Sequence record: NC_028448.1
Length of the DNA stretch: 64,000 nt
Origin: Escherichia phage slur14
Direction: 5' to 3' (one strand)
Shown here: piece by piece, positions 1-64,000 of the stretch
Position numbering within the stretch: position 1 is the stretch's first letter
Layout of the letters: the number at the start of each line of letters is the position of its first letter
Position numbers and translations under genes: made by a program
The notes under the pieces: generated by a model
Told to the model about the DNA's origin: nothing
What the model saw: only the letters and a program-made list of their open reading frames with translations
Databases searched by the model: none

Positions 1-2691
1 ACTGCAAATGCCCATCTTTGGTTTGAAAATACAAATGGCTCAGAACGTGGCGTTTTATATTCAAAACCGCAGTCTGAAAATGAAGGCGTAATTACAATGC
101 GTGTTCGTCAAGGAACCGCTGCGGGAGCTCAAAATTCAGAATTTCATTTCATTTCTACTGATGGTGGTATCTTCCAGGCACGCAAATTAACTGCTTTAAC
201 TTCTATTAGTACACCAACTATTAGTGTTAATTTAATTAATCATGATTCTAAAGCCTTTGGACAATACGATTCACAATCATTGGTTCAGTATGTTTATCCT
301 GGAACTGGTGAAACAAACGGTGTAAACTATCTTCGTAAAGTTCGATCTAAGTCAGGCGGAACTATTTACCATGAAATTTGTACAGCTCAGACTGGACTGG
401 CAGATGAAATGTCATGGTGGACTGGTAATACACCGTTATTTAAACTATATGGTATTCGTAACGACGGTAGAATGATTATTCGCAATAGCTTGGCCATTGG
501 TACTGTGACGCAAGGGTTTCCGTCAAGCGATTATGGAAATGCTGGGGCACTAGGAAATATATTTCTTGCTTTAGGCGATAATGGAACTGGTCTAGTTTAT
601 AGAAAAACTGGTGTATTTGATTTCGTTGGTTCTGGTTTATCTTTGGCATCTATCACACCTGATAGTTTCCGTAGTACTCGTAAAGCAATATTTGGACGCT
701 CAGAAGACCAAGGTACAACATGGATTATGCCTGGAACGAACGCTGCATTTTTATCAGTTCAAACACAAGCTGATGAAAACACTGCTGGAGACGGTCAGAC
801 ACATATTGGCTATAACTCAGGCGGAAAAATGAACCACTATTTCCGTGGTAAAGGCAAAACTAATATTAATACTCAAGAAGGCATGGAAGTTAACCCGGGT
901 ATTTTGAAATTGGTAACTGGCTCTAATAACGTACAGTTTTATGCCGACGGAACAGTATCTTCAATACAAAGAATTAAATTTGATAACGGATTAGTTCTTA
1001 CTGGTGCTAGACCCGACGGTATTCAACTTGACGCTCCTACAACAACAGATGGCACTAAAACTATATTGTGGGCCGCCGGTACTCGCCCAGGTCAGAATAA
1101 AAGTTATCTATCTATCAAAGCATGGGGTAATGCCTTTAATGCATCTGGCAATCGTGCTCGTGAAACAGTTTTTCAAGTATCAGATGGACAAGGTTACCAT
1201 TTTTATTCTCAACGAGTTGCTCCCGGATCAGGTTCTACCGTCGGACCTATTCAATTTCGAGTTAATGGTGGTTTATTAACTTCTGGTGGTATTACATCAT
1301 CTGGTTCTATTGTTACTGAATCAAGTTTAGTTGCAAATAATGGATTATCTGTAAATGGTCAGGCTAAATTCGGTGGAACAGCAGATGCGTTGAGAATTTG
1401 GAATGCTGAATACGGCGCTATTTTCCGTCGTTCAGAAACTAGCTTTTATATTATTCCTACTCTTAAAGACGCTGGTAAAAGTGGTGGAATAAGTAATTTA
1501 CGCCCATTTACCATCAATCTTGCAAATGGCAGTGTTATGATTGGTAATCATACACAAGCTGGAAAAAATTTGCTTACTATTGATAATGTATCAAAATTCG
1601 TTCAGACTGATGTTAGACTTCGTGTTAACATGGATTCTGACGGTATTGTGCTCAACGCATCATCTCAAGCATCATCTAACTTTATTCAAGGACGTAAAGC
1701 AGATGTAACAAAATGGTATTTAGGTATTGGCGATGGTGGTAATGTTGTTCGTATGCATAATTACACTTACTCCCACGGCATTGCATTGAATGCTGATACA
1801 GTCGATATTACTAAGCCTCTTAAAATTAATAATATTCGAATTGGTACTGACGGTAACATCACAGGTGGTTCTGGTAATTTTGCTAACTTGAATACCACAA
1901 TAAATAACCTTAAGACGGATATTGTCTCAAGTTATCCTATTGGTGCTCCGATTCCTTGGCCTACTGATACACCTCCTGAAGGTTATGCCATAATGGAAGG
2001 TCAAACATTTGATGCTGACTTGTATCCTAAGTTAGCTGCGGTGTATCCTTCCGGCACTCTGCCTGATATGCGTGGTCAAACTATCAAGGGTAAACCATCC
2101 GGGCGTGCTGTATTGAGTACAGAAGCAGACGGTGTTAAGTCACATAGCCATAGTGCAAGTGCATCAAGCACAGATTTGGGTACTAAGACCACTTCTAGTT
2201 TTGATTACGGTAGCAAAACGACTTCAAGCTTTGATTATGGTACTAAGACCAGTAATACCACTGGTAACCATAGCCATACAGTGAGTGGTAATACTAGTTC
2301 CGCTGGTGCGCACCAACACTCACAAACCGGTCCAAGGGGTACTAATAATCAACCCACAGGAATATATCCTAATGGATCTACTCGAATTAGCGGAACCCTG
2401 GTTGTTGGTTTTGGCCTAAGCAACGGTGTTGTGCCTGGTACAAGCCAATATATTGCAAAGTCGTCAACAGAAGGTAACCATACCCATACTTGGTCTGGTA
2501 CTACTAGCTCTACGGGTAACCACGCGCATACTGTAGGTATCGGTGCCCATAGCCATTCGGTCGGTATTGGTGCTCATACCCACACGGTAGCTATTGGTTC
2601 GCACGGACATACTATCACTGTAAATAGTACAGGTAATACAGAAAACACGGTTAAAAACATTGCTTTTAACTATATCGTTCGTTTAGCATAA
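1..2691 (+). CDS. 37: Long tail fibre distal subunit gp37 (5'-partial; reading frame open from window start)
   Basis: Frame 1 is open from nt 1 to the stop at 2691. C-terminus carries His-rich GxHxH repeats and ends [11 protein letters not shown], as in the T4 gp37 needle domain. Followed by gp38 and holin t. Confidence 0.9.
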
Positions 2692-2720
2692 GGAGAGGGG
2701 CTTCGGCCCCTTTTTATAAT
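2691..2720 (+). promoter_or_regulatory. SD (AGGAG) + GGGGC-UUCG-GCCCC hairpin + U-tract between gene 37 stop and gene 38 AUG; split RBS and/or attenuator
   Basis: Perfect 5-bp stem with UUCG tetraloop at about 2697-2710, sitting between the only SD-like sequence and the gene 38 ATG at 2721. Confidence 0.6.
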
Positions 2721-3272
2721 ATGAAACTCTATCATTATTATTTTGACACTAAAGAATTTTACAAAGAAGAAAATTATAAACCATTAAAAGGCGTAGGATT
2801 TCCGGCTCATTCAACACCAAAAAAACCTTTAGACCCTAAAGAAGGTTACGCTGTTGTATTTGACGAACGTGAACAAGAATGGGTATATATTGAAGACCAT
2901 CGTGGAAAAACAGTATGGACTTATGATAAGCAAAAAATTGTTATTGACACTCCAGGTGCTCTTCAAAATGTTACTACAGAAGAACCTGGTGAATTTGACA
3001 TTTGGACCGACGACGGGTGGAAGGAAGATGAAGCATATAAACGCGTAGTTCAACGTGATAAGAAAATTCATGAACTCTATAAATTATTCAGTGTTTTAAG
3101 TTCTCTTATTGACGCAGAGGTTGCTAATAGAGAAGAAAAACGAAAATTTAAAGAGCTCAAAAAATTCTTTGCCCTTTTAGAAAAACATGAACATCTTGGC
3201 GGCGAATTCCCTAAATTCCCTGACCTTGAAAACAAATCTATTATCAAAGCGATTATAAATATCTTTAAGTAA
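2721..3272 (+). CDS. 38: Tail fibre assembly protein gp38 (T4-type chaperone, 183 aa)
   Basis: 183 aa, the same length as T4 gp38, and positioned between gene 37 and holin t. Confidence 0.85.
   Translation: MKLYHYYFDTKEFYKEENYKPLKGVGFPAHSTPKKPLDPKEGYAVVFDEREQEWVYIEDHRGKTVWTYDKQKIVIDTPGALQNVTTEEPGEFDIWTDDGWKEDEAYKRVVQRDKKIHELYKLFSVLSSLIDAEVANREEKRKFKELKKFFALLEKHEHLGGEFPKFPDLENKSIIKAIINIFK
3254..3261 (+). promoter_or_regulatory. Late promoter TATAAATA upstream of holin gene t
   Basis: Exact TATAAATA about 20 nt upstream of the t start, followed by an AAGGAGG RBS. Lies inside the 3' end of gene 38. Confidence 0.65.
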
Positions 3273-3281
3273 GGAGGTATT

Positions 3282-3941
3282 ATGGCAACACCAAAAGTGT
3301 CATTTTCGCCTAGTGATATTCTATTTGGGTTGCTAGATCGTATTTTCAAAGATAACGCTACTGGAAAGGTTTTAATGTCCCGAGTAGCGGTAATTATTCT
3401 TTTGTTCCTAATGGCACTAATATGGTACAAAGGAAGTATTTTGCTGGATTATTATGTAAGAGCTAAGTATGATACTTATACTGAAATAATCCAAAAAGAA
3501 CGAGCTTTACGTTTTGAATCTGCGGCTCTAGAACAACTGCAAATAGTTCATATCTCATCTGGTGCAGATTTTAGTGCTGTGTATTCTTTCAGACCTAAAA
3601 ACTTAAATTATTTTGTCGACCTTATAGCTTATGAAGGCAAACTACCTAGCACAATTTCTGAAAAGTCCCTTGGTGGATTCCCGGTGGATAAAACGGCTAA
3701 TGAATATATAATTCATTTAAGTGGCCGTCATTTCTCATCTAAATCAGAATTTGCATTTTTGCCTACAAAATCTAAGACTGCCGAACTTTCTTATATGTAT
3801 AGTTGTCCATACTTTAATTTGGATAACATCTATGCTGGAACTGTGACGATGTATTGGTATAAGGGGAATAATATACTTGAGGAAGATCGCTTAGCGGCTA
3901 TATGCAACCAAGCGGTCCGAATACTAGGAAGGGCTAAATAA
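3282..3941 (+). CDS. t: Holin t
   Basis: 219 aa. Near-identical to the T4 holin as I recall it (start SFSPSDILFG, end ILGRAK), with an N-terminal TM segment. Confidence 0.95.
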   Translation: MATPKVSFSPSDILFGLLDRIFKDNATGKVLMSRVAVIILLFLMALIWYKGSILLDYYVRAKYDTYTEIIQKERALRFESAALEQLQIVHISSGADFSAVYSFRPKNLNYFVDLIAYEGKLPSTISEKSLGGFPVDKTANEYIIHLSGRHFSSKSEFAFLPTKSKTAELSYMYSCPYFNLDNIYAGTVTMYWYKGNNILEEDRLAAICNQAVRILGRAK

Positions 3942-4214
3942 TTAGTTGTTAGAATACATCGCTAAATGACGATAAATATTTTCAAAACCTTCATTGAATT
4001 CACTAATCAGTGTTTTCTTTTCTTCGGCAGTTAAATTTGTAATTAGTTTTCTGAACGAATTCTGATTTAGCTGCCGACCATCTTTTTTAATTCCAATCTC
4101 ATTCAAGAATCCGATGAAACTTGCTCGGTCTTCAACAATATCTTCCCTAGAGAATTTAATCAAAATAGAAGCAATAGTAATAATTTCGCGTACGATTTCA
4201 ATGTCTTTATTCAT
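3942..4214 (-). CDS. asiA: Anti-sigma70 factor AsiA
   Basis: 90 aa; MNK..VREIIT.ASILIKFSREDIVE... matches T4 AsiA as recalled. Confidence 0.95.
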   Translation of the reverse strand: MNKDIEIVREIITIASILIKFSREDIVEDRASFIGFLNEIGIKKDGRQLNQNSFRKLITNLTAEEKKTLISEFNEGFENIYRHLAMYSNN

Positions 4215-4260
4215 AACGTTTTATTCATTCCACTTAGTTGATATGGATATAGTACCATTA

Positions 4261-4422
4261 TCAGTGTTGATTGTAAACGGCTTTTTCTACGCTTTTAACG
4301 TAATCAATGTAGTCTTCCTGTTCATACGAGTGTAAGGCCAAGAATGGAACTAATAGTTCATTATAGACTAAAGCCTCACGCTCACGTTCGGCCTCTACTA
4401 CGTTCTGAAGATTATGACTCAT
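4261..4422 (-). CDS. Hypothetical small protein (about 54 aa from an internal ATG with AGGAAC RBS)
   Basis: The track ORF 4261..4476 is trimmed to the ATG preceded by AGGAACAAT, which avoids overlap with the upstream gene. Confidence 0.45.
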   Translation of the reverse strand: MSHNLQNVVEAEREREALVYNELLVPFLALHSYEQEDYIDYVKSVEKAVYNQH

Positions 4423-4711
4423 ATTGTTCCTTATAACTATCAATGTAGTCCTGTATGTCGAAGAATGACATTTCATATTCTAGGACATTAAGAGCCCGTT
4501 CTTCAGTATAGTCAGAACCAAAGACGATAGTGATTTCACCAGGCTTCATGTGATTGAAATCGACACTAAAAGGAATACGAGAACATACTTCGTCTGCCAT
4601 ATCTACGATAACACTACGACACACTTCTCGGTTAACCTGATAAAGCTCTGCAAGTTCTTCACATCGAATAACAAGTTCAGTGGCAGGATTTTCTTTGATT
4701 TTAGTAAGCAT
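4412..4711 (-). CDS. Hypothetical acidic protein (possible Arn-like anti-restriction protein; unverified)
   Basis: 99 aa, strongly acidic, in the T4 arn neighbourhood; AAGGG RBS. Confidence 0.5.
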   Translation of the reverse strand: MLTKIKENPATELVIRCEELAELYQVNREVCRSVIVDMADEVCSRIPFSVDFNHMKPGEITIVFGSDYTEERALNVLEYEMSFFDIQDYIDSYKEQYES

Positions 4712-4785
4712 AGTCTTTACCCTTATGTTTTTGTTTGCGTTTAGATTGAAGTTCTGATTTCTTCTTGTCCTTATGGACAGAAGCC

Positions 4786-5010
4786 TTATTGAAATCGTGT
4801 TTTGCTACAAGATTGTTCATAATGATTTATAACCTCATTTAAACATTTGTCTGTGAAAGAAAACTTTTTAGCCACAGAACATTCGATAATGTGCTCTTTC
4901 AAATCTTTAGAGTCAGTATATCCCATCTCAGTAATAAAGTGACGAATTAAAGCTTTATTCTTATCATTAACAGAATTAAAATAATCTGCTTTAGAATCAA
5001 TTATTCTCAT
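4786..5010 (-). CDS. Hypothetical protein (74 aa)
   Basis: ORF with an AAGGAAA RBS 8 nt upstream of the ATG. Confidence 0.5.
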   Translation of the reverse strand: MRIIDSKADYFNSVNDKNKALIRHFITEMGYTDSKDLKEHIIECSVAKKFSFTDKCLNEVINHYEQSCSKTRFQ

Positions 5011-5278
5011 CGTCTAATTTCCTTAATTGATATTGAAACGAGCTAATAATTTCTTCGTTCATTTTAATATACATGTCGCGCAAGAAAGGTTTTAACCCAT
5101 CACGAATAATTGCTAACGTATCACCTTTACATAAATTAACCAAATAAGGATGGTCTAAAGCATCCCAACCAGGCTGATTAGCATACATACCATAATTTTC
5201 TTCCATCATAGCATTCAGGCGTTTGATATGATTAATGTGGGCTTCAATAGCATCAATCTGGAGTTGTTTAAGATTCAT
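4997..5278 (-). CDS. Hypothetical protein (93 aa)
   Basis: ORF tightly packed in the arn-motA interval. Confidence 0.5.
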   Translation of the reverse strand: MNLKQLQIDAIEAHINHIKRLNAMMEENYGMYANQPGWDALDHPYLVNLCKGDTLAIIRDGLKPFLRDMYIKMNEEIISSFQYQLRKLDDENN

Positions 5279-5739
5279 TAGTAAAGGTCCTCAGAGTAAA
5301 GTTCTTTTTCATTACCACCACGTTCAATACGTACTTGTCCAGCGTAAGTTGCAATAATCATTGCTTCTTCACGTGTCCAATAATTACTATATTGGTCAAT
5401 AAACCCTTGGTCATCATTACAAACTTGTTGAGTAACTAATTGAGGTTTAACTACATCTAAAACTTCTGCCATATCTTTAGAATAATGACGAGCACCTGGA
5501 ATAATAAGAGTTCGTCCATCTTTTAATTTAAAACGGTTGGCTGCACAGACAATTCGTCGTTGATACTTTTGGTTTTCATCCCAATACACAGTCTGCCAAC
5601 AGATTTCAGGAACTTCATCTAAAACATTTTGTTCTGTATATTCACCACCGTAAGAAGCTAATTTAGCAGCCAGACTTTCCGGAGTCTCACGCGACAAAGC
5701 TTTATCTAACAGAGCTAAACGTTCTTTAAAAGTTTTCAT
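5278..5739 (-). CDS. Hypothetical protein (153 aa)
   Basis: ORF with stop/start overlap to neighbours. Confidence 0.55.
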
Positions 5740-6065
5740 TTAAACCATCCTTTAATACGTTGCCACAAAGTTTTCTGTTGAGCTTTGTTAACACCAATTG
5801 AACGAATAACCGGTTGAGATTCCTGGAATTCTTTATAATCAGCAAGGTAAATTTCGTAAGCTGCATCAGTAAATGAACTTATCGCTGCCATAAAATTATT
5901 GCGAATACCTACTGGAGCATCTTTACTTTCACGAATAATCATGTATTTACCAGTCTTAATCTTTACGATAGTTCCAAGATAAGCTCCATGATACCAGATG
6001 TCCCACCCCTCTTGAGTGGGTTCTGCACAACGACGAAGTTCATTGACAATTTCTAACTTGTTCAT
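5736..6065 (-). CDS. Hypothetical protein (109 aa)
   Basis: ORF with ATGA-type overlap to the upstream gene. Confidence 0.55.
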
Positions 6066-6075
6066 TATTTATTCC

Positions 6076-6711
6076 TCACAGTTCAGATGCTACAGTGATT
6101 ACAGCTTCAATGTTTTCTGCCGAGCGTTTAATGTCAAGATACACATTACCGTTTTTAGCGATTTTACATGACATTCCGATATCAGTAAATTTCTGAATAT
6201 GATGTTCCATCATTTTGTATCCAAAAATTCGCATATTTCCATTGTTGTTAATTTCAAAATTACGAATTCCGTGAGTGCGTTTTTCTAAAATAGCGAGATA
6301 GTTACTGCGATAAGTTTCAACCTTTTTAAGAACAAATCCATTTTCATCTAAAAGTTTTAACATGAGGTCTTTATCTTCTTCCATATCGGAAGTAATCTCA
6401 CGAGCTTTACGAGTTGCTCGTTTTTTCAGCAGTTCCGGAGCATTTTCTTGTGCGTATAAAGTTGCTGCATTTGAAATAATATCCTGAGCTTCACCAGTAA
6501 TGATTAATCCATCACCAGATTTCTCCACCAGGCCTTTTTTAATCAATACCCCAATATTACTATTAACTACTGCGTTACCTAAATCTGGATGCACCTCACG
6601 AACTTCTGCAGCTGTAATGAAATCTTTCTTAGCAATAGTAATTAAAATCGCAGCAGTTTTTTCATTCAGAACATCGTTAGAAGCTTTGATGATGTAAGTT
6701 ACTTTAGACAT
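6076..6711 (-). CDS. motA: Middle transcription activator MotA
   Basis: 211 aa; MSKVTYIIKASNDVLNEK... matches T4 MotA as recalled. Confidence 0.95.
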   Translation of the reverse strand: MSKVTYIIKASNDVLNEKTAAILITIAKKDFITAAEVREVHPDLGNAVVNSNIGVLIKKGLVEKSGDGLIITGEAQDIISNAATLYAQENAPELLKKRATRKAREITSDMEEDKDLMLKLLDENGFVLKKVETYRSNYLAILEKRTHGIRNFEINNNGNMRIFGYKMMEHHIQKFTDIGMSCKIAKNGNVYLDIKRSAENIEAVITVASEL

Positions 6712-6752
6712 TTTCTAATCTCCGTAATTCTGTATCAGTAGTTGATAGTTGT

Positions 6753-6781
6753 ATAGTACCACAGTATGCTTTGGTTGTAAA
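6753..6781 (-). promoter_or_regulatory. Early promoter (T4-type; -35 TTTACA, 17-bp spacer, TGG-TACTAT -10)
   Basis: Minus strand reads TTTACA-N17-TACTAT with an upstream A/T tract. Member of the conserved early-promoter repeat family. Confidence 0.7.
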
Positions 6782-6801
6782 CCGTTTTGTGAAAAAATTT
6801 T

Positions 6802-6833
6802 AAAATAAAAAAGGGAGAGCCTCGGCTCTCCCT
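6802..6833 (-). terminator. Intrinsic terminator hairpin (GGGAGAGCC-loop-GGCUCUCCC + U-tract)
   Basis: 9-bp GC-rich stem followed by a T-run on the minus strand, directly after the stop of the 6838..6987 ORF. Confidence 0.65.
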
Positions 6834-6837
6834 AAAA

Positions 6838-6987
6838 TTACTGCATGAATGTGATAACTATCATGATAACACGTTGAATTCCGAACGCAAGAAGACCTCC
6901 TGCTACGGCTGGAACAACGCCTAAACCCGCCAGTAAAATGCTACCAGATACTAATGCAGCGCTTGTAATACCAATGAATGGACTCAT
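6838..6987 (-). CDS. Small hydrophobic membrane protein (about 49 aa; motA.1-like position)
   Basis: ORF found by hand (below the track size cutoff); its ATG overlaps the gene 52 stop (ATGA). Sequence is almost entirely hydrophobic. Confidence 0.5.
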   Translation of the reverse strand: MSPFIGITSAALVSGSILLAGLGVVPAVAGGLLAFGIQRVIMIVITFMQ

Positions 6988-8312
6988 TTGATTTCCTCTA
7001 AATCTTTGGTGTATTCTGTAACTACATCAGTAGTTTTCCAATATTCGTTTTCTTCTTTCTTAGCTTTAGCTTCTTCAGCAAGTTTCTTTGCTTCGTCGGA
7101 AGTCATATGAAAAATATTCATACCAACTAGTTTATCAACATAAGAAGAATACATCTCAATTTTAGAAAGTTCTTCGGTCAGTTCTTTACGAGTTTTACCC
7201 TGTACAACAATTTCACCTGAAATTACTTTCTTAATGAAATGCGCCTTGGCAAAGGCTAAACGAAATGCTGATTCAGTTTCTTTGATTTTGTTATCAATTC
7301 GTTTTTGGACATAAGTTTTACGAACTTCAACGAAGTCTTTGATTAAATCAACTACGTTATCGTAAACTTGCAGCTTTCCTTTCTCATTAATAACAGTAAT
7401 ATTCTGTGAACGACGCTCAATCAACCCGAAGTCTTTCATAATTTTAGCGTGACGTTCTTCTTCATTATCGCTCAAAGAGTATTCTTTGCGGAATTTAACT
7501 TTGAAGCCAAAACCATGCTCACCACAAGCATCATCCCACGTAATGAAGCCTTTATCTTCAAGCGGGTCTAAGATTTTACTCACATAAGTTTCACGATCAT
7601 ACTTATACGGAATCTCAGTGATATGCATTTGAGTTCGTGAAGTAAACTTATATGTTCCACGAATTTCATATTGCCCATCAATTTCAACGACTTCACCACG
7701 AAATTCTGGGAATTCTACCTTCGGTTTAGTTACTTTCTTTCCTTGAAGAGCTTGCAGTACAGCTTTCTTAACAGAAGAAACACTATGAGGAAGAATGTAA
7801 GTTGCATAACCAGTTGCAATACCGGAAACGCCATTAAGAAGAACAGTAGGAATAACAGGCAAATAGAAAGCAGGCGGAATGTGTTCTTTATCTTGATGTA
7901 CCGGAGCATATTCAGTATCTTTATATACGTTATAGAAATTTTTACTTACACGAGCAAAAATATAACGACTTGCTGCTGCTTTTTGAACGGTACGAGAACC
8001 AAAGTTTCCTTGACCATCTAACAGAGGAAAGTTATTATTCCAAGTATTAGCCATCAAAGCACCTGCGTCTTGCGCAGAGTTTTCACCATGATGATATCCA
8101 AGGTCCGCTACACCACCTGCAATAGAAGCGAGTTTGTGAAACTTATCTTTATTTCCTCGCGCCAAATCAAGAGCTCGAGCAATAACAAATCGTTGAACTG
8201 GCTTAAATCCATCAATCATATTTGGAATGGCACGATTTTCAACCGTGTACATAGCATAAGCCAATGCTTCATTATCAATGATACTTTTTAAATCGCGATT
8301 ATTCAGTTGCAT
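6984..8312 (-). CDS. 52: DNA topoisomerase II medium subunit gp52
   Basis: 442 aa, the same as T4 gp52; GyrA-like N-terminus. Confidence 0.95.
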   Translation of the reverse strand: MQLNNRDLKSIIDNEALAYAMYTVENRAIPNMIDGFKPVQRFVIARALDLARGNKDKFHKLASIAGGVADLGYHHGENSAQDAGALMANTWNNNFPLLDGQGNFGSRTVQKAAASRYIFARVSKNFYNVYKDTEYAPVHQDKEHIPPAFYLPVIPTVLLNGVSGIATGYATYILPHSVSSVKKAVLQALQGKKVTKPKVEFPEFRGEVVEIDGQYEIRGTYKFTSRTQMHITEIPYKYDRETYVSKILDPLEDKGFITWDDACGEHGFGFKVKFRKEYSLSDNEEERHAKIMKDFGLIERRSQNITVINEKGKLQVYDNVVDLIKDFVEVRKTYVQKRIDNKIKETESAFRLAFAKAHFIKKVISGEIVVQGKTRKELTEELSKIEMYSSYVDKLVGMNIFHMTSDEAKKLAEEAKAKKEENEYWKTTDVVTEYTKDLEEIK

Positions 8313-8316
8313 AAAT

Positions 8317-8457
8317 TTACCATACTAGTGAATGTAGTGCCATAATAACATCAGAAATGAAAAGCACGACTTGAATTAATCCGAACATTACTCCATAATA
8401 TAGTGCTATCAATAAAATAGCAAGGGCTAATGAATAGCCCAAGATTTTCTTAATCAT
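8317..8457 (-). CDS. Small membrane protein (about 46 aa; 52.1-like position)
   Basis: Hand-found ORF whose start overlaps the ac stop; hydrophobic. Confidence 0.45.
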   Translation of the reverse strand: MIKKILGYSLALAILLIALYYGVMFGLIQVVLFISDVIMALHSLVW

Positions 8458-8608
8458 TAGTAGATAACAACACAAATGTTAAATATGCACACATACCCTG
8501 AGCTAAAGCTTGCGAAAACACACTGCTGGCATCAATACAGATAGTTAAAACACATGCTACTATCCAACAAATAAATGAAATAACTCCTAATAATTTTGCA
8601 ATATTCAT
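8450..8608 (-). CDS. ac: Small membrane protein, Ac-like (acriflavine sensitivity)
   Basis: About 52 aa hydrophobic ORF with a GAGGAAAAT RBS, immediately downstream of stp as in T4. Confidence 0.5.
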   Translation of the reverse strand: MNIAKLLGVISFICWIVACVLTICIDASSVFSQALAQGMCAYLTFVLLSTND

Positions 8609-8615
8609 ATTTTCC

Positions 8616-8696
8616 TCACTGGCGTCCGAAGACGCCTTTGGTTTTAAGATTGTTACGATAGAACTGCATCACGTGTTCGTTATGGAAATTACTCAT
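8616..8696 (-). CDS. stp: Stp peptide (26 aa)
   Basis: Hand translation gives [26 protein letters not shown], matching T4 Stp as I recall it. Confidence 0.85.
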
Positions 8697-9154
8697 TAAT
8701 ATGCCTGCAAAACAAATTTAAAGTTATCAGCCAACATACGGTTCATTTCTTCAAGTGTTTGATACTCAGAATGATGATTACGAGTAAACGCCAAAGCTAA
8801 CTGACCTTTACCAAATCCCGTCGTCAGAGGTTTCATCTTAGAAGCAGGCAGATAAAATACTGTGTATGGAACATTGTTATTTGCAATAGTACGCGCAAGC
8901 TGAGACCGACGCTGACGAATATGACTTAGAACCGCACTGAATCCTTGCTTAGAACGCTGATTACCTACATAAAATCGTGCAGACACGCACGGATTACTAA
9001 ATGGACGACCATCTAATTTACACACTAAAAAGTAAAATCCAGGTTTAGATAAAATATCTTTATGTGGAACTCCCAAAAACCATTCACCGTTCTTGATTGT
9101 ACCAATAACGGTAGCGCCTGCGTTGTTCAGATCAGTAACAGTCATATATTTCAT
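8696..9154 (-). CDS. ndd: Nucleoid disruption protein Ndd
   Basis: Begins at the internal [16 protein letters not shown]... with a GAGGAAA RBS; matches T4 Ndd as recalled. The track ORF is extended upstream. Confidence 0.9.
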
Positions 9155-9214
9155 ATTAATTTCCTCTAAATTATTTTCTACTCCAAGGCCGCATGAATAC
9201 ACACGGCCATTAAA

Positions 9215-9430
9215 TTAATCGTCGCAGTCGACGCTCAATTCCCAGAATTCTTCTACGGTATAAGTTTCAGTATCATTTTCAATACAGAAACGTTCATTAC
9301 TATTATTTGCTAAAGTAGCATTAACTGTCGGTTTCTCGCTAGTGCTCTTAAGAGGTGAAATACGAATTAACTGATCACCGTTATCTAAACAAAAAATTTC
9401 ACCAACTTTTACATCTTTAAAACTTTTCAT
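9215..9430 (-). CDS. Hypothetical protein (71 aa)
   Basis: ORF in the ndd.x region. Confidence 0.5.
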   Translation of the reverse strand: MKSFKDVKVGEIFCLDNGDQLIRISPLKSTSEKPTVNATLANNSNERFCIENDTETYTVEEFWELSVDCDD

Positions 9431-9545
9431 AATTCACCTCAAGGAGTATAAAATCCAAATGCAGTTGTTGACCATCCCATCCAATATGGGAAATTTGCAC
9501 CAATGTAAAACATAAGAATATAAAACCAAATGTTTAGTAAATTCA

Positions 9546-9764
9546 TCATTTTACACCATTCCAAATTGTTTCAACTACGGATTTTAAACCATTTTGATGA
9601 ATATCAATTCCGACTACTGTCATCAAATAGATTCCAACTACAACTGAACCTAAGGCAAAAATCAGCATGAAAATGAATAAAGCCGGAAAAATATTATCGA
9701 AAAACCATTCAATAGATGTAAAAGCACTGCGTTTACGCTTCATATTTTCCTCACATAAATCCAA
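9546..9764 (-). CDS. Hypothetical small membrane protein
   Basis: Hydrophobic ORF; true start uncertain. Confidence 0.4.
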   Translation of the reverse strand: MDLCEENMKRKRSAFTSIEWFFDNIFPALFIFMLIFALGSVVVGIYLMTVVGIDIHQNGLKSVVETIWNGVK

Positions 9765-9864
9765 AGTAAACGTTTAATACATCAATCATTAAAACGATTG
9801 GGAATATACTCAAAACTATTAGTATTATAACTACATTCCATATAGCTTTAACAATCTTTTTCAT
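9751..9864 (-). CDS. Small membrane peptide (about 37 aa)
   Basis: Starts at the internal MKKIVKAIW... after a GGAGG RBS. The N-terminal part of the track ORF is a translated promoter. Confidence 0.4.
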   Translation of the reverse strand: MKKIVKAIWNVVIILIVLSIFPIVLMIDVLNVYFGFM

Positions 9865-9892
9865 TTTCTGTTCCTCCGTAGTTGATAGTTGT

Positions 9893-9921
9893 ATAGTACC
9901 ACAGAGGAACAGTCTTGTAAA
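9893..9921 (-). promoter_or_regulatory. Early promoter (conserved repeat copy)
   Basis: GTTTACAAGACTGTTCCTCTGTGGTACTATACAACTATCAACTACGGAGG on the minus strand. Confidence 0.7.
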
Positions 9922-10107
9922 CAACTTTTTTAAAAATATTCGTAATAAATGTGAATACCAACTACTACCGCTGAAACCTGTGCAACCCACCACGCACAAG
10001 CAATAAGTACAGAATTCAAAATTTTCATAATAACCTCATCACAAAAGTAAATGTTAAACAAATTAATGGAATACTAATTAACCAAACAAAACACCACCAT
10101 AATGAAC

Positions 10108-10371
10108 TCATAGTTCAATCTCAATGATTTCCAGGTGTTTTTGTTTTATTGCCTTTTTAACACAATCATGGACTAAATATGACCATGAATCATTATATTC
10201 TCCATTAACTAATCGTTGGAGATCTTCACGTGATGATAAGTAAGGTTGATCTGATTCCCATTTTGATAAAAATACTGCAGTAAAAATATCTCCTTCACCT
10301 GTAGTTGAAGTCGTAAATGCAATAAATTCACCGGTAATTTTATGTTTAGCGTAATAAAATTTAAATTTCAT
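10108..10371 (-). CDS. Hypothetical protein (87 aa)
   Basis: ORF downstream of an early promoter. Confidence 0.5.
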   Translation of the reverse strand: MKFKFYYAKHKITGEFIAFTTSTTGEGDIFTAVFLSKWESDQPYLSSREDLQRLVNGEYNDSWSYLVHDCVKKAIKQKHLEIIEIEL

Positions 10372-10398
10372 TTTTACTCCTCCGTAGCTGATAGTTGT

Positions 10399-10427
10399 AT
10401 AGTACCACGGTCCTTGTGGTATGTAAA
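10399..10427 (-). promoter_or_regulatory. Early promoter
   Basis: TTTACA-N17-TACTAT followed by CGGAGG. Confidence 0.65.
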
Positions 10428-10447
10428 CTGTTTTGTGAAAAAATTTT

Positions 10448-11005
10448 TTAAATGGAAAGATACCATCCGTTGTAGTTGCTTTTTCTTACAACCTTACGAA
10501 GGTCTTCTCTGTCACCGATGAACTTCGGAGTGTACTGGATGACACCTGAATGAATTTCTTTAGTGTTGAATATAATTATACAGTCAGCGACTTGATGATT
10601 TAGAATGGGCCCTAGATTTATTCCAGAACCGTATGGATACTCTCCGCTGCATCCTGTTGTTACAGAAATCCAACGTGAGTCAGTTTGGTGTGTCTTAACT
10701 TCTACACGAAGCCCGCAGTATCTTGGATGCGCCAATACATCCCATGCGTATGTATACGGGTCATTAACATCCTCTTGGCCTTTATTGACATATCCGCTTA
10801 GCCAATCTGCTACAAAAAACTCTGCGTACACAGCGATACGGCATCTTTCGATAACTTCTGCCTTATCCTGATTCGGATTTTGTTTTAAAGAGTATCTTGC
10901 TGTATCAGCAATTTTGACCTTCATTTCACTAGTCAAGTCACTGTTCGATAGGGTAAATGTCGGAATCTGAAATAGTCTCTGTAAACCCGGATTCGTTTTC
11001 TGCAT
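10448..11005 (-). CDS. denB: Endonuclease IV DenB
   Basis: 185 aa, the T4 denB length and position (between the ndd.x genes and rIIB); AAGGAAAG RBS. Confidence 0.75.
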   Translation of the reverse strand: MQKTNPGLQRLFQIPTFTLSNSDLTSEMKVKIADTARYSLKQNPNQDKAEVIERCRIAVYAEFFVADWLSGYVNKGQEDVNDPYTYAWDVLAHPRYCGLRVEVKTHQTDSRWISVTTGCSGEYPYGSGINLGPILNHQVADCIIIFNTKEIHSGVIQYTPKFIGDREDLRKVVRKSNYNGWYLSI

Positions 11006-11267
11006 TTAGACTTTCCTTTTTACCACTGAGATAGGCGTTATATACTTTAAGAGTGCCATAATAAATTCGGTCATTTTCATCTAAAGACTCGCGGTCAAGT
11101 TCATCGAGCTCCTTTTTATCCATGACTATAACATTATTACAGTAAAGAAACCCAAGTTTTTCGTGACCAAACTCAAATTTATTACAGTACACAATATTAG
11201 CGTGATGATTTCCGTGCAGTTTAATCTCTTTTATGTCGGAATCACCGATATTCATACAATAAATCAT
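10938..11267 (-). CDS. Hypothetical protein (109 aa) whose 3' end overlaps the denB start
   Basis: ORF with a His/Cys-containing N-terminal region; overlaps denB by about 68 nt in a different frame. Confidence 0.4.
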   Translation of the reverse strand: MIYCMNIGDSDIKEIKLHGNHHANIVYCNKFEFGHEKLGFLYCNNVIVMDKKELDELDRESLDENDRIYYGTLKVYNAYLSGKKESLNAENESGFTETISDSDIYPIEQ

Positions 11268-11279
11268 AATTTTTCCTTA

Positions 11280-11299
11280 AAACAAAAGGGCCGAAGCCC
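11280..11299 (-). terminator. Hairpin GGGC-UUCG-GCCC with U-tract
   Basis: UUCG-tetraloop stem-loop after the stop of the 11305..11499 ORF. Confidence 0.55.
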
Positions 11300-11304
11300 T
11301 TATT

Positions 11305-11499
11305 TTATTTGAATTGTGCAATTCTTTTCTCTAGACATTCAGCATAAGATTTCATTGAGATGAACTGTGAAAGTAGCAGTTCTTGCTCAACTGCACTAAC
11401 TGTTAGAAACTTTGCGCTTTCTAAAAATTTGCTCAGTGCATTAATTTTGAGCATTAATTGATCGTATTCTTCTTTTACTCGTGCTTGATAACCTAACAT
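11305..11499 (-). CDS. Hypothetical protein (64 aa)
   Basis: ORF with an AAGGAAA RBS, immediately downstream of rIIB. Confidence 0.5.
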   Translation of the reverse strand: MLGYQARVKEEYDQLMLKINALSKFLESAKFLTVSAVEQELLLSQFISMKSYAECLEKRIAQFK

Positions 11500-11515
11500 A
11501 ATTTTCCTTAGTTAA

Positions 11516-11527
11516 GGGCCGAAGCCC
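11516..11527 (-). other. UUCG-tetraloop hairpin in the rIIB to next-gene intergenic region
   Basis: GGGCCGAAGCCC directly upstream of the next RBS; no strong U-tract. Confidence 0.5.
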
Positions 11528-12466
11528 TTATTTAAATTGTTCAGTAACGTCTTCAACTACTTCGTATTGGCAGGTACGCATTTTAGCGTCGTTGTAATCA
11601 ATCGGAATTGATACTACATCGCGAGGATGTACTTTAACTTTTACGACTCGGCTGGTTGAACTGCCAAAGTGACGAATATAAGATTTAGAACACACATGCA
11701 GACCACGAGAACAAGTTTGTGTATCATCGTCATTCACACGAGTACGTGGCATTTTAACTACTTTACCAGGACTGTTATCAAAGGTATTTGAGTGACAGTC
11801 AAAGTAATTACTACGAACTACTTTCCAAGCATAGAAGTAACCATCTTCTGTAATTTCAATATCATTTGCTACCAAGAAATCAAAGAGTCGAGATACCGCT
11901 TTTTGGCTTGGGTTTTCCAACAGATTTTCCAAGAACGGAAAATAAAATTCAAAGTTTTCACCTTTTTCCATCGAGTCAAGAATACGATCAACCAAACCAG
12001 ACCGTAATTCGATATTTTGATAGAACAAGCTTCCGCCTTCAATTCGAACATCGCCGGAAATATATTTTTCAACAGCGCGACGAACATTAATTTTTTGTGC
12101 CGCTTCTTCCAACTTATCTGCTACAAGCAGATTAAGAATTTCCTGGAAGTTTGAATGAGTATTAGGAGTTGCGTTATAAGTTACACCGTCAACGGTAATT
12201 GAAATGAATTTTTTAGATGCATTCCAAATAATGTCAGATTTAGCAACTGGAGCAATAGCTGCATCGCTATTAACTTTAACTGTAATATCACCGCTAATAG
12301 TAACTTTAGAGCGTTTAGCTTCTTCAGCATTTTTCAAAACACGACGGATTGTGTCAACCGATACACCTTGCCAATCAGCCAATTCCTGCTGAGTGTAATT
12401 ACCACTTGAATACAGCTTAACAATTTCAGCTTGTTCGTTTTTGGTCAGGCATTTAATATTGTACAT
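11528..12466 (-). CDS. rIIB: rIIB protein
   Basis: 312 aa, the T4 rIIB length, immediately downstream of rIIA. Confidence 0.9.
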   Translation of the reverse strand: MYNIKCLTKNEQAEIVKLYSSGNYTQQELADWQGVSVDTIRRVLKNAEEAKRSKVTISGDITVKVNSDAAIAPVAKSDIIWNASKKFISITVDGVTYNATPNTHSNFQEILNLLVADKLEEAAQKINVRRAVEKYISGDVRIEGGSLFYQNIELRSGLVDRILDSMEKGENFEFYFPFLENLLENPSQKAVSRLFDFLVANDIEITEDGYFYAWKVVRSNYFDCHSNTFDNSPGKVVKMPRTRVNDDDTQTCSRGLHVCSKSYIRHFGSSTSRVVKVKVHPRDVVSIPIDYNDAKMRTCQYEVVEDVTEQFK

Positions 12467-12477
12467 AATTTTCCTTA

Positions 12478-14655
12478 TTAGGCCGCAAGGGCCTTCATAG
12501 TTTTAGCGATTTGGGAAACTTCATCATCACTTAAAGAGTTGCGATAACCAATGAAGTCGGAAACAATACGGAATTTCTTGGTAAACTCAGCAACCATTTT
12601 ATCACTATTTTTTGAAGCATTACGTGATAATTCATCAAAGAGATTAGTTACTGTCCAGATATCATGACCGATGGTATCTTTTCCACCATTGAAATACACA
12701 CCGCGTAATGAACTAACCATATTACCAAGTCGTGTATATTCTTCAGAAACTTCATCTGTACTGAAGTACTTCATCATAAAATCTAGTTCAGGATACTTGA
12801 TAATTTTATCAATATATCGTTGAGCTGAACTTGAATAACCTACATACTTATCATAATCTACATCATCAAAAGCATCTACATATAAATCACGCAAAGCTTC
12901 AAAAATACATTGGCACTGACCGAGTTCTTTTACCTTTTTCTGTAAAAGCGGACGAATAACATAAAATTCATTAATGCCAATAAGATTAGCCATACGAATC
13001 AAAATATTCATAGATGGATGACAAAGAGATGTAGTACCATCCATAGAGAAAATATCAGAACGATGCATATACGCTACATAACCAGTAATTTCATCTGCTT
13101 CTGATGTGAGCGTAAATAATTCCTCTTTTTCCCAGCGCCCATCTTTAATTTCAAATTTAAATGCTGTAGCAGCTTTAGGACGAGGAGCTTTACTTTTAAC
13201 TACCTTTGGAATATAGCTTTTAACTAAAGCTTCGATTTCTGACAAATAATGAATGTTAACTTCATCACTTTCAAACATCGCCATAATATCAGGAAGTAAA
13301 TCAATCTGCGATTCTACTTCTGGATTAATAAACAGAAGACGCTCGTTGTGATGAATATTTAAAGTGTTATTAAATTCACTATCATCTAACGCATGTGCTA
13401 ATCCACGAACAATATTAACACGATTTTTAATATTATCAATAACGATATTAATTTTTGTTGTATTAATACCAAACAGACGATAACTTGATGCAACGGCTGA
13501 AGTTTCATGACTTTGCTTAATGCGTTTCAGTCGAGGGTCAAGATTTACTTCATACACAACTCCTGCATTGCATAACTTACTGTCAGGTTCAAACATACTC
13601 TGCATCTTCTTATATGACAGATTTTTAGTCGTGAATTTGACTGAATTACTAATCATATAATCTCGAGCAGAATACCCCATCTTCATCAATTCACGATATG
13701 TGTGACGAGGAGATGTAGATTCTTTAAATCGTTTTACATCTTCATTAAATGCTTTCTCACTGAGTTCTTTAACTCGTTCAATGATATTTTTACGAGTGCG
13801 ATCATCCAGTGAAAGAGCCTCGCGAGATGGAGCAATATCAAGTGAACCCATTGGAAATTTAATGTAATTCACTTCATTGCGAATGCTTAGCCAGTTACGG
13901 TCTCTAATAACACCATCGATAGGATAAACAATACCGCCATAGATAGCATATAATCCACCACGATCAGGCCAGTATCTTTCTGGATTTACACCGTAATAGT
14001 CATCAAAATCCGGAAAATAATCAATTTCGCGGTCAAGACCATTAATGATAGCCAAATCTTTGAATGGTCGCATGATATAAGAAACTTCATAAGCAAAGTT
14101 TCTAAAGTCTTTTTCTTCAACTGGAACTACGATTTCAATACCAGTTTTATCATTTGGACCCATTTCTTTTACGAATGTAGGTTTAATTTGTGGACCATCG
14201 CCATCCATGTAAGCTACATAACCACGAATTTCGCCTTTATGATATGAAGTAATACTAAATGTATCAGTATAACTAAACGGAGATTTAGAACCTAAACCAA
14301 ATCCGCCAATGAAATCGTTAGATTCAGCCTTAGATGAACTAAAGTATGAATTATACAACCCAGGAGAATTATCATCACCTTGAATATCAAAATCGCTCAT
14401 ACCCGGACCAAAATCTCGACAAACAAATCGTGGATCTAAACGTCCAGGAACTTGTATGATAAATTTTTCAGGATTTCCATTGAGAGCATGGGCATCAATC
14501 ATGTTGGTAATCAATTCACGGACTACTGCGCGAATTTTGTTTGTATACAAATCAGATGACAGAATTTTAAATACTTTAGGAGATGCTGTGATGCTAAATG
14601 CTTTTGATTTAGAACCATTACCAAGAATTGTTTCTTTTTCAGTGGTGATAATCAT
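12478..14655 (-). CDS. rIIA: rIIA protein
   Basis: 725 aa, the T4 rIIA length, with an ATPase-like N-terminus (ELITNMIDA). Confidence 0.95.
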
Positions 14656-14665
14656 AATTTCCTCA

Positions 14666-14869
14666 TTAATTCATATTACGCTTAATAACTTCAGCAACTT
14701 CTAGTAGTTCATCTTTAGTTGCAGTGTCGGATTGAATTTTATCTCTAATATCCTTAAAGCGGTTTTTAAATTCTTCGGCTTCTCCCATATCGAAAAAGCG
14801 TTGAATGATTCTATATTCTCGATGAACTGCTTTATCAAAAAGTTCTAAATTTACTTTATATGATTTCAT
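14666..14869 (-). CDS. rIIA.1-like small protein
   Basis: 67-aa ORF with a GAGGA RBS directly upstream of rIIA. Confidence 0.6.
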
Positions 14870-14894
14870 TTCAATATCCTCATTTGCCCAATTA

Positions 14895-14924
14895 ATTATA
14901 CCACATCCTTGTGGTAAAGTAAAC
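14895..14924 (-). promoter_or_regulatory. Early promoter (TTTACT-N17-TATAAT, extended TGTGG)
   Basis: GTTTACTTTACCACAAGGATGTGGTATAAT on the minus strand; the -35 overlaps the gene 39 stop codon. Confidence 0.7.
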
Positions 14925-16744
14925 TACTGACTCATCCATTCTTTGCGAAGGTCAGCATTATCTCCCATGAGCATTTCAAAAAGCTCTTTCCAGTTCTCAG
15001 GAAGTTTAACAACATCATATACTGGATTTTGAATCATTTCACGATATTCAGATTTTTCCAAAGAGCCAAGTCCTTTAATATAACGGATGCTATGTTTAGG
15101 TAGAGCATCTTTGGCACTCTCATATTCAGCGACTGTATAAAACCATTCTTGTTTTTTACCGACCTGAGCGATGATTACAGGAGTTTTGACGAAGCGAATT
15201 CTTCCTTGTTCAAACAGTTCTGGCCAATTACTAAAAAATCCGAGCAGAGAAGGATAAATGCTTCCTAGACCATCGTGGTCAGCATCGGTCATAATAGCAA
15301 TATTATGATAATTCAAGTTTTCAGCCTTTTCACCAAGAACTAATCCAGTGATTGCGCAAATGTCAAACAGTTCTTTGTTTTTAAGCATATCGGCATATGA
15401 CATACCCCAACTGTTGAGAACTTTACCACGCAATGGATAACCACCATGAAGTTCTTTATCACGAACATCAATAAGATATCCGATAGCAGAATCACCCTCA
15501 GTCAAGAACAATGTAGTGTCAGCATCTTTACCGCACAGATTAGCTTTAATATGTTTATGAACCTTTGCCTTAGAAGCCTTTTTAGCTGCTTTAGTTTCTG
15601 CTGCTTTTTCTGCCGCCAATTTACGAGCCAAAGCAGCTTCAATAATCGGCATCAGAATTGCTTCATTATTTAGAATAGCGCGTGAAATCTTTTTAGCGTC
15701 AAGTTGAATATGACTACGAATTTCGCCAAATGGAGAAGTCAAACGCTCTTTAGTTTGAGAATCAAATCGCATGTTTTTCATATCACGAACAAACATAACG
15801 ATTGTCAAACATTCTTTTACACGCGCTTTAGTTACATCAATTTTGAACTTACGTTTGATTTGTGGAATAAGGTCTTCACAAATATCATCCATAACACAGT
15901 CAATGTGATGGCCACCATTCTTAGTGTGAATGTTATTCACGTAAGTTAATTGACGAAATCCATCCGGTGAACGACCAACCGCAATAGAACAATTTTCTTG
16001 TTCTTGAACGATAGCATGCTCATCATATTGGCGTGCATATTTCTTAAAATTGCCCTGAACCTTTTTACCATTAAAGGTAAATTGAATATCAGGATAAACT
16101 ACTGCAAGTGTCTGGAGACGATCTAGTGTAATGTCAAGATAAACTTGGGACAGCTCATTAGTTTCAAATGACATAAAATCAGGAATGAAAGTAACACGAG
16201 TTCCTTTCCATTTTCCAGGAATATCTTCCCATGATTTATTTTCCATGCCGTTTGAACAACGAACTACAATATTATTTTGACCATCACCAGTTTCACCGAC
16301 AAACATCACAGAAAAAATGTTTGTCAAACTAGAACCAACACCATTCATACCGCCAGTGACGCGTTCTTTATCATCGCCAAAGTTACCACCTGCTTTTGGA
16401 ATAGTCCATGCAGCAACAGGACCAGGAATTTCTTCACCGGTAGGTGTTTTAACCATCGCCTGTGGAATACCACGACCGTTATCTTCAACTGTTACTTGAT
16501 TGTTTTTAATAGTAACATTAATTTTATTTGCGAATTTAAACTTAGTACGAATACCTTCATCTACTGAGTTATCGATAATTTCATCAATAAGCTTAACAAG
16601 ACCAGGTACATACTGAACACTTTCCCATTTACCAAACAGAAAGCGCTCATGCATTTCATTAGCAGAAGAGCCAATGTACATGCCGCTACGCTTTTTGATA
16701 TGTTCAATATCGCTCAGAATTTTAATTTCATTCTTAATCATCAC
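14924..16744 (-). CDS. 39: DNA topoisomerase II large subunit gp39 (fused 39/60 form)
   Basis: 606 aa with a GyrB-like ATPase N-terminus and Toprim region; single uninterrupted ORF. Confidence 0.9.
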   Translation of the reverse strand: MMIKNEIKILSDIEHIKKRSGMYIGSSANEMHERFLFGKWESVQYVPGLVKLIDEIIDNSVDEGIRTKFKFANKINVTIKNNQVTVEDNGRGIPQAMVKTPTGEEIPGPVAAWTIPKAGGNFGDDKERVTGGMNGVGSSLTNIFSVMFVGETGDGQNNIVVRCSNGMENKSWEDIPGKWKGTRVTFIPDFMSFETNELSQVYLDITLDRLQTLAVVYPDIQFTFNGKKVQGNFKKYARQYDEHAIVQEQENCSIAVGRSPDGFRQLTYVNNIHTKNGGHHIDCVMDDICEDLIPQIKRKFKIDVTKARVKECLTIVMFVRDMKNMRFDSQTKERLTSPFGEIRSHIQLDAKKISRAILNNEAILMPIIEAALARKLAAEKAAETKAAKKASKAKVHKHIKANLCGKDADTTLFLTEGDSAIGYLIDVRDKELHGGYPLRGKVLNSWGMSYADMLKNKELFDICAITGLVLGEKAENLNYHNIAIMTDADHDGLGSIYPSLLGFFSNWPELFEQGRIRFVKTPVIIAQVGKKQEWFYTVAEYESAKDALPKHSIRYIKGLGSLEKSEYREMIQNPVYDVVKLPENWKELFEMLMGDNADLRKEWMSQ

Positions 16745-16768
16745 TTATCCTCGTTTGGTTTCGGGAAT

Positions 16769-16794
16769 ATTATACTCCGGTAATCATAAAGCTA
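16769..16794 (-). promoter_or_regulatory. Middle promoter (MotA-box-like TAGCTTTA, 12 bp, TATAAT)
   Basis: MotA-box-like element and -10 with 12-bp spacing upstream of the gene 39 start. Confidence 0.55.
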
Positions 16795-16796
16795 AA

Positions 16797-16808
16797 GGCC
16801 CGAAGGCC
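16797..16808 (-). terminator. Hairpin GGCC-CGAA-GGCC
   Basis: Stem-loop between the 16811..17080 ORF and the gene 39 middle promoter. Confidence 0.5.
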
Positions 16809-16810
16809 TT

Positions 16811-17080
16811 TTATTTAAAACGAATAGTTGAATCCTTAAAGAACAGCCCAGAACATACTGTTCCTTCTACTTTCTGCCCAGTAGGTCCAATAGCACGAAA
16901 TCCAGTATGTTGGAAATCATTTTCAGAACAACCAAACCAATTATATCCAGTGATTTCAATATTAGTAAAACCACTTGAAGATAAAACTTTGGTTGCATTA
17001 TCAGCATCAGTACATCCTGCTAAAGACACTGCTAATACTAATGCCGCGATAGAACGATTAATATATTTCATAATTTTCAC
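16811..17080 (-). CDS. Predicted lipoprotein (89 aa)
   Basis: Signal peptide with a LAGC lipobox. Confidence 0.55.
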   Translation of the reverse strand: MKIMKYINRSIAALVLAVSLAGCTDADNATKVLSSSGFTNIEITGYNWFGCSENDFQHTGFRAIGPTGQKVEGTVCSGLFFKDSTIRFK

Positions 17081-17448
17081 TCAAATTTAATGGCTTGAAG
17101 AAGACTAATAATTCTCAAGCGACTTCTTTCATCTTTAACTGTAAAAGAAAGGGGGTCACCAGATTTCATAGTAATGGTACATTCAAAATCAAAATCTTCG
17201 GAAACTTCTTTGAAGAAGTCAAATTCTTCATCATAAATTAGAACATTACTCTGACAACTATGAAGAATTTTTCCATCATTTCCAGATGCTGTACTAATCA
17301 TTGTAACATTATGACCTTTCATATCTTCAACGATAAATTCACTAGTCAATATTACAGCATTAATAGAACTATTCCTATTACTAGCAGAAAGTAGATATTT
17401 CTGTTCTTCACCTTCACGAATGCGATATTTCTTACCAATTTTAAACAT
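17077..17448 (-). CDS. Hypothetical protein (123 aa)
   Basis: ORF with overlapping stop/start. Confidence 0.5.
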   Translation of the reverse strand: MFKIGKKYRIREGEEQKYLLSASNRNSSINAVILTSEFIVEDMKGHNVTMISTASGNDGKILHSCQSNVLIYDEEFDFFKEVSEDFDFECTITMKSGDPLSFTVKDERSRLRIISLLQAIKFE

Positions 17449-17450
17449 AA

Positions 17451-17627
17451 TTACCCTTTAAGTAAGTCGTAAAAACCACCATTCACATGCTTAGGAGCAG
17501 AAGGCCGACGAGTAGACAAACGATGACATTTAGGGCAAACATCATTTTCTCGTTCAGAAATCTTTTTAATTTTTTCATATTCATGCCCGCAATCTTCGGA
17601 TTGGCATTTATAATCATACATTGGCAT
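17451..17627 (-). CDS. Small zinc-ribbon protein (about 58 aa, two CxxC pairs)
   Basis: Hand translation MPMYDYKCQSEDCGHEYEKI...CPKCHRL; below the track size cutoff. Confidence 0.5.
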   Translation of the reverse strand: MPMYDYKCQSEDCGHEYEKIKKISERENDVCPKCHRLSTRRPSAPKHVNGGFYDLLKG

Positions 17628-17629
17628 AA

Positions 17630-18049
17630 TTATTCCTTAAAGTGTGCTTTCAACATCTGATACAAGGACCATGCCTGTTCATTATTTTCAATAGTAACTT
17701 TCATGACTGGGAATTTTGTGAAATCTTCTATTTGTTCTTGCTCTTCCTGCTCTTGTTCTTCAGCTGCCTGATATGGATTTTCCACTTCATCAAAGAACCC
17801 AGCTTCGTTAGTAGAAAGCCAGATAAAGTTTTCGTCAAGGATATCACCATGTGTTGCATATCCAACTGTGCCAGTAGATGTCACAATTTTAGTAGGACGA
17901 CCAAGATGGTCAACATCTAAAATTTTAAAAGGATGCATACCTAAGCGGCGTGCATAGATTCCGTTATCAGTATGGTCTTTAATAAAAGCTTCTTGAGCTT
18001 GTTTATTTTTAAATTGATACCATTTATTAACTTCAAATTTAATAGCCAT
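17630..18049 (-). CDS. Hypothetical protein (139 aa) with an acidic [10 protein letters not shown] tract
   Basis: ORF in the 39-to-motB interval. Confidence 0.55.
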
Positions 18050-18264
18050 TAATAAATTTCCTTCCAGTAAGTTGTACCGTCTTCAGTGATTTCACGGAAT
18101 ACACCATAAATCGGTTGTTTATCACCAACCTTTTCATACACATAAACCGAAGTCAAGTGAGTAAACTTGATGGTGTGTTCCTTTTGAACTACTACCAAAT
18201 TTGGATCGAATAATACATCTTCAAATTCGTCATTAGTGCAGTTCTGAACAATTTTACGTTTCAT
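18049..18264 (-). CDS. Hypothetical protein (71 aa)
   Basis: ORF with ATGA-type overlap. Confidence 0.5.
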
Positions 18265-18277
18265 TACAATTTCCTCA

Positions 18278-18559
18278 TTAATTGAACAGTGGAGCGATGC
18301 GTTTCAGAAGAGTAGCAGCACCTTTGGCGAATTTTACATCATGAAAAACAGTTTCTTCTTCCGTTACAACACGAGCTTTAATGTTTTCACAATCCCAATT
18401 TTTACGAACAATCTTCAAAAGCTGCAGTAAATCTTTACATTCAGCAATATCGATAACACATCCACGAGAATCTTCCATTATCGCACGATAACCATAAGCC
18501 ATACCATAATCGTTGAAAGATTGCTCGATGATAATTAAGTTTTCCATTTTATTCTCCAA
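18278..18559 (-). CDS. Hypothetical protein (93 aa)
   Basis: ORF downstream of an early promoter-like element (18586..18620). Confidence 0.5.
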   Translation of the reverse strand: MENKMENLIIIEQSFNDYGMAYGYRAIMEDSRGCVIDIAECKDLLQLLKIVRKNWDCENIKARVVTEEETVFHDVKFAKGAATLLKRIAPLFN

Positions 18560-18644
18560 GTTGTTTTCTGTATCAGTAGTTGATATTGATATAGTACCAT
18601 AATCAACTACTGATGTATATAGTTTTATGAAAAAATTTTAAACT

Positions 18645-19136
18645 TTATGCATAACGAGCTTTGCTATAGTGTTTAATCCAGCTTTCAGGAATGACTTTGT
18701 ATGTTCCTAAAAATACCGTGTTGTACAACTTAACACCGTCTTCTACCCATTGATCGGTAATGTATGCACACATAGCGCGAGTACGGTTAACAACACCTTC
18801 CTCACCTTCAGTAAATTCAAACTCATAAGGAGCAACGAACTTGATAGCTTGACCGAGTTTCCACTTAAAGTCTACACCTACATGCGAAGTATCAATCGTT
18901 TCAATTCCTTTAGCGGGAACAGCTTTCAAAAACGCAGGCTCAAGAAATTTCCATCGAACATAACCAAACTGAGGTTTAGACATTCCATCTTTAGGAATGA
19001 TACGCACTTTTACTTCAGAATCTTCATCTTTAACACCATGTTTAAGCTGAATGCTTACGACTTCAACCAATTTTCCTGCTGCTTTAGAACGGGATTTATC
19101 AGATACACGAGCAATTTCACCGATATTAATATTCAT
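18645..19136 (-). CDS. motB: MotB-like protein
   Basis: 163 aa, about the T4 MotB length and position (between 39 and dexA). Confidence 0.7.
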   Translation of the reverse strand: MNINIGEIARVSDKSRSKAAGKLVEVVSIQLKHGVKDEDSEVKVRIIPKDGMSKPQFGYVRWKFLEPAFLKAVPAKGIETIDTSHVGVDFKWKLGQAIKFVAPYEFEFTEGEEGVVNRTRAMCAYITDQWVEDGVKLYNTVFLGTYKVIPESWIKHYSKARYA

Positions 19137-19209
19137 AATTATCTCTCACTTGTTAAAAAGATTTTATACTCCGCAGGACCATTATACTCTGGTCCCAAGA
19201 GTTTGTAAA

Positions 19210-19713
19210 CTAGCTTACACGAACATTAATCACTGCGCTGCGAGGAACTACAGAGTACTCTCCAGCATGAACTACATTAAGAAGTTCAACGCCATCTTCA
19301 ATCCACTGGTCAGTTACCCAACCGCCGACCGGATTCGCGAATGGACGACGAATGTAAACTGCCTTACACAACAAATCAGTCGGGTCTTCAATTTTTTCAA
19401 CTGGTGCCACATACATAGAAACTAAATCCATATCAATATGGGATTTTTCCTGTTCTTCTTTTTCAATTTCTGTCAATAGACTAAAATCTTTTTCATAAAT
19501 AATAAGCGATGACACCATTCCATAATAGTTTCTAATTTCAATATACATCATGCCGATAAGAATTCCGCTATTAACACTAATAACAGTAAAAGGATATCCG
19601 CCAGTTAAAGCAAGAAGTTCACAAAACTTATTATGAGCTGTATTAGACAGTACCGGAAAATTCTTAATTTCATCAAATTTTTTCAATTGATAAACAGCAT
19701 TATTTTTAATCAT
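19210..19713 (-). CDS. Hypothetical protein (167 aa) with a MotB-like C-terminal domain
   Basis: C-terminus VTDQWIEDGVELLNVVHAGEYSVVP resembles MotB ITDQWVEDGVKLYNTVFLGTYKVIP. Confidence 0.55.
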   Translation of the reverse strand: MIKNNAVYQLKKFDEIKNFPVLSNTAHNKFCELLALTGGYPFTVISVNSGILIGMMYIEIRNYYGMVSSLIIYEKDFSLLTEIEKEEQEKSHIDMDLVSMYVAPVEKIEDPTDLLCKAVYIRRPFANPVGGWVTDQWIEDGVELLNVVHAGEYSVVPRSAVINVRVS

Positions 19714-19723
19714 AATTTTCTCT

Positions 19724-20227
19724 TTAATCTAAGGTAATAAAGCCTTTTAGTTCGGCATGTGACTTGCGGAACATTACTTGATGCCCGCCAACGATAACTT
19801 GGTCATCTGGTACTTCGTATACAGCAAGATAAAATCCTTTCGAAGCTAATTCTTCACGCTCTTCTCGTGTGAACCATCTCATCATATCATATTCGCTAGC
19901 GAAAGCAAAATGATAAAGAGCTATAAACCATCCTGGAATATAGTGATCTACGCCTACATATTCTTCTTTCTCAAAATTAGTATTAATTGCTATATTAGCA
20001 TTTTTAACTAATAATTTGTCTTCATGCGGCACAGGAATTCTTTTATTATCATTACTATGATGCATAAAATTGGGTCTGTCATAACCTACGCGTAATAACC
20101 ACTCTTCACTCCATGAATCTATTATACTCCTGTACGGAGTTATTTGAACACAAAGATCTCGACGTATTGTTATAGCATCTTCATAATTAAGAATACTAAA
20201 TGATGATTCAACACGATAAATTTTCAT
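19724..20227 (-). CDS. Hypothetical protein (167 aa)
   Basis: ORF downstream of the early promoter at about 20255..20283. Confidence 0.55.
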   Translation of the reverse strand: MKIYRVESSFSILNYEDAITIRRDLCVQITPYRSIIDSWSEEWLLRVGYDRPNFMHHSNDNKRIPVPHEDKLLVKNANIAINTNFEKEEYVGVDHYIPGWFIALYHFAFASEYDMMRWFTREEREELASKGFYLAVYEVPDDQVIVGGHQVMFRKSHAELKGFITLD

Positions 20228-20254
20228 TTTATTATCCTCAGTAGCTATGGTGTT

Positions 20255-20283
20255 ATAATACCATAACTAACCGAGGAAGTAAA
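20255..20283 (-). promoter_or_regulatory. Early promoter (TTTACT-N17-TATTAT)
   Basis: GTTTACTTCCTCGGTTAGTTATGGTATTAT on the minus strand. Confidence 0.6.
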
Positions 20284-20290
20284 CAACTTT

Positions 20291-20974
20291 TTATCGTTTA
20301 ATTGGAAGAGATAGAGGATCGCATTCTTCCTCTGACGGAGCATCTTCAAGACCCATAGCGTATCGCAAAGCATACTTCATCATCAGAATGTCTTTCGCAC
20401 AGTCATGAATAGAATCATGTGCAACGAATCCATCTAAAGTTCCTTTTGGAAGAGGACACGTGGTCATATCACGAACAAGCAGAAGTGCTTCAATTCTGGT
20501 ACGAATATCACGCTGATTCCAGAATTTACAAGGTTCTAACTTAAATGTATCAAGCTCATTCTCGGAAACGCCGTTAAGACGTTGAATATCGCGAATGAGA
20601 TCGACTAAAATTGGAAAATCAAACGACATTCCACGGCACCAACCTTGAGATTTCCAAGGATCGATGTTATGTGCATTGATGTAATCATTAAATTTTGCAA
20701 TACCATCGATAGTGCTTACATCTTCATCGGATGGTGCAATATTTTTTCGAGCTTCAGGAGATTGATTCTTCCACCATTCGATAGTACTTTTAGTAAAAAG
20801 ACGATGTCCTTTTTGGCTTTTTAAATCAAATTTGATTTTAATGCCACGTGAAACTAATTCATCAAATGTTTCAACCACTTCTGGATTAGGGTCAAAAGCA
20901 ATTACAGCTAAATCAATAACCGCTGCTTTTTCACCACTTCCCATTGTTTCAAAATCTATAATAAAATCAAACAT
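20291..20974 (-). CDS. dexA: Exonuclease A DexA
   Basis: 227 aa, the T4 dexA length; DnaQ-like exonuclease N-terminus (DFETMG). Confidence 0.9.
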   Translation of the reverse strand: MFDFIIDFETMGSGEKAAVIDLAVIAFDPNPEVVETFDELVSRGIKIKFDLKSQKGHRLFTKSTIEWWKNQSPEARKNIAPSDEDVSTIDGIAKFNDYINAHNIDPWKSQGWCRGMSFDFPILVDLIRDIQRLNGVSENELDTFKLEPCKFWNQRDIRTRIEALLLVRDMTTCPLPKGTLDGFVAHDSIHDCAKDILMMKYALRYAMGLEDAPSEEECDPLSLPIKR

Positions 20975-21231
20975 TAAATTTTCCTCGCTAAATCACGAAT
21001 TTGACCTACAGTATAGTCTTGAATATAAACTTTATTGATAGGCTCATCAATAAATTTTGCCATAGATTCAATGTCTTTTTGTATTTCTTCAAGACTGTAT
21101 ACTATCTTTAAAGCTTTTTCGCGAATAGTAATATTTTCAGGACCCTGATTTTCTTTAATGACAGCTTTAACATTTGCCATAAGAGATTTAAATTGGTACC
21201 AACTTAATTCAATCATTAATAATCGCCTCAT
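20974..21231 (-). CDS. Hypothetical protein (85 aa), paralogue of the next ORF
   Basis: Shares LEEIQKD/LEEIERD and DY.(V/L)G(Q/E)I motifs with 21209..21469. Confidence 0.5.
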   Translation of the reverse strand: MRRLLMIELSWYQFKSLMANVKAVIKENQGPENITIREKALKIVYSLEEIQKDIESMAKFIDEPINKVYIQDYTVGQIRDLARKI

Positions 21232-21469
21232 AAAGATAGCTAATTTCGCCTAAAACATAATCATTAATTGTAACAGTTTTCACTTCACCGCAAAAGAATT
21301 CTAACGCAATTAAATCTCGTTCAATTTCTTCTAATTGAAGCATCAACTTACTAGATTCAATTTTTACAGTTTCACGATTTTTACCATGAGCAATTTCATA
21401 AATTTCGCTCACTTTATCTTGAAGCAGATAAAACTGGTCTTTAGTTATTTCCACGAATAGCTTCCTCAA
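21209..21469 (-). CDS. Hypothetical protein (86 aa), paralogue of the previous ORF
   Basis: See previous entry. Confidence 0.5.
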   Translation of the reverse strand: MRKLFVEITKDQFYLLQDKVSEIYEIAHGKNRETVKIESSKLMLQLEEIERDLIALEFFCGEVKTVTINDYVLGEISYLYEAIIND

Positions 21470-21701
21470 ATTTAATTAGTAATTTACAGACACTTTCATC
21501 TAGTGTAATTACCGTATCTGTATTACTGTGATATGATTGTTTTTCAATTCGTTTAATTGCTAATATAGTATCACTTATAAGATAAAGCTTATGAAGGAGC
21601 TCAGCTCCTGTTACCATAACATTAAGATTATCTTGCTTATTAGTATGCTTCCTTATACCATCTATTAGACGATTTAAATATTTTGAATTGATGTTAATCA
21701 T
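21441..21701 (-). CDS. Hypothetical protein (86 aa)
   Basis: ORF immediately downstream of dda. Confidence 0.5.
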   Translation of the reverse strand: MININSKYLNRLIDGIRKHTNKQDNLNVMVTGAELLHKLYLISDTILAIKRIEKQSYHSNTDTVITLDESVCKLLIKFEEAIRGNN

Positions 21702-21707
21702 ATAGCC

Positions 21708-23027
21708 TCACACATAAAACACATCATAACGACCACGGGTGACACCAACATAAAGAAGCTGCTGAGCTAGTTCAGCATCTGCATAATGAATACAAGGCGT
21801 ATAAATGAAAGCACGGTCTACAGACATACCCTGAGCTTTATGGAATGTTGATGCAGGAAGTGCTTTCACTTTACTAAACTGTGATTTAGCATCCCAAAAA
21901 TCACTCCACGGAGCTTTTCCGCCTTTGTTCCAATTTTTATAAGTTTCTGCCGTTTTACCTAAAAATAGGTTAAACTTATATAGCTCTTCATCAGATGAAA
22001 TTATTTTAATCTTTTCACGATAATATTCATCATCGCCGTAAGTTTCTACTGTTAAATCCCAATGACGAATTAAGTATTCTCCAGGAACACCACGAGCTTT
22101 AACAAATGTTGATGTATACTCTGCTTCTATAATACGAACTAATTGTCCGTTATTAAAAATAATTTCTGACACAGGCTTTCCATCAATTTTATATGTTTTA
22201 ATTAATGGTTCCTGCATTACAATAATTTCACCGACAATAAAATCTTTATCAGTTTCAAAAATCTTTTTACGAATAATGCTATTTAACTTATCAACAGATT
22301 TATTCGTAAATGCCATTACGCGATTTTCAAACAAATCATCTAAAGATTTGACGATTGAAAAATAATTTACCATAAAATCGCGTAAAGCGGTATCACCAGT
22401 AAATCCACGTACTCCATGCCCGTCAACAACTTTATCATAAATCCACTTACCATTACGAACGTCAGTAGCTACATCAATAATAGGAGCATTACTGCGTTTA
22501 ACTTCAGTGAGTTCACACTGATAAAAATCTTTATGTGTAAAGAACGGACTGATATAAGCAGTGTTTTCTCCTGGGTCAACAGGTCTAATTTGCTTATTAT
22601 CGCCTATTCCAATTATAGTACACCAAGGTGGGATAGTTGAAAGCAGAATTTTAAATAGCTTTCTATCATACATTGACACTTCGTCGCAGATTAATACCCT
22701 GCATTTAGCTAAATCTGGTACTTCCTTCTGCTCAAAAAGAACATTTTCTTCATATGTTACTGGGTTAATTTTAAGAATACTATGAATAGTACTCGCTTCT
22801 TTCCCTGATAGTTTTGAAAGAATCTTTTTAGCCGCATGCGTAGGAGCTGCTAAAATAATACCAGTTTCACCCGTAGATATTAAAGCTTCAATGATGAACT
22901 TAGTAAGAGTAGTCTTACCAGTACCAGCAGGTCCATTAATAGTTACATGATGTTTCTTTTCTTTAATAGCCCTCATAACGATGTTAAAGGCATTTTTCTG
23001 GCCTTCTGTCAAATCATCAAATGTCAT
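21708..23027 (-). CDS. dda: DNA helicase Dda
   Basis: 439 aa; SF1 helicase Walker A (GPAGTGKT); T4 Dda length. Confidence 0.95.
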   Translation of the reverse strand: MTFDDLTEGQKNAFNIVMRAIKEKKHHVTINGPAGTGKTTLTKFIIEALISTGETGIILAAPTHAAKKILSKLSGKEASTIHSILKINPVTYEENVLFEQKEVPDLAKCRVLICDEVSMYDRKLFKILLSTIPPWCTIIGIGDNKQIRPVDPGENTAYISPFFTHKDFYQCELTEVKRSNAPIIDVATDVRNGKWIYDKVVDGHGVRGFTGDTALRDFMVNYFSIVKSLDDLFENRVMAFTNKSVDKLNSIIRKKIFETDKDFIVGEIIVMQEPLIKTYKIDGKPVSEIIFNNGQLVRIIEAEYTSTFVKARGVPGEYLIRHWDLTVETYGDDEYYREKIKIISSDEELYKFNLFLGKTAETYKNWNKGGKAPWSDFWDAKSQFSKVKALPASTFHKAQGMSVDRAFIYTPCIHYADAELAQQLLYVGVTRGRYDVFYV

Positions 23028-23335
23028 CGGAAAGTCCCTGCAATTGGAATACTAACAATACGCCCAGTATCTAGAATTCGTTGATATAATCTTTGTGTAT
23101 CTACATCAGGCTTAACGTGTTTAACTTCTATTTTATTAAACCAAAACTTGCGTGGAGTCTCAACTAGTCTTCGAATTCCCATACCTAAAGCTAGTTTATA
23201 TTGGTCTTTGAGAGTAGTAAAAACTCTATCAGCAATCTCTCTTTCAAAAAATACAGCAGGACGATGTTCATCAAGTGGAACTGGCGCCGTAAATCCGTCT
23301 TTGTCTCGGTAAACTATCGCATATACATAAACCAT
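23024..23335 (-). CDS. Hypothetical protein (103 aa; dda.1-like position)
   Basis: ORF with ATGA overlap to dda. Confidence 0.55.
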   Translation of the reverse strand: MVYVYAIVYRDKDGFTAPVPLDEHRPAVFFEREIADRVFTTLKDQYKLALGMGIRRLVETPRKFWFNKIEVKHVKPDVDTQRLYQRILDTGRIVSIPIAGTFR

Positions 23336-23336
23336 A

Positions 23337-24083
23337 TTATCCTCGGATAAGTTTAAAAATTGAACAATTCAGCGGATATCCTCTTTTCAGTTTAAGTTTA
23401 TCAATAAAAGACAAGTTTTGATACCGCTCTACACCTTGAATAATTTTATCACACATATCATATTGCATTTCTGCTTCTGACAACTTTTTCACAATTTTCC
23501 AATCCGAGCCTTTAAGAAGAACGTTCAGTTTAACAACTTCAGCGCCTTCTGCTATGCGAGAACCATCAATACGAGCTTTAAGTGCTATAATCCTTAGCTT
23601 AATATCAGAGGTCTGTTTTGATTTAGAAAGCTTAGAAATGTGTTCAATTCGGTTTTCACGTTTTTTCTGTATAGCTTTAATTTGATTATAAGTCTTTTTG
23701 ATTTTAGCCCATTTCTTTTCATCTAAATTTAGTTTATGAACTTTTTTCGCAGATGAACGACCAATTCGCAAAGCAAACAAATCACGCTTTTCGATCAACT
23801 CTTCTAAAGTATAATCAGAACGAAATGTATTATACTTTTTCTTTACTGCAATAACATTCCCTTTAATGTATCCAACGTTATTATCAAAACGTTCTAATGA
23901 TAATTTCTCTCCTTCAATACGATTATCAAAAGGTTCTCCTGAGTAAGCACAAACTTTCTGATCTAAAATGTTCTTAATGTAATTGAAGTCTAAGTTAAAA
24001 TCTTTAGAACGTCTTTTTGCAGATGCCTGGGTATGCTCTAGACGACGTTTAATTTTACGAATTTGGTTATTAGACAGCTTCAT
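23337..24083 (-). CDS. srd: Srd-like protein (248 aa)
   Basis: Size and position (between modA and dda) fit T4 srd; sequence identity not verified. Confidence 0.55.
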   Translation of the reverse strand: MKLSNNQIRKIKRRLEHTQASAKRRSKDFNLDFNYIKNILDQKVCAYSGEPFDNRIEGEKLSLERFDNNVGYIKGNVIAVKKKYNTFRSDYTLEELIEKRDLFALRIGRSSAKKVHKLNLDEKKWAKIKKTYNQIKAIQKKRENRIEHISKLSKSKQTSDIKLRIIALKARIDGSRIAEGAEVVKLNVLLKGSDWKIVKKLSEAEMQYDMCDKIIQGVERYQNLSFIDKLKLKRGYPLNCSIFKLIRG

Positions 24084-24120
24084 ATTTTTCTCACATCTTA
24101 CGGACGGTTAACTACTTATA

Positions 24121-24148
24121 CTATAACATTTTTACTTTAACTTGTAAA
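24121..24148 (-). promoter_or_regulatory. Early promoter upstream of the srd-like gene
   Basis: TTTACA-N16-TATAGT on the minus strand. Confidence 0.55.
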
Positions 24149-24163
24149 CAACTTTATGAAAAA

Positions 24164-24188
24164 TGCTTTAAAACTTTCATGGTATAAT
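24164..24188 (+). promoter_or_regulatory. Plus-strand middle-promoter-like element (TGCTTTA, 12 bp, TATAAT), antisense to modA
   Basis: MotA-box consensus and extended -10 (TGGTATAAT) with correct spacing, on the strand opposite to the genes. Confidence 0.3.
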
Positions 24189-24205
24189 GAATCTAAGTCC
24201 TTCCA

Positions 24206-24808
24206 TTATAGATTAAATCCTTCAAAATCAAGAGTATAGATAGTGTATGTTGAATACTTTTTGTATTCATATCTATCTGCAATTCTAAATACACTTCCAG
24301 CTGGTATCATTACTTCTTGTTCATCTGAAACTAATTCCATATTACGATAACGATGACTATCCGGAAACTTAAAGTTTGGATTGTATTCTTTACAGCGTAG
24401 AGCTTTTATAGCATACTCCTGGAAATTGAACACCATAGGAGCTTTGAATTCAAAAATAACTTGTGTGTTATACTCTAAACCGGAAGCAAAATGTAGAGCT
24501 ATATTTTTATCATATGAAGCTGATACGACTTTATCAAATGTAATAATATCAATTCCTTGATTTAACACCTGCTTAGTCTCAGCTGGAACACCTCTCCAAA
24601 GAGGTTTATCGTTTGGAACCAAACGAGATTTGATTATTTCATTTAACCAAGTATGGTCATCTGGTTTGTTGGTAATACAATGAATTAAAAGTTCAATTTC
24701 AGATAAATTAAACCCTTCAGAAAGTAATTCTTCACGAATAGAAGCACGCACCGATGCATCCATTGATTTTATTTTAAAATCTTTTAGTTGCATTATTGAG
24801 TATTTCAT
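24206..24808 (-). CDS. modA: ADP-ribosyltransferase ModA
   Basis: 200 aa; ART motifs (WRGV, SAS, EQE). Confidence 0.75.
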   Translation of the reverse strand: MKYSIMQLKDFKIKSMDASVRASIREELLSEGFNLSEIELLIHCITNKPDDHTWLNEIIKSRLVPNDKPLWRGVPAETKQVLNQGIDIITFDKVVSASYDKNIALHFASGLEYNTQVIFEFKAPMVFNFQEYAIKALRCKEYNPNFKFPDSHRYRNMELVSDEQEVMIPAGSVFRIADRYEYKKYSTYTIYTLDFEGFNL

Positions 24809-25428
24809 TCAACTACCTCAATATCATAAACTTTAAATGTTCCAAATGAATCGTGTAATTTTTCTTTTGAAATAGAAGTTATTCTATACTTTCCAATTGG
24901 AATCATCCATTCTTGTTCACGCACAATCATCATTAAGTTATCAGTACGCTCTGAATCTAGCCCATCAGTATCTTCATACGTGTACTTAAACTCAGTATTA
25001 GGAGAAGAAAGTATAATATCGCTGATATGGTCAGAATAATTAAAAGCTTTATCAGTTTTTAAGCGAAGTATTATTTTAGTAAAATATTCAGCATAAGAAA
25101 AAGAACATGCTGTGAGTAAACTAGTAGTAAATGAATCTACCCTGTTCGTTGAAAACACTTCTCCAACTTGTAAATCTTTAATAAGTTCTTCTGTTGATTT
25201 TGATATACCACGATATAACTGATATGGTGATTTAGTTAAATGCTTTTTAATGATTTTATTCAATTGCCGATGAAGAGCTTCATTCTTTTTAGCTTCCATA
25301 CATTGCCAAAGAACAGACTGCTCAAAGTCAGTAAATTTTTCACAGACCTTTTTATACATATCATATTGAAAATCAACGCTTTCAGCTTTTATAGATAACT
25401 GTTCAACATCTGCAAGATTAATAATCAT
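24805..25428 (-). CDS. modB: ADP-ribosyltransferase ModB
   Basis: 207 aa; ART motifs (LYRGI, REQEW). Confidence 0.75.
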   Translation of the reverse strand: MIINLADVEQLSIKAESVDFQYDMYKKVCEKFTDFEQSVLWQCMEAKKNEALHRQLNKIIKKHLTKSPYQLYRGISKSTEELIKDLQVGEVFSTNRVDSFTTSLLTACSFSYAEYFTKIILRLKTDKAFNYSDHISDIILSSPNTEFKYTYEDTDGLDSERTDNLMMIVREQEWMIPIGKYRITSISKEKLHDSFGTFKVYDIEVVE

Positions 25429-25454
25429 GATAGCCTCCGTATACTTCAGAAGCT

Positions 25455-25483
25455 ATCATATCATCGTTAGAAAGGAAAGTAAA
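25455..25483 (-). promoter_or_regulatory. Early promoter (TTTACT-N17-TATGAT)
   Basis: GTTTACTTTCCTTTCTAACGATGATATGAT on the minus strand, upstream of modB. Confidence 0.55.
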
Positions 25484-25495
25484 CAACTTTTTGAA

Positions 25496-25678
25496 TTATT
25501 TTGCCCAGGGAGCCCAGGGCGGAGGGTCAAGATGGTATGAAGCTAGTTCTTCTAGAAGAGCATCTGGGGCTTCAATTCCATAATTCTGTAATACTATACG
25601 GTACTCTTTCTTATAATCACTAGAATCATTCTGGATATTCGTAGAATGATTATCTTCTAACATCTCAAATAAATCCAT
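25496..25678 (-). CDS. Hypothetical protein (60 aa)
   Basis: ORF. Confidence 0.45.
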   Translation of the reverse strand: MDLFEMLEDNHSTNIQNDSSDYKKEYRIVLQNYGIEAPDALLEELASYHLDPPPWAPWAK

Positions 25679-25686
25679 ATTAATTC

Positions 25687-26157
25687 CTAGCGATAAAAAC
25701 CAAAGTGACGATTAGCTTCAACAATCTTTCTTTCTTCTTCGGACATTCTCCAGCGTAGTCCAACATCAAAATGAGCCCAGACCATCCTAACAAATGCATT
25801 TATATCTTTAATATCTTCAATAATGAATGTTTTACTTTTAGAAGGTTGACTCGCTAATTTAACTTTATCGTCTTCAAACATGTCAAAAAGACCATATTCA
25901 TGAGCTCTTTTATAGCCTTTAATAGTTAAAGCTTCAGAAGAAGAAAACGGTGAATCAGTATTCTGCAAAATATCTTCAGTATGCTTTATAATTAGAATAA
26001 TATTTTCTGGATATTTTCTTTCTTTTATATCTTTAATTAAAATATCCGGATTTTCTGCTAAAGGAATAATTAACGAGCAATTTTTATCAAGTGTATTTAC
26101 TGATTTACCTTCTTTGGACATAAATTCTATTGAATAATGTTTTGCTACTTCAATCAT
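25687..26157 (-). CDS. Hypothetical protein (156 aa)
   Basis: ORF in the modA.x/mrh region. Confidence 0.55.
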
Positions 26158-26310
26158 GTGATTTCCTTTTGCCTACTAATGGACCGTCAGGAATTTTGTT
26201 TTCCTGGATATATTTCTCATTTTCTTCCATCATTTTACTGCCAATTTTAAGAAGCAAATCCAAGGCTTCATTTGCTTTTGCTTTGGCCTCTTCTAACGTC
26301 ATATCTTTGC

Positions 26311-26514
26311 TCATGATTTATCACCGTAAATATCTCTCATTAATTTAAGAGCTGAGCGCTCTAATTTCTTTTCTTGCTCAGCTTTAATCATAGATTTCAT
26401 CCACTCTTCTGATTCGTTCTGCATTTCTTTATTTGCTTGTTCAACCCAGCCATCATCAATATACATTGAGTTTGGTCTATTGAGCCATTCAAGAATCTTC
26501 TTCAGAACTTTCAT
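26311..26514 (-). CDS. Hypothetical protein (67 aa)
   Basis: ORF; charged, helical-looking. Confidence 0.5.
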
Positions 26515-26974
26515 TTATTTTACCTAAAACAATAGTAGGAGCATCGTCAAATTCATGAATTTTTAGCAAATTTGGTTTTAAATTATTCCATACATAATAA
26601 ATAAAGTATGATAAAGCATCTTCACTCGCAATTATAAATTTATTTCCTTCATTTATTTTCCAGTCATATACTGAATCGTACGAATAAAAAGATAAAGGAT
26701 TACCATTATATTGTTCTGCGCTAACATTAATGTATTCGGATTTAGTAAATGCTTCAATTGCTCTAAACGGACTATTTGGCACAGTTTCAATAATTCCGAT
26801 CTTTTTAAGTTTTATTTCAACATCTTCTGGAACTGGCATTGAAACGAAATTTTCTACGAGATACATAGGGTTACAATAACCCTTATCAATCACTACGGCT
26901 ACAGTAATTGGAACATCTTTAGCAAACGACATGCTATTACTGCTAATATACATTTCAAACAAAATCGCTTCCAT
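26489..26974 (-). CDS. Hypothetical protein (about 161 aa from an internal ATG with GAGGAAAAT RBS)
   Basis: The track ORF 26489..27007 is trimmed to the RBS-supported start. Confidence 0.5.
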
Positions 26975-26982
26975 AATTTTCC

Positions 26983-27315
26983 TCAATCGCAAGATGTAGA
27001 TGAACAACCAGAATCACAAGAACTTCCGCATGAATCACCTGCCCATACATGAACAGGGACATTTGTATCATATGAATCAGAACTAGACTGTGTATTAGAT
27101 GATGTAGTAGGTACTGACCAGCGCCAAGGATTTTTATAATATTCTTGGGCTTCTTCATAAGTCATAGTAACTGCTTCTACTGTTCCATCTCCCATATAAA
27201 CATATTCAACTACAGTTAAAGAGAGGTAGTCATTTGAAATAGGAACTACACCTTCTCCGGGAGTTGTAGAGAAAAAATCCGTAAAGAAACTTTTAAACCA
27301 ATTAAAGATAAACAT
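26983..27315 (-). CDS. Hypothetical protein with a Cys/Ser-rich C-terminal tail ([18 protein letters not shown])
   Basis: 110-aa ORF, TAATG-coupled to the upstream ORF. Confidence 0.5.
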
Positions 27316-27521
27316 TACAAAAAGCCTCTCTTGAATTCGACTTGCTTTTCGCCATAATCATATCGAATCTCTGCATTAAATTCGACAGAACCATCTGCGT
27401 ACATCATAAATGAATGCACAACAACTTCTGTAGACCATGGCTGTAGTTCATATTTCTTCATTACATGTCGTGAAATGATAATATCTAAATCTTCATTTGG
27501 TTTAATCCAGCGATTTAACAT
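27315..27521 (-). CDS. Hypothetical protein (68 aa)
   Basis: ORF downstream of the early promoter at 27545..27575. Confidence 0.5.
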   Translation of the reverse strand: MLNRWIKPNEDLDIIISRHVMKKYELQPWSTEVVVHSFMMYADGSVEFNAEIRYDYGEKQVEFKRGFL

Positions 27522-27544
27522 AGTGCTCTCCTCTATAAGATAAT

Positions 27545-27575
27545 TCTATTATACCATACTCATTTTGGAAAGTAA
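27545..27575 (-). promoter_or_regulatory. Early promoter (TTTACT-N17-TATAAT)
   Basis: GTTTACTTTCCAAAATGAGTATGGTATAAT on the minus strand. Confidence 0.6.
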
Positions 27576-27583
27576 ACCATTTA

Positions 27584-27611
27584 AATGAAAAAAGGACTCC
27601 CGAAGGAGTCC
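27584..27611 (-). terminator. Intrinsic terminator after soc (GGACUCC-UUCGG-GAGUCC + U6)
   Basis: 7-bp stem followed by TTTTTT on the minus strand, immediately after the soc stop. Confidence 0.7.
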
Positions 27612-27617
27612 TTGAAT

Positions 27618-27863
27618 TTATTCACCAGTTACTTTCCACAAATCTTCATTTGCAGCAATCCATTCAGTACGTTGATTTTCTTCATATACTGTAGAATATG
27701 CTGCTTTTTCTGAAGGGAATGTCTGATAATGAGCACCAGAAATTTTGTGAACGTCAGAATAAAGAGGGAAAGCTACAGAAATTTCCTTTCCTTCAATTTT
27801 CTTATTTCCATCTAATTTCTGCTCAAATGTTTTGATATTAACATAACCGCGAGTACTAGCCAT
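27618..27863 (-). CDS. soc: Small outer capsid protein Soc
   Basis: MASTRGYVNIKTFEQKLDGNKKIEGKEISVAFPLYSDVHKISGAHYQTFPSEK... matches T4 Soc as recalled. Confidence 0.95.
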   Translation of the reverse strand: MASTRGYVNIKTFEQKLDGNKKIEGKEISVAFPLYSDVHKISGAHYQTFPSEKAAYSTVYEENQRTEWIAANEDLWKVTGE

Positions 27864-27879
27864 GTAATTCTCCTTTTAT

Positions 27880-28089
27880 TTAAATTACATGATTATTTAT
27901 AATAAATTCTCGCGGAACGTTAAAATACCCAATTTTAGTTAATATAACAACATCGCCGTTAATAATTACCGGAGAATAATCTTCTGGAGCATTAAATTTC
28001 CAATGGGCTCTAATATTATATCCATCAGAACCAAATGCTCGACTAGCCGGTCTCCCGGCTTTTTGCCATGCATAAAAATCAAATTTCAT
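27880..28089 (-). CDS. Hypothetical protein (69 aa)
   Basis: ORF. Confidence 0.5.
   Translation of the reverse strand: MKFDFYAWQKAGRPASRAFGSDGYNIRAHWKFNAPEDYSPVIINGDVVILTKIGYFNVPREFIINNHVI
27894..27901 (-). promoter_or_regulatory. Late promoter TATAAATA for soc
   Basis: Exact TATAAATA on the minus strand about 30 nt upstream of the soc ATG. Confidence 0.65.
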
Positions 28090-28283
28090 TTTGAATGCTC
28101 TATAATTAATTTTAAAGCTTCTTCACTGACAAAAATTTCGTCAGGACCTTCTATAATTTCAACCATACGAAGTTGATTAGTTAAGAGCTCACACACGAGC
28201 TCTTTGTTATAATCTTTAAATAGCTGGTCAATACGTTTCTTATGGGCTTTCTTGAGCTGGCGTTTATTTAAACTAGCCATCAA
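28086..28283 (-). CDS. Hypothetical protein (65 aa)
   Basis: ORF with ATGA overlap. Confidence 0.5.
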   Translation of the reverse strand: MMASLNKRQLKKAHKKRIDQLFKDYNKELVCELLTNQLRMVEIIEGPDEIFVSEEALKLIIEHSK

Positions 28284-28798
28284 TAACCTCGGTCTTGACG
28301 AGCGAAGTTTTCAGCATTTTTCAGATAATAAAGTTTAAAGATTTCTTCAGCCGACATTCCAAGAGCAATAAATTTATTCATGAAAAAGTGAAATTGATCA
28401 ATCAGTTCAAATTTAATTTCAAGCTGATCTTCGGGAGATAAATCTTGAATTTTCTTGGATTGCATTTCAGAATAACGTTTCTTCCAAGGTTTCCATACAG
28501 CAGAAGCTTCTTTTTCACCATTACTCATACCACCAAGAGAAGTATATAGCTCGCGAGTTTCATCTGCGATATAATCGTCTTGGTTTCGCAACCAAGCAAG
28601 AACTTCTCCTGCAGTTTCAAGTGAATCAGGATGACGATTTGTTTCTGGCTTATCATTAGCCAAACGAATCTGTAAATGCCGCTGCATGTCAAGCATAACC
28701 TGCAATGGGTCAATACTGTGCATAATATACTCAGCATATGCACGATTTGCTTTATCAACACCTTCGATCAAATGAGCACATTCATTAAAGTGAGCCAT
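28280..28798 (-). CDS. 56: dCTPase/dUTPase gp56
   Basis: About 172 aa from the ATG with an AAAGGAAAAA RBS; the track start codon is not ATG in my reading. Confidence 0.8.
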   Translation of the reverse strand: MAHFNECAHLIEGVDKANRAYAEYIMHSIDPLQVMLDMQRHLQIRLANDKPETNRHPDSLETAGEVLAWLRNQDDYIADETRELYTSLGGMSNGEKEASAVWKPWKKRYSEMQSKKIQDLSPEDQLEIKFELIDQFHFFMNKFIALGMSAEEIFKLYYLKNAENFARQDRGY

Positions 28799-28858
28799 TA
28801 TTTTTCCTTTCAATTCATTAATAAGTTAAATAATTATATCATTTGAGTATGTAAGCAA

Positions 28859-30198
<1,340 letters not shown>

Positions 30199-30223
30199 TA
30201 TATCATCCTCAGCAATTTATTTT

Positions 30224-30252
30224 ATAATACCATAACAAGCTGAGAAAGTAAA
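30224..30252 (-). promoter_or_regulatory. Early promoter (TTTACT-N17-TATTAT)
   Basis: GTTTACTTTCTCAGCTTGTTATGGTATTAT on the minus strand. Confidence 0.55.
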
Positions 30253-30297
30253 CAAATTTATGAAATTTGTGATAAATATTAATTTAAAGGAGGACAT

Positions 30298-30498
30298 ATG
30301 GTACAAAAATTAATGGCACTTGTTAATGCCATAAAAGGTAATAAAAAACGTATAGCTTTTACTATTTCTGCTATGGTAGGAATTTTACTCTGGAACTTTA
30401 TTTTATCACCAATTGCAATTGCGCATGGTGTTAATATTCCAGTAGTTACTCTTGATACATTCGTAGATCTAGCATTTGCTTTAGTTGGGTTAATTTAA
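30298..30498 (+). CDS. Small two-TM membrane protein (66 aa), encoded on the opposite strand to the flanking genes
   Basis: AAGGAGG RBS 4 nt before the ATG; hydrophobic; stop codon overlaps the primase stop codon on the other strand. Confidence 0.4.
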   Translation: MVQKLMALVNAIKGNKKRIAFTISAMVGILLWNFILSPIAIAHGVNIPVVTLDTFVDLAFALVGLI

Positions 30499-31523
30499 AT
30501 CTTGGCATATTTAGATAGCCGCATTTTAGCCATCAACCCCTGGGCAATATTATTTTTCATATATTCCATAATTTGTTCAGGGGTTGCACCTTCCTTTCTA
30601 ATCATATCATTAACATCTTTTGATTTCCAGGGAGATTTATCCCAAAACATAACCCTTTCTCCTGCATCAACTAATTTAGTCATTCGTTTAATAGTGTCAG
30701 GGTGACGAGGTTCATTATCTAAAACCCACACTCGTCTATCTTTAAATGGAACAACTTCTAGGTCTAATTGACCACCCGTAATAGCTATACCATTTTCAAT
30801 AAAAAGTGAATCTATAGGTCCTTCTAGAACATATACATCACCATCTTTAACTCGTTCGACTCCATAGATTTTTGTTGCTTCAGGATAAGCTTTGATGGTG
30901 ATATATTTTTGAGGAGCATCTTTCTTTAATGCACGTCCTTGAAACGACTCAGCTTTTCCATTAGCATTATAAATTGGAATAACAAGACGAGGCTCAGAAA
31001 TTTCCTTTTTATATGTTCCCGGTGCTATGCTATTAACCAATTTAGGCCATTCGGTTGTAAACCAAAGATATTTCCATTTATCCTTTGGAATACAACGAGC
31101 TTTTACATATTTTATAATTGGATGGTCTTCCGCCAGTTTATCTAATCTAACACATGACGGAAGAGATTTAATTATTTTCTTCTCAGGTTGTTTAGGAAGT
31201 TCTTTAGGTTTTTCTACTGGACGACTTTTACCTTTTTCTTTTCTTATTTCAAAGATATACTCACGATATAAATCAGGTTCAAACTCCTTTAAATATATTC
31301 CGATTGGTGCATGATAGTTACAGTTATAACAATGAATATTTCCTTCATTATTATCACCATAATACCATCCACGGGCTTTATTTTGGTCGGTTTTTGAATC
31401 TCCGCAAACAGGACATCTAAACCGTAATTTAAAAGTTGAACTATTATTTACTTGTGTGAATTTAGGTAAATGAGCTAATGCACGGTATGCAAACTCATTA
31501 TCAATCCAAGGTATTGATGACAT
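30495..31523 (-). CDS. 61: DNA primase gp61
   Basis: 342 aa; N-terminal zinc ribbon (CPVCGDS...CYNC) and Toprim region. Confidence 0.9.
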   Translation of the reverse strand: MSSIPWIDNEFAYRALAHLPKFTQVNNSSTFKLRFRCPVCGDSKTDQNKARGWYYGDNNEGNIHCYNCNYHAPIGIYLKEFEPDLYREYIFEIRKEKGKSRPVEKPKELPKQPEKKIIKSLPSCVRLDKLAEDHPIIKYVKARCIPKDKWKYLWFTTEWPKLVNSIAPGTYKKEISEPRLVIPIYNANGKAESFQGRALKKDAPQKYITIKAYPEATKIYGVERVKDGDVYVLEGPIDSLFIENGIAITGGQLDLEVVPFKDRRVWVLDNEPRHPDTIKRMTKLVDAGERVMFWDKSPWKSKDVNDMIRKEGATPEQIMEYMKNNIAQGLMAKMRLSKYAKI

Positions 31524-31526
31524 TTT

Positions 31527-31691
31527 TACTCTTCTTTTTCTTTAGATTCCTCTTTTTTCTTTTTAGGAATCTGTTCAGGACCTTTATTTACTACAGCACC
31601 TGATGTTGTTCCAGTAGAGATATTTTCAGGATTACCACCTGAATCTCCAGCAACCATATCTTCTTTAATAAATTCTTTATATGTTTTCATA
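31527..31691 (-). CDS. Small Lys/Glu-rich protein (about 54 aa)
   Basis: Hand translation MKTYKEFIKEDMVAGDSGG...KKKKEESKEKEE; below the track size cutoff. Confidence 0.4.
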
Positions 31692-32048
31692 TTAACCTCT
31701 ATTCATAAAAGCATTAAAAATTTGGTCATCAATAGATGGAATAGCAACCTTTTCGGCATCATTTAGCAAATCATTAATTTCATCAGATATCATAACACAT
31801 GTGCCTTTATTTCCTGTAATTGTTACTGCACAATTACGAACGTTTTCTTTATCAAATTTTAGGTTAATATTTTCGTAGTGAAAATCCTTTAATGCCGAAT
31901 ATATCTTTAAAATGAAATTGTCTTTTACTACAATAAACCCAACTTCACTATTAAAACGTGGTTCATGGAAACTGTAATAAACCTTTTCATCTATGAAATC
32001 GTATGAAATTTTTTCCATTTTTAAATATGAAAATTCAGAACTATACAT
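31692..32048 (-). CDS. Hypothetical protein (118 aa), paralogue of the C-terminal half of the adjacent 208-aa protein
   Basis: Shares VG.I.VKDN and an identical C-terminus SIDDQIFNAFMNR(G/D) with 32050..32676. Confidence 0.55.
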   Translation of the reverse strand: MYSSEFSYLKMEKISYDFIDEKVYYSFHEPRFNSEVGFIVVKDNFILKIYSALKDFHYENINLKFDKENVRNCAVTITGNKGTCVMISDEINDLLNDAEKVAIPSIDDQIFNAFMNRG

Positions 32049-32049
32049 A

Positions 32050-32676
32050 TTAATCTCTATTCATAAAAGCATTAAAAATTTGGTCATCAATAGAAACATT
32101 TACTTTAGACTGTTTTTCAGATGGCAATTCATATCCACATATTACAATTTTATGATCAATATCAAAATACACAGAAGCAATATGATTAATGATATTTTCA
32201 GTGAAGTCTAAATCGACATCAATATCTTTTTGACCAAAGCCCAAAGGATAAATAATGCGAGTAATTCGATTATCTTTAACAAAGATTCCACCGACATACT
32301 CTGTACTGCGTTTAAAGTCTACACGCCGACGAAATGAAAAATATTCAGGCTCTTTATGAGCTCGGCTCATAGGACACAACGAGTAACTAGAATAAGAGAT
32401 GTCAAATCCTACGCCTTCGATATGAGCCAAAGTGTCATGATTAAACCAATTATAATCGTACGCCAAATCCATTAGATTATAATATGTAAAAGGCACCGGA
32501 TTAACATCATTAGTCACAAGCATGTAATTAGCAACTGCTATAATTTCATTATTTTTAACGAATACAAACCGTGATTGATGCGAATGACCTGGACCCGCGT
32601 TTTCACGATTAATGATATAACACTGGGCACCTTTATATTTGTATGTATCTTTGCACTTGTGCATTTGATAGAGCAT
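32050..32676 (-). CDS. Hypothetical protein (208 aa; 61.2-like position)
   Basis: ORF in the primase-helicase interval. Confidence 0.5.
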   Translation of the reverse strand: MLYQMHKCKDTYKYKGAQCYIINRENAGPGHSHQSRFVFVKNNEIIAVANYMLVTNDVNPVPFTYYNLMDLAYDYNWFNHDTLAHIEGVGFDISYSSYSLCPMSRAHKEPEYFSFRRRVDFKRSTEYVGGIFVKDNRITRIIYPLGFGQKDIDVDLDFTENIINHIASVYFDIDHKIVICGYELPSEKQSKVNVSIDDQIFNAFMNRD

Positions 32677-32969
32677 TATTCACCTACCACTTCAGCGATG
32701 ATATTTTTATTATTAAAGTTTTTATCGCAATACAGAACATAATTATACTGCATTACACCACCAGACTTAAGCTGTTTTTGCACTTCAGCTTTCATTTCAG
32801 GACGATCGCGCTCAACGATATTCATAATATCTGCTTCAATTTGGGTTTCAACTTCAGTCTGATCAGCAGTCATAGACCATTCGCACAAATCTTTATCATA
32901 ACCTGCCATAGCAGGCTGAGCAGCACAAGAAGCTAAAGCAAAAATTGTAGCAAAGATAAATTTTTTCAT
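32676..32969 (-). CDS. sp: Periplasmic protein, Spackle-like
   Basis: 97 aa with a signal peptide (MKKFIFATIFALASCAAQPAMA); size and position fit T4 sp. Confidence 0.6.
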   Translation of the reverse strand: MKKFIFATIFALASCAAQPAMAGYDKDLCEWSMTADQTEVETQIEADIMNIVERDRPEMKAEVQKQLKSGGVMQYNYVLYCDKNFNNKNIIAEVVGE

Positions 32970-33027
32970 GATAATCTCCTCAGTAGTTTATGTTTATAGT
33001 ATCTCAATTTCCAACAAAAGTAAACAG

Positions 33028-33327
33028 CTATTTTAAAACTTTTGCATAATCACATGTTACAAACTGTTTCTCTAGCTTGACGATTTTACGAAAGTATCTT
33101 TTGCATTGGCGAATCTGCCGCTTCGTAGGGCGAACAGCAAACTTAATAAATTCCACTCGACCAAATGGAGGACTTTCTTCTGCTGGAATATCTAATACCA
33201 ATTCCCACGTATCTGCAATAAGTGCTTTGAATTGTGTATTTTTCCTGACGTTATACGGAGTAGGTTTAAATAAAACAATATGCATATTATCCTCGGCAAT
33301 CCACTTCACATACTTTCTTGTCATCAA
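33028..33327 (-). CDS. Hypothetical protein (99 aa; 61.4-like position)
   Basis: ORF; basic. Confidence 0.5.
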   Translation of the reverse strand: MMTRKYVKWIAEDNMHIVLFKPTPYNVRKNTQFKALIADTWELVLDIPAEESPPFGRVEFIKFAVRPTKRQIRQCKRYFRKIVKLEKQFVTCDYAKVLK

Positions 33328-33469
33328 TGAAAGCTTTAACTAATGCTTTATTAACTTCAGCATACTGAGTAGTAGCCCATTGAACGTCATCTTTCATCAT
33401 TGTGATTTCTTTAGTAAACATGCTTTCATTCTTAAACCACCCCATAAAAACTACCTTTACCAATTCCAT
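33287..33469 (-). CDS. dmd: Dmd-like protein (60 aa)
   Basis: 60 aa, the T4 Dmd size, at the 61.5 position next to gene 41. Confidence 0.6.
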   Translation of the reverse strand: MELVKVVFMGWFKNESMFTKEITMMKDDVQWATTQYAEVNKALVKAFIDDKKVCEVDCRG

Positions 33470-33497
33470 AACAATCTCCTCATTTAACCAACAAGAC

Positions 33498-33527
33498 TAC
33501 TATACCATAGTCTTGTCAGCTTGTAAA
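33498..33527 (-). promoter_or_regulatory. Early promoter (TTTACA-N18-TATAGT) with the -10 inside an inverted repeat
   Basis: GTTTACAAGCTGACAAGACTATGGTATAGTAGTCTTGT on the minus strand. Confidence 0.55.
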
Positions 33528-34955
33528 CTAAAATTTTAATTCATTCGCCAAAGCATCTAACTGAGCTCGAGTCGATTCGTTTCTTTGATAGCGATTCTGT
33601 TCAGCCTGAATCTGTTGTGAACCTGCTACTTCGTTCACTTCAGTTGGAGTAGAATCTTGTTCAATTTCTACCCATTTCTGATTTCCTTTTTGAACACCCA
33701 TCAAAAACTTATTCCATTTATTCTTATCACCATATCGTGATTTGATTTGCTTAATGAGTTGTTGTTCAGCAGCTGCTAACTCCTCGGTTTCAATGACCGC
33801 AAGCATAAAATCAGCTGTCGCTGGAAGACCAGCAGATTCTGCGATATCACTCATGTTAACATCGGAAGAGTCCCAAGCTTGTTTACCAACCTGTGCTGCA
33901 GTCCAAAGAACAGTTTCAGTTTCAACAGCCAGAGCACGCAATTCTTCTGCGATGGCTTTAACAGTTGTGTAACTATTTTCTGAATAAACTCTGATGCGGC
34001 AAGATTTACAAATACCTAGATAGTCGACAATAATGATTGTTGGAACAAAATTTTTCTTGAGCTTCAATTCATTCAAGAGAGACCTGAATGTGTTAGCATC
34101 TGCCCCACCAGTAGGATACTGTTTAACGATTAAACGACCGAGAGTAGATTTCTCACGCCATTTTTCCATTTTTCCTTTATACTCAGCGTAAGAAATATGC
34201 CCATCATCAATGTCATCAAGAGAAACATCAAGCATATTAGCATCAATACGCTTAGCACAGACTTCTTCTGCCATTTCCATGGAGATGTAAAGAACATTAT
34301 GTCCGAGCTGCAAATAATCTGCTGCCAATGAACACAATCCTAATGACTTACCAACGTTAACGCCAGCCATTAAAACGTTCAGTGTTCCAGTCTCAGCTCC
34401 GCCTTTAGTAATTTTGTTCAGAATTCTGAGTTTAAATGGAACCTTACGAGCTTTATTCATATAAGATAGCCAACGTGCTTCGTAGTCATCCATCCAATCA
34501 TGACCAACGTAACTATCAAATGAAATTGATAATGCTTGGCGCATGATGTCAGGAATAGCACCAACATCCGGCATTTTCTTATTTCGTTTTTCCGGAGGAA
34601 GTTCAGCATTAGTTTGAATTTCGATTATTTTAGACGTAGCATTAAACATCGCCCTTTGCTGAACATATTTTTCTGTTTCTTTTATTAACCAACTGTGGTC
34701 TTCCGGAGAATCAGCCAGTTTTGAAATAAGTGTTTTTACACCAGAATATTCTGTTTCAGTAAATGAACTATTTTCTAATGCAACATTTAACGCATTAATA
34801 GATGGAACGCTATGATACTCATTGACATGAGATTTAATTAATTTGAATGTATTTTTAGCTGGACCACTTTCAAAATATTCTGAATCCATATATGGCCAAA
34901 CTTTTGAAAAATAAGCTTGATCAAATATGAGATGAGAAAGAATAATTTCTACCAC
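33528..34955 (-). CDS. 41: Replicative DNA helicase gp41
   Basis: 475 aa; DnaB-family Walker A (GVNVGKS). Confidence 0.95.
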   Translation of the reverse strand: MVEIILSHLIFDQAYFSKVWPYMDSEYFESGPAKNTFKLIKSHVNEYHSVPSINALNVALENSSFTETEYSGVKTLISKLADSPEDHSWLIKETEKYVQQRAMFNATSKIIEIQTNAELPPEKRNKKMPDVGAIPDIMRQALSISFDSYVGHDWMDDYEARWLSYMNKARKVPFKLRILNKITKGGAETGTLNVLMAGVNVGKSLGLCSLAADYLQLGHNVLYISMEMAEEVCAKRIDANMLDVSLDDIDDGHISYAEYKGKMEKWREKSTLGRLIVKQYPTGGADANTFRSLLNELKLKKNFVPTIIIVDYLGICKSCRIRVYSENSYTTVKAIAEELRALAVETETVLWTAAQVGKQAWDSSDVNMSDIAESAGLPATADFMLAVIETEELAAAEQQLIKQIKSRYGDKNKWNKFLMGVQKGNQKWVEIEQDSTPTEVNEVAGSQQIQAEQNRYQRNESTRAQLDALANELKF

Positions 34956-34964
34956 ACTTACTCC

Positions 34965-35309
34965 TTAAAAGAATTTAAATTTTTTCTTTGACCTTTTATT
35001 AAATGCATCTTGCAGTTGCATTGTAATACATTTTTCTACATGAGGAGCTAACTCAGCTTTTCTTTCTTGGTCAAGAACAGCAAAGTCCATTACAACCTTT
35101 CCATCAACCCAATCTAATTTTGTCACATACACAATGTGTGTAGAACCATCTTCTAGTTTAATGACAATCTCCTGGATAACATTTTCCATGGCAGATTTAA
35201 TTATCTTAAGAGATTCATTAAAAAGACGTTCTTTTCTTTCTTCTTCCCCCTCCGAAGAGGGGGATTCGTCGATAATTTCTAGATCTAAGTCTAAATCATC
35301 TTTATTCAT
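34965..35309 (-). CDS. 40: gp40-like protein (head assembly)
   Basis: About 114 aa from an internal ATG, between 41 and uvsX as in T4. Confidence 0.55.
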   Translation of the reverse strand: MNKDDLDLDLEIIDESPSSEGEEERKERLFNESLKIIKSAMENVIQEIVIKLEDGSTHIVYVTKLDWVDGKVVMDFAVLDQERKAELAPHVEKCITMQLQDAFNKRSKKKFKFF

Positions 35310-36483
35310 TAAATTCTTCCATATCACTTAACTGCTCGAGGTCAGTTTCTAAATCAGCTGCTGATTTACTTTTACTTTCTGGAGATTTAAATTTTTCAAC
35401 CTTTGAGTTAATCAATTCATCAACTTCAGCTTCAACAATTTCATTACTATCAATAGCACCTAACTGATAAGCACGTTTAATAGCATCTCGGAATGGTTGA
35501 TGCTTAAATAAAGGACCCCAGAATGTAGTGCAGTTGGTATCTTTTGCACGCCAAGATTTTTCTTCGCGAATCATCTCGCCGGTTTCTTCATCAAGAAATT
35601 CACGAGCATACCAGCCATTTTTAGGTTTTACCACGAATCCTAATTCTAGAGCCATATCTAACAATCCAGAATAAGGATCGATACCACCGTCAAATTTAAC
35701 ATCAATAAAGAATTTACTTTTTTCTTTAACGGTACGAGATTTTTCTACATTTAGAACAAATTGATACCCCTGAAGATCAGAACCATCTTTAATCTGACGC
35801 TTACCGATAATGAATACAGTATCAGCCGAATACATTACGCCTGTACCACCTGTCATCACGGTTTTACTAAACATTTCAATTGTTTCAATTGTATGGTTAA
35901 CCGCAACGCACGGAATATTTTTAATGCTAAAATAAGGAGTAACAATACGGAATAATGACTTCAGTGATTTAGCACGAGTCATATCTGCCACAGATTTTTC
36001 ATTCAAGGCATCTTCCGTTTCTTTCTTAGAAGCCATATTACCGATTGAGTCGATGAATACAATAACCTTTTCACCACGCTCAATAGCTTCAAGCTGGTTC
36101 ACCATATCAATTTTCAGTTGTTCAACTGACTGAATCGGCGTATGAATTACTCGTTCCGGGTCAACTCCCATGGATCGCAAATAAGCTGGAGTAATACCAA
36201 ATTCGCTATCATAGAATAGACAAACCGCGTCAGGATATTTGTTCAAATACGCCGCAACCATAGTCAAAGACATATTTGATTTAAAGTGTTTAGAAGGCCC
36301 TGCGAAAATAGTTAAACCAGACTGCATACCACCATCAATCGCACCAGAAATAGCAATATTAAGCATTGGAATTTTTGTACGAATTACATCCTTTTCATTA
36401 AAGAATTTAGATGTAGTCAGTTCAGCAGTCATTTTAGAAGTGGAAGCTTTAATCAAACGGGATTTTAAATCTGCAATAGACAT
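35302..36483 (-). CDS. uvsX: Recombinase UvsX (RecA family)
   Basis: 393 aa; RecA-like Walker A (GPSKHFKS). Confidence 0.95.
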   Translation of the reverse strand: MSIADLKSRLIKASTSKMTAELTTSKFFNEKDVIRTKIPMLNIAISGAIDGGMQSGLTIFAGPSKHFKSNMSLTMVAAYLNKYPDAVCLFYDSEFGITPAYLRSMGVDPERVIHTPIQSVEQLKIDMVNQLEAIERGEKVIVFIDSIGNMASKKETEDALNEKSVADMTRAKSLKSLFRIVTPYFSIKNIPCVAVNHTIETIEMFSKTVMTGGTGVMYSADTVFIIGKRQIKDGSDLQGYQFVLNVEKSRTVKEKSKFFIDVKFDGGIDPYSGLLDMALELGFVVKPKNGWYAREFLDEETGEMIREEKSWRAKDTNCTTFWGPLFKHQPFRDAIKRAYQLGAIDSNEIVEAEVDELINSKVEKFKSPESKSKSAADLETDLEQLSDMEEFNE

Positions 36484-36560
36484 TCATTTTTTCCATAGGC
36501 ATCATTATATTTTCCTCACTGGTTAAAGATAGAGTAATTATAACACAATAAATTTAGGCA

Positions 36561-37409
36561 TTAATCAACTGCTATTGGATGAATAGCATTAAACTTATGA
36601 AATGCTTCTGATTTTTCTTTACGAGAAACACACATGCGAAGAACCTTTAATGGCTCGTCTTCTTCACCCAACGATTTTCGTTTTTCAATATTAGAAGTTT
36701 TCCAACGAGCTTGCTCTGGAAACTCTCTATTGATTTGTTCAAGCGCTCTATTATGTTTAGAATTACTACGAATTGAACTGCACCCGCCGGGAGCGTGTGA
36801 TTTTCCAGATACAACTAGATATTTGAACAAGGCCAAATGCGGATAACCTTGATTAATTAAATTGAGAAATGCGTACATATCTTCACATAAATCAATTTTT
36901 CCATACCCAATTTGTTCTGTCGTAAGTTTTCCGAGGTCATACCATGTATTCGTGAATCCATATGAGTTTTCACGATAATTACCCCAAGATGAAGTAATTT
37001 TAAAAATTGGTAGACGAGCATGACCGTGATAATACCCGCAATCCATAGCATCCTCAACGTATTGAATTAATTCATAGAACTGTTCACGAGTTAATTGATT
37101 AATTTTATCTACGCGCCGTTTATCGTCTCTCTTTCGTATTGAACTCATACGAATAGTAGTATCATCATCAATCATCCAGATTCGTTGACCTGCATACATA
37201 TCAGTAATTGCTTTACGAGTACCGGCAATTCCATTAACATCATCAGGAATAGTTACAATTTTAGCTCTAGACCCATAAGCATCATAATAAGCTTTTTCTT
37301 CGTGTTCACGCACTACAATATGTGGTTCATAATCAGTCGGAAACATATCAAGGGCAGAAACTGCCCCTACGCGTTGATAGCTTGGAATTACGAATTGAAT
37401 CATTTCCAC
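36561..37409 (-). CDS. Glycosyltransferase (GT-A-like, DxD motif), in the T4 beta-gt position
   Basis: 282 aa with WMIDDDT; located between uvsX and gene 42. Confidence 0.55.
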   Translation of the reverse strand: MEMIQFVIPSYQRVGAVSALDMFPTDYEPHIVVREHEEKAYYDAYGSRAKIVTIPDDVNGIAGTRKAITDMYAGQRIWMIDDDTTIRMSSIRKRDDKRRVDKINQLTREQFYELIQYVEDAMDCGYYHGHARLPIFKITSSWGNYRENSYGFTNTWYDLGKLTTEQIGYGKIDLCEDMYAFLNLINQGYPHLALFKYLVVSGKSHAPGGCSSIRSNSKHNRALEQINREFPEQARWKTSNIEKRKSLGEEDEPLKVLRMCVSRKEKSEAFHKFNAIHPIAVD

Positions 37410-38140
37410 TCACCGTTATAATCTTTTTTCACAATATGAGTTTCGCCAGTATTCCACCAATGATCAACCAAGTAAAAATGACGAGAATATACATGAAGAC
37501 TTCCAACATTCCATATAATAGAACCTGCTTTATACTGACGAGTTGAATCGCCTGCATTCAAATCAGATACTAATTTATCTAATACGTATTTTTGCCATGC
37601 ATAATCATTACGGAATCCGAAGACCACGTCATTTGAGCGCATGCTTACTACTGCATTGACTTTCTTATCACGAATCAGGTACTGTACTGTATTCGTACAC
37701 ATGAAATCTGACATACCATCTTTATTGTAGTCAAATTGCATGGATGGACGAGTATAAATCATGATACCACGTCGAGAATCAGGATTTTGACCAAGTTCAG
37801 CTAAACACATATCATACTGAGCATAGTTATCTTCTGACCAGATAGCCCAACCATAATTCGAGTTAATTTCGCCTTTAGAAGATGCTACCTGCTGCCAAAT
37901 CTTCGGTGTTTCACCTGGAATATCTTTAACGAACAAGCTCTTAGATTTATACCATTCAAGTTCACGCTGAATGTATTCATCATTAAGAGCGCCAAAAATA
38001 AAAGGTTCATCTGCTACAAATGATGCACCAATAATTTCAATAGTTTTAACCCCGGTTTTATCAATTACGAAATCTTTTTCCTTTAATGCAAGACCCAAAT
38101 CAAGACGGATTTCTTCAACTGTCATATAATCGTTAATCAT
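37400..38140 (-). CDS. 42: dCMP hydroxymethylase gp42
   Basis: 246 aa; thymidylate-synthase-like. Confidence 0.95.
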   Translation of the reverse strand: MINDYMTVEEIRLDLGLALKEKDFVIDKTGVKTIEIIGASFVADEPFIFGALNDEYIQRELEWYKSKSLFVKDIPGETPKIWQQVASSKGEINSNYGWAIWSEDNYAQYDMCLAELGQNPDSRRGIMIYTRPSMQFDYNKDGMSDFMCTNTVQYLIRDKKVNAVVSMRSNDVVFGFRNDYAWQKYVLDKLVSDLNAGDSTRQYKAGSIIWNVGSLHVYSRHFYLVDHWWNTGETHIVKKDYNGEWK

Positions 38141-38293
38141 TTAAACCTCAATTGATGCATTCATATTTAATTTGTAACAGTAATAAACTCCAACCTAAAA
38201 TAATAGTTGGAATCATAAGAGGAACCGTTACACTATAGTATATACTTATTATAACCATCAAGATTAAAAGCAACACTGCTATAATTTTGCTTT

Positions 38294-38545
38294 TCATTCC
38301 TTCTCTCTGATGATAATTACCTGATTTGGCTGCGCAGACTTTTTAGTTTCACCTACAATTGACCAAATAAATGTAATAAACCAACCAATAATTGACCAGT
38401 TAAACAGTAAAGATGTGAAAAAGATTCCTACTGTCGATTTTGACCCACGCATCAAGGCGATAAACCATGGAAGCATGTATATAATAATAGCCAACACGCC
38501 TGATACTAAAACCATAAAAATTGAACCTGCTACTAAAGTTTCCAT
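38294..38545 (-). CDS. imm: Immunity protein Imm
   Basis: 83 aa with two TM segments. Confidence 0.9.
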   Translation of the reverse strand: METLVAGSIFMVLVSGVLAIIIYMLPWFIALMRGSKSTVGIFFTSLLFNWSIIGWFITFIWSIVGETKKSAQPNQVIIIREKE

Positions 38546-38552
38546 GTTTTCC

Positions 38553-38933
38553 TCACTTAGTCAAATTTTTTACGCATGAATTATAAGAATTCACTACATA
38601 CTCCATCGGAGCATTTTTACCAGTACGCCATTGGTAATTATTAGCCCAATTAGCCCAAATTTCGGCGCAGTAGTTTTCAATTTTTTCTTCGCGTGTAATT
38701 ACATCAGAATTACGATATGCTTGAGCAGATTCATCTGGACGAATAGCTTCGTCAAAATTCGCCTGCATTTGTTCGACTGTTTGCTTTGGAGCTTCTTTAT
38801 AACACTTGACATTAGGATTATAAAATTTGCTTGAACAGTTTACAATTTTTCCTGCATCAGACTGATTTACTACCGGTCCTTGAGCTACACAACCAGTAAG
38901 ACCTAATGCAATAACCAAAATAGCGATTTTCAT
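38553..38933 (-). CDS. Predicted lipoprotein (126 aa)
   Basis: Signal peptide with an LTGC lipobox. Confidence 0.55.
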   Translation of the reverse strand: MKIAILVIALGLTGCVAQGPVVNQSDAGKIVNCSSKFYNPNVKCYKEAPKQTVEQMQANFDEAIRPDESAQAYRNSDVITREEKIENYCAEIWANWANNYQWRTGKNAPMEYVVNSYNSCVKNLTK

Positions 38934-38943
38934 AATAATTTCC

Positions 38944-39180
38944 TCAAATACAAGTAGTAATTACTCCAGTAGTGCTTACACAGATATTACCTAATTGAAC
39001 ACCCAGCGTTCCATTAGTATTCACATGAAGATTATCATCAATTTTAACTGATATTTTACCATTAGTGTGAATAACGGTGCTAGATTCAATCACAGGTTGA
39101 GTATCATTTTCAACACTAACAAATGGAACTGCTGCTAATGCAACTAAACAAACTGCTAAGCATCCCATAACAATTTTCAT
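38944..39180 (-). CDS. Small secreted/membrane protein (about 78 aa)
   Basis: Starts at the internal MKIVMGCLAV... after a GGAG RBS. The track ORF is extended through the promoter. Confidence 0.5.
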   Translation of the reverse strand: MKIVMGCLAVCLVALAAVPFVSVENDTQPVIESSTVIHTNGKISVKIDDNLHVNTNGTLGVQLGNICVSTTGVITTCI

Positions 39181-39214
39181 TTTATTCTCCAAATCCGTAT
39201 TAGTTGATAATTGT

Positions 39215-39243
39215 ATAGTACCACAGAGGAACAGTCTTGTAAA
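39215..39243 (-). promoter_or_regulatory. Early promoter (conserved repeat copy)
   Basis: GTTTACAAGACTGTTCCTCTGTGGTACTATACAATTATCAACTAATACGGA on the minus strand. Confidence 0.7.
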
Positions 39244-39325
39244 CAGTTTTGTGAAAAAATTTTTAATGAATTTACAGGACCTAGAATCATCTATTTTTCC
39301 TAAGTATAGATTTATATTACTTGTA

Positions 39326-39348
39326 TGAAAAAGGGACCCGGAGGTCCC
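39326..39348 (-). terminator. Intrinsic terminator after gene 43 (GGGACC-UCCG-GGUCCC + U5)
   Basis: 6-bp GC stem followed by TTTTT on the minus strand. Confidence 0.7.
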
Positions 39349-39361
39349 TAGATTTATTCTA

Positions 39362-42058
39362 TCAGCCAAACAGGAAGTCTAACGAAGCTTTTTCTTCATA
39401 GTCCATACCAGCCGATTCACACATGCCCGCAAGCGGTTTAACAAACGATTTTTGGAACAAAGTTGAGTAGTCAATCCAAGATAGTACATCAGAACGAATT
39501 TCTTTTGGAAGTTCTGTGCCCGACGGCCAAGCAATGCACTTGTCACCAAATGGATTTCCTTCACGCAATGGAAGAACCATTACTTTATTTCCATCCAAAA
39601 TTGGAGCTACACCCAGACCACTAACAGCTCGACGATAAGTTAGCACACCGCGAATATGGAACGGACATTTAAATCCTGGCCAACCTTTATCATCATATTT
39701 TGCTATATCGTTCGCAGTTTTTACTTCAGCAATAACTTTATAGTCAAGTTGACGATATTCTTTCTCGAAGTTCTTGTAGTATTCTTGGACAGACTCTTCA
39801 CCTTCCTGAAGAATACGACGAATACTTTCTTCGAGAGCTTCTTGCACTGCTTTTGGTGTTGAACTCTGTTGAGTTTCCATACCCATGATTTTTAGATGCG
39901 GTTCAGCAAATCGTTTATCTTCCATATCATAAACGTTCAGAGCATAACGCTTTTTCGCTTTCCAAAATCCACCAACGCCCTTTGAACCAAGTGGAGGGCA
40001 AGAAATAGCTTCACGGTCCATATGCATCAGATGCTCGCGATTATTCATATAATCACATAACTCACGATATGCAACATCAATCATAGGTTCCATCTTTTTC
40101 TTACCAAACTGATTCATGAATTCAACTAAATCATTTTGTTCTTTAAAGCGGTCAAGACCTACTTTTTCAATTACTTTATCTACACAAACATATACCGAAT
40201 CAGTATCACCCGCGGCAATGAAATCTTCACCATCAGTTCCACATACTTTATTTAGATATTCATTAATTTTACGAGCAATCCACTGAATACCGACTTGACC
40301 GAAAATTGTGATAGCAGTAGCATTTCGCAAATCATAGTAACGGAAATGAATATTACCAAGAGCACCGTAAAGGCTGTTAATAAGAATTTTACGGTTCAGC
40401 TGATTTGTGTTAGCAAGTGTAGCCGCTTTTTCACATTCTTCAATCAAACTATTGAGAACAGATTCAGTATAATTCGATAGTTCATTTAAGAAATCATCAC
40501 TGAACTTAACATATCGTTCAACTTCAGGTTTAGTTGAACAAGACCCTGCGCCTTTCATAATAATCTTTTTAATAGCTTCGGCATTCATTTCTTCAGCGAA
40601 CATTTTCTTTTTCCAATCTTTACGCTGGAAAAATACTTTAGCGATTTCCTTTGGAATGATACCTTCTTGATGCTTATCGTACATCCATCCATTCGGAGAA
40701 CAAGAATATTCATCACTCGGTTTAGGAGCTGTTCCTGCGATATATTCATGAATTGGATGAACTTTAAACTGACCACGAATAGTCTCAGGACTAATGTTAA
40801 CCTGACGAATAATGCTCGGATACAGAGACGTCAAGTCAAAACTCATAATATATCGACGAGCAATTGGTTTAGGTTCAAATACAAATGCACCCGGAAAACT
40901 CTGTTTAACATGCGAACCTTGCTGAGGAATAACCTTGTGTTCACCTTTCAATGAGTTAAAAATAATAGCATCCCAAGTTTTAATAGGACTCATTACACCA
41001 GAAAAAGGCATTTTAGCATAATAAGACATACTTAAAACTAGATCGATAAACCCGCGAATTTTATCAATTGCTTGAACTGATTCTACGTCAATGATGTTAT
41101 AACTAATGTATCGTTGATGATTAGTCTCACGGAGTTTATTAATAGGACCGTCGTATGGTAATTTACCTTTTTTGGTTTCATGTTGAGCAACTGATTCCAA
41201 AGAGAATGACGGCAAATTAGTAAAAGCAAATTTCTTGTACAAATCTAAATAATCAAGAATAGATACGCCATCAATAGAATAAATTTCTTTGCTACCGTAC
41301 ATATTTTGAATTAGTTTAGATTTTACCCGACCGATTGGAGAGAAGCGTTTCATACTACGTTCACCGAGAACCATTTTAACGCGATTCATGATATACGGAA
41401 CGTCAAATCCCTCAATATTCCAACCAGTAAAAATAGCAGGTCGTTTCTGTTCCCAAAGATTGATATATTCCATGAGCATATCACGCTCATTATCGAATGG
41501 CATATAAATTACTCGGTCAAGAATTTCTTGAGGAACTTCATCACCACCTTCACAGTCAAGCTTAGCAGCTAACTTTGCATCCCATTTTGATACTGAACCG
41601 TACATTGAATTCAACAAATCAAAGACGTAAAAACGATCGTCAATTGAATCATAATGAGTGATAGCATCAATTTCATATTCAGCTTTCATTGGGTCAGGAA
41701 ATTTATCACCAGTAACCTCAATGTCACAGTTAGCTACACGAACAAATTTTCGGTCATAAACAATTTCTGAACCATATGTATCACTGATATAAGCGAGTTT
41801 AAAATCGTTCATACCGAGAGCTTCGAGACCGATGTCTTCCATTCGTTTCATCCAATCTCGAGCATCTTTCATTGATGGAAATTTTTGAGGAGCGCAGTTT
41901 TTACCATAGATGTCTTTGTACTTTGACTCTTCCTTACAATGCCTAAACATAGTCGGAAGATATTCTACTTCACGAGTACGTTCCTTTCCGTTTTCATCAA
42001 TATAACGTTCAACGATGTTATTTCCGACTGTTTCAATAGAGATATAAAATTCTTTCAT
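39362..42058 (-). CDS. 43: DNA polymerase gp43
   Basis: 898 aa; family B polymerase motifs (DxxSLYPS, YGDTDS) and N-terminal exonuclease domain. Confidence 0.97.
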   Translation of the reverse strand: MKEFYISIETVGNNIVERYIDENGKERTREVEYLPTMFRHCKEESKYKDIYGKNCAPQKFPSMKDARDWMKRMEDIGLEALGMNDFKLAYISDTYGSEIVYDRKFVRVANCDIEVTGDKFPDPMKAEYEIDAITHYDSIDDRFYVFDLLNSMYGSVSKWDAKLAAKLDCEGGDEVPQEILDRVIYMPFDNERDMLMEYINLWEQKRPAIFTGWNIEGFDVPYIMNRVKMVLGERSMKRFSPIGRVKSKLIQNMYGSKEIYSIDGVSILDYLDLYKKFAFTNLPSFSLESVAQHETKKGKLPYDGPINKLRETNHQRYISYNIIDVESVQAIDKIRGFIDLVLSMSYYAKMPFSGVMSPIKTWDAIIFNSLKGEHKVIPQQGSHVKQSFPGAFVFEPKPIARRYIMSFDLTSLYPSIIRQVNISPETIRGQFKVHPIHEYIAGTAPKPSDEYSCSPNGWMYDKHQEGIIPKEIAKVFFQRKDWKKKMFAEEMNAEAIKKIIMKGAGSCSTKPEVERYVKFSDDFLNELSNYTESVLNSLIEECEKAATLANTNQLNRKILINSLYGALGNIHFRYYDLRNATAITIFGQVGIQWIARKINEYLNKVCGTDGEDFIAAGDTDSVYVCVDKVIEKVGLDRFKEQNDLVEFMNQFGKKKMEPMIDVAYRELCDYMNNREHLMHMDREAISCPPLGSKGVGGFWKAKKRYALNVYDMEDKRFAEPHLKIMGMETQQSSTPKAVQEALEESIRRILQEGEESVQEYYKNFEKEYRQLDYKVIAEVKTANDIAKYDDKGWPGFKCPFHIRGVLTYRRAVSGLGVAPILDGNKVMVLPLREGNPFGDKCIAWPSGTELPKEIRSDVLSWIDYSTLFQKSFVKPLAGMCESAGMDYEEKASLDFLFG

Positions 42059-42102
42059 AGATATTCCTTAGTTTATAGCCCGAGTTATTAGGCTCTTGAT
42101 AT

Positions 42103-42132
42103 ATTATACTCCAAATAAGGGGCCGAAGCCCC
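42103..42132 (-). promoter_or_regulatory. Hairpin (GGGGC-UUCG-GCCCC) followed by a -10 TATAAT upstream of gene 43
   Basis: Stem-loop at about 42119-42132 and TGGAGTATAAT at about 42103-42112 on the minus strand. Confidence 0.5.
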
Positions 42133-42136
42133 TTGC

Positions 42137-42358
42137 TTAAATTAGTACTATTTGTCGGTGAAAAATTGTCATTCCATCTGCATTAATTGACTTAACGACT
42201 GCGGTAAAGTGTTTTTGTTCTGGATGAATTAATTTTTGAAATTCTACCTGAAATTTTAGTTGAAGGTTTTCTGGTAAATCAAAAAGTGTTTCTGTTGCAG
42301 AAAGATTATATTTTTCTTTAAGAGACGCCATGTATTCTTGCGGAGTTATAGCAGTCAT
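42137..42358 (-). CDS. Hypothetical protein (about 73 aa) between regA and gene 43
   Basis: Internal ATG one nt after the regA stop; the track ORF 42137..42400 overlaps the regA 3' end. Confidence 0.4.
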   Translation of the reverse strand: MTAITPQEYMASLKEKYNLSATETLFDLPENLQLKFQVEFQKLIHPEQKHFTAVVKSINADGMTIFHRQIVLI

Positions 42359-42359
42359 A

Positions 42360-42728
42360 TTAATTACCAATCGTATATTTAGGAACGAGCTTCCATTCAT
42401 GTTTTTGTTTAAAAGAAATAACTCGGAAGTTATTAGTTAAATCTTTCATAAAAGTTCTTTGACCAGGAACGATTTCAATCAGTCCCCAATCTTCTAACAG
42501 CCATGCAATCGAATCACGACGAACTTCATCTTCTTCTGTCATTTCAACTTGGCGACCATCCATACGAAGCATTTCTTTAAAATGAACGATATAGTATAGT
42601 CCTTTTTTCTGAAGAATATGACAGGACTGATACAGAACTTTATCTTTATTATTAGCAATTCCCATACGAGTCAAAGTTTCTTTTACTTTCAGAAAATCTT
42701 CAGGTTTTTTAAGAGTAATTTCAATCAT
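42360..42728 (-). CDS. regA: Translational repressor RegA
   Basis: 122 aa; MIEITLKKPEDFLKVKETLTRMGIANNKDK... matches T4 RegA as recalled. Confidence 0.9.
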   Translation of the reverse strand: MIEITLKKPEDFLKVKETLTRMGIANNKDKVLYQSCHILQKKGLYYIVHFKEMLRMDGRQVEMTEEDEVRRDSIAWLLEDWGLIEIVPGQRTFMKDLTNNFRVISFKQKHEWKLVPKYTIGN

Positions 42729-42729
42729 T

Positions 42730-43293
42730 TTACCATTCCAATGCTAGTTTTTTGAGTTGTTTCTGTTCTTTTACGTTCTTAGTCACTTCTTTCAAAAAAT
42801 CATCCGTGACTAAACCTTTTAGTTCTTTTAATACTAAAGGAAGTTTTCCATTTTTAGTAAGAATTGATTTATAGTTAATTGCATCATTTGTATTAACTTG
42901 ATACCGTTTAGCAAGTAACTTAATAATCAATACTTCGGTGGAATCTTCAACCAGTTTTGCCCATTTACCATATCTTTTACCACGAGGAACTGCAGCCATC
43001 AGATAATTAAAATGAGCTTCATCACTTAAACCTGATCCAATTAAATTCATAGCATATACAGCTGGCATGCATTCAGGAAATTGTGATAATGCATTCTCAA
43101 CCATGTATTTTGAATAATCTTTTTGAGCAATAGAGCATTTAGTTTTATTATTAATAGCTCCAATTATTTCAAAAAATTCATTTTCAGCTTTTTCTTTAAA
43201 AGAATCAGCAGCGGATTGGACAGCTGTCCAATCTTTTGAATACCAAGCAACTTGATGCTCGTTTAATTGAATATCATCTTCAAATAAGCTCAT
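42730..43293 (-). CDS. 62: Clamp loader small subunit gp62
   Basis: 187 aa from the ATG just after the gene 44 stop (TGATATG). Confidence 0.85.
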
Positions 43294-43294
43294 A

Positions 43295-44254
43295 TCACTT
43301 CCACTGCATTTCACATGCTAACTGAATGAAAAGATAAGCTAGATGCAATTCAGTATTAGCTGCAATACCATGATACTGGTTATTTTCACCAACAATTTCA
43401 TACATACGAATAATACTTTGCGGAGTTACGCGTGTATAGATTTCTTCGGCAAGTTTACCCACGAACCACGAATAATCAGCTGCATATTTTGGTGCTAAAG
43501 CTCTGAGTTGTTTAACATCTTTATTTTTGAGAGACTCAAGAACATCATCAATAGCACCACGATCGTTAGTAACCAGTGATAAAATACCAGCATCCAAAAC
43601 ACCTTTAGATGAATAACTATCGAGCTCGCCAATAGTTTTACGAAAATCAGGAAAATTCTTTTTAACCAAAGCTGCTACAACTTTCATATCAGCTATAGCA
43701 ATTCCTTCATGCTTACAGATTTCAGTCAATCGACGAATCATCTGCTTCATCATTTCAATTTTATCTTCATCGGTCGGTTGACCGAATGTAATAACTCGGC
43801 AGCGTGACTGAAGCGGTTTAATAATACCATCAATATTGTTAGCAGTAATAATAATACTACAGTTTGAACTATAAGCTTCCATAAATGAACGAAGATGTCG
43901 CTGAGACTCTGCTAGCCCTGAACGGTCAAATTCATCAATAACGATTACTTTTTGACGACCATCAAATGAAGCTGCACTGGCAAAATTAGTCAAAGGACCG
44001 CGAACGAAATCAATTTTACAGTCTGATCCATTTACAAACATCATATCAGCATTTACATCATGACACAATGCTTTTGCTACAGTTGTTTTACCTGTTCCTG
44101 GAGAAGGAGAATGAAGAATAATATGTGGAATCTTACCTTTACTTGTAATAGATTTAAAGGTTTCTTTATCAAAGGCGGGAAGAATACATTCATCGATAGT
44201 AGATGGACGATATTTCTGTTCAAGAATGTGTTCTTTTTCATTTACGGTAATCAT
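43295..44254 (-). CDS. 44: Clamp loader large subunit gp44
   Basis: About 319 aa from [17 protein letters not shown]; AAA+ Walker A ([10 protein letters not shown]). Confidence 0.9.
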
Positions 44255-44289
44255 AATTTCCTCATTCAAGTTTTAGTGTAAATTATAAA

Positions 44290-44301
44290 GGGCCGAAGCC
44301 C
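44290..44301 (-). other. UUCG-tetraloop hairpin in the 45-44 intergenic region
   Basis: GGGCCGAAGCCC. Confidence 0.5.
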
Positions 44302-44305
44302 TCTA

Positions 44306-44992
44306 TTAAAAATCGTGGGTAGAATCAGCTTCAAGAGCTACTACATAATTCGCGTGTTCACCTTCAAATTTAGCAGCACCTTGTTTACCTTTTGCCCAGA
44401 GCAGAAGTTTATAATTTCCTGGTTGCATTTTCATATTTGCCATATTGATAATGAAATTAAATGTATTTTCACCATCATAATCACCAAGAGTCAAAGAATA
44501 TTTAACACGGGTCAGAGCAGAATCTTCTACTTTATTAAAACCGTTAATTACGATTTTACCTTCTTTTACCGTGATAGCAATTGTATCAATTTGCAGACCA
44601 CGAGATACACGCAACAGTTGTTGAAGGTCTTCAGCTTTAATTTCAGTAACAACAGATGCTACCGGGAATGGAATTGGTTTATTAGGAGCAACTACTGTAC
44701 TCGGATCGGCTGCTGGCCAAAAAATTGTTGAACGAGCATCAGCAATTTTAATATTTCCATCTTCTGACTGGGAAATTTCTGCATCATCATTAACTAGAGA
44801 CAGAATACCGAGAAAACCGTTCAAATCGTAAATTGCTACATCAAAATCAATAACGTCAGAAATATTTGCTTCCGCATAAGTTGTACCATTAACTGCGCGA
44901 GTCATAATAAATTGACCGGATTTAAGCATAATGCCAGAGTTAATAGTAGCGAAATTTTTCAAAATATTCAGTGTATCTTTAGACAGTTTCAT
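44306..44992 (-). CDS. 45: Sliding clamp gp45
   Basis: 228 aa, the T4 gp45 length. Confidence 0.95.
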   Translation of the reverse strand: MKLSKDTLNILKNFATINSGIMLKSGQFIMTRAVNGTTYAEANISDVIDFDVAIYDLNGFLGILSLVNDDAEISQSEDGNIKIADARSTIFWPAADPSTVVAPNKPIPFPVASVVTEIKAEDLQQLLRVSRGLQIDTIAITVKEGKIVINGFNKVEDSALTRVKYSLTLGDYDGENTFNFIINMANMKMQPGNYKLLLWAKGKQGAAKFEGEHANYVVALEADSTHDF

Positions 44993-45047
44993 GTAATTTC
45001 CTTCAATTCAAATGAGATTTAATTTTATAACTAATTTAATAAAGCAA

Positions 45048-45437
45048 TTAACGATTAAAATCAGCCGCAATTGTTTCCGCAACAATTTGAGCAGCAACAA
45101 TTAGACGTTCATCTGCATTACCGCAATAATCATCTTCAAGACGTTCACCACATGAAGTCATAATAAATTTAGCACCGGCGTTTAGGGATTCTGTAGTATG
45201 TTTGCGCATTAGTTCAATCCATTTATTACTTACTTCACGATCGATAGCTTCATAATACGCATGACGAGCAGGTGCAGATTTAATTTTGTTCTGAATAACT
45301 TCCATTGCGTTATCAGAAAGAGACAAAACCCATGCTCGACGAATTTTATTTTGGTTTTGTGGATTTGATTCAGAACGCACGTGTTTTGGCTGAATATCTT
45401 TTACATCAACGTTATAATTCACAGTAATTTTAGTCAT
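45048..45437 (-). CDS. rpbA: RNA polymerase binding protein RpbA-like
   Basis: 129 aa, between 46 and 45 as in T4. Confidence 0.65.
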
Positions 45438-45446
45438 AATACACCT

Positions 45447-45635
45447 TTAGTCATAATAATCAGTAACAGTCCAAGCTTCATTTCTATTGGACATTATTTT
45501 TGTATATTCTGCTTTAAATGCATTCCTAAGCATAGATTCAGTAACTATATGCTCTTCATTAGAAAAATTATTTCTCAGAATATATCGTTTTATTTCAGGA
45601 ATAGTTAATAGATGCTGTCCAGTTGAATATTCCAT
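45447..45635 (-). CDS. Hypothetical protein (62 aa; 45.2-like)
   Basis: ORF with a GGAGG RBS. Confidence 0.5.
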   Translation of the reverse strand: MEYSTGQHLLTIPEIKRYILRNNFSNEEHIVTESMLRNAFKAEYTKIMSNRNEAWTVTDYYD

Positions 45636-45652
45636 GTTTTTCCTCCATAGAG

Positions 45653-45676
45653 ATTATACTCTAATAAATTAAAGCA
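45653..45676 (-). promoter_or_regulatory. Middle promoter (MotA box TGCTTTA, 11 bp, TATAAT)
   Basis: Exact MotA-box core and -10 on the minus strand upstream of the 62-aa ORF. Confidence 0.6.
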
Positions 45677-45690
45677 TAATCTCTTATAAA

Positions 45691-47373
45691 TTAAACCATT
45701 ACAGTAAATCGACCAACTTTCTTCATTTGAAGATGCTGACCGTATTCTTGCGGGTCATGGTCTTTATGCGAAATTATAAAAACATTAGTGTTTTTCATTG
45801 AATTTATAATATTAGCTACACCTTTAATACCTTCGGCATCAAATGACCCATCAAACACTTCATCGAGTATTAATGTACTAATACTAACACCAGATACAAT
45901 AGAAGCAATATCACGCCAAGTAAATAAAAGAGCAATATCAATTCTTGCTTTTTCACCTTCACTAAATGAAGCATAACTAAAATCTTCGCGACCACGGGAT
46001 TTAATTGTCTCATTAAATTCTTCATCTAATGTAAACACATAATCCGCTTCCATTATTTTAAGATAATGGTTAATCTGCTTATTAAATAATGGAATGTACT
46101 TTTTAATAATAGCACCTTTAATACCAGAATCTTTGAGCATATCAGTCAAAATTCCTCGGTGGTATTTTTCCATTACTAAATTAGTTTTTGTCTTAACAAT
46201 TTTATCAAGTTCTTCTTGAAGCAGTGCTATTTCATCAGCATGGTCAATAAACTCAGAAGATGCTTTTTCTATAGCCGCTTTAACTTTTTTAGCTTTATCT
46301 ACTGCTGCGATCAGAGATTGCTTTTTATTGCGAATATCATTTGCCAACGACTGCTGAGTTTTAATATTATCTCGGTATTCATCAACAAGAACTTTTAAAT
46401 TATCACGATGTGTTGAAAGCTGTTCAAACGAATGCGTGCATTCAGAAACTTTATCTTTAATTTTAGAAACAACTTTATCACCGGAACTCAATTGTGACAA
46501 ACAGGTTGGACATAATCCACCTTCGTGATACATATTAATGACTTTATTATATGAGTCAATTTTTGATTTAATTAAAACTGCTTCTTGACCGATTTTATTA
46601 AATGCATCAGTCGGGTCTTCATCTAAAACAATATTAACTAATCTTTCATTAGCTTCTTCTATTTCCGATTTTAGCGTTCTAGCTTCTTTTGCCAAATCAT
46701 CATACATATTTTGCAGACGAATAAGGTTTTCACCAGTTAATTTTTTCTGTCGTTCAACGTTATCATTATATATTTTAATTTGTTGGATAATACTATCTTT
46801 TTTAACATCAAGCACTTGGTTTTGTGAATTTAATTCACGTATTAGTGCTTTATTAAGCTTATCCATTTCAGCTAATGTTCCTACCTCGAGCAGGTCTTCC
46901 ACAAGCTTTCTTCGCGCAGGGGTCGACAAACCCATGAAAGGGGTATACCCTGCTGTACCAAGGACAACAATCTGCTTGAAACTGGCATATGACATTCCGA
47001 TAAGCTGTTCAAATTCTGCTTGGAAATCTTTACTGCTGGCAGATTCATTAAGACGTGTACCGTTAACGGTGATTTCGAAAACGTTTGGTTTTTGTCCTCT
47101 TTTGATATAGTACTTTTTCTCATCATATTCCATCCACAGTTCAACTAAAAGTTCTTTCTTATTTGTGCTGTTTATTAATTGACCTTTCTTTACATCACGA
47201 AATGGCTTGCCAAAAAGCCCAAATGTGATGGCTTCTAACATAGTAGACTTACCACCGCCATTTCGTCCAGTAATAAGAGTTTTTTGAACCTTATCTAGTT
47301 GAATGTCAATAGGATTTCCACCTACTGACATTATATTTTGATACCTAACTCGGTTTAGTTTAAAATTCTTCAC
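45691..47373 (-). CDS. 46: Recombination endonuclease subunit gp46 (Rad50/SbcC-like)
   Basis: 560 aa; Walker A (GRNGGGKST) and coiled-coil middle. Confidence 0.9.
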   Translation of the reverse strand: MKNFKLNRVRYQNIMSVGGNPIDIQLDKVQKTLITGRNGGGKSTMLEAITFGLFGKPFRDVKKGQLINSTNKKELLVELWMEYDEKKYYIKRGQKPNVFEITVNGTRLNESASSKDFQAEFEQLIGMSYASFKQIVVLGTAGYTPFMGLSTPARRKLVEDLLEVGTLAEMDKLNKALIRELNSQNQVLDVKKDSIIQQIKIYNDNVERQKKLTGENLIRLQNMYDDLAKEARTLKSEIEEANERLVNIVLDEDPTDAFNKIGQEAVLIKSKIDSYNKVINMYHEGGLCPTCLSQLSSGDKVVSKIKDKVSECTHSFEQLSTHRDNLKVLVDEYRDNIKTQQSLANDIRNKKQSLIAAVDKAKKVKAAIEKASSEFIDHADEIALLQEELDKIVKTKTNLVMEKYHRGILTDMLKDSGIKGAIIKKYIPLFNKQINHYLKIMEADYVFTLDEEFNETIKSRGREDFSYASFSEGEKARIDIALLFTWRDIASIVSGVSISTLILDEVFDGSFDAEGIKGVANIINSMKNTNVFIISHKDHDPQEYGQHLQMKKVGRFTVMV

Positions 47374-47633
47374 AAAAGATTCCTTTTAATGTATCTTTTA
47401 GACCATTCTATCATATCATCATAATCTAAAAAGTATTCATCAAATTCAGCCATGCAAACAACACCTTGTGCTGCTTTTGATGTGATATAAATTATTCCAA
47501 CATATCTAGAATCTTCTTCGGTGTAATCAATATTTGCTATGAATTCATCATTAATGTCAAATGTCGAAAACTTCACAGTATGCATCCTTAATACAAGATA
47601 CAGCCATATCTCGTAATGATTTAGGTGTGTCAT
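47370..47633 (-). CDS. Hypothetical protein (46.1-like)
   Basis: ORF; overlaps the next ORF, so the true start is uncertain. Confidence 0.45.
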   Translation of the reverse strand: MTHLNHYEIWLYLVLRMHTVKFSTFDINDEFIANIDYTEEDSRYVGIIYITSKAAQGVVCMAEFDEYFLDYDDMIEWSKRYIKRNLL

Positions 47634-47820
47634 TATCTAAAATGTTGAAGTTAAAAGATACAGCCCAGTCAGTGCAAACTGTAACCTTTTTAATACAATT
47701 ATCTTCAACCTCTAACGGTTCAAACCAATATTCAATAATTTCTTTATGCCCAATATCATCTTTTACTTCGCATTCAAAATGCTGACTCATCATAACATTT
47801 TTAAATTCATCAAAAGTCAT
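47557..47820 (-). CDS. Hypothetical protein (46.2-like)
   Basis: 87-aa ORF with ATGA overlap to gene 47. Confidence 0.5.
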   Translation of the reverse strand: MTFDEFKNVMMSQHFECEVKDDIGHKEIIEYWFEPLEVEDNCIKKVTVCTDWAVSFNFNILDNDTPKSLRDMAVSCIKDAYCEVFDI

Positions 47821-48836
47821 TGTGTTGCCTCTACATATAGCTGATTCGCATATTGAATAAGTGCTTCACGGTCAGAATCAGTGATGTCTGGAATTGCATT
47901 AATGTATTCTTCCATCAACGTCTGAAGAGATTGAACTTCAACTTCTTCACTGTCATCTGACTCGACAGAGTTATCAATTTTTGACACAACTCGTAATGAA
48001 TGCACAACTTTTTCTAGTTCAGATTCGAACTTCGTCAGATTTTTGTCTACCTCAGTTACTATAACACGTACTGATAGATTTGTAAAATCTTTATAGTCAA
48101 TTTTTCCTTTAAATGGATAATGAATTCTACGATGCCAGGTAGTATTGTTTGGAATAAATTCCATTCGTTCTGTTTCTGTATCAAACATCCAGAACCCACG
48201 AGGGTCATTCTCGTCACCTGCAGTTAGTGTCCATGGTGTCCCAATATATCTGACGTTTGCAGCCTCAGAGATAGTATGGAAGTGACCAGACCACACCTCT
48301 TTATAAGTCTTAAGGAAATCAGGTTCAAGACCGTGAGATTTCATTCCTTTATAAAAATAAAATCCATTCAGTTCCCAGTGACCAACACAAAAAGAAGCAG
48401 ATGAAGTTTTGATGTGCTCAAGAATTTCACCAGTATTTTCTTCGCACATCCAAGGAATTAAATCAATTAAACATCCGTCAAAATCGACTGTAGTAGGCTT
48501 ATCATATACTTTAACATTAGGATATTTAGCCAAAAGCTCAGTAGAGGCATTTGGATGCATTACATTTTTGTAGTGGAGATCGTGATTTCCTACAATAGTA
48601 TGTAATGTGATTCCAGCACCATCAAGCATTTGAACTATTTCACGGGCAAACTCCATAGTTTTATGTGTGATTGCTTTTCGCACATCAAAAATATCACCGT
48701 ATTGAATCCAGGTAGTAATTCCATTTTTCTTAGAATATTCTATCGCTTGCTTAATTCCATCAATTTGAATACCGCGAATCCACTCATCATCAGCTTTAAC
48801 GCCTAAATGCCAATCACCTAAATTTAAAATTTTCAT
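47817..48836 (-). CDS. 47: Recombination endonuclease subunit gp47 (Mre11/SbcD-like)
   Basis: 339 aa; calcineurin-like phosphoesterase motifs (GDWH, GNHD). Confidence 0.9.
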   Translation of the reverse strand: MKILNLGDWHLGVKADDEWIRGIQIDGIKQAIEYSKKNGITTWIQYGDIFDVRKAITHKTMEFAREIVQMLDGAGITLHTIVGNHDLHYKNVMHPNASTELLAKYPNVKVYDKPTTVDFDGCLIDLIPWMCEENTGEILEHIKTSSASFCVGHWELNGFYFYKGMKSHGLEPDFLKTYKEVWSGHFHTISEAANVRYIGTPWTLTAGDENDPRGFWMFDTETERMEFIPNNTTWHRRIHYPFKGKIDYKDFTNLSVRVIVTEVDKNLTKFESELEKVVHSLRVVSKIDNSVESDDSEEVEVQSLQTLMEEYINAIPDITDSDREALIQYANQLYVEATQ

Positions 48837-48971
48837 ATATCAAGAACCGTCATTGAAATGCAAAATAAAATTATTGAAATAAATCCATCTGGAGTGCTAA
48901 AGAACCCAATCCAACATGCTCTAGTGAATAGATAAAATGCAAGAAAAAGTATCACATATCCAAGAAATATC

Positions 48972-49011
48972 ATTATATCAAACTCCGTATAAAGCTAAAG
49001 GGCCGAAGCCC
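48972..49011 (-). promoter_or_regulatory. UUCG hairpin immediately followed by a middle promoter (AGCTTTA, 12 bp, TATAAT)
   Basis: GGGCUUCGGCCC directly after the alpha-gt stop, then a MotA-box-like element and -10. Confidence 0.55.
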
Positions 49012-49012
49012 T

Positions 49013-50215
49013 TTATTTTGTAATAATGTCAAACTGTTCTTTAAAACAGAAGCTTGAATCTTGATGCTGATACAAAAATTCATATGCTTTTTCTCGCTCA
49101 CGGTCATAAAGAGCTCGGTCAGATGACAGTTCTTTAATACGCTCGAATGTTGATTCCATGTCATTTTCATCAAACCAAATGATACCGCTATCATGCGAGG
49201 TCAAAGGAGTATTATCAACACGGAATTTTAAATTTTCGCCAGTAGATTTCCAGAAAACAGGAATTGTACCGCAAGCACCTAATTCAAGATGAGTATATTC
49301 TAGTGAGCGTTGTAAGTATTTCTGGTTAAGTTTACTCAACTGATATCCAAAGCCAGATTTACTCATTCGTTCAAGCATTTCACTATTAATATAACAATCT
49401 AGGATTTGTGCCGGTTGATTCGGCGTGAGATTCATTTTATCGATCTCACGATTACCGTAATATTCATACGGAATACCTTTTTCCTTAATTGCAATAAAAG
49501 CAGGGGAACGTTCAAGACCTTCCATTACAGTGGATTTACCAGCAGGTTTTAAGAATTTTTCGTGAAAATCAAACATCTGGTAAAAACCTTTCCATGTAGT
49601 CGTACGACCAATCCAACGATTGATATTCATGTTAATTTCAGAAACATCTTTCCAGTAGGTTGATCGAACTTTCGCAATATCCATAGGAGGCTGAAAGTTA
49701 TATACGGTCGGTGCTTCTTCAATATCATCAAACAGAGAAACAGTTTCCGGATACCATTCTTTCATCAAAACTTTATTAAAGTCACCATTATCAGAATGGC
49801 TAAAAATAACATCAGCTCGACGAACAGTTTCTTCTAATCCCAAATTTCGACGCAAAGAAAGAACAGAATGATCATGCTGATAAACTACAACACGAATAGA
49901 AGGTTTAATATTATCTAAAAGTTTTTTATAGTTATTAATCGTGGCTTCTTGAACGGAAGTAGCAGGAACAGAATTAATAATTAGAATATCACAATCATTT
50001 ACCAGCTTAAGTGCTTTATCGTATTCTTTAGCTAAAATAACTGGAATTGAAAATGATTTGTGGTCATGAGAACTTGTACGAGTAAATGATTTATCTTTAG
50101 CATAAACCAAAGTTACTTCATGACCATTCTTAATAAACCAATCACGTTGCTCAAGAGAAAATTTAGTTACACCACAACCTTCAAGACCTCGAGCCATAAA
50201 AATACATACTTTCAT
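49013..50215 (-). CDS. a-gt: DNA alpha-glucosyltransferase
   Basis: 400 aa; length, position and remembered N-terminus (CIFMARGLEGCGVTKFSLEQRDWF) fit T4 alpha-gt. Confidence 0.85.
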   Translation of the reverse strand: MKVCIFMARGLEGCGVTKFSLEQRDWFIKNGHEVTLVYAKDKSFTRTSSHDHKSFSIPVILAKEYDKALKLVNDCDILIINSVPATSVQEATINNYKKLLDNIKPSIRVVVYQHDHSVLSLRRNLGLEETVRRADVIFSHSDNGDFNKVLMKEWYPETVSLFDDIEEAPTVYNFQPPMDIAKVRSTYWKDVSEINMNINRWIGRTTTWKGFYQMFDFHEKFLKPAGKSTVMEGLERSPAFIAIKEKGIPYEYYGNREIDKMNLTPNQPAQILDCYINSEMLERMSKSGFGYQLSKLNQKYLQRSLEYTHLELGACGTIPVFWKSTGENLKFRVDNTPLTSHDSGIIWFDENDMESTFERIKELSSDRALYDREREKAYEFLYQHQDSSFCFKEQFDIITK

Positions 50216-50238
50216 TTAATATCCTCTTTGTTTTGGTT

Positions 50239-50284
50239 TATTTTATCAAAAATTTATAAAGCAATATAGGAGCCGAAGCTCCTA
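50239..50284 (-). promoter_or_regulatory. Hairpin (GGAGC-CGAA-GCUCC) followed by a MotA box (TGCTTTA) and -10-like element upstream of alpha-gt
   Basis: Same hairpin-then-middle-promoter arrangement as at 16769..16808 and 48972..49011. Confidence 0.45.
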
Positions 50285-50458
50285 TCCGCATAATACGCCA
50301 TACAGAGGCTCATTAGAACTTTTAAATTTTATGCGCTTATATGTTATAGTTCCTTCTGCTTTAGCTTTATCATGAGACTCTTTAAAGCGTCTCATCATTT
50401 CCTCTTTAGAGGAACGAATTTTATTATAATCTATTTCACAAGTCTGGGCGTTCATCTT

Positions 50459-50665
50459 TCACAGTTGCCACCATTTTTTGACTTGATAAGAATCAACCCA
50501 CACTTTCATATTAGGGTCTGCTCTTACAATAGGAGGATTAACTTCTTTAATTGAACTATCATGGTATTCTTTTTCAGAAATTTTCACGCAAAGATGACCA
50601 TTCAAAGATTCAGTAAATCCTGCATTAATTTTAAGACGCTTGAATTTTACGTGTGTAAGCATCAA
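50459..50665 (-). CDS. Hypothetical protein (68 aa)
   Basis: ORF. Confidence 0.45.
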   Translation of the reverse strand: MMLTHVKFKRLKINAGFTESLNGHLCVKISEKEYHDSSIKEVNPPIVRADPNMKVWVDSYQVKKWWQL

Positions 50666-50948
50666 TCATATCCTCAATTTGCGATCTAGTAGTCTTCCAA
50701 AGAATACTGATGAGTTCATCGTTATATGGCTGTTTTAGAATATCCCGACTTTTCTTGATAGCATATTCGTATTGAGCAAAATTATTGTTTTCAGCTGCGA
50801 TCTGAGCGTGCTTATAAAGACGATTCAGTTCGCGTTTGTTTTTAGACAATAACTTATTTGCTTTTCTTTCTGCTTCAAGACGGTTCTTTTCTTCAATAGA
50901 AGAAATAAGCTTTTCCACTTCATCATTAATTTCGGGTTTATCAGTCAT
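50631..50948 (-). CDS. Hypothetical protein (105 aa)
   Basis: ORF; charged, helical-looking. Confidence 0.5.
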   Translation of the reverse strand: MTDKPEINDEVEKLISSIEEKNRLEAERKANKLLSKNKRELNRLYKHAQIAAENNNFAQYEYAIKKSRDILKQPYNDELISILWKTTRSQIEDMIDAYTRKIQAS

Positions 50949-50949
50949 A

Positions 50950-51168
50950 TTATTTCTCTAATATAAAATAAAAATCATCATCTGTTAAATGATACCGATA
51001 GTTTAATTCTACACCATTAGATTTAAAAGCGGTATCATACGGATTTTCTGGATCAATATCAATGTCAAGAGCTAAAACTTCCCTGAGATACATTTTAAGT
51101 AAATAGGGAATAGCTTCAACTTCAGGTATTTCTTCCAAGAATCCGGAGAGGTTAATCGTTAGCCTCAT
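50950..51168 (-). CDS. Hypothetical protein (72 aa)
   Basis: ORF immediately downstream of gene 55. Confidence 0.5.
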
Positions 51169-51709
51169 ATAAAAAATCCAAACTAGGAGAATCGTCTACA
51201 ACACTTTTCTTTTCAGCCCCTGGTGTTCTATAGGTTGATTCTTCGTAATGCGTCATTTTATCGTAGATGTCTTGAATAAAAGTTTCATCTACTAACGCAA
51301 CCATATCGTCGTCACGACTGTCATAGACATTGTGAACGAAGTAACTATATTTCTTTGCAACTTCCTTACGTTCTTTTTTAATACGTTGGACGAATGCATT
51401 AAAACAAGCTTGAGTTATATACGCATGTGGGTTTTTATATTTCGTTTCATCAAAATTGTGAAGCCCCTTAATAGAAGCTTCTATACCATCTGCAATCATT
51501 TCTTGTTTCCAAGACTGGGTGTATCCTGAAAAGTTGAAACGTTTAGATAAGCCTTCTGCAATAAGCATAATGGCTAATCCGATAGTATCATTCTGACGAA
51601 CTACTTTATTTGGGTCTTTATTATTTGCTAATTCTGTTTTCCAATCAATAATAGCTTGTAAAAGCTCTTTATTGTTTACGTAATTATATTTAGGCTTAGT
51701 TTCTGACAT
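51152..51709 (-). CDS. 55: Late sigma factor gp55
   Basis: 185 aa from [23 protein letters not shown]..., matching T4 gp55 as recalled. Confidence 0.9.
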
Positions 51710-51787
51710 TTTCACCTCTTAGCTCAATTCATAGATCTATTATATCATAATATTTGAAGATCTATCTTAAAGCACAGAGGATATCAG

Positions 51788-52057
51788 TTATCTAAGTAAG
51801 CAGTATGCTTGGAACACTTTCTCCATCATCTTTTTAAATTCATGAATATCTATATAATGACTAGTTAAATCAGCATGATATAAAAAGTCTAAAAACTTTT
51901 TATGGGTATTAGAATATTTACTTCCAGTTAATTCAGAAACATGGCTTTCCCAATATCCAACACCAGTTTTATTTGGGAAAAATGAAATTTTCATGTATTG
52001 GTCAACATAGAAAATACCAAAATTTTCAATAGCAATAGAAATATTAATTAATTTCAT
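51788..52057 (-). CDS. Hypothetical protein (89 aa)
   Basis: ORF. Confidence 0.5.
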   Translation of the reverse strand: MKLINISIAIENFGIFYVDQYMKISFFPNKTGVGYWESHVSELTGSKYSNTHKKFLDFLYHADLTSHYIDIHEFKKMMEKVFQAYCLLR

Positions 52058-52599
52058 ACATTCATCAACTTAGCCGCTTCAAGAGCTGCATCTAGTGAAT
52101 CAAATTGGTCAACATATTCAATCAATTCGCCGTAATTGGCATATAACCACCATTGGCTAAATTCATACTCAAGGATGAATCCATTTCCTTCAATTTGAGT
52201 TAAACCAATGCCATTTGTATTTACTTCATATCCGGCAAGACGCAAATCGTTAATAAGAGCTTCGTTCATAATTATTACCTTAGTAATTTTCAGGTCTGCA
52301 AATTTTTTCTTGCGTTGATTTTTCATGCGACGAATAGTTTTATCGGAAATTTCATGCTTTTGATAAGCTTTAGATTCTACACCAAAAGCTTTAACATCAA
52401 ATTCTGACAAGATATATTGAACCAACAATTCACGGACAGTATTGCGTCCAATCTTCTGATCATTCTGTTTCATCATCTGATGAAGCTCTTTTTCCCATTT
52501 ATCCAAAATTTGAGGAGTTACAATATCGCCTTTTTCTAGCAAAGAAACTACTTTATCGTATGCGTAAGAATTAATGACGTTTTTAATTTGAATAGTCAT
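52054..52599 (-). CDS. Hypothetical protein (181 aa)
   Basis: ORF with ATGA overlap. Confidence 0.55.
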   Translation of the reverse strand: MTIQIKNVINSYAYDKVVSLLEKGDIVTPQILDKWEKELHQMMKQNDQKIGRNTVRELLVQYILSEFDVKAFGVESKAYQKHEISDKTIRRMKNQRKKKFADLKITKVIIMNEALINDLRLAGYEVNTNGIGLTQIEGNGFILEYEFSQWWLYANYGELIEYVDQFDSLDAALEAAKLMNV

Positions 52600-52634
52600 A
52601 CATTATCCTCAATTACGTTAAAATTTTATTATCC

Positions 52635-52651
52635 AAAAAGGGCCGAAGCCC
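52635..52651 (-). terminator. Intrinsic terminator (GGGC-UUCG-GCCC + U5)
   Basis: Hairpin followed by TTTTT on the minus strand after the 52652..52852 ORF. Confidence 0.65.
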
Positions 52652-52852
52652 TTAGCTAAACTTTTTGGCACCCTTCCAGCCTTCGTACATCATTGCGGCT
52701 GATATTAATATTGCTCCTGAGCAACTTGAATATTTGTGATTCCAAAACCAGTTCAGAAAAACTTCGTCATCAATACCTTGGGCTATCATATTTTCAAAGA
52801 ACTGACGACGAGCTTCGGCAATTCGTTGTGATAATTTAGATTCAGGATTCAT
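52652..52852 (-). CDS. Hypothetical protein (66 aa)
   Basis: ORF. Confidence 0.5.
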   Translation of the reverse strand: MNPESKLSQRIAEARRQFFENMIAQGIDDEVFLNWFWNHKYSSCSGAILISAAMMYEGWKGAKKFS

Positions 52853-52984
52853 TTAAATTTTCCAGTTACCGTTTTCATCAATAAATTTAATCCAGTCATT
52901 TACTGACCACTTGGTCGTATCGCCTTTTGGAGCAATATTTAAAGTGTATAATCCTTGTTTAAAAAGCATGCGTTTGATATTCAT
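52853..52984 (-). CDS. Hypothetical small protein (about 43 aa from an RBS-supported ATG)
   Basis: GAGGAAAAT RBS; the track ORF 52853..53068 is extended upstream. Confidence 0.45.
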   Translation of the reverse strand: MNIKRMLFKQGLYTLNIAPKGDTTKWSVNDWIKFIDENGNWKI

Positions 52985-52991
52985 ATTTTCC

Positions 52992-53285
52992 TCAGCTGTA
53001 ACGATAGCACTCGTTTGATTTACGCTTAGCAACTCGTTGAGAAGTATTGTAATCAAAATCATCGTCAATGTAAACTGATTTTTTCAACTTTCTTACTTCA
53101 CCGCGTAATTGACGATTTAGCTCATCTTTAACTTCTGAATCAATGCCTTTCATTCTACGCCATTTATCTGAGCGAAAAATGTTTTCAACCATATCTTTAT
53201 GACTTACCCCATCAGGAGCTTTACGCTTTCCGAAATAGTCATAATCACGCACTTTTAAGTCTTTACGACGATACGTTTTACCCAT
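52992..53285 (-). CDS. Hypothetical basic protein (about 97 aa from an RBS-supported ATG)
   Basis: AGGAAA RBS; the track ORF 52992..53330 is extended upstream. Confidence 0.5.
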   Translation of the reverse strand: MGKTYRRKDLKVRDYDYFGKRKAPDGVSHKDMVENIFRSDKWRRMKGIDSEVKDELNRQLRGEVRKLKKSVYIDDDFDYNTSQRVAKRKSNECYRYS

Positions 53286-53460
53286 GGAGTTTAATTTCCT
53301 TAGCAACTGAACTAAATACAGCACGATCACAAATCATGCGTTTATGTAACTTGAGTATAATATAGCAAACTTCAAAACTATTTACATGAGTAACACGAAC
53401 AGCATTACCATTAATGAGATAATACTGTCCCTTTTTAATTTCTTTATCAACCATAACCAT
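53278..53460 (-). CDS. Hypothetical protein (60 aa)
   Basis: ORF downstream of the early promoter at 53491..53519. Confidence 0.5.
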   Translation of the reverse strand: MVMVDKEIKKGQYYLINGNAVRVTHVNSFEVCYIILKLHKRMICDRAVFSSVAKEIKLHG

Positions 53461-53490
53461 ATCAATTCCTCAAAGGCAATTCATATGTTA

Positions 53491-53519
53491 ATAATACCAC
53501 AGTTTGAGCTCGTTGTAAA
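53491..53519 (-). promoter_or_regulatory. Early promoter (TTTACA-N17-TATTAT)
   Basis: GTTTACAACGAGCTCAAACTGTGGTATTAT on the minus strand. Confidence 0.6.
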
Positions 53520-53601
53520 CAACTTTGTGAAAATTATTTTAGGGAATGATAAGAAAGGAACGATAGCTTAGAATGGTAATATACAGAATGCGAGAAAGAA
53601 A

Positions 53602-53615
53602 GGCCCAGAGGGCCC
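53602..53615 (-). terminator. Hairpin GGCCC-AGAG-GGCC with a U-rich tail
   Basis: Stem-loop immediately after the nrdH stop. Confidence 0.55.
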
Positions 53616-53618
53616 GTC

Positions 53619-53927
53619 TTAGTCTTCTATGATATCTCTATCATATCCAAGTGAAATGAGAGTTTCTTTGAAGTGTTTAATGTTCTTTTGTCTGGAATCA
53701 TTGATGAAAATGACTGGATAACGAATGTTAAGAGATGTGAATCCAGCGCGTTTAGCAAGAGATACAATCAGTGGACGATCATACTCAATCTTACCATTAT
53801 TTGTAAGAACTTTATAGAAAGTAAAAGGAGCATTGAGCTCCTTTAGAAGTTTTGTAACTGATTGACATCCAGGACAACGACCAACTTCATCTGGAATTCC
53901 ATAGACTTCAATCTTATTTTGTTTCAC
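53619..53927 (-). CDS. nrdH: Glutaredoxin-like protein NrdH
   Basis: 102 aa; CPGC redox motif. Confidence 0.8.
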   Translation of the reverse strand: MKQNKIEVYGIPDEVGRCPGCQSVTKLLKELNAPFTFYKVLTNNGKIEYDRPLIVSLAKRAGFTSLNIRYPVIFINDSRQKNIKHFKETLISLGYDRDIIED

Positions 53928-53929
53928 AA

Positions 53930-54142
53930 CTATTCCTTACTAAGAGCAGCATTCAGCTTGTTAGTAATTTTATCCAGACGCTCATTGAACTCACTAGAAG
54001 ATAAGCCCTTTTCTGGAGAAATCAAACTAATCACGAAAAATATAGCAATAAAAGGAATAAGGAAAATAGCTCCAACTGCCATAAACAGAAAGAATGTTAC
54101 AGTTGTAAGAAAATCAGCTAAACCTTTACGAAATTTATACAT
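53930..54142 (-). CDS. Small membrane protein (70 aa)
   Basis: AAGGG RBS; two hydrophobic segments. Confidence 0.5.
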   Translation of the reverse strand: MYKFRKGLADFLTTVTFFLFMAVGAIFLIPFIAIFFVISLISPEKGLSSSEFNERLDKITNKLNAALSKE

Positions 54143-54257
54143 ATTTTACCCTTAATTGATTAACCAAGCATTGATAAGCACTAAACTATATTGGGAATAA
54201 AATTCTGGACCAAAATGAAAAATCATATCATTTATAGTATCCATAATGTAATTCAAT

Positions 54258-54728
54258 TTAATCATGTTTCCACACCCCATCGGTATTTGACCAAAGCCGC
54301 TGATTATCTGATCCTCGCCACAGCTTTTTAGTCGGAAGATTTTTCTCATACTTCCCATCAATAATAACATCAACATATTTAAGCATTTCTAGCTGTTTAA
54401 CATCTTCAAACTTATATCCTGTCCACAACCAAATGCTTTTATTGGGATAAAGATTTTTTACTGTTTGAACAATGCAATGAATAACATCTCGGTTATCAGG
54501 ATAGAGAGGGTCACCTCCAGTTATAGTCAATCCTTCTATATAATCATTATTCAAACATTCAATTAATTGCTCTAGTGTTTCACCAGTGAATGGAATACCA
54601 TTTCTAGCATTCCATGTTGATTTATTATAACACCCTTCACATTTATGCAAACAACCTGTAACGAAAAGAACGGTCCTGCAGCCAGGACCATTAATAAAAT
54701 CGCAAGGATAAAATCTATCATAATTCAT
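54258..54728 (-). CDS. nrdG: Anaerobic ribonucleotide reductase activating protein NrdG
   Basis: 156 aa; radical-SAM cysteine cluster (CLHKCEGC). Confidence 0.9.
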   Translation of the reverse strand: MNYDRFYPCDFINGPGCRTVLFVTGCLHKCEGCYNKSTWNARNGIPFTGETLEQLIECLNNDYIEGLTITGGDPLYPDNRDVIHCIVQTVKNLYPNKSIWLWTGYKFEDVKQLEMLKYVDVIIDGKYEKNLPTKKLWRGSDNQRLWSNTDGVWKHD

Positions 54729-56542
54729 TGGTGTTTAACCCTATGCATGATTTCTTTATTTTTGCCGAGATTAAATCCGCGTTCGTTCGGGTTTCCAAGA
54801 TAGCCGCATGTTCTTCTTATTGTGTTCATCTTTTTAGGATCAGTTTCTCCACAAATAGAACAAACAAATCCGTTTTCAGTAGGAGTCATTTCATGAGTGC
54901 TTCCACACGTAAAACATTTATCTACTGGCATGTTAACACCAAAATAATCTAAATGTTGTGCAGCATAATCCCATACAGCCTCAAGACCTTTTAGGTTATT
55001 TTTCATATCAGGAAGTTCAACATAAGAAATGTGACCACCTGTCGCAATGAAATGATATGGTGCTTCACGAGAAATCTTTTCAAACGGAGTGATATTTTCT
55101 TCTACTGAAACATGGAAACTATTAGTGTACCAACCTTTATCAGTAACATCTTTTACGCTTCCATATTTTTCAGTATCAAGTTTACAGAAGCGATAGCAAA
55201 GGTTTTCAGCAGGAGTAGAATACAAGCTAAAAGCAAAACCGGTTCTTTCGGTCCACTGTTTAAGATGAGCATTCATCTTAGTTAAAATTTCTTGTCCAAT
55301 ATCACGACCGACAAGAATATTCAATTCGTGAATACCAATGTATCCTAAGGACACTGAACTTCTACCGTTTTTAAATAACTCAATTATGTCGTCATCAGGT
55401 TTAAGACGAACCCCGAATGCACCTTCTTGGTAAAGAATAGGAGCAACAGTAGCTTTAACTCCTTTTAAGGAACTAATTCTACACATCAAAGCTTCAAAAC
55501 ACAAATCCATACGTTCATTAAATAGCTCAACAAATTTCTGTTCATTGAACTGTGTTCCAATATAAGAATCTAACGCGATGCGAGGAAGATTCAGTGTTAC
55601 AACACCAAGATTATTACGTCCATCAAGAATTTCATTACCAGTCGAATCTTTCCATACGCTCAAGAAACTACGGCATCCCATCGGAGAAACAGGAACAGAT
55701 GAACCAGTGATAGCTTTATTGTTCTTGGCTGAAATAATATCAGGATACATCCTTTTGCTTGCGCACTCTAGAGCAAGCTGCTTAATATCATAGTTCGGAT
55801 CGTCTTTGTAAAGATTAACGCCTTCTTCGACGAACATAACAAGCTTAGGGAAAATAGGAGTTATCCCATCACGACCAAGACCTTTAATACGATTTTTCAG
55901 AATTGCTTTCTGAATCATTCGTTCAGTCCAGTCAGTTCCCGTACCAAATGTAATTGTTACAAAAGGTGTTTGCCCGTTTGAACTAAAGAGAGTATTTACT
56001 TCATATTCATAAGCTTGGAATGCATCGTATACGTCTTTTTCTGTTTTAGATTGAGCATAATTCAACGCATCAGCGATTTGCCATTTTTCTGCATCCTCAA
56101 TATGTTTTGCATATGTGCGTTTAACATAAGGAGAAAGTACTTTATCTACATTCGCAAAAGTCGTTCCGCCATATTGATGGGAAGCAACCTGTGCAGTAAT
56201 TTGTGCCATAATTGCAGTAGCAACGCCAATTGATTTAGGAGTTTCAATCTGTGCATTACCAAGCTTAAATCCGTTCTCAAGCATTCCTTTTAAATCTACT
56301 AAACAGCAATTAGTAAATGGAAGAGCAGGGGAATAATCAATATCATGGAAATGAATAATTCCGCTTTCATGCGCTTTCATAATAAAAGACGGGACCATAT
56401 TTTTGGCAATGTGTTTAGACACAATACCAGCCATAAGGTCCCGTTGAGTTGGAAAAACACGAGAATCTTTATTAGCATTCTCGTTCAAAAGGTCTTTATT
56501 AGTTTTATGAATCAATCCTTCAATTTCTTTTTCAATTGTCAT
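54725..56542 (-). CDS. nrdD: Anaerobic ribonucleoside-triphosphate reductase NrdD (uninterrupted)
   Basis: 605 aa; C-terminal glycyl-radical motif (RRTCGY) and zinc ribbon; single continuous ORF. Confidence 0.95.
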   Translation of the reverse strand: MTIEKEIEGLIHKTNKDLLNENANKDSRVFPTQRDLMAGIVSKHIAKNMVPSFIMKAHESGIIHFHDIDYSPALPFTNCCLVDLKGMLENGFKLGNAQIETPKSIGVATAIMAQITAQVASHQYGGTTFANVDKVLSPYVKRTYAKHIEDAEKWQIADALNYAQSKTEKDVYDAFQAYEYEVNTLFSSNGQTPFVTITFGTGTDWTERMIQKAILKNRIKGLGRDGITPIFPKLVMFVEEGVNLYKDDPNYDIKQLALECASKRMYPDIISAKNNKAITGSSVPVSPMGCRSFLSVWKDSTGNEILDGRNNLGVVTLNLPRIALDSYIGTQFNEQKFVELFNERMDLCFEALMCRISSLKGVKATVAPILYQEGAFGVRLKPDDDIIELFKNGRSSVSLGYIGIHELNILVGRDIGQEILTKMNAHLKQWTERTGFAFSLYSTPAENLCYRFCKLDTEKYGSVKDVTDKGWYTNSFHVSVEENITPFEKISREAPYHFIATGGHISYVELPDMKNNLKGLEAVWDYAAQHLDYFGVNMPVDKCFTCGSTHEMTPTENGFVCSICGETDPKKMNTIRRTCGYLGNPNERGFNLGKNKEIMHRVKHQ

Positions 56543-57012
56543 TTTAAACTCTTTCTAAGCTGCTTCTTGAATGAAGCTATTAACTGTGTTTTTGTGTCAG
56601 ATTCATTATATTCAAATCCTCTTTGAAGCATCTCGGCCATCATTTCCTCTTTTCCTAAACGAGAAAATTCCTTTGATTTATCTCCAACAAAGTTAGGGTG
56701 AATATTATTTTGGGTGTAATCGGATTTTAAATAAGTAAGTAAATTTTCTAACCATTCAAGATAATCAACACCTTGTCCCTTTAAGCCAGAACGATTAAAT
56801 TTGTGCTTCATTTGACCTTCTGCGGCATTGCATAGATTACAAAGCAATCCACGTACCTTTCCTGCTTTTGGTCCATTTAATTCATGGTCATGATCGAGGT
56901 GATTAGCTTGAACATCAGGATTTAGTTCTCGTTGGCAAATTAAGCATTTACCATTTTGTGCATCATAAAATTTCTGTTTTTCTTCTTTATATAATTTGCC
57001 AGTCAATAACAT
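56539..57012 (-). CDS. 49: Endonuclease VII gp49
   Basis: 157 aa; MLLTGKLYKEEKQKFYDAQNGKCLICQREL... matches T4 endonuclease VII as recalled. Confidence 0.95.
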   Translation of the reverse strand: MLLTGKLYKEEKQKFYDAQNGKCLICQRELNPDVQANHLDHDHELNGPKAGKVRGLLCNLCNAAEGQMKHKFNRSGLKGQGVDYLEWLENLLTYLKSDYTQNNIHPNFVGDKSKEFSRLGKEEMMAEMLQRGFEYNESDTKTQLIASFKKQLRKSLK

Positions 57013-57053
57013 AATAAACCCTTACCTTAAATAGATAAGGGTATTTATTATTT

Positions 57054-57557
57054 TCAAGTATTGTAAAACATTTGATTCAATCGCTTATATTGCCGAATCT
57101 TTTGGTCAGAAAAAGAAATTTGAGTTTCAAGCCATTCAATATATTCTGCCGCAGCTTGCATCAGGTTACCTTCATAGCCATCGTTATTTTCTTGTGCAGC
57201 TAATTTAGCTAATGCGTATGAAATACGTTCACCTTGAAAATCGGCTTTAGGCTTCTGAACAACTTGATTAGTTCGCTCTACAACTTCTTCAATTTCGCCA
57301 TTTTCTACTGATTCAGTATTCCACAAGCACCAATACGTAATTGGCTTATCATAGATGTTAATAATCTTTCCGTCGGAAAGTTCAATTTCAATAATTCCAG
57401 TATCAGGCTCTATATCATCTTCACATTCTTTTGCAAGTTCACGAACTTTAAAGACAGTACCTGCACTAAGTTCCGGCCAGTAATTACACAGCCCTGTATC
57501 AGCACGATTAATTCTAAACCACTTATCTACTGTAATCATGTCCCATCTCCATATCAA
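57054..57557 (-). CDS. pin: Pin-like protein
   Basis: 167-aa ORF in the T4 pin position (between 49 and nrdC); identity not verified. Confidence 0.5.
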   Translation of the reverse strand: MIWRWDMITVDKWFRINRADTGLCNYWPELSAGTVFKVRELAKECEDDIEPDTGIIEIELSDGKIINIYDKPITYWCLWNTESVENGEIEEVVERTNQVVQKPKADFQGERISYALAKLAAQENNDGYEGNLMQAAAEYIEWLETQISFSDQKIRQYKRLNQMFYNT

Positions 57558-57661
57558 TTAAGTCATTTATCGTTGGTTCATTATATACTGTTTCTTCATC
57601 AGTGTAAACCGGTTCTTCCGGCTCTGGCTCTACAGTTTCCCATCTAACCGCCCACCAAGGT

Positions 57662-57871
57662 TTAACCCCGAAGCTTATTAAGTTCTTCATAATCAATCCA
57701 GGATTCTAGTCCTGATGGCAAATCAGATTCAATTTCCCAAAGAAGCTCTTCAATTTTCTGAAGACGATCTAGTTCTTCGGCTGGAATAGTAACCATTGAC
57801 GGAGTTCTTGATACACTAATATCGTAAATCATATTTACCCCAGTTTGACCATACAATCGCCATATTTCCAT
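57662..57871 (-). CDS. Hypothetical protein (69 aa)
   Basis: ORF. Confidence 0.45.
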   Translation of the reverse strand: MEIWRLYGQTGVNMIYDISVSRTPSMVTIPAEELDRLQKIEELLWEIESDLPSGLESWIDYEELNKLRG

Positions 57872-58050
57872 TTAGAAATAGACTTTTCACCGTTAGAATA
57901 ATAAACTTCGAGTTTAGCACGGTTATTTTTAATTTGAATAACTTTGGCTGTCATCAAAGTTCCATACCCGTAATAAACTGCAACCTCATCACCTACATAT
58001 ACCGCGCTTCCGCGGTAGTCATGGATATAATCAGTTCCTTCGAGAATCAT
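57835..58050 (-). CDS. Hypothetical protein (71 aa)
   Basis: ORF with ATGA overlap to nrdC. Confidence 0.5.
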   Translation of the reverse strand: MILEGTDYIHDYRGSAVYVGDEVAVYYGYGTLMTAKVIQIKNNRAKLEVYYSNGEKSISKWKYGDCMVKLG

Positions 58051-58310
58051 TTAAAGTATTCCCGCAATTTGTCAAATCCACCAATATAACTTCCATCAGG
58101 AGCAAATACCTGGGGCATTGTCAAGCCGATTTGAGTATCACGACCTAGTTTAGTCAGAAGCTCAGCGATTTTCTCATCATCAAAAACACCTTTTTCCGGC
58201 ATAATGTTGATAAATTCAAACGGTTGTTTCTTCACTGTCAAAAGACGTTTTGCATTATCGCAATACACACATTTGTGGATGTTGCTATCATAACCATATA
58301 CTTTAAACAT
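58047..58310 (-). CDS. nrdC: Thioredoxin NrdC
   Basis: 87 aa; CVYC active site. Confidence 0.9.
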   Translation of the reverse strand: MFKVYGYDSNIHKCVYCDNAKRLLTVKKQPFEFINIMPEKGVFDDEKIAELLTKLGRDTQIGLTMPQVFAPDGSYIGGFDKLREYFK

Positions 58311-58311
58311 A

Positions 58312-58554
58312 TTATTCCTTAATTCCTAGTACTTGTTTAAAAGTCTCGTCGTAATCAAGACTTTGGCCCGTTTGTTCTTTATGTTTGTATATAATATCAC
58401 TTACTTCTGATAGCATATTTTTATATGAACGAGTTAAAGCAGATTTAAGCACGCTGTATCTATCAGGAAATTTACCGTGTTCATTATAATAAGCTATTGC
58501 TAATTCACGGACTGCCTTTTCAGCAGTCTCCATATATTCTTTACGCTTGGTCAT
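58312..58554 (-). CDS. Hypothetical protein (80 aa)
   Basis: ORF. Confidence 0.5.
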
Positions 58555-58556
58555 TT

Positions 58557-58946
58557 TTAATCCAAAATATTATTAGGCATTGGTTGAACACTCGCAAGTT
58601 CTTTAAAGAACTCAGTAGAGTCAGGTAATTTAACCATTTCCGGAGCATGCTTACTAAATTTATGTTTGCAATGACGGCATTTATATTCAAGTTCCGGTTT
58701 ACGCCAGTTAATCAATTGAACTTGTTCAGTACCGCATTCAGGACAATTAGGAACGTTTTTAGAAGCCCTTTCGCGACGTTTAACCATAACCATAATAGCA
58801 TCCCAGGCTGGAGGTTTAAAATCTAAATCATCACAACCATGAATCTTTCCGCGCATTTCCAGATCGTCTTCTTCACCAGCCATAATAATTTTAATTAGAC
58901 TGGAATTACTTGAAGCTGCAATATCTTCTAATAGACGCTTTTTCAT
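58557..58946 (-). CDS. Hypothetical zinc-finger protein (129 aa; CPEC...CRHC)
   Basis: Two CxxC pairs near the C-terminus. Confidence 0.55.
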
Positions 58947-59872
58947 TTCAATACCTCAATAGCATTACGTAAACCATTTGCTTTTGCATTAAGAGCTTTT
59001 AACAATTTAGTGTGTTCGGCAATCTGAGCTTCAACTTCAACTAGTCGAGATTTGAGGTATTCACGTTCTTCGCTCAAGTTATCAATCTTTTCTACTTTAG
59101 GCTCTTTTACAACTGTCTTATATGTATTAGGGTTCTTCAGTTTAATTAAAATGCGTGAACTGTATAACATTGAACCATTATCTTCGGTTTCGTCATACAT
59201 TTCTACTACGTCCATGATTTTTAACATCATGCGGAGTTTATAAGATAACGAACGAATAGTTTTGTTGTGCTTATTAATTTCTCTAGAGTTCATGGTGCCG
59301 AGATTACGTGAGTAATAATAAGGAACCTGGATATTAATTAATACTGATGAACCACCTGGCTTGTGTGTTACTTCATCAGCAATAACCCAATCCTTAACAT
59401 GAACTGTATTTGTACGGTCATCGCCCGCGGTAAATAGTTTGCGAGCATGCTTAAAAAGCATATTCACTTGGTCATTGAATTGACAAGCAAATTTATCAGC
59501 AAATTTAGTTTCAGGAATGGTAGATAACCAATCAGCCAAATGGGTCTTTTTAACATCGTTAACAATAGTAAATTCAACCAAATCAGTTATAGATGTCTCA
59601 GATTTAATAAAGCTCGGCTTCATAAAGTTTTTAATGTTATCGCGAGCTACAGTAGAAGATAACATACGAGAACGTTTAAACCATTGAAGCAAATTGCCCA
59701 ACGAATGAGAATAAGCGTTTTGAGTATCTTTACAGATATGATTTTCCTGGCCAACATATTGAAGGAAATCACGAAGAATATTATTGATTACTGCTCTGTG
59801 TCCGATCTGATAATTACGGTGTTTAGTAATAAGACTGTCAAAATAATCAATATAATGTTTACGAGTTTTCAT
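58943..59872 (-). CDS. Hypothetical protein (309 aa) with a C-terminal coiled coil; member of a tandem array
   Basis: Heptad-like Leu/Ile periodicity over the last ~50 aa; N-terminus MKTR... like 60984..62009. Confidence 0.6.
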   Translation of the reverse strand: MKTRKHYIDYFDSLITKHRNYQIGHRAVINNILRDFLQYVGQENHICKDTQNAYSHSLGNLLQWFKRSRMLSSTVARDNIKNFMKPSFIKSETSITDLVEFTIVNDVKKTHLADWLSTIPETKFADKFACQFNDQVNMLFKHARKLFTAGDDRTNTVHVKDWVIADEVTHKPGGSSVLINIQVPYYYSRNLGTMNSREINKHNKTIRSLSYKLRMMLKIMDVVEMYDETEDNGSMLYSSRILIKLKNPNTYKTVVKEPKVEKIDNLSEEREYLKSRLVEVEAQIAEHTKLLKALNAKANGLRNAIEVLK

Positions 59873-59924
59873 GTTCTTCTCACTTGGTTAATGATTTATA
59901 CTCCGAGCCATCCTTGGCTTTAAA

Positions 59925-60977
59925 TTACTTAATTAACTGTAAAGCTTGTTCCAGACGATCAAGACGATTAACAGATTCTTCCCAAATCCTTTTAGCCTGC
60001 TCATATTCTTTCTGCGCTTTATTAGAAATTTCTAGAACTTCTTTATAAGCTTTTTCTAGTGCAATAACTTCTGGACGAATTTCTACCGGTTCAGGTGAAT
60101 CGTCAAGACATTCCATTAGTTCCTCAAGGGTAGTTTCTTCTTTAGGAGTATTCACAATTTCATCACATTTTTGTTGGTAAATTTCTTTATCAGTAGGTGA
60201 ATAAGCACATTTCACTTCACGAAGACTAATTACAATTTTATATCCTTCCCAACCGCATATATTCTTAAAAGGATAAGTATGAATATTTTCTACTGTTTCC
60301 ATACAAAGTAATGCGGTCTCTAATTGACGAGTTATAGTGCTAGCAATTGAGAAAAATTTATTAATATTCTTTTGGTTAGTTTCTGGTGTAAAAAATCCAT
60401 AATTCACAAAAATAGATACTTTATTTTTATCAAGTTCATATTCTTTTACGATAATCATATCAGAAGCCAAAGGATGAATTTGACGATAATCGCCATAACA
60501 TAATTTAGAAGCTGATTTTAGAATCTGTCCTTTGAAAAGTCTGAAATTACTAATCCAACGACGAGTAAAAATATTCTCAGGGTCTTCTTTATTATTAAGA
60601 TGATAAGAATTAACATCACCGAACCAATTATATCCTACTACATCTTTAGTTCGTTTAATTTCTTTCCCAAAATTACCAAGAATATCCCGATTAACCAAAT
60701 ATGAAAGAAGACGAGACTCTTTAAAGGTTTTCTTGATAACATCTTTATCTACACGACTAGAAATTTTACGAATTTCATGAATAAATTTAGTAGAAGAAAC
60801 AATACTTGCATCAACACTATTGAGCCATTGATTGATAATAGAAAGAACGATATTTTGACCAAACATCGGTATAGCTTTATCATCAATAACGCTATTGAAT
60901 GATTTGATATATTCGTTACGAGTCATATTAATCTCCTCAGTAGAAAGTAAGAACATTATACCACATCCTTGTGGCAA
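59925..60977 (-). CDS. Hypothetical protein (about 350 aa) with a C-terminal coiled coil; member of a tandem array
   Basis: Shares a QIL(K/S)(S/T)AS(K/R)L motif with 60984..62009; true start possibly an internal Met. Confidence 0.6.
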   Translation of the reverse strand: MPQGCGIMFLLSTEEINMTRNEYIKSFNSVIDDKAIPMFGQNIVLSIINQWLNSVDASIVSSTKFIHEIRKISSRVDKDVIKKTFKESRLLSYLVNRDILGNFGKEIKRTKDVVGYNWFGDVNSYHLNNKEDPENIFTRRWISNFRLFKGQILKSASKLCYGDYRQIHPLASDMIIVKEYELDKNKVSIFVNYGFFTPETNQKNINKFFSIASTITRQLETALLCMETVENIHTYPFKNICGWEGYKIVISLREVKCAYSPTDKEIYQQKCDEIVNTPKEETTLEELMECLDDSPEPVEIRPEVIALEKAYKEVLEISNKAQKEYEQAKRIWEESVNRLDRLEQALQLIK

Positions 60978-60983
60978 AGTAAA
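60955..60983 (-). promoter_or_regulatory. Early promoter (TTTACT-N17-TATAAT)
   Basis: GTTTACTTTGCCACAAGGATGTGGTATAAT on the minus strand. Confidence 0.65.
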
Positions 60984-62009
60984 CTAGTTCAGTGCATTTA
61001 GTGCATTGTTCAGTTTAGAACGTTGCTTTGTCAGATTTTGAACCCTTGACTGAGCTTGTTTTAACACCTTTTCAGCTTCTAGCACTTCATTAGTTGCTTT
61101 AACGAGTTCATCATCTACTGCCTTAAGAGACTTCTCAATCGCATCCGCGTGCCATTTTTCAACAGGTTTAAGACTCGGATTTTCAACAGGAAGAAAATTC
61201 ACTTTATTGAATTTCCATGCATCTTTATTACCTGAACTATACATCCAAAATTTAGGATCGTTTGATAAGTAATTGGATAAATTTAAATTTAAGTTATCTT
61301 GTACTTCCTGCTTTTTCTCTTGCGGGACTTCGTCCTTTCTCAAAAATTCATATTTAAATGAAACGATCATATCAAGTTCATATGATGTTGTATCTAACTT
61401 AAATCGTTCAAAACGAGGTAAAATCTTAGATTGAACAGCAGCAACAACATCCATATACTTAAATGCTTCTGTCAACTGTGATTTAAGGCATTCACAAATT
61501 GAAAGAGAATTTTTTGTATTAGGTTTAAAGCTAATTCGTGCAGTTCTATTATTTTCTTTTAACGGTCTTACTTCCATCTGAAGAGTATAACCATCAAATT
61601 TCAGGTTCTTTAAGTTAATATCAGAACCTTTTAATCGACTAGCAGTAGACAAAATTTGCTTTAATTGTTTACGGAATAGAGCAATAAATCTCCATTCAAG
61701 ACGATAATGATTTGGATTGAAAAATCCAGATGATAAATCAACCTTACTTTGACCAACGCCTTGAACAAATAGAGGATTTTTATAATCAATAGTTTTACAG
61801 AAATCGGTGAGCTGCTCACGAGCAGTCATTTGTGTAATATACCCAGCTTTACTAAAATGACGTAACCATTCACTGCTATTCATATACTTAAAGTGAATAT
61901 CACGATTAACTTTATCAGGGTCTAAATTATTTTGGCACAAAAATGTCATAACATCACGAGTATAGCTGGCATTACGAACCATATCTTCAATTTGAGAACG
62001 AGTTTTCAT
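60984..62009 (-). CDS. Hypothetical protein (341 aa) with a C-terminal coiled coil; member of a tandem array
   Basis: See previous array members. Confidence 0.6.
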   Translation of the reverse strand: MKTRSQIEDMVRNASYTRDVMTFLCQNNLDPDKVNRDIHFKYMNSSEWLRHFSKAGYITQMTAREQLTDFCKTIDYKNPLFVQGVGQSKVDLSSGFFNPNHYRLEWRFIALFRKQLKQILSTASRLKGSDINLKNLKFDGYTLQMEVRPLKENNRTARISFKPNTKNSLSICECLKSQLTEAFKYMDVVAAVQSKILPRFERFKLDTTSYELDMIVSFKYEFLRKDEVPQEKKQEVQDNLNLNLSNYLSNDPKFWMYSSGNKDAWKFNKVNFLPVENPSLKPVEKWHADAIEKSLKAVDDELVKATNEVLEAEKVLKQAQSRVQNLTKQRSKLNNALNALN

Positions 62010-62017
62010 GGTGTTCC

Positions 62018-62920
62018 TTAAGATTTAAGTAAATCAACAATTTTAATTAATTTTTCACGCTCAGATTTAGCTTTACTACTCAATCCAGATAGTCTGAAAA
62101 TTTCATCGTCATACTGTTGAATAGAAATATTCAGCTCTTCAATTTGCTTATTAAAATAATCAATTTGCTCAGAATGTTTTTCATTACTGCGAACTGGTAC
62201 AGGTTTTGTAGGCAATTTAGTTAAACTGGATTCATCCGGGCGATAAATTAAAATACAACTTGAACCAATCGGGCATTTAGCACCAGACACATATTCTAAT
62301 GTTCCGGCTTCTTTTAAAACTTCAAAAGCTAAACAGAGATGATGCCCCATATTAACATAATCTGTAGAGCGAGCTCTGACGTAATAATCATCGCCGCGAA
62401 TACTAAATTTAAAGCATTTAAGGTCTTCTGTATTATTGGTCTTAAAAATCATTTGTTTATCTAGACCTTTAGCTAATCGAGCGCCTAATGCTAATAATCG
62501 TCGTTGATTTTCCCACAAATCTGCGATCATTTGGTCAAATGATAATTTCGGCATTAGTCGACCGTAAAGATCATAGCCTTTATTATAATTGCGAAGAATT
62601 TCACTTGCATTAATACGAGACAATGCTCCAATTTTATTAAGGGCTTTCATAATGCGATTAGATAAACCCATTCCAGACCCGTTTGTTCGCTGCAAATGTT
62701 TTTCTAATCCAAATCCAATATCAACTTTAAATTTATCTAAAATTTCAGCATGAACATCTCTGTCAATAACATTCAAATCCAAAGTTGGGTTAAATCTATG
62801 AAAAAATTTATCTGGCTCTCCACGACGAAGTACAGTCCATTCATTTAATTTTTTATTAACTAAAGATTTAATTACTGCATTGACATTATTAATTACTACT
62901 GACATATTTTCCTCACTCAA
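62018..62920 (-). CDS. Hypothetical protein (300 aa) with a C-terminal coiled coil; member of a tandem array
   Basis: RRLLALGARLAKGL motif related to those in neighbours; coiled-coil tail. Confidence 0.6.
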   Translation of the reverse strand: MSEENMSVVINNVNAVIKSLVNKKLNEWTVLRRGEPDKFFHRFNPTLDLNVIDRDVHAEILDKFKVDIGFGLEKHLQRTNGSGMGLSNRIMKALNKIGALSRINASEILRNYNKGYDLYGRLMPKLSFDQMIADLWENQRRLLALGARLAKGLDKQMIFKTNNTEDLKCFKFSIRGDDYYVRARSTDYVNMGHHLCLAFEVLKEAGTLEYVSGAKCPIGSSCILIYRPDESSLTKLPTKPVPVRSNEKHSEQIDYFNKQIEELNISIQQYDDEIFRLSGLSSKAKSEREKLIKIVDLLKS

Positions 62921-63327
62921 TTTTCAATTTTAATTTTACTAAATACGCAGAATATGATGGAAAAGACTATATAAGCACCACACACAGATTGAACTAATAC
63001 CATTCCAAAGAACCAAACAATATTATCAAACAATGTCTGTTTTACGTCGAAAGGACGTAAACTTACAGTAATATTATCACCTTTTTCTATTGAAGAATAC
63101 ATCTCTGGGGAAATATATTCGCTAAATCTATAACCGTCTTTGAGTTCATATACGGCAATAAACGATAAACTAGACCCTTTTCCTTGTGTTCCTGTAATGG
63201 TATTAACTACAGTAACATCATAATCTTTATAATGCATATAATCATTAATTGCGTAATAACCATATGCAACTACTACACATAAACAACATATCAATAAATT
63301 CAATCTTTTAATTATCAACTGTTTCAT
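62917..63327 (-). CDS. Membrane protein (136 aa; N- and C-terminal TM segments)
   Basis: Hydrophobic termini; ATGA overlap with the downstream gene. Confidence 0.55.
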   Translation of the reverse strand: MKQLIIKRLNLLICCLCVVVAYGYYAINDYMHYKDYDVTVVNTITGTQGKGSSLSFIAVYELKDGYRFSEYISPEMYSSIEKGDNITVSLRPFDVKQTLFDNIVWFFGMVLVQSVCGAYIVFSIIFCVFSKIKIEN

Positions 63328-63356
63328 AATAATCTCAATTAAAAGGGCTTAGAACC

Positions 63357-63380
63357 ATTATACCATCCTTGGTATAAAGC
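63357..63380 (-). promoter_or_regulatory. Promoter-like element (extended -10 TGGTATAAT, weak -35)
   Basis: CCAAGGATGGTATAATGG on the minus strand. Confidence 0.4.
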
Positions 63381-63382
63381 GG

Positions 63383-63910
63383 TTATGCGAGTACCGTCTT
63401 TAACCGTTCTTCAAACTTCCGAAGAGTATTTTGGCGTTCAGCTCTTTGCTTTTTGTAAGTTTCAATACGCTCTGAAATGAGAGTGTATCGTTCATTTACT
63501 GATTCTTTCATAAAATCAGGAATTTCACGAGAAGCTTTAATCTCGTCAAATTTATCAATAACAGCTTGCTCTTCAGCAATTAAGTTATCATACATTAAAA
63601 TATCTTTCTTGATGAACTCAATATCTTCTTGAGTTACACGAGATAATTTAGATGCTTTATCCTTTTTGTACTGTTCGTTAGTATCACGAGACCAGTGCAA
63701 TGTACGATTTTTATTCGTATTTTTGTAAATTTCTACAATACCGATCTCATCAATAATAACGATCCAATTCCAACGGGATTTGTAAATTTGTCCTCCATCA
63801 ACAGTGATTTCACCTCCGATTGAGATGTCATTAAAGAACTTGCTTTGTGCTTCAGATTTAAATTTACCATCGTTGTAATTTACCAAGTTGAAAATATCTT
63901 TAGCGTTCAT
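63383..63910 (-). CDS. Hypothetical protein (about 176 aa) with a C-terminal coiled coil
   Basis: Starts at the internal MNAKDIFNLV... after a GGAGG RBS. The track ORF is extended through the promoter. Confidence 0.55.
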   Translation of the reverse strand: MNAKDIFNLVNYNDGKFKSEAQSKFFNDISIGGEITVDGGQIYKSRWNWIVIIDEIGIVEIYKNTNKNRTLHWSRDTNEQYKKDKASKLSRVTQEDIEFIKKDILMYDNLIAEEQAVIDKFDEIKASREIPDFMKESVNERYTLISERIETYKKQRAERQNTLRKFEERLKTVLA

Positions 63911-63938
63911 TTTGTGTTCCTCCGTAGTTGATAGTTGT

Positions 63939-63967
63939 ATAGTACCACAGAGGAACGGTCTTGTAAA
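63939..63967 (-). promoter_or_regulatory. Early promoter (conserved repeat copy)
   Basis: GTTTACAAGACCGTTCCTCTGTGGTACTATACAACTATCAACTACGGAGG on the minus strand. Confidence 0.7.
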
Positions 63968-64000
63968 CAACTAAAAGAAACTTCTTTCACAATTTTTTCC

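Follow-up and report, generated by a model that had tools for sequence, protein, structure and literature searches.

The window analysed in this work is a stretch of 64,000 nucleotides of Escherichia phage slur14 (NC_028448.1), and the feature under study is an open reading frame (ORF) of 110 amino acids plus a TGA stop, located at 26983..27315 on its minus strand. The stretch is 100% identical at the DNA level to the Escherichia phages slur03 and slur08, of which slur03 is a T4-like Tequatrovirus, and the RefSeq annotation of slur03 names a "Mrh.1 hypothetical protein" at the same coordinates. The translated ORF matched the Pfam family DUF7206 (PF23836) with an E value of 3.5e-27 and a score of 95.6 bits, the cutoff being 25.6; this match was full length, with protein residues 3-110 placed on profile positions 1-107 of 107. 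It also matched phrog_2031 (PHROG 2031) with an E value of 1.3e-33. Together, the ORF list, the slur03 annotation and these two family matches identify the ORF, with near certainty, as the catalogued T4-type gene mrh.1, a member of Pfam DUF7206. The initial annotation of this DNA was correct in what it observed of the ORF, but it had not recognised it as a known gene of T4.

In T4, the Mrh.1 protein (UniProt P20706) is about 88% identical to that of slur14 over residues 1-92, as determined by tblastn, and the gene order of the locus, soc - mrh.2 - mrh.1 - mrh - srh, is the same. The T4 protein has 113 amino acids and the slur03/slur14 version 110, a difference due to a deletion of three residues in the linker described below. 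Across 149 clusters, motif conservation persisted down to approximately 30% identity, and the Cys codons showed synonymous TGC/TGT changes among Tequatrovirus genomes. mrh.1 is a real, protein-coding and early-transcribed accessory gene. A literature search on mrh.1, DUF7206 and P20706 retrieved no study of the protein, the only mentions being in supplementary tables; the gene is already known, and it is its terminal motif that was previously undescribed.

Directly upstream of mrh.1, at 27315..27521 on the minus strand, the ORF list and the slur03 annotation place mrh.2 (68 aa; phrog_1873). The TAA stop of mrh.2 and the ATG of mrh.1 overlap as TAATG, which agrees with the coupling to the upstream neighbour originally described for this ORF, and a Shine-Dalgarno sequence (GAGAGG) lies 9 nt upstream of mrh.1. 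The TAATG coupling is not universal, as other genera carry a different or an additional small ORF at this place. Since the ORFs found directly upstream of DUF7206 are non-homologous between genera, an obligatory partnership with mrh.2 was rejected. On the other side, at 26489..26974 on the minus strand, the ORF list, Pfam and the slur03 annotation place mrh (161 aa; Pfam T4_MRH), whose ATG is found 8 nt past the TGA of mrh.1 and whose Shine-Dalgarno sequence (GAGGAAAA) overlaps the mrh.1 stop. The order DUF7206 followed by T4_MRH is retained in other genera; it is not kept in a distant locus (L010), and the annotation of phage RB69 splits mrh into two short pieces, two cases that weaken the idea of an obligatory Mrh partnership.

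A sigma-70-type promoter-like site (TTTACT-17-TATAAT), detected by a consensus scan only, is present at 27548..27576 on the minus strand, just upstream of mrh.2; it matches the consensus at 10 of 12 positions and carries a TG before the second hexamer. This site is probably the early promoter of a mrh.2-mrh.1-mrh-srh unit, consistent with the "early" RNA class given for T4 mrh.1, mrh.2, mrh and srh in the supplement of PMC9697503. This unit is separated from soc by an intrinsic terminator-like hairpin at 27592..27613 on the minus strand, formed by a 9-bp stem, a 4-nt TTCG loop and a T-run. The annotated neighbours in the wider region, from dda to gene 61, comprise the helicase, Srd, ModA/B, the Mrh paralogues, Srh, Soc, gp56, Dam and the primase.

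The DUF7206 family is represented in at least 770 records of T-even-type phages with Enterobacterales hosts, and its genes are located almost always between soc/mrh.2 and mrh; the order soc/mrh.2 - DUF7206 - mrh was seen in slur03, T4, RB69 and two other genera. An exhaustive profile search found no bacterial homologues, its 22 representative clusters being all phage-type. Two of these clusters, P0042 and P0052, were spurious repeat proteins.

About 45% of the T4 genes are without a function (PMC8076793). According to the supplement of PMC11879866, mrh.1 is one of only five T4 genes of unknown function whose knock-down carried a fitness cost in a genome-wide screen: targeting dCas13d to the mrh.1 ribosome-binding site was scored as "Semi-Fit" (score 0.79, p 0.069), and the knock-down of mrh, mrh.2 and srh is recorded there as "Not Fit". 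The fitness signal of the mrh.1 knock-down is weak. The lack of detection of Mrh.1 in proteomics is uninformative, because its tryptic peptides are of 8, 53, 4 and 45 residues.

Four elements were common to all 142 full-length relatives: an N-terminal helix, a beta-hairpin core, a variable linker and a terminal motif. The first of them, a predicted amphipathic helix of 9-15 residues at the very N-terminus (residues 1-15 in slur14; 27271..27315, minus strand), was delimited from the AlphaFold2 (AF2) model, motif conservation and the hydrophobic moment. Its family consensus, M-I-x-[WF]-[LI]-K-x-[LF]-F, starts at position 1 in all the relatives, and AF2 predicted a helix in residues 3-15 with a pLDDT of about 71; in Tequatrovirus the helix is longer and Phe-rich. 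Its hydrophobic moment was 0.45-0.68, a value reached by 2-8% of shuffled sequences. The best 19-residue Kyte-Doolittle window scored only 0.88, which implies that Mrh.1 has no transmembrane segment. The pattern of the family, MI(K/N)W(L/I)K(N/S)LF, resembles that of the short terminal helices of Escherichia coli MreB (MLKKFRGMF) and MinD (GFLKRLF), whose membrane helices have comparable hydrophobic moments; unlike the targeting helices of MreB, MinD and MinE, however, that of Mrh.1 could instead dock on a protein. We describe residues 1-15 as a putative membrane-targeting or docking helix.

The helix is followed, at residues 19-27 (27235..27261, minus strand), by a Pro/Gly motif identified from the alignment and the translation. 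It reads PGEGVVPIS in slur14 and P-G-E-G-[MV]-[VI]-P-[IV] in the family, with P19 and P25 nearly invariant in an alignment of 81 sequences. Residues 34-61 (27133..27216, minus strand) form the core as outlined by AF2, the alignments and the translation, with predicted strands at 34-40 and 46-52 and a short helix at 53-61 (pLDDT 72-84); this is the sole part of the protein that was modelled as confidently folded. The hairpin residues E37, Y40, G42, D43, G44 and E47 are invariant, and the E-Y-x-Y-x-G-D-G motif is present in the slur14 protein. Residues 62-92 (27040..27132, minus strand) constitute a Ser/Thr/Asp-rich linker, predicted to be disordered (pLDDT of about 39-47), which shows indels and no conservation in the alignments. 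Both the length and the sequence of this linker vary by genus, the 164-aa variants of the protein carrying an insert there, and in the family it is variable, disordered and acidic, made of Ser, Asp, Tyr and Gly.

The pLDDT of the AF2 models was 46.6 with an alignment of 4 sequences and 58.8 with one of 81 sequences, the gain being confined to the helix and the hairpin. A Foldseek search of the resulting model against the PDB gave nothing with an E value below 2.9, a fold search of BFVD recovered family members only, and PDB sequence searches with the family profile, the tail peptide and Mrh gave one marginal, non-significant match to a capsid protein. A Kyte-Doolittle hydropathy analysis of Mrh.1 revealed no signal-peptide-like or transmembrane hydrophobic stretch. 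This result led us to reject a secreted protein or a lipoprotein, and suggests that Mrh.1 is cytoplasmic and that its thiols should be reduced.

The last element, the thiol/carboxylate tail of residues 93-110 (26986..27039, minus strand), was defined from the translation and from the tail statistics of the 142 relatives. In the slur14 protein it contains Cys at positions 96, 100, 104 and 109, with spacings of 3, 3 and 4 residues, and there is no other Cys in the protein. A hydrophobic N-terminal region, a Ser/Thr-rich linker and a tail with four spaced Cys among Ser, Asp and Gly were the features that the initial annotation had listed, and all of them were recovered here. The tail never aligned in tblastn, where the low-complexity filter made the query coverage stop at residue 92, and for this reason its conservation was read from the retrieved proteins. 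The core of the tail across the family is S-C100-D-S ... S-C109-D110-COOH, and the motif S-C-D-S-x(3-6)-S-C-[D/N]-COOH was found in every one of the 142 full-length relatives, 140 of which end in C-D and the other 2 in C-N; the RB69 protein ends in C-E. The penultimate Cys stands in the context S-C-D-[ST]. Only C100 and C109 are present family-wide, C96 and C104 being a Tequatrovirus-specific addition. The refuting condition set in the initial annotation, a Cys tail conserved in no homologue, thus did not hold: a core with C100 and C109 is universal, but the four-Cys form first noticed is not that of the family.

The last two Cys are 4-10 residues apart across the family, connected through Gly and Ser. 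Asp comes next after 276 of 343 Cys, Ser precedes 317 of them, and 134 of the 142 relatives have no Cys outside the tail. Glu, Lys, Arg and Leu are absent from the pooled tails, which are made up mainly of Ser (38%), Gly (14%), Asp (14%), Cys (9%) and Tyr (7%) and have a mean net charge of -3.4. With a pLDDT of about 40-46, the tail is predicted by AF2 to be disordered in the apo monomer. As judged from these sequences, no part of the family is conserved more rigidly than the tail, the GDG hairpin excepted. As to composition alone, with a Cys frequency of 1.2% in the window ORFs of at least 100 aa, the probability of at least four Cys in a given 15-residue stretch is 2.7e-5. However, when all six-frame ORFs of at least 60 aa in the whole window were considered, about 0.6 such stretches were expected and 4 were seen, the other three belonging to antisense or out-of-frame ORFs, and therefore composition in one genome is only suggestive. 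It is conservation across the compared proteins, and not composition, that we consider decisive for the tail being real.

Regarding the chemistry of the tail, our best guess is that metal binding is the most plausible, on account of the Cys-Asp pairs, the absence of Glu, Lys and Arg from the tails, the cytoplasmic nature of the protein and the predicted disorder of the tail; moreover, a spacing of 4-10 residues through Gly and Ser is more in keeping with a flexible loop that chelates than with a fixed fold. We tentatively propose, as a reading that is possible but still short of probable, that Mrh.1 is an early protein peripheral to the membrane and chelates a divalent metal or an Fe-S centre through its flexible thiolate/carboxylate tail. 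Mrh.1 would stay in the cytoplasm, where its N-terminal helix would attach it to the membrane's inner face or to a partner, and the flexible tail would provide the thiolate/carboxylate ligand set. In most genera the ligands would be Cys2Asp2, possibly completed by dimerisation, and in Tequatrovirus they would be Cys4. Early in infection the tail would chelate either a divalent ion such as Zn2+ or Fe2+ or a labile Fe-S centre, and the metal might be used for buffering, for delivery, or as a switch for the folded part of the protein.

Several observations speak against parts of this proposal. With two Cys per chain, the proteins of most genera could not form a self-contained Cys4 site and, to our knowledge, no recognised metal motif consists of adjacent Cys-Asp pairs. 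As for the membrane step, the amphipathicity of the helix is only moderately above that of shuffled sequences, and this segment could equally be a protein-docking peptide. Comparable ligand sets exist in characterised proteins. The Zn(II) site of the N-terminal GMDCxxC domain of E. coli ZntA is made of an Asp and two Cys, and labile Fe-S sites, among them those of IscU (C-G-D) and NsrR (three Cys and one Asp), typically have Cys/Asp ligation. Like the Mrh.1 tail, these sites combine thiolates with an Asp carboxylate in flexible or exposed segments, and their role is the binding of labile or transferable metal. In contrast to Mrh.1, with which they share no sequence homology, they belong to folded ferredoxin-like or scaffold domains and have a defined spacing, whereas the tail is disordered, its conserved Cys are separated by a variable 4-10 residues and each of them is directly followed by Asp.

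The likeness to metallothioneins is limited to the Cys/Ser/Gly/Asp-rich composition of the Tequatrovirus tail. Metallothioneins usually have at least 9 Cys in C-x-C or C-x-x-C clusters, whereas Mrh.1 has 4 (2 in most genera), no such clusters, and its Cys confined to the short tail of a protein that is also conserved elsewhere; no Pfam metallothionein family matched at an E value of 1 or below. The metal-binding "knot" suggested in the initial annotation does not stand as a fold, given that a tail with 2-4 Cys, no C-x-C and a pLDDT of about 40-46 is neither a folded knot nor a metallothionein. The zinc-binding anti-sigma (ZAS) motif H-x3-C-x2-C is likewise absent from Mrh.1, and no Pfam match to it was obtained.

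An explanation without metal is that the tail is a short linear motif, both termini of Mrh.1 docking on a partner and the Cys residues serving for hydrogen bonding or packing. The partner could be a host protein or the Mrh assembly encoded directly downstream, since Mrh forms a very large, megadalton complex in vitro (PMC8076793) and the order mrh.1 followed by mrh is conserved, with close spacing, in several genera. In addition, tethered linear motifs typically have this layout, in which the conserved elements occupy the two extreme ends and a variable linker joins them. Nevertheless, family members such as that of locus L010 lack an adjacent Mrh, the split mrh of RB69 argues in the same direction, and the supplement of PMC11879866 reports an effect on fitness for the knock-down of mrh.1 but not for that of mrh. 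Moreover, cytoplasmic proteins do not usually have an invariant Cys in a motif that serves for docking alone. Taken together, we regard docking without metal as an unlikely explanation of the tail.

We are similarly doubtful that the tail is a redox-active dithiol arm, in which the conserved Cys pair would cycle between dithiol and disulfide as it does in the alpha subunit of class Ia ribonucleotide reductase (RNR). Such an arm might exchange with the host Trx/Grx or with T4 NrdC, acting as a decoy or competitor, or as a redox sensor. NrdA has the same design, its C-terminal arm being disordered and carrying two Cys beside acidic residues, and ends in ...DDGCESGACKI in E. coli and in ...ADDCAACKL in T4, as compared with ...SCDSG...SCD in Mrh.1. 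The formation of a disulfide would tolerate the variable distance between the Cys. Nonetheless, the likeness is compositional only, as there is no homology and Mrh.1 has no reductase domain, and mimicry of the RNR tail was therefore kept as a low-weight alternative. The spacing of the Cys pair is 4-10 and variable in Mrh.1 but 2 or 4 in the NrdA tails, and the Mrh.1 family always has an acidic residue (or Asn) directly after the terminal Cys, which the NrdA tails do not. Acidic neighbours raise the pKa of a thiol, a disadvantage for rapid redox shuttling, and this explanation accounts neither for the Asp after each Cys nor for the free C-terminus.

A further alternative is that the tail is a tethered thiol/carboxylate warhead, whose terminal Cys-Asp-COOH would enter the catalytic metal site of a host metalloenzyme at the membrane. 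A thiol plus a carboxylate is a classical pharmacophore of Zn-protease inhibitors, and the CIII protein of phage lambda inhibits FtsH through an amphipathic helix. The candidate target would be this sigma-32-degrading Zn protease, inhibited in a cysteine-switch or captopril-type manner alongside mrh and srh, two genomic neighbours annotated as sigma-32 modulators. The anatomy of Mrh.1 is suited to such a role, with a membrane-type N-terminal helix, a long flexible linker and a thiol beside a free carboxylate at an invariant position. The proposal is, however, entirely inferential, the early-region neighbourhood of T4 is a weak guide to function, and the idea does not explain why there is a second S-C-D unit or a Ser/Tyr/Asp region. 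Accordingly, we hold it to be very improbable. If it were true, mrh.1, mrh and srh would together be a module of three genes retuning the heat-shock circuit of the host, and a linear C-terminal motif would represent a new class of phage-encoded enzyme inhibitor.

Finally, the initial annotation had speculated on a modified-peptide-like core, that is, a RiPP precursor whose Ser/Cys-rich end would be a core that a maturase cyclises or cross-links, of the thiazole/oxazole, lanthionine or Cys-Asp thioether type. Cores of microcin B17 and of ranthipeptides do have a comparable Gly/Ser/Cys/Asp composition, and the precursors of this class (microcin B17 McbA, ranthipeptides and lanthipeptides) share with Mrh.1 a Ser/Cys/Gly/Asp-rich C-terminal stretch, but the idea is very unlikely: as had been noted from the start, no modification enzyme is encoded nearby (neither the annotation of the dda to gene 61 region nor a Pfam scan of the unnamed neighbours revealed a maturase of the YcaO, Lan or radical-SAM/SPASM type), mrh.1 is an early gene with fixed synteny in strictly lytic phages of many genera, the supposed core is invariant rather than variable, and what would be the leader includes a folded hairpin and, at the terminus, an amphipathic helix, both conserved as if the protein were folded or targeted. 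Nothing in Pfam, NCBIfam or PADLOC pointed to a RiPP system; Mrh.1 had no match in NCBIfam, and no family of the PADLOC defence and anti-defence models matched at an E value of 1 or below.

In summary, a protein annotated as hypothetical now has a precise and testable anatomy, consisting of two terminal motifs with a disposable linker between them, which is conserved in T-even-type phages whose hosts span many Enterobacterales genera. If the tail does not bind or target a metal centre, Mrh.1 would be one more small early accessory protein, and in either case the gene itself is not new. If it does, Mrh.1 would be a phage-encoded player in the takeover of host metal, redox or heat-shock functions.

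The ORF at 26983-27315 on the minus strand encodes a protein of 110 aa, and its translation confirmed every element of the description in the initial annotation, including the four-Cys tail: all four Cys lie in the last 18 residues (positions 96, 100, 104 and 109). The proposed coupling to the upstream neighbour was also borne out by the DNA at the junction, where TAATG contains both the start codon and the stop of a 68-aa ORF; the Shine-Dalgarno sequence GAGAGG precedes this ATG by 9 nt, and the ATG of the next gene follows 8 nt past the TGA, which the Shine-Dalgarno sequence of that gene overlaps. Homology and profile searches, to which the annotation had pointed, gave the protein an identity, Pfam DUF7206 (PF23836)/Mrh.1. 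The match to the Pfam model was full-length (95.6 bits, cutoff 25.6; E 3.5e-27), phrog_2031 was the second profile matched, and every membership test applied placed it in DUF7206/Mrh.1. Over a 1.5-kb stretch around mrh.1, the DNA is that of the Tequatrovirus phages slur03/slur08 of Escherichia (100% identity), and 503 phage records matched this stretch with at least 80% identity. The RefSeq record labels the same CDS 'Mrh.1 hypothetical protein', in the gene order dda, srd, modA, modB, modA.2-4, srh, mrh, mrh.1, mrh.2, soc, 56, dam, 61. The neighbouring Mrh belongs to Pfam T4_MRH and phrog_1234, and Mrh.2 to phrog_1873. Given the annotated CDS and the profile matches, the ORF is a catalogued gene without known function and not a new ORF.

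On composition only, the probability of at least four Cys in 15 residues was 2.7e-5 per position, and four such segments were observed among all six-frame ORFs of the window against ~0.6 expected; three of the four fall in antisense or out-of-frame ORFs, and a statistic from one genome is no more than suggestive here. What decides that the tail is more than chance is its conservation. Searched exhaustively with a profile, 1.84 billion representatives yielded 22 clusters, and a profile search of a 5.8-billion-protein set returned 149, all with PF23836. The C-terminal end is C-D in 140 of 142 full-length members and C-N in the other two (C-E in RB69ORF025c, a diverged member from phage RB69), and Cys are confined to the tail in 134 of the 142. 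The penultimate Cys is found within S-C-D-S-G, S-C-D-S-S or S-C-D-T-G, and Tequatrovirus genomes carry synonymous TGC/TGT changes at the Cys codons with the peptide DSCGSSCDS[G/S/I]CSSTSCD unchanged. The tail that the initial annotation took for a possible metal-binding knot is kept in 142/142 full-length members, with C-D or C-N ends, but just two of its four Cys, C100 and C109 (numbering of the 110-aa protein), are family-wide; the four-Cys form is restricted to Tequatrovirus, and phage ESCO47 has three. In the pooled non-redundant tails, S makes up 38% of residues, G and D 14% each, C 9% and Y 7%; Glu, Lys, Arg and Leu are absent, and the mean net charge is -3.4.

Alignments resolved DUF7206 into four conserved elements with variable sequence between them: M-I-x-[WF]-[LI]-K-x-[LF]-F, which starts at residue 1 throughout (Tequatrovirus has its own 15-residue form); P-G-E-G-[MV]-[VI]-P-[IV]; E-Y-[VI]-Y-M-G-D-G-M-M-E-E-V; and a Ser/Tyr/Asp/Gly stretch ending in S-C-D-S-x(3-6)-S-C-D-COOH. 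AlphaFold2 on 81 sequences, which performed better than a run on 4, predicted a helix (3-15), a hairpin (34-52) and a second helix (53-61) with pLDDT ~71-84, and disorder in residues 62-110 (pLDDT ~40-46). Among the solved and predicted structures searched, none outside the family resembled the model. Mrh.1 showed no transmembrane or signal-like segment (best 19-residue Kyte-Doolittle window, 0.88). The hydrophobic moment of the N-terminal helix is 0.45-0.68, which 2-8% of shuffles reach, and the helix is similar in pattern to those that target MreB (MLKKFRGMF) and MinD (GFLKRLF) to the membrane, with sequences taken from the E. coli K-12 genome; that it may work like these helices is an analogy, not membership.

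Whereas this architecture is a matter of observation, the function we infer. Mrh.1 would be cytoplasmic, and its tail a putative flexible thiolate/carboxylate chelator, because its thiols would be reduced, an Asp stands beside each conserved Cys, the free C-terminus is fixed, the Gly/Ser spacer is variable and basic competitors are lacking. The ligand set would be Cys2Asp2 in most genera, perhaps completed by dimerisation, and Cys4 in Tequatrovirus, and it would coordinate either a divalent metal or a labile Fe-S centre. The N-terminal helix would serve to anchor Mrh.1 to the membrane or to a partner. The Zn site of ZntA is formed by Asp+Cys+Cys, and IscU and NsrR also use Cys/Asp ligation; these are precedents by analogy, and the tail may work like a Cys/Asp metal site without membership in any such group. 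The tail is conserved in sequence and plausibly binds metal, and the interpretation in the initial annotation is to that extent partly supported; the whole reading, a helix-held Mrh.1 with a metal- or Fe-S-chelating tail, is possible, and we propose it tentatively as the one that fits best. That the tail is a redox dithiol arm of the kind found at the NrdA C-terminus is unlikely, as its likeness to the NrdA tails is only compositional.

Using three family members as tblastn queries, mrh.1 was found in at least 770 records of phages whose hosts include Escherichia, Shigella, Salmonella, Yersinia, Citrobacter and Klebsiella, and further Enterobacter, Serratia, Erwinia, Kosakonia, Edwardsiella and Hafnia; the exhaustive profile search found no bacterial homologue. 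Where a record opens at the conventional T4 origin, mrh.1 is found ~12-16 kb from its start. Two other lineages and RB69 (NC_004928.1) share the order soc - small ORF(s) - DUF7206 - T4_MRH - srh-like - Mod. The ORF directly upstream of DUF7206 is not mrh.2 in every lineage; in RB69 (locus L015, 1795-2684) the annotation splits mrh into two short ORFs (61 and 69 aa) and has an additional 59-aa ORF between mrh and the mrh.1 homologue (RB69ORF025c, 82 aa), which is intact, though diverged; and a distant 194-aa member occurs in a different phage context without Mrh. A strict dependence of Mrh.1 function on Mrh or Mrh.2 is therefore unlikely.

Variants of 164 aa (cluster P0003: Shigella phages Sf22/Sf24, Yersinia phage fPS-90 and Escherichia phage 235Ecol030PP) carry a 54-residue linker insert (...DDTMEEIIRQPEKAGNVGAGALPLNSKKLKEHL...) and an unaltered Cys tail. 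The insert is similar to the second hairpin strand and linker of other genera (compare the P0049 copy, ...GMMEEVIRPHEAVKACNVGPGSIPINANELKERV) and looks like a partial duplication or inter-genus recombination. Several other database copies are frameshifted or truncated (locus L005, 2095-2425, and P0006, P0004 and P0038); the L005 frame breaks at the T-run of GAT TTT TTT (D-F-F), and such copies may stem from homopolymer sequencing errors or represent occasional pseudogenes.

Immediately past soc comes a strong terminator-like hairpin (27592-27613, minus strand; 4-nt TTCG loop on a 9-bp stem), followed within 20 nt by a good sigma-70-type promoter-like site (27548-27576, minus strand; 10/12 matches, TG before the second hexamer) 5' of mrh.2; together they would form a compact boundary between late soc and an early mrh.2-mrh.1-mrh-srh unit. 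T4 dual omics classed mrh.1 RNA as 'early' and left Mrh.1 protein without class (PMC9697503 supplement). Trypsin cuts Mrh.1 into peptides of 8, 53, 4 and 45 residues, which puts it practically out of reach of standard tryptic proteomics; 'not detected' in T4 proteome data is therefore uninformative and should not be taken for absence. Mrh forms a megadalton complex in vitro (PMC8076793); the literature searched held no study discussing Mrh.1 itself. When the ribosome-binding site of T4 mrh.1 was targeted in a dCas13d CRISPRi-ART screen, the result was 'Semi-Fit' (0.79, p 0.069), making mrh.1 one of five semi-fit T4 genes of unknown function, and mrh, mrh.2, srh and soc were 'Not Fit' (PMC11879866 supplement). 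This difference between mrh.1 and mrh, along with the 194-aa member lacking Mrh and the divided RB69 mrh, weakens the alternative that the motif serves metal-free docking, with Mrh as one possible partner, which we consider unlikely. The neighbours of mrh.1 concern sigma-32, which makes a thiol warhead aimed at a host metalloenzyme (FtsH, for instance) attractive, although this proposal is wholly inferential and very improbable. The modified-peptide core raised in the initial annotation, which would make Mrh.1 a RiPP precursor, is very unlikely, given that no maturase lies among its neighbours, that the gene keeps a fixed early position in lytic phages and that the supposed core is invariant. 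Mrh.1 also lacks those defining features that were checked for metallothioneins, ZAS domains, RNR tails, PADLOC families and RiPP precursors. Beyond the chelating tail and these alternatives, the remaining probability belongs to something else.

Regarding nearby genes, T4_MRH has another full-length paralogue in ModA.3 (25687-26157, minus strand, 156 aa; Pfam E 3.6e-38), and the locus therefore has two Mrh-family genes, ~300 bp apart and flanking srh and modA.4. Two small ORFs between soc and gene 56 (27880-28283, minus strand), of 69 aa (DUF7422, E 1.2e-46) and 65 aa, lie where T4 has the homing endonuclease gene segF, a difference that is typical mobile-element polymorphism. A 186-aa ORF (29638-30198, minus strand), whose stop overlaps the start of dam (28859-29638), bears a D...E-I-K nuclease-like motif and resembles, below the Pfam threshold, the restriction endonuclease DpnII (16.8 bits, cutoff 23; E 0.0045) and BanI; T4 is not known to have a gene at this position. 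This candidate GATC-type nuclease coupled to the phage Dam methylase would make a restriction-modification-like pair in a T-even phage.

The mrh.1 gene and the DUF7206 family are already known and uncharacterised. In the literature searched, neither the strict terminal S-C-D...S-C-D-COOH motif nor the N-terminal helix appears to have been described; both offer a cheap experimental handle on Mrh.1.

Follow-up and report, generated by a model that had tools for sequence, protein, structure and literature searches.

The 64,000-nt stretch of DNA analysed here (the window), from Escherichia phage slur14 (NC_028448.1), is a segment of a Tequatrovirus genome that is 100% identical to Escherichia phage slur03 between positions 31400 and 32800, where it matches 538 phage records. 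Its minus strand carries helicase 41, dmd, 61.4 (tifA), sp, a 208-aa gene, a 118-aa gene, 61.1, and primase 61, in this order. The anti-toxin genes tifA and dmd occupy 33028-33469 (minus strand; Pfam Dmd, E=1.6e-46; tifA named from the slur03 annotation). The spackle gene sp (32676-32969, minus strand; Pfam T4_Spackle, E=1.3e-44) is the conserved upstream border of a variable slot, and its stop codon overlaps the start of the 208-aa gene (32050-32676, minus strand). The 118-aa gene (31692-32048, minus strand; phrog_4122) comes next, and gene 61.1 (54 aa, 31526-31690, minus strand) closes the slot. In T-even phages, this slot is occupied by a single gene or a pair of genes, drawn from a family of three types called here A (208-216 aa), B (116-125 aa), and C (approximately 145 aa); the 208-aa gene is type A and the 118-aa gene is type B.

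The 208-aa gene is adfA, encoding anti-DarT factor A (AdfA, gp61.2 of T4). Its product matches the Pfam family PF23813 at full length, from profile position 1 to 210 out of 211, with E=3.1e-136 and 451.9 bits (cutoff 27), and its DNA is approximately 98% identical to T4 61.2. With dmd and tifA just upstream, the original prediction of an anti-defence interval holds, in agreement with the description of dmd-tifA-adfA as an anti-toxin-antitoxin island (PMC9391042). AdfA blocks the DarT1 ADP-ribosyltransferase toxin through binding, and in the RB69 protein, the change R164H switches this binding on, so that His marks the DarT1-neutralising type of allele (PMC11257639). The window protein has His165 (ENIINH165IAS) at the equivalent of RB69 residue 164 and is a T4-type allele; in T4 itself, the His-type allele is not the main counter-defence against DarTG1 (PMC11257639). 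A promoter scan placed the best promoter-like site of the island at 33499-33527, with promoter-like sites at background level (23 found, 21.2 expected). The early transcript of dmd, tifA, and sp probably serves to express adfA and the type B gene as well, given that neither is disrupted and that purifying selection acts on each.

Two kinds of natural variation were seen in adfA. The equivalent of residue 164 is polymorphic, being His in the window, T4, and AR1, Asn in REP1, SG1, and Sf21, and Arg in the RB69-like protein. The gene is also mosaic: the first 170 nt or so (32510-32676, minus strand) are only 46-62% identical between the 208-aa allele (T4, the window) and the 210-aa allele (AR1, SG1, REP1, Sf21), against 76-95% (mostly 88-93%) over the remainder, and P0007 joins a 210-type N-terminus to a T4-type C-terminus.

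Relation of the type B protein to AdfA

The 118-aa protein had been taken for a relative of the C-terminal half of its 208-aa neighbour, and BLASTP bears this out, with 35% identity over 102 aa (E=5e-9). After removal of the last 14 residues, 37% identity over 57 aa remains in an unchanged register (E=3e-4). The body of the type B protein is approximately 30-37% identical to AdfA, the N-terminal half of AdfA has no counterpart in it, and the two gene bodies cannot be aligned at the DNA level. Against the Pfam AdfA profile, the 118-aa protein scores 34.3 bits (cutoff 27) at profile positions 113-211 only; this score depends on the tail, and the tail-less protein is no longer detected by the profile. 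Automated Pfam annotation already tags type B proteins with PF23813. Similarly, hhalign gave a weak match between tail-less type B and AdfA (P=0.005) from shallow profiles. An exhaustive HMMER search with type B added only three more clusters of type B proteins, and a family with so few matches is narrow and yields shallow profiles (Neff approximately 1.5), which limits hhalign. A fourth HMMER match, to a protein of 1,267 aa (E=4.5e-4), covered approximately 40 query residues and was rejected as apparently spurious.

Predicted structures extend the comparison. The AF2 model of type B has a pLDDT of 82, with the body above 90, and it is colinear with the C-terminal domain in the AlphaFold model of AdfA (pLDDT 70), both running through five strands, one helix, one further strand, and finally the tail helix. 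The motif G-(F/Y/G)-I-(V/F)-V-K-D-N occurs in type B and in the C-terminal half of AdfA and, in a weaker form, in the N-terminal half. Cys73 of type B stands at the position of AdfA His165 and is invariant in all eight aligned B proteins. Foldseek searches of the viral models in BFVD returned AdfA, type B proteins, and one type C protein as the only significant matches of either model, and no convincing match was found among solved structures or known fold families. Because the N-terminal half of AdfA repeats the element pattern of the C-terminal half and matches it weakly (hhalign, P=0.0009), AdfA looks like an internal duplication of a domain that type B has once.

The body of type B could instead be unrelated to AdfA, the tail being a property of the slot to which inserted genes are fused in frame. 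The dependence of the Pfam match on the tail agrees with this, as do the type C and distant type B proteins, which match Pfam AdfA by their tails only, and the comparison of B with C, in which hhalign detected no sequence similarity beyond the tail. However, the tail-less BLASTP match lies in the correct register, the predicted secondary-structure elements correspond one for one, and the motif recurs in type B and both halves of AdfA, which together make an unrelated body distinctly unlikely. Homology of the type B body to the C-terminal domain of AdfA is likely, if not proven.

Pairwise dN/dS values of type B range from 0.07 to 0.45, similar to those of adfA, and this purifying selection marks it as an old, functional, and variably present gene rather than a fresh local duplication. 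That type B might be a decaying, non-functional remnant is suggested by its dispensability in T4-type phages, but dN/dS well below 1, an intact gene in 297 records, a confidently predicted fold, and persistence between direct repeats that should favour its deletion render this scarcely credible. The most variable part of the protein is a linker just upstream of the tail (31737-31765, minus strand), found as NDAEKVAIP, NDTENITAP, or NEMEDITVP; it is longer by up to nine residues in distant B orthologues and is longer also in RB69-type AdfA.

The 49-nt repeat and its peptide

A repeat search of the locus found one 49-nt direct repeat, at 31688-31736 and 32046-32094, the copies of which are spaced 358 nt apart and identical at 48 of 49 positions. 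The ORFs are as first described, two adjacent genes of 118 and 208 aa ending in the same peptide, SIDDQIFNAFMNR. The near-identical DNA shared by their ends had been given as approximately 45 bp with one mismatch; the repeat and its single mismatch stand, but the repeat is slightly longer, at 49 nt, since it extends past the stop codon and takes in the following ATG. In coding orientation, it reads TCT ATT GAT GAC CAA ATT TTT AAT GCT TTT ATG AAT AGA G(G/A)T TAA T ATG; each copy contains the final 14 codons of a gene and its stop codon, followed after a single spacer base by the next start codon. The upstream copy thus consists of the 13 codons for the shared peptide at the end of adfA, an Asp codon, TAA, T, and the ATG of type B, and the downstream copy of the same 13 codons at the end of type B, a Gly codon, TAA, T, and the ATG of 61.1, the ribosome-binding site and start codon of which lie inside the repeat.

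The sole mismatch (31696 C, 32054 T on the plus strand) makes the final codon GGT (Gly118) in type B and GAT (Asp208) in adfA and weakens the Shine-Dalgarno-like GAGG to GAGA ahead of the type B gene. In the downstream copy, GAGG is at Shine-Dalgarno distance from the 61.1 ATG, and the last tail codons, (A/C)GAGGT, double as the Shine-Dalgarno sequence of the next gene. In all three genomes in which a type C gene precedes type B (C+B), the upstream gene has the Asp/GAT end and the downstream gene always Gly/GGT; this difference may tune the translation of the second gene.

The tail consensus of types A, B, and C is S(I/V)DDQIFNAFM(N/K)(R/K)(G/D), in which ten residues (DDQIFNAFM and the preceding Ile/Val) are invariant or nearly so in all three types. 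It is modelled as a short helix after a flexible linker, with low confidence (pLDDT 49-55) and a linker of variable length in the alignment. A sliding-clamp-binding motif was considered for the tail, but the fit to the canonical pattern is poor. Between genera, the fraction of identical residues encoded by the same codon is approximately 0.5 in the tail and 0.40-0.53 in sp, 61.1, and primase. Tail synonymous sites therefore vary as freely as those of the flanking genes, and it is the peptide, not the nucleotide sequence, on which selection acts.

The repeat might nevertheless be conserved as nucleotide sequence, chiefly for a regulatory role in the RNA, for instance as a hairpin for translational coupling that masks the next ribosome-binding site. 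In Tequatrovirus, TCTATT can pair with AATAGA in a hairpin that ends at GAGG, and stop and start codons are 1 nt apart. Against such an element, the folding z-scores are only -0.4 and -1.7, there is no covariation (2 of 10 pairs are broken in 9 of 17 and 12 of 17 family members), an Rfam search gave no match, and synonymous sites are free to vary between genera. On the z-scores, the covariation, and the Rfam search, it was rejected as the main explanation and is considered very unlikely.

Slot architectures and probable exchange at the tails

The original prediction looked to related phages, and among these, the 118-aa gene is indeed variably present. T4 has the order sp-adfA-61.1, and in an alignment it differs from the window by the absence of exactly 358 bp, which make up one repeat unit and the type B gene. 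T2, listed as lacking an adfA homologue (PMC11257639), has sp-type B-61.1, with type B exactly in the place of adfA. Genomes with B only retain TAGAGGTTAGTATG directly upstream of type B, a sequence that in T2 agrees with the final 14 nt of a tail at 13 positions. In RB69-like phages, a 216-aa AdfA stands alone; in Dhakavirus, the slot contains a type C gene of approximately 145 aa (phrog_8539) with the same tail; and in VR25/VR20-like (Gaprivervirus-like) phages and Yersinia phage P8, type C is followed by a type B orthologue of 116-119 aa, 47-48% identical to that of the window. Wherever the slot holds two genes, type B is the second.

Phage records with the N-terminal half of AdfA number 485, with type B 297, with the adfA/type B junction 156, and with type C 86, counts that include RefSeq/GenBank duplicates. 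These counts imply approximately 329 A-only records, 141 B-only records, and 156 in which both occur (A+B), and approximately one in four tail-bearing records stacks two slot genes. In Yersinia phage phiD1 (NC_027353, 1768-2318), an apparent second type B copy and a 33-aa fragment lie between adfA and type B. Runs of N and ambiguous bases fill the junction, and for this reason the extra copy was rejected as evidence of type B amplification; its probable source is misassembly or a mixed population, brought about by the 49-nt repeat, the alternative being real unequal crossing-over.

These architectures bear on the origin of the pair. The pair had been read as a partial tandem duplication. In one form of this reading, the 118-aa gene arose recently from adfA in this lineage, diverged fast, and had its 3' end re-homogenised, and the adjacency of the genes, their shared ends, and their weakly similar bodies fit such a history. 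This form is contradicted by the distribution, since type B orthologues (41-50% identical overall to that of the window) occur in other genera, beside a different partner gene, and type B stands alone in T2. Moreover, distant B proteins are approximately 48% identical, a divergence like that of the flanking genes, and the bodies are not alignable as DNA. A recent duplication is accordingly considered extremely improbable.

The near-identity of the tails is a separate matter. In the window, the tails agree at each of the 12 informative codons, two of which, GAC (0.22) and AGA (0.14), are minority choices, a degree of identity expected by chance with P of approximately 4e-4 under the window's own codon usage. 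The 3' ends are thus more alike in DNA than peptide conservation and codon bias explain, in keeping with the original reading, and sharing of every codon points to recent recombination or gene conversion within Tequatrovirus. Over the 49 nt, the two tails of one genome differ at a single position in the window, at 2-3 positions in five further Tequatrovirus A+B loci (from four phage isolates and an IMG/VR contig), and at 3-7 positions in C+B genomes. The second Asp codon is GAT in both tails of Sf21 and of L008, against GAC in other Tequatrovirus B tails. The divergent type B allele of Sf21 rises from 73-88% identity to 96% in the 60-nt tail block and is 91-100% identical downstream; allele boundaries coincide with the tails.

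The 49-nt identity could also arise with no homogenisation at all, from an invariant peptide, AT-biased codons, and a shared ribosome-binding-site and start context. The peptide is invariant across the family, the last 10 nt hold the Shine-Dalgarno sequence and ATG, and the type C tail of another genus (Dhakavirus phage vB_EcoM_005) is identical to that of the window at 46 of 49 positions, so peptide constraint and codon bias do explain part of the identity. They account poorly for the rest, namely the low chance probability of the 12 shared codons with GAC and AGA among them, tail synonymous sites that are as saturated between genera as those of the flanking genes, the GAT shared by the tails of Sf21 and L008, and a difference between T4 and the window of exactly one repeat unit plus B. 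An origin of the identity without any exchange is therefore regarded as unlikely, though less so than the other alternatives. The proposed 3'-end homogenisation survives in part: recent exchange within Tequatrovirus is supported, but such exchange is not the sole origin of a tail peptide that does not vary anywhere in the family. Recurrent recombination or gene conversion at the tail is supported jointly by the repeat-to-repeat difference from T4, the excess of within-genome identity, and the allele boundaries.

In the mechanism proposed, the tails, being direct repeats in the recombination-prone genomes of T4-type phages, exchange sequence and so stay near-identical within Tequatrovirus, and the same recombination yields the presence and absence variants of the slot genes. 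The A+B arrangement would be the ancestral Tequatrovirus state. T4-type genomes would have lost B by recombination between the tails, loss rather than gain being the presumed direction, and T2-type genomes would have lost A through a separate deletion that left the 14-nt stub.

Proposed function and known counterparts

As a whole, the locus is read as a slot for a family of three gene types that recombine at a common tail, with type B as a likely toxin- or effector-binding inhibitor of a specificity other than that of AdfA, a reading considered somewhat better than an even bet. Binding by AdfA is switched by residue 164, which lies in a helix of the domain shared with B, and type B is therefore likely to be an inhibitor with another specificity. 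It would act as a stand-alone protein that retains the specificity-residue helix with an invariant Cys there, and the flexibly linked tail helix may be a shared interaction module. T2 deleted for adfN loses four logs of plating on DarTG1; having B and no AdfA, it is sensitive to DarTG1 without adfN, which argues against activity of B on that DarT1 at native levels. T4 counters DarTG2 with another gene, tk.4/adfM.

A further idea is that the tail helix and the ribosome-binding-site/start junction form a combined functional and recombination module, the slot being a cassette-exchange site for anti-defence specificities. This is put forward tentatively, as a possibility that is doubtful at present. 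If true, the tail would be a common handle of all slot proteins, for example, docking on a conserved toxin, phage, or host surface, and its homology would let co-infecting T-even phages swap, stack, and drop specificity domains in frame.

Among known systems, the closest counterpart is AdfA itself (T4 gp61.2, PF23813), which shares with type B the slot, the C-terminal tail, and a body like its C-terminal domain with the specificity residue 164. It differs in having two domains in approximately 210 aa, against the one domain of type B in 118 aa, and in the His of its DarT1-neutralising alleles, where type B has the invariant Cys. The T4 anti-toxin-antitoxin island of dmd, tifA/61.4, and adfA is the same locus, likewise encoding small early proteins that block toxins and changing copy number by recombination at short homologies (Srikant et al., 2022). 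Those changes came from laboratory evolution (Srikant et al., 2022), whereas the variation described here is natural, concerns paralogous genes, and uses the coding tail as the homology.

AdfB of Vibrio phage ICP1 and other toxin inhibitors switched by single residues offer a second comparison, AdfB likewise being a small protein of a phage that binds DarT and so blocks it. In both cases, the natural alleles probably correspond to different variants of the toxin. There is, however, no sequence relationship, and neither a paralogue array nor a shared tail is reported. In 2010, Arbiol and colleagues reportedly described the shuffling of small ORFs in the hyperplastic regions of T4-type genomes through promoter-stem-loop cassettes. 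In those cassettes, as here, short repeats flank accessory genes and mediate their gain and loss, but the repeat of the present locus is a coding 3' end with a ribosome-binding site, and the locus has no excess of promoter-like sites.

AdfA and the island were already known, whereas a literature search brought up no account of a short paralogue, of type C, of an invariant tail, or of a polymorphism resembling cassettes. AdfA is one of few characterised phage inhibitors of DarTG defence, and in phages reported to be without adfA, such as T2, its slot contains a relative with one domain. Natural variants with A only, B only, or A+B can serve as near-isogenic comparisons, and together with the short protein and the tail, they provide experimental handles on the natural targets of AdfA-family proteins. 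In addition, the locus is a clean natural example of short-homology recombination shaping anti-defence genes.

Two further ORFs were noted beyond primase. A 186-aa ORF (29638-30198, minus strand; phrog_8706, function unknown) follows dam immediately, and at 29638 a stop codon and a start codon overlap. T2 and slur03 share this ORF, while T4 has an unannotated gap of approximately 310 nt instead. Its Pfam matches are weak, to the DpnII (GATC) restriction endonuclease (E=0.0045) and RE_BanI (E=0.009), and the ORF may encode the endonuclease counterpart to the Dam methylase of the phage. Between this ORF and primase, a hydrophobic ORF of 66 aa (30298-30498, plus strand; phrog_2024) is annotated in slur03, T2, and wV7 and not in T4.

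Follow-up and report, generated by a model that had tools for sequence, protein, structure and literature searches.

A T2/T6-type ba-gt gene between uvsX and gene 42 of phage slur03 and its very likely role in the gentiobiosylation of hmC

The ba-gt locus and its genomic setting

Positions 30000-52000 (22 kb) of the window, i.e., of the whole 64,000-nt stretch of DNA analyzed, are 100% identical to the Tequatrovirus phages slur03 (NC_042129.1 / LN881728) and slur08, and the locus is referred to hereafter as that of slur03. The ba-gt (ggt) gene, annotated as encoding a beta-glucosyl-HMC-alpha-glucosyltransferase, occupies positions 36561..37403 of the minus strand (280 aa plus a TAA stop codon at 36561..36563); its ORF, RefSeq annotation, Pfam and PHROG matches and predicted structure concur in a protein of the TAGT family with a GT-A fold. 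It lies in the slot between gene 42 (upstream; 37400..38140, minus strand) and uvsX (downstream; 35302..36483, minus strand), the latter, identified by the Pfam domains T4_UVSX_C and RecA and by its annotation, marking this conserved slot. Gene 42 matches Pfam Thymidylat_synt (thymidylate-synthase fold) and is syntenic with gene 42 of T4, T2 and T6. Its RefSeq label in slur03 and several relatives, 'thymidylate synthase', is a misnomer as judged from this synteny, which points to dCMP hydroxymethylase. A hydrophobic 49-aa ORF is located between gene 42 and imm (38148-38297, minus strand); the BGP and Geo records list it as a CDS, and the slur03 RefSeq record has no annotation for it.

The uninterrupted minus-strand ORF begins with a GTG codon at 37409, ends with the TAA at 36563..36561 and comprises 282 codons. 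Its two additional codons, GTG GAA (37404..37409, minus strand), fall within the 3' end of gene 42 and are probably not translated as part of ba-GT. Translation most likely begins with the ATG at 37403 and produces a protein of 280 rather than 282 aa, because this ATG and the TGA of gene 42 overlap as ATGA (within 37400-37409), because the same start is used in RefSeq and in the BGP, Geo, T2 and NR1 records, and because it yields the N-terminus of close homologues (MIQFVIPSY). Such an overlap, seen in the sequence, suggests translational coupling of ba-gt to gene 42, whose product makes the hmC precursor; in T4, by comparison, gene 42 and b-gt are 23 nt apart. An earlier note on this DNA had described a 282-aa protein in the position of T4 b-gt, accompanied by a T4-like alpha-gt at 49013..50215. 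The position is borne out by the Pfam identification of both neighbors, the corresponding T4 slot being filled by the 351-aa b-gt and the homing endonuclease gene segA, and so is the alpha-gt (see below); the open frame was correctly delimited, and only its start should probably be moved to the ATG.

The GC content along ba-gt (0.35-0.37) is similar to that of the neighboring genes and thus does not point to a recent foreign origin. Within the gene, in a region that is fully conserved coding sequence, there are antisense ORFs of 55-78 aa. An Rfam search of both strands of 36200..38300, with matches accepted up to E = 1, returned nothing, and a scan of 36300..38400 detected 11 promoter-like sites (9.4 expected) and one terminator-like site (0.9 expected), i.e., chance frequencies that are uninformative. 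The minus strand has, at 37349-37369 (35-55 nt into the ba-gt coding sequence), a hairpin with a GC-rich 9-bp stem, TAGGGGCAG TTT CTGCCCTTG, and a T-rich stretch behind it, with the same sequence in T2 and T6; given the single terminator-like site against 0.9 expected, it may be nothing. The 77-nt spacer between ba-gt and uvsX (36484-36560, minus strand) contains TGCCTAAA and, 12 nt further, TATAAT, an arrangement that we take to resemble the MotA-dependent middle promoters of T4, such as PuvsX; it was not listed by the sigma-70 promoter scan.

The DNA alpha-glucosyltransferase gene a-gt is located at 49013..50215 (minus strand), as supported by its RefSeq annotation and by a match to Pfam PF11440 AGT (E = 5.6e-259). 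A tblastn search of the whole slur03 genome detected no homologue of T4 beta-GT (best E = 3.9), and the glucosyltransferases of this genome thus consist of exactly one alpha-GT, one ba-GT and no beta-GT. The slur03 record also contains a 279-aa hypothetical protein (CDS 43948-44787, adjoining DNA ligase) that is weakly alpha-GT-like at 44158-44586 of the record (locus L005); the identity to alpha-GT is 23% over 154 aa (E = 0.045), and this likeness is probably due to chance. Both ends of the linear slur03 record fall inside the window: position 16339 is record position 1, and the last base of the record falls at about 16213 when the alignment is extrapolated from the other side, which implies that 16213-16339 corresponds to a 127-bp repeat at the record ends, reflecting either terminal redundancy or assembly overlap.

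Family assignment, conserved residues and predicted fold

RefSeq already names the slur03 CDS at window positions 36561..37403 (minus strand; YP_009625204.1) beta-glucosyl-HMC-alpha-glucosyltransferase. The sole Pfam match of the protein is PF20691 TAGT (TET-associated glycosyltransferase), with 39.1 bits against a cut-off of 27.5 and coverage of profile positions 2-205 of 205, and it matches PHROG 842 'beta-glucosyl-HMC-alpha-glucosyltransferase' with E = 1.4e-88, while no NCBIfam model matched. Homologues were detected by tblastn in 687 phage records, with at least 90% identity in 473 of them, nearly all from T-even-like enterobacterial phages, and a second group at ~65% identity was formed by Klebsiella and Enterobacter phages. 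By these sequence comparisons (687 records and the PHROG 842 E-value of 1.4e-88), the ORF is real, far beyond chance. An exhaustive HMMER search of 1.84 billion cluster representatives yielded 367 relatives at E ≤ 0.001, and conservation was assessed on 98 full-length relatives (17-64% identity), all 98 of which match TAGT.

Two other affiliations were ruled out: in a BLASTP comparison the protein did not resemble T4 beta-GT (family PF09198), the best E being 4.1, and no detectable similarity links the protein to the phage's own alpha-GT, of which it might have been a paralogue. A relationship to T4 beta-GT or to a non-glycosyltransferase family was what the earlier note had named as speaking against its reading, and neither was found, the family being one of glycosyltransferases.

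The predicted structure of ba-GT (pLDDT 92.6) has a GT-A fold, consisting of a single Rossmann-like alpha/beta/alpha domain, and superposes on solved GT-A enzymes. A published AlphaFold3-based study of the T6 enzyme agrees with this, placing it as a sister group to GT2 inside the GT-A fold (PMC13216743). Searches of the PDB with the sequence and with the 98-sequence profile gave chance-level matches only, with no solved member of the family.

Among the 98 relatives, R11, D80, D175 and G207 are invariant, and I6, P7, R63, D79, D81, G186, G206 and R212 are at least 90% conserved; slur03 ba-GT retains every one of these residues. In the alignment, the best-conserved feature of the family is the DxD motif, represented by DDD (D79-D81; 37161..37169, minus strand; Asp codons GATGATGAT) within WMIDDDT and located in the model at the end of strand 74-78. 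The initial reading of WMIDDDT as a GT-A-type DxD motif is upheld by the invariance of D80 and by the GT-A fold of the model. By analogy with characterized GT-A enzymes, DDD would hold a divalent cation and the diphosphate of UDP. The segment IPSYQR (residues 6-11; 37371..37388, minus strand), which includes the conserved I6, P7 and R11, forms the loop that follows the first beta strand of the model (E3-7) and, resembling the GT2 'IPxYN' motif, is a putative nucleotide-binding loop. The 'ED' pair E174-D175 (36879..36884, minus strand) stands at the start of helix 174-184 of the model, and its invariant D175 is, by analogy with GT2, a candidate for the role of catalytic base in an inverting GT-A enzyme. 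A further conserved family motif, PGGCSSIR (P205-R212; 36768..36791, minus strand), which contains the invariant G207 and the at least 90% conserved G206 and R212, directly follows S202 and H203, two of the positions that mark the allele of slur03, BGP, Geo and EL.

Proposed function and expected DNA modification

The orthology, synteny, fold, motif conservation and set of glucosyltransferases established above, together with the literature from which the product and the defence phenotype are taken, make it very likely that the gene is the slur03 orthologue of T2/T6 ba-gt (ggt, TAGT), whose product converts alpha-glucosyl-hmC to gentiobiosyl-hmC. Accounts of T-even DNA modification agree that alpha-GT glucosylates hmC first and that ba-GT then adds a second, beta-1,6-linked glucose (PMC13216743, PMC11078745, bioRxiv 10.64898/2026.02.25.707755). 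In slur03, the gene 42 product would supply hydroxymethyl-dCMP and replication would place hmC into phage DNA; alpha-GT (49013..50215) would attach an alpha-linked glucose to hmC; and ba-GT, a small, soluble and presumably inverting GT-A glycosyltransferase, would use UDP-glucose to add a second glucose, beta-1,6-linked to the first, giving gentiobiosyl-hmC. UDP-glucose would be held by the IPSYQR loop and by DDD (D79-81) with its divalent cation, and D175 of 'ED' would be the base activating the 6-OH of the acceptor glucose, with inversion of the anomeric configuration. Formation of a beta linkage from UDP-alpha-glucose requires inversion, in keeping with a GT-A enzyme of GT2-like type in which DxD binds a metal and an acidic residue acts as the base. 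Since slur03 has no beta-GT, its DNA should contain hmC, alpha-glucosyl-hmC and gentiobiosyl-hmC, and no beta-glucosyl-hmC.

The second sugar would mask alpha-glucosyl-hmC from host enzymes that recognize the monoglucosylated base. T6 lacking ba-gt contains alpha-glucosyl-hmC only and shows increased sensitivity to the glycosylase Brig1 (PMC11078745), in line with the earlier expectation that the sugar pattern matters for sensitivity to modification-dependent restriction, and deletion of ba-gt from T6 restores the release of glucose by BapA (bioRxiv 10.64898/2026.02.25.707755). Gentiobiosyl-hmC is resistant in vitro to Brig1, the glycosylase of alpha-glucosyl-hmC, and it also resists glucose removal by BapA (PMC11078745, bioRxiv 10.64898/2026.02.25.707755), and it is still cut by GmrSD and BrxU-type enzymes (PMC13216743, PMC11078745, PMC13390438, bioRxiv 10.64898/2026.02.25.707755). 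Which host defences recognize the phage DNA thus depends on the second glucose, and the gene content of slur03 (alpha-GT and ba-GT, no beta-GT) predicts its modification class and likely defence sensitivities, which is useful in phage choice. The function of ba-gt itself is already known: it is a textbook enzyme, named in the public slur03 record, and the novelty that the earlier note implied does not hold, as biologically there is nothing new.

The closest non-slur relatives over the 22-kb region are BGP (99.3% DNA identity) and Geo (98.7%); their ba-GT proteins are 100% identical to that of slur03, and the slur03 alpha-GT differs by one residue from that of BGP and by one from that of Geo. 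The share of gentiobiosyl-hmC is ~5% in T2 and ~72% in T6. HPLC/MS of BGP and Geo virion DNA gave 5-hmdC, alpha-glucosyl and alpha-gentiobiosyl forms at ~1:2:2, with no beta-glucosyl form (PMC13390438), a sugar pattern unlike that of T4, as had been anticipated. Because the ba-GT of these measured phages is identical to its own, slur03 DNA probably has a ratio of hmC, alpha-glucosyl-hmC and gentiobiosyl-hmC near 1:2:2, without beta-glucosyl-hmC. As far as protein identity can be a guide, slur03 very probably makes gentiobiosyl-hmC at a level intermediate between those of T2 (~5%) and T6 (~72%). With outcomes of ~5% (T2), ~72% (T6) and ~40% (BGP/Geo), the same gene pair predicts the kind of modification and not its amount.

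Comparison of six Durham phages at residues 50, 89, 95, 97, 101, 202 and 203 showed that the ba-GT allele tracks the measured modification. The V50 I89 K95 R97 I101 S202 H203 allele is shared by slur03, EL, BGP and Geo, the three measured phages of this set (EL, BGP and Geo) constituting the 1:2:2 group, and in a comparison of nine sequences EL agrees with slur03 at each of the 14 variable positions. The I/M/R/C/V/A/Q allele is found in NR1, EH2, Solly, T2 and T6, and the DNA of NR1, EH2 and Solly has about two-thirds gentiobiosyl-hmC (PMC13390438). This link between allele and modification is correlative and confounded by phylogeny, the EL/BGP/Geo group being a single clade, and it seems rather doubtful that allelic variation of ba-GT sets the gentiobiosylated share of T-even hmC. 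If true, such control would resolve a long-standing puzzle, the wide difference between T2 and T6, which have the same two genes.

Other functions were weighed against these data. The ba-gt gene sits in the T4 b-gt slot and is entered as 'b-gt' or 'putative beta-glucosyltransferase' in several public records, so that the protein could be viewed as a functional stand-in for T4 beta-GT that beta-glucosylates bare hmC directly, without extension of alpha-glucosyl-hmC; such an enzyme would likewise be inverting and beta-forming. This is highly improbable, however, in view of the lack of sequence similarity to T4 beta-GT, the different fold class (GT-A versus GT-B), the presence of gentiobiosyl-hmC and absence of detectable beta-glucosyl-hmC in BGP and Geo, whose proteins are identical (PMC13390438), and the retention of alpha-glucosyl-hmC in T6 lacking ba-gt (PMC11078745). 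Use of another sugar or another acceptor, as may be the case for other TAGT and phage DNA glycosyltransferases (e.g., arabinosylation in Mosigvirus), has an even smaller chance of being correct. It draws on the diversity of TAGT, many members of which occur without alpha- or beta-GT and have no defined function (PMC13216743), and on distant relatives linked by 17-35% identity only; homologues are also found paired with beta-GT or alone, implying that acceptor specificity varies in the family (PMC13216743, 2026 NAR). Such variation hardly applies to slur03, because its protein is 96-100% identical to characterized members, including the classical T2 and T6 enzymes (96-97%), and only glucose-based mono- and disaccharides were detected by HPLC/MS in the DNA of BGP and Geo, which have the 100% identical protein (PMC13390438).

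It is equally hard to credit that ba-gt is present but inactive or weak, leaving the DNA effectively T2-like or with alpha-glucose only. Odd alleles do occur in laboratory phages, such as R11H at a family-invariant Arg in T2 and, in the T6 records, an amber at codon 10 (in one) and a DDD to DD deletion (in the other), and the slur03-type allele accompanies a lower gentiobiosyl share than the NR1/EH2/Solly type. The slur03 ORF is nevertheless intact and retains all invariant and near-invariant family residues, and an identical protein is accompanied by ~40% gentiobiosyl-hmC in BGP and Geo (PMC13390438). An active gentiobiosyl-forming ba-GT is therefore the preferred reading.

Comparison with T2, T6, T4 and other GT-A enzymes

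The suggestion that this is a second glucosylation enzyme of the T2/T6 type is supported by homology: slur03 ba-GT is 96.8% identical to T2 ggt (MH751506; 9 differences in 280 positions, no gaps) and 96.1% identical to T6 ggt (MH550421; 11 of 280, no gaps). In T2 and T6, ggt likewise lies between gene 42 and uvsX, has the same partner, alpha-GT, and is also found without a beta-GT. Seven substitutions (V50, I89, K95, R97, I101, S202 and H203) separate slur03 from T2, T6, NR1, EH2 and Solly, and neither R11H and P251S of T2 nor the lesions of the two T6 records are present in slur03.

Codon 11 of T2 ggt (MH751506, locus L003, 3286-4128) encodes His in place of the Arg that all 98 TAGT relatives have there. 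R11H is found in all seven T2 records and in SV76, and among 680 phage records these eight are the only ones with an exact copy of the N-terminal 39-aa peptide containing H11; judging from this conservation, R11H may plausibly be the cause of the ~5% gentiobiosyl-hmC of T2. The ba-gt sequences of the two public T6 genomes differ from each other, and both look damaged. In MH550421 (locus L002, 3138-3980), an amber TAG replaces CAG at codon 10, and the annotated CDS is 261 aa long, starting from Met20. In NC_054907/AP018814 (locus L011, 101-940), the source of the T6 reference sequence in a 2026 paper (PMC13216743), Q10 is kept and one GAT of GATGATGAT is lost in frame, turning DDD into DD. These lesions are odd, given that T6 has the most gentiobiosyl-hmC. 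Along with R11H and the allele difference between the measured phage groups, they may have a bearing on the unequal gentiobiosylation of T2, T6 and their relatives.

In T4, the slot filled in slur03 by the 280-aa ba-GT is taken by the 351-aa b-gt together with segA. The two enzymes differ in acceptor, which is bare hmC for T4 beta-GT and alpha-glucosyl-hmC for ba-GT, although both form a beta linkage with inversion. UDP-glucose is the donor for both, as established in T-even biochemistry. Their folds are distinct as well, GT-B in T4 beta-GT and GT-A in ba-GT (PMC13216743 and the present model).

With the PF20691 TAGT family, ba-GT shares the invariant R11, D80, D175 and G207, whereas it is a modest-scoring member (39 bits) encoded by a T-even phage without a TET/JBP dioxygenase; unlike in the TET-associated setting of TAGT, the source of hmC in slur03 is gene 42, acting at the nucleotide level. 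The inverting GT2-like GT-A enzymes S. aureus TarS and TarP, WrtF and BcsA are 8-15% identical to ba-GT, with a TM-score of ~0.5. Unlike these enzymes, ba-GT has as its acceptor a sugar on duplex DNA and is devoid of membrane- or polymer-binding domains.

Follow-up and report, generated by a model that had tools for sequence, protein, structure and literature searches.

orf43.1 between regA and gene 43 of Escherichia phage slur14, a probable exchangeable accessory gene of T-even phages

INTRODUCTION

The described systems closest to the locus analysed here are the regA-43 intervals of phages RB18 and T4. Miller and Jozwik (J Bacteriol 1990) reportedly gave the first description of a 'variable orf43.1' beside a 'conserved regA' in T4-like bacteriophages. 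Phages slur03, RB18 and ime09 carry the gene in their annotation under the names ORF43.1 or gp43.1, where it is described as 'in regA 3' region'. A literature search for ORF43.1, gp43.1 and the Pfam family PF25760 returned no relevant paper.

In T4, genes 45, 44, 62 and 43 fall within a region (35,662 down to 27,197) that is strongly MotA-dependent (PMC6024815). RegA autoregulates regA, RegB processing stimulates the synthesis of gp43, and the gp43 operator of T4 is an 18-base hairpin-loop with a -UAAC- loop (PMC3014915). Free-standing endonuclease genes are known to target intergenic sites in T-even phages (PMC2993671).

The orf43.1 gene and the adjacent RNA signals are thus already known, the gene having been named for decades and assigned to a Pfam family, and the signals being textbook T4 elements. 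The comparison reported here adds that orf43.1 is widespread over the genera of the Tevenvirinae and is not an oddity of RB18 and RB51, and that its translation appears to be coupled to regA almost everywhere. Very probably it is a genuine accessory gene that T-even phages can dispense with, a cassette placed precisely after the regA stop codon and before the hairpin that would end the regA message. It resembles the small accessory ORFs of the hyperplastic regions of T4-type phages in being small, group-restricted, variable in presence and dispensable, but unlike these it lies inside the core replication cluster and is apparently coupled translationally to a core gene.

RESULTS AND DISCUSSION

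Layout of the locus

The window, that is the whole stretch of 64,000 nucleotides of Escherichia phage slur14 (NC_028448.1) that was analysed, is 100% identical to Escherichia phage slur03 (genus Tequatrovirus) over the 901 bases from 41900 to 42800 and 97-99% identical to many further Tequatrovirus genomes over the same section. The following features were located there, in the order of transcription:

42730..43314, minus strand: gene 62 (ORF list)
42360..42728, minus strand: regA, translational repressor, 122 aa (ORF list; slur03, RB18 and T4 annotation)
42360-42362, minus strand: stop codon TAA of regA (sequence)
42359, minus strand: single spacer base between the regA stop and the ORF43.1 start (sequence)
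42137..42358, minus strand: orf43.1, ATG start, 73 aa, TAA stop; type A, RB18-like allele
42119..42132, minus strand: GGGGC-UUCG-GCCCC hairpin, then UUAUUU (sequence and fold)
42109..42112, minus strand: GGAG, separating the hairpin tail from the -10 element (sequence)
42103..42108, minus strand: TATAAT, -10 element of a gene 43-proximal promoter (sequence)
42077..42094, minus strand: gp43 translational operator hairpin AGCCU-AAUAACUC-GGGCU (T4 identity and fold)
42065..42069, minus strand: gene 43 Shine-Dalgarno sequence AAGGA (sequence)
39362..42058, minus strand: gene 43, DNA polymerase, 898 aa, ATG at 42058 (ORF list; slur03, RB18 and T4 annotation)

The regA product of the homologous loci matched Pfam family PF01818. 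Four bases, GCAA, separate the TAA of ORF43.1 from the UUCG hairpin. The reading frame, the hairpin and the -10 element were all found at the positions given for them in the sequence-only reading that preceded this analysis.

The ORF at 42137..42358 is the already catalogued orf43.1. Its product matched Pfam PF25760, 'Phage RB18 ORF43.1 protein', with 105.9 bits against a gathering cut-off of 27 (E=9.6e-31, residues 5-73 of 73), and PHROG 3826, a family of unknown function, over its full length (E=5.4e-38). The RB18 regA-orf43.1 locus is 99% identical to the window in nucleotides, and RB18 gp43.1 is identical to the 73-aa protein of the window; position and junctions also agree, so that there is no difference of substance between the two. 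Exactly the same protein was present on 88 contigs, and its UniRef name is 'Uncharacterized protein ORF43.1 in regA 3'region'. For every PF25760 member whose genomic context was read, the gene lay in the regA-43 interval of a T4-type phage.

A longer version of the ORF with 87 codons, starting at 42400 inside regA, is annotated in some GenBank records. This start was rejected as an artefact; the frame is closed about 1-5 codons upstream of the orf43.1 start in IME523, CF1 and KM16, and the long version is therefore not general.

Coding status of orf43.1

The sequence-only reading had considered that the ORF might be a chance open frame in a non-coding leader, and had proposed dN/dS analysis as a check. 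By the method of Nei and Gojobori, dN/dS was 0.06-0.22 among seven type A alleles, mostly 0.15-0.32 (range 0.04-0.52) among the alleles from Dhakavirus and Gaprivervirus, and about 0.2-0.5 between allele groups where dS was unsaturated; within allele groups the values were thus mostly 0.06-0.3. Third codon positions held 17 of 29 and 24 of 44 variable sites. Length changes inside the conserved core were in-frame deletions of 12 nt in the EFQKEFQ repeat, seen in three alleles (ECML-363, REP1 and NBEco003). Twelve columns, including F26-D27-L28 and E30, were invariant in an alignment of seven sequences, and six (K14, L19, F26, D27, L28 and E30) were still invariant in one of 29 sequences.

That phages T4, T2 and RB69 function without ORF43.1 would agree with a non-coding spacer that happens to be open, as would the frameshifted or truncated copies in JB75, PhiZZ23, phage 107, KRT47 and KK4, which may be genuine or sequencing errors. 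However, such a spacer would not be expected to show the low dN/dS values and in-frame deletions given above, a protein motif kept at 23-45% identity between genera while synonymous sites are saturated, a confident AlphaFold fold and a curated Pfam family. The copies that are absent have, moreover, been cut out exactly from stop codon to stop codon and are not decayed. The probability of a chance ORF was accordingly rated as close to nil, and the selection and conservation data already refute it: judged by its pattern of substitution, by a position kept in six genera and by its catalogued status, ORF43.1 is a real gene under purifying selection. Purifying selection and the confident predicted fold are also indirect indications that the protein is probably produced in infected cells.

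Coupling to regA and expression

The junction between regA and ORF43.1 in the window reads UAA-U-AUG (42356..42362, minus strand), and no convincing Shine-Dalgarno sequence was found upstream of the ORF43.1 ATG. The corresponding junction was UAAUAUG, UGAUAUG or an overlapping UAAUG in JS98, VR7, IME523, CF1, CkP1, KM16, PEi20 and three metagenome contigs, and among the lineages compared only the type B allele of RB51 and Sf24 departs from a stop-restart junction. The type B allele has a spacer of 10 nt with its own AAGG ribosome-binding site in place of the single base. Since the junction is kept in every lineage but type B and a convincing Shine-Dalgarno sequence is missing, translation of ORF43.1 is probably coupled to that of regA by termination and reinitiation.

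The late-promoter motif TATAAATA was absent near the orf43.1 locus. From the MotA dependence of the T4 region, the probable coupling to regA and the autoregulation by RegA, orf43.1 is expected to be a prereplicative gene whose output follows that of regA. It would be transcribed prereplicatively on the MotA-dependent 45-44-62-regA messages; ribosomes would finish regA at its UAA and start again on ORF43.1, one base further on, and the amount of ORF43.1 would track that of regA, which is itself repressed by RegA. The UUCG hairpin would then end or stabilise the regA/orf43.1 message, TATAAT would supply gene 43 with its own transcription start, and the hairpin further downstream would act as the operator for autorepression by gp43, exactly as in T4.

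Signals between orf43.1 and gene 43

The hairpin and the -10 element, which the sequence-only reading had taken for elements preceding gene 43, were read correctly there and are ordinary intergenic signals of the T4 regA-43 region. The UUCG hairpin folds with five G-C pairs and a UUCG loop and is invariant in T4, Sf24 and RB18; in other genera its fourth stem pair is G-C, A-U, C-G or G-U. When the UUCG and operator hairpins were compared over 11 lineages, 98% of the cells were paired and 21 cells showed compensatory double changes, while only 19-60% were paired in a control in which the partners were slid by one to three columns. Covariation thus confirms both hairpins as conserved predicted structures.

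The hairpin is annotated as a 'putative transcriptional terminator' in phage G50. It was not called by a simple consensus terminator scan, and the U tract that follows it, UUAUUUGG in the window, is UUUUU in JS98 and is reduced to AUUU in RB69. Because the tract of the window (UUAUUU) is weak and the scan did not call the hairpin, termination may be partial; the structure is terminator-like, but it may terminate only some transcripts or serve mainly to stabilise the 3' end of the RNA. A search of 41900-42900 against Rfam with E<=10 gave only noise, far under the gathering scores.

The GGAG sequence, kept in 8 of the 11 aligned lineages, corresponds to the recognition motif of the RegB endoribonuclease, and it may be a processing site on transcripts that read through the hairpin. 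The sequence GTATAAT was conserved in T4, JS98, IME523, RB69 and the ERZ and SRR contigs, and TATAAT fits a -10 element of the sigma-70 type (TAnnnT). A promoter scan gave no full sigma-70 promoter at this site, a -35 element being absent. The MotA box has the consensus (a/t)(a/t)TGCTT(t/c)A and is centred near -30, at 11-13 bp from the -10 element. No such box was found at the canonical spacing upstream of TATAAT in the T4-type sequence, where only GCTTC was seen, within the hairpin loop and with 17 nt from GCTT to TATAAT versus 13-15 expected. In CF1, CkP1 and KM16 the sequence TGCTAT is located 12 nt upstream of their -10 element.

Presence, absence and exchange of alleles

The gene was found in at least six genera of the Tevenvirinae and always at the same site. 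Besides the window, it was represented as follows:

JS98, genus Dhakavirus: ORF43.1 homologue at the same site
VR7 and VR20, genus Gaprivervirus: JS98-like ORF43.1 allele at the same site
IME523 and PEi20, genus Kanagawavirus: ORF43.1 homologue at the same site
CF1, genus Moonvirus: ORF43.1 homologue at the same site
CkP1, genus Karamvirus: ORF43.1 homologue at the same site
Salmonella phage KM16: ORF43.1 homologue at the same site
Three metagenomic contigs: ORF43.1 homologue at the same site

These homologues show 23-47% protein identity, and the protein is about 70-80 aa long in all lineages.

T4 (NC_000866) has no orf43.1 and a gap of 78 nt between regA and gene 43, as the sequence-only reading had supposed. 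When the window, T4, RB18 and Sf24 were aligned, the T4 sequence ran from GGTAATTAA directly into GCAAGGGGCTTCGGCCCC, while that of the window continued from GGTAATTAA with T and ATG and ended the ORF with CTAATTTAA, followed by GCAAGGGGC. The difference between the window and T4 is exactly 223 bp, corresponding to the one spacer base and orf43.1 with its stop codon; the block that stands directly after the regA stop in T4 is set off by these 223 bp in the window. The difference is bordered by the similar words AATTAA and ATTTAA, and over the 78 nt that begin with GCAA and lead up to the gene 43 ATG the window, T4, RB18 and Sf24 agree at every base. The same empty site was present in T2, RB69 (genus Mosigvirus) and VR26 (genus Gaprivervirus), so that the comparison with T4, T2 and RB69 that had been suggested gave three phages without the gene. 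The suggestion that the ORF is lineage-specific is correct in that it varies between lineages, but the gene is widespread in the Tevenvirinae and merely absent from T4, T2, RB69 and VR26. Absence from close relatives in which the interval is otherwise conserved, which had been named as an observation against the ORF, was indeed found; it points to dispensability and does not imply that the sequence is non-coding.

The states of the site were counted among about 501 phage records that matched the region with at least 95% identity, which corresponds to the level of the genus Tequatrovirus:

Type A allele (protein 90% or more identical to that of the window): about 175 of about 501 records
Type B allele (78 aa, as in RB51 and Sf24; 45% identical to type A): about 69 of about 501 records
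Neither allele: about 257 of about 501 records, inferred by subtraction

The 'empty' examples that were read had a T4-like span of 678 bp. Type B belongs to the same family as the allele of the window (PF25760, E=3e-30) and shares with it the site, the hairpin and a backbone of 97-99% identity. It differs in that its identity is only about 45% in protein and 57% in nucleotides and its N-terminus is longer by 5 residues.

Nucleotide identities of the ORF and of its flanks were compared for four pairs:

Window and Sf24: regA 99.2%, first 450 nt of gene 43 97.1%, ORF 56.7%
CF1 and KM16: regA 91.5%, first 450 nt of gene 43 93.3%, ORF 49.7%
Window and contig ERZ27245996: regA 71%, first 450 nt of gene 43 66%, ORF 77.6%
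JS98 and VR7: regA 77%, first 450 nt of gene 43 76%, ORF 85%

In the last two pairs ORF43.1 is closer than its flanks, and for the window and contig ERZ27245996 dS was 0.70 in ORF43.1 and saturated in the flanks. Backbones of 97-99% identity, on the other hand, host ORF43.1 alleles that are only about 45% alike in protein (23% for the VR25 form). As the identities of the ORF and of the flanks diverge in opposite ways, the phylogeny of ORF43.1 is incongruent with that of the flanking genes. Within Gaprivervirus alone three states were seen, namely the JS98-like allele of VR7 and VR20, the empty site of VR26 and a divergent form in VR25. The VR25 ORF begins one base past regA and encodes 68 aa, of which only the C-terminal 49 residues gave a profile match; it has the predicted fold of ORF43.1 (hhalign E 1e-4, Foldseek TM 0.59).

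Taken on these comparisons, orf43.1 appears to be dispensable and exchangeable. The simplest mechanism of exchange would be homologous recombination through the conserved flanks, i.e. the 3' end of regA and the GCAA-hairpin-GGAGTATAAT block, and the gene would be lost through a deletion that joins the two stop-codon words. With alleles that move independently of a near-invariant backbone, the locus is a clean natural example of cassettes being exchanged within an operon of core replication genes.

An exactly bordered segment that some phages have and others lack at a single intergenic site, together with the incongruent phylogeny of the ORF, could also be produced by a selfish mobile element or its remnant, e.g. 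a decayed homing-endonuclease gene, that is useless to the phage; T-even intergenic sites are targeted by free-standing endonuclease genes (PMC2993671). However, no nuclease or other mobility domain was found in ORF43.1, its size of about 70-80 aa is constant in all lineages, the protein is under purifying selection, and the conserved flanks suffice for exchange by ordinary homologous recombination. A selfish element was therefore considered highly improbable, and an accessory gene of the phage remains the preferred reading.

The predicted protein

The type A protein has 73 aa, a mass of 8.5 kDa and a pI of 6.25; over all alleles the pI ranges from 4.6 to 6.6, i.e. from mildly to clearly acidic. 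An AlphaFold2 model calculated from the alignment of 29 sequences had a pLDDT of 90 and a pTM of 0.73 and predicted a helix at 6-16, a second helix at 30-44 and a beta-hairpin at 50-58/64-72. A sequence search of the PDB gave nothing at E<=10, and Foldseek with the model against the PDB gave a best E of 0.2 with TM <0.45, so that no fold could be assigned. Foldseek against BFVD returned only members of the ORF43.1 family, PEi26 and VR25 among them. Searches of NCBIfam and PADLOC gave no match, no paralogue was detected within the window, and no nucleic-acid-binding signature was found in the family and fold searches.

An exhaustive profile search of 1.84 billion protein cluster representatives gave nine matches. 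The top match was an artefact caused by a 49x tandem repeat and was discarded as not belonging to the family; the other eight represent the ORF43.1 family and came from T4-like phages wherever their genomic context was read.

Possible functions of ORF43.1

The sequence-only reading had regarded the ORF as a candidate regulator because of its position next to the autoregulated polymerase leader. Such a role was not borne out: identity of 97-99% is kept in RegA, in the operator and at the gp43 N-terminus whichever allele is present, or with none, T4 and RB69 autoregulate without ORF43.1, and the protein is acidic without a nucleic-acid-binding signature. The acidic pI of all alleles argues against direct binding to RNA or DNA.

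A more specific proposal is that ORF43.1 binds the product of a neighbouring gene, either RegA, for which it would be an anti-repressor or a partner, or gp43, and in this way modulates the translational repression of replication genes. The stop-restart coupling to regA in all lineages but type B is consistent with this, as is the constant location of orf43.1 between the two translational repressors. The start region of ORF43.1, AAUUAAUAUGA (AAAUUAUAUGA in type B), resembles RegA targets, and AAUUAAUAUGACU resembles those of gene 44, AAAUUAUGAUU, and dexA, AAAAUUUAAUGUUU (PMC3014915), a class of unstructured A+U-rich targets that take in the AUG and follow no strict consensus. However, the putative partners do not change with allele A, allele B or no allele, the repression by RegA and gp43 was worked out in T4 and RB69, which have no ORF43.1, and the acidic protein shows no RNA-binding features. 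A partner of RegA or gp43 was for these reasons rated as unlikely.

Binding to the sliding clamp (gp45) or to the replisome through the nearly invariant segment (S/T)x(L/V/I)FDL, which would mimic the clamp-binding tail of the polymerase, was also considered. Nowhere is the family better conserved than at F26-D27-L28-x-E30, which the model shows as a short helical turn separating the two helices, and orf43.1 is situated inside the 45-44-62-regA-43 cluster. The sequence TLFDL resembles the polymerase C-termini KASLDFLFG of the window and KASLEDMFDF of KM16; the C-terminus of the RB69 polymerase is SLFDMFDF. A resemblance over five residues is weak, however, the motif is internal to a region folded with high confidence and may be buried, and the VR25 allele has INL instead of FDL. 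Clamp binding by ORF43.1 therefore seems very unlikely.

The pattern of presence and absence and of allele swapping is typical of accessory genes, and the pI of 4.6-6.6 together with the lack of a match to a nucleic-acid-binding family or fold suggests a protein as the target. A tentative guess from this is that ORF43.1 might be a protein-binding accessory factor that tunes infection in particular hosts, by host takeover or counter-defence, and that it would not act on the leader RNA. The near-universal coupling to regA could just as well reflect a functional link to RegA, something that lies outside this guess.

A broader possibility, which must be called doubtful, is that orf43.1 is no neutral passenger but either a functional module of the cluster for replication and translation control or a factor of counter-defence. 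Its protein would be produced together with RegA through obligatory stop-restart translation and would bind one particular partner, be it RegA, gp43, the gp45 clamp or a protein of the host, and the repeated replacement and loss of alleles at this one site would record selection exerted by different hosts. If this were true, the ORF43.1 family would represent a previously uncharacterised and structurally new small regulator. An exchangeable accessory gene is the description that fits the locus best.

The gp43 operator and a variant loop

The gp43 operator hairpin of the window, with a stem of 5 bp and the 8-nt loop AAUAACUC, is identical to that of T4; the UUCG hairpin, the gene 43 promoter and the operator of the T4 regA-43 region are all shared base for base. 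Across lineages the operator stem showed compensatory changes in four of its five pairs, and the loop had the form AAU(A/C/U/G)ACUC. The Shine-Dalgarno sequence AAGGAA of gene 43 was invariant in 11 of 11 lineages, and the first 450 nt of gene 43 were 96.7% identical to T4 in nucleotides, with a dN of 0.003. From this agreement gp43 probably binds the operator of the window and represses translation.

One of the metagenomic contigs, from run SRR23924977, belongs to a T4-like phage and has the gp43 operator AGACU-AGCAACCU-GGUCU. Its best full-length match in the phage collection was 78%, and it thus has no close isolate. The loop AGCAACCU differs from the wild-type loop AAUAACUC at four positions and contains -CAAC-; it is reportedly the 'major variant' loop selected in the original SELEX against T4 gp43. 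Pattern scans for the AGCAACCU operator returned 1 match in IMG/VR and 18 in the JGI metagenomes, none of them T4-like, and a literature search gave no mention of a natural gp43 operator with AGCAACCU. A review from 2010 asked whether any natural phage has the SELEX-variant loop (PMC3014915), and a natural gp43 operator with this loop answers that question. For specialists in RNA-protein recognition the AGCAACCU operator may be of more interest than ORF43.1.

The regA-43 site and the ORF43.1 family

Three states of the regA-43 site occurred within the single genus Gaprivervirus. VR7 and VR20 carried a JS98-like orf43.1, VR25 a divergent ORF of 68 amino acids, and VR26 nothing.

L052:3172-3378, minus strand, 68-aa ORF of VR25
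L051:3436-3521, empty regA-43 site of VR26

The VR25 form was missed by sequence searches and was tied to the ORF43.1 family by fold search and profile comparison only; the family match was confined to the C-terminal 49 residues, and the FDL motif was absent. The best match in the representative search, P0033, was a 'protein' of 3009 amino acids with E=3.5e-44 against the ORF43.1 profile. It was rejected as a relative: a 61-aa unit is repeated in it 49 times without a mismatch, and it reached this score because weak repeat matches were summed. It is an artefact of assembly or translation.

GC3 was 15-26% for orf43.1 in several genera, well under the 26-46% of its neighbours regA and gene 43, as compared at loci L007, L008 (CF1), L009 (CkP1), L006 and L019 (T4-like contig of run SRR23924977). 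The low value is consistent with import from a T-even background of lower GC content. Some GenBank records annotate a version of 87 amino acids (85 in the JS98 group) with a start inside regA (window 42359..42400, minus strand). This is likely a start-codon misannotation that arose from the frame staying open across the conserved 3' end of regA.

Signals upstream of gene 43

The UUCG hairpin and the -10 element of gene 43 flank a GGAG, the motif of the RegB endoribonuclease, which was retained in 8 of 11 lineages.

42109..42112 (window), minus strand, GGAG

Since RegB processing reportedly stimulates gp43 synthesis (PMC3014915), this candidate site could be cut by RegB on read-through transcripts. 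In CF1, CkP1 and KM16 a MotA-box-like arrangement was present, with TGCTAT about 12 nt upstream of the -10 (GATAAAAT or GATATAAT), whereas the T4-type sequence had only GCTTC, inside the hairpin loop and at a non-canonical spacing.

TGCTAT and -10 regions:
L008:1701-1801, CF1
L009:1689-1789, CkP1
L020:3222-3317, KM16

The Logan contig of SRR23924977 had a native gp43 operator hairpin, AGACU-AGCAACCU-GGUCU (L019:2760-2790), upstream of its gene 43. The loop contained -CAAC- and differed at 4 positions from the T4 loop AAUAACUC; it corresponds to the 'major variant' that Tuerk and Gold (1990) reportedly selected by SELEX. No further T4-like example of this operator turned up when IMG/VR and the JGI metagenomes were scanned. 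Whether a natural operator with the 'major variant' loop exists was asked in a 2010 review (PMC3014915).

Frameshifted, truncated and shortened copies

Several copies of type A or B that are near-identical in other respects were frameshifted, truncated or read through the stop codon, namely proteins P0006 (JB75), P0007 (PhiZZ23), P0005, P0049 (phage 107) and P0001 (KK4/GADU22) and the KRT47 match H128. Such copies are pseudogenes, or else they reflect sequencing errors in homopolymers. Three type B alleles (ECML-363, L027:553-777; proteins P0031 and P0032) had in-frame deletions of 12 nt in helix 2, within its repeated EFQKEFQ segment, and this helix therefore tolerates the loss of about one turn.
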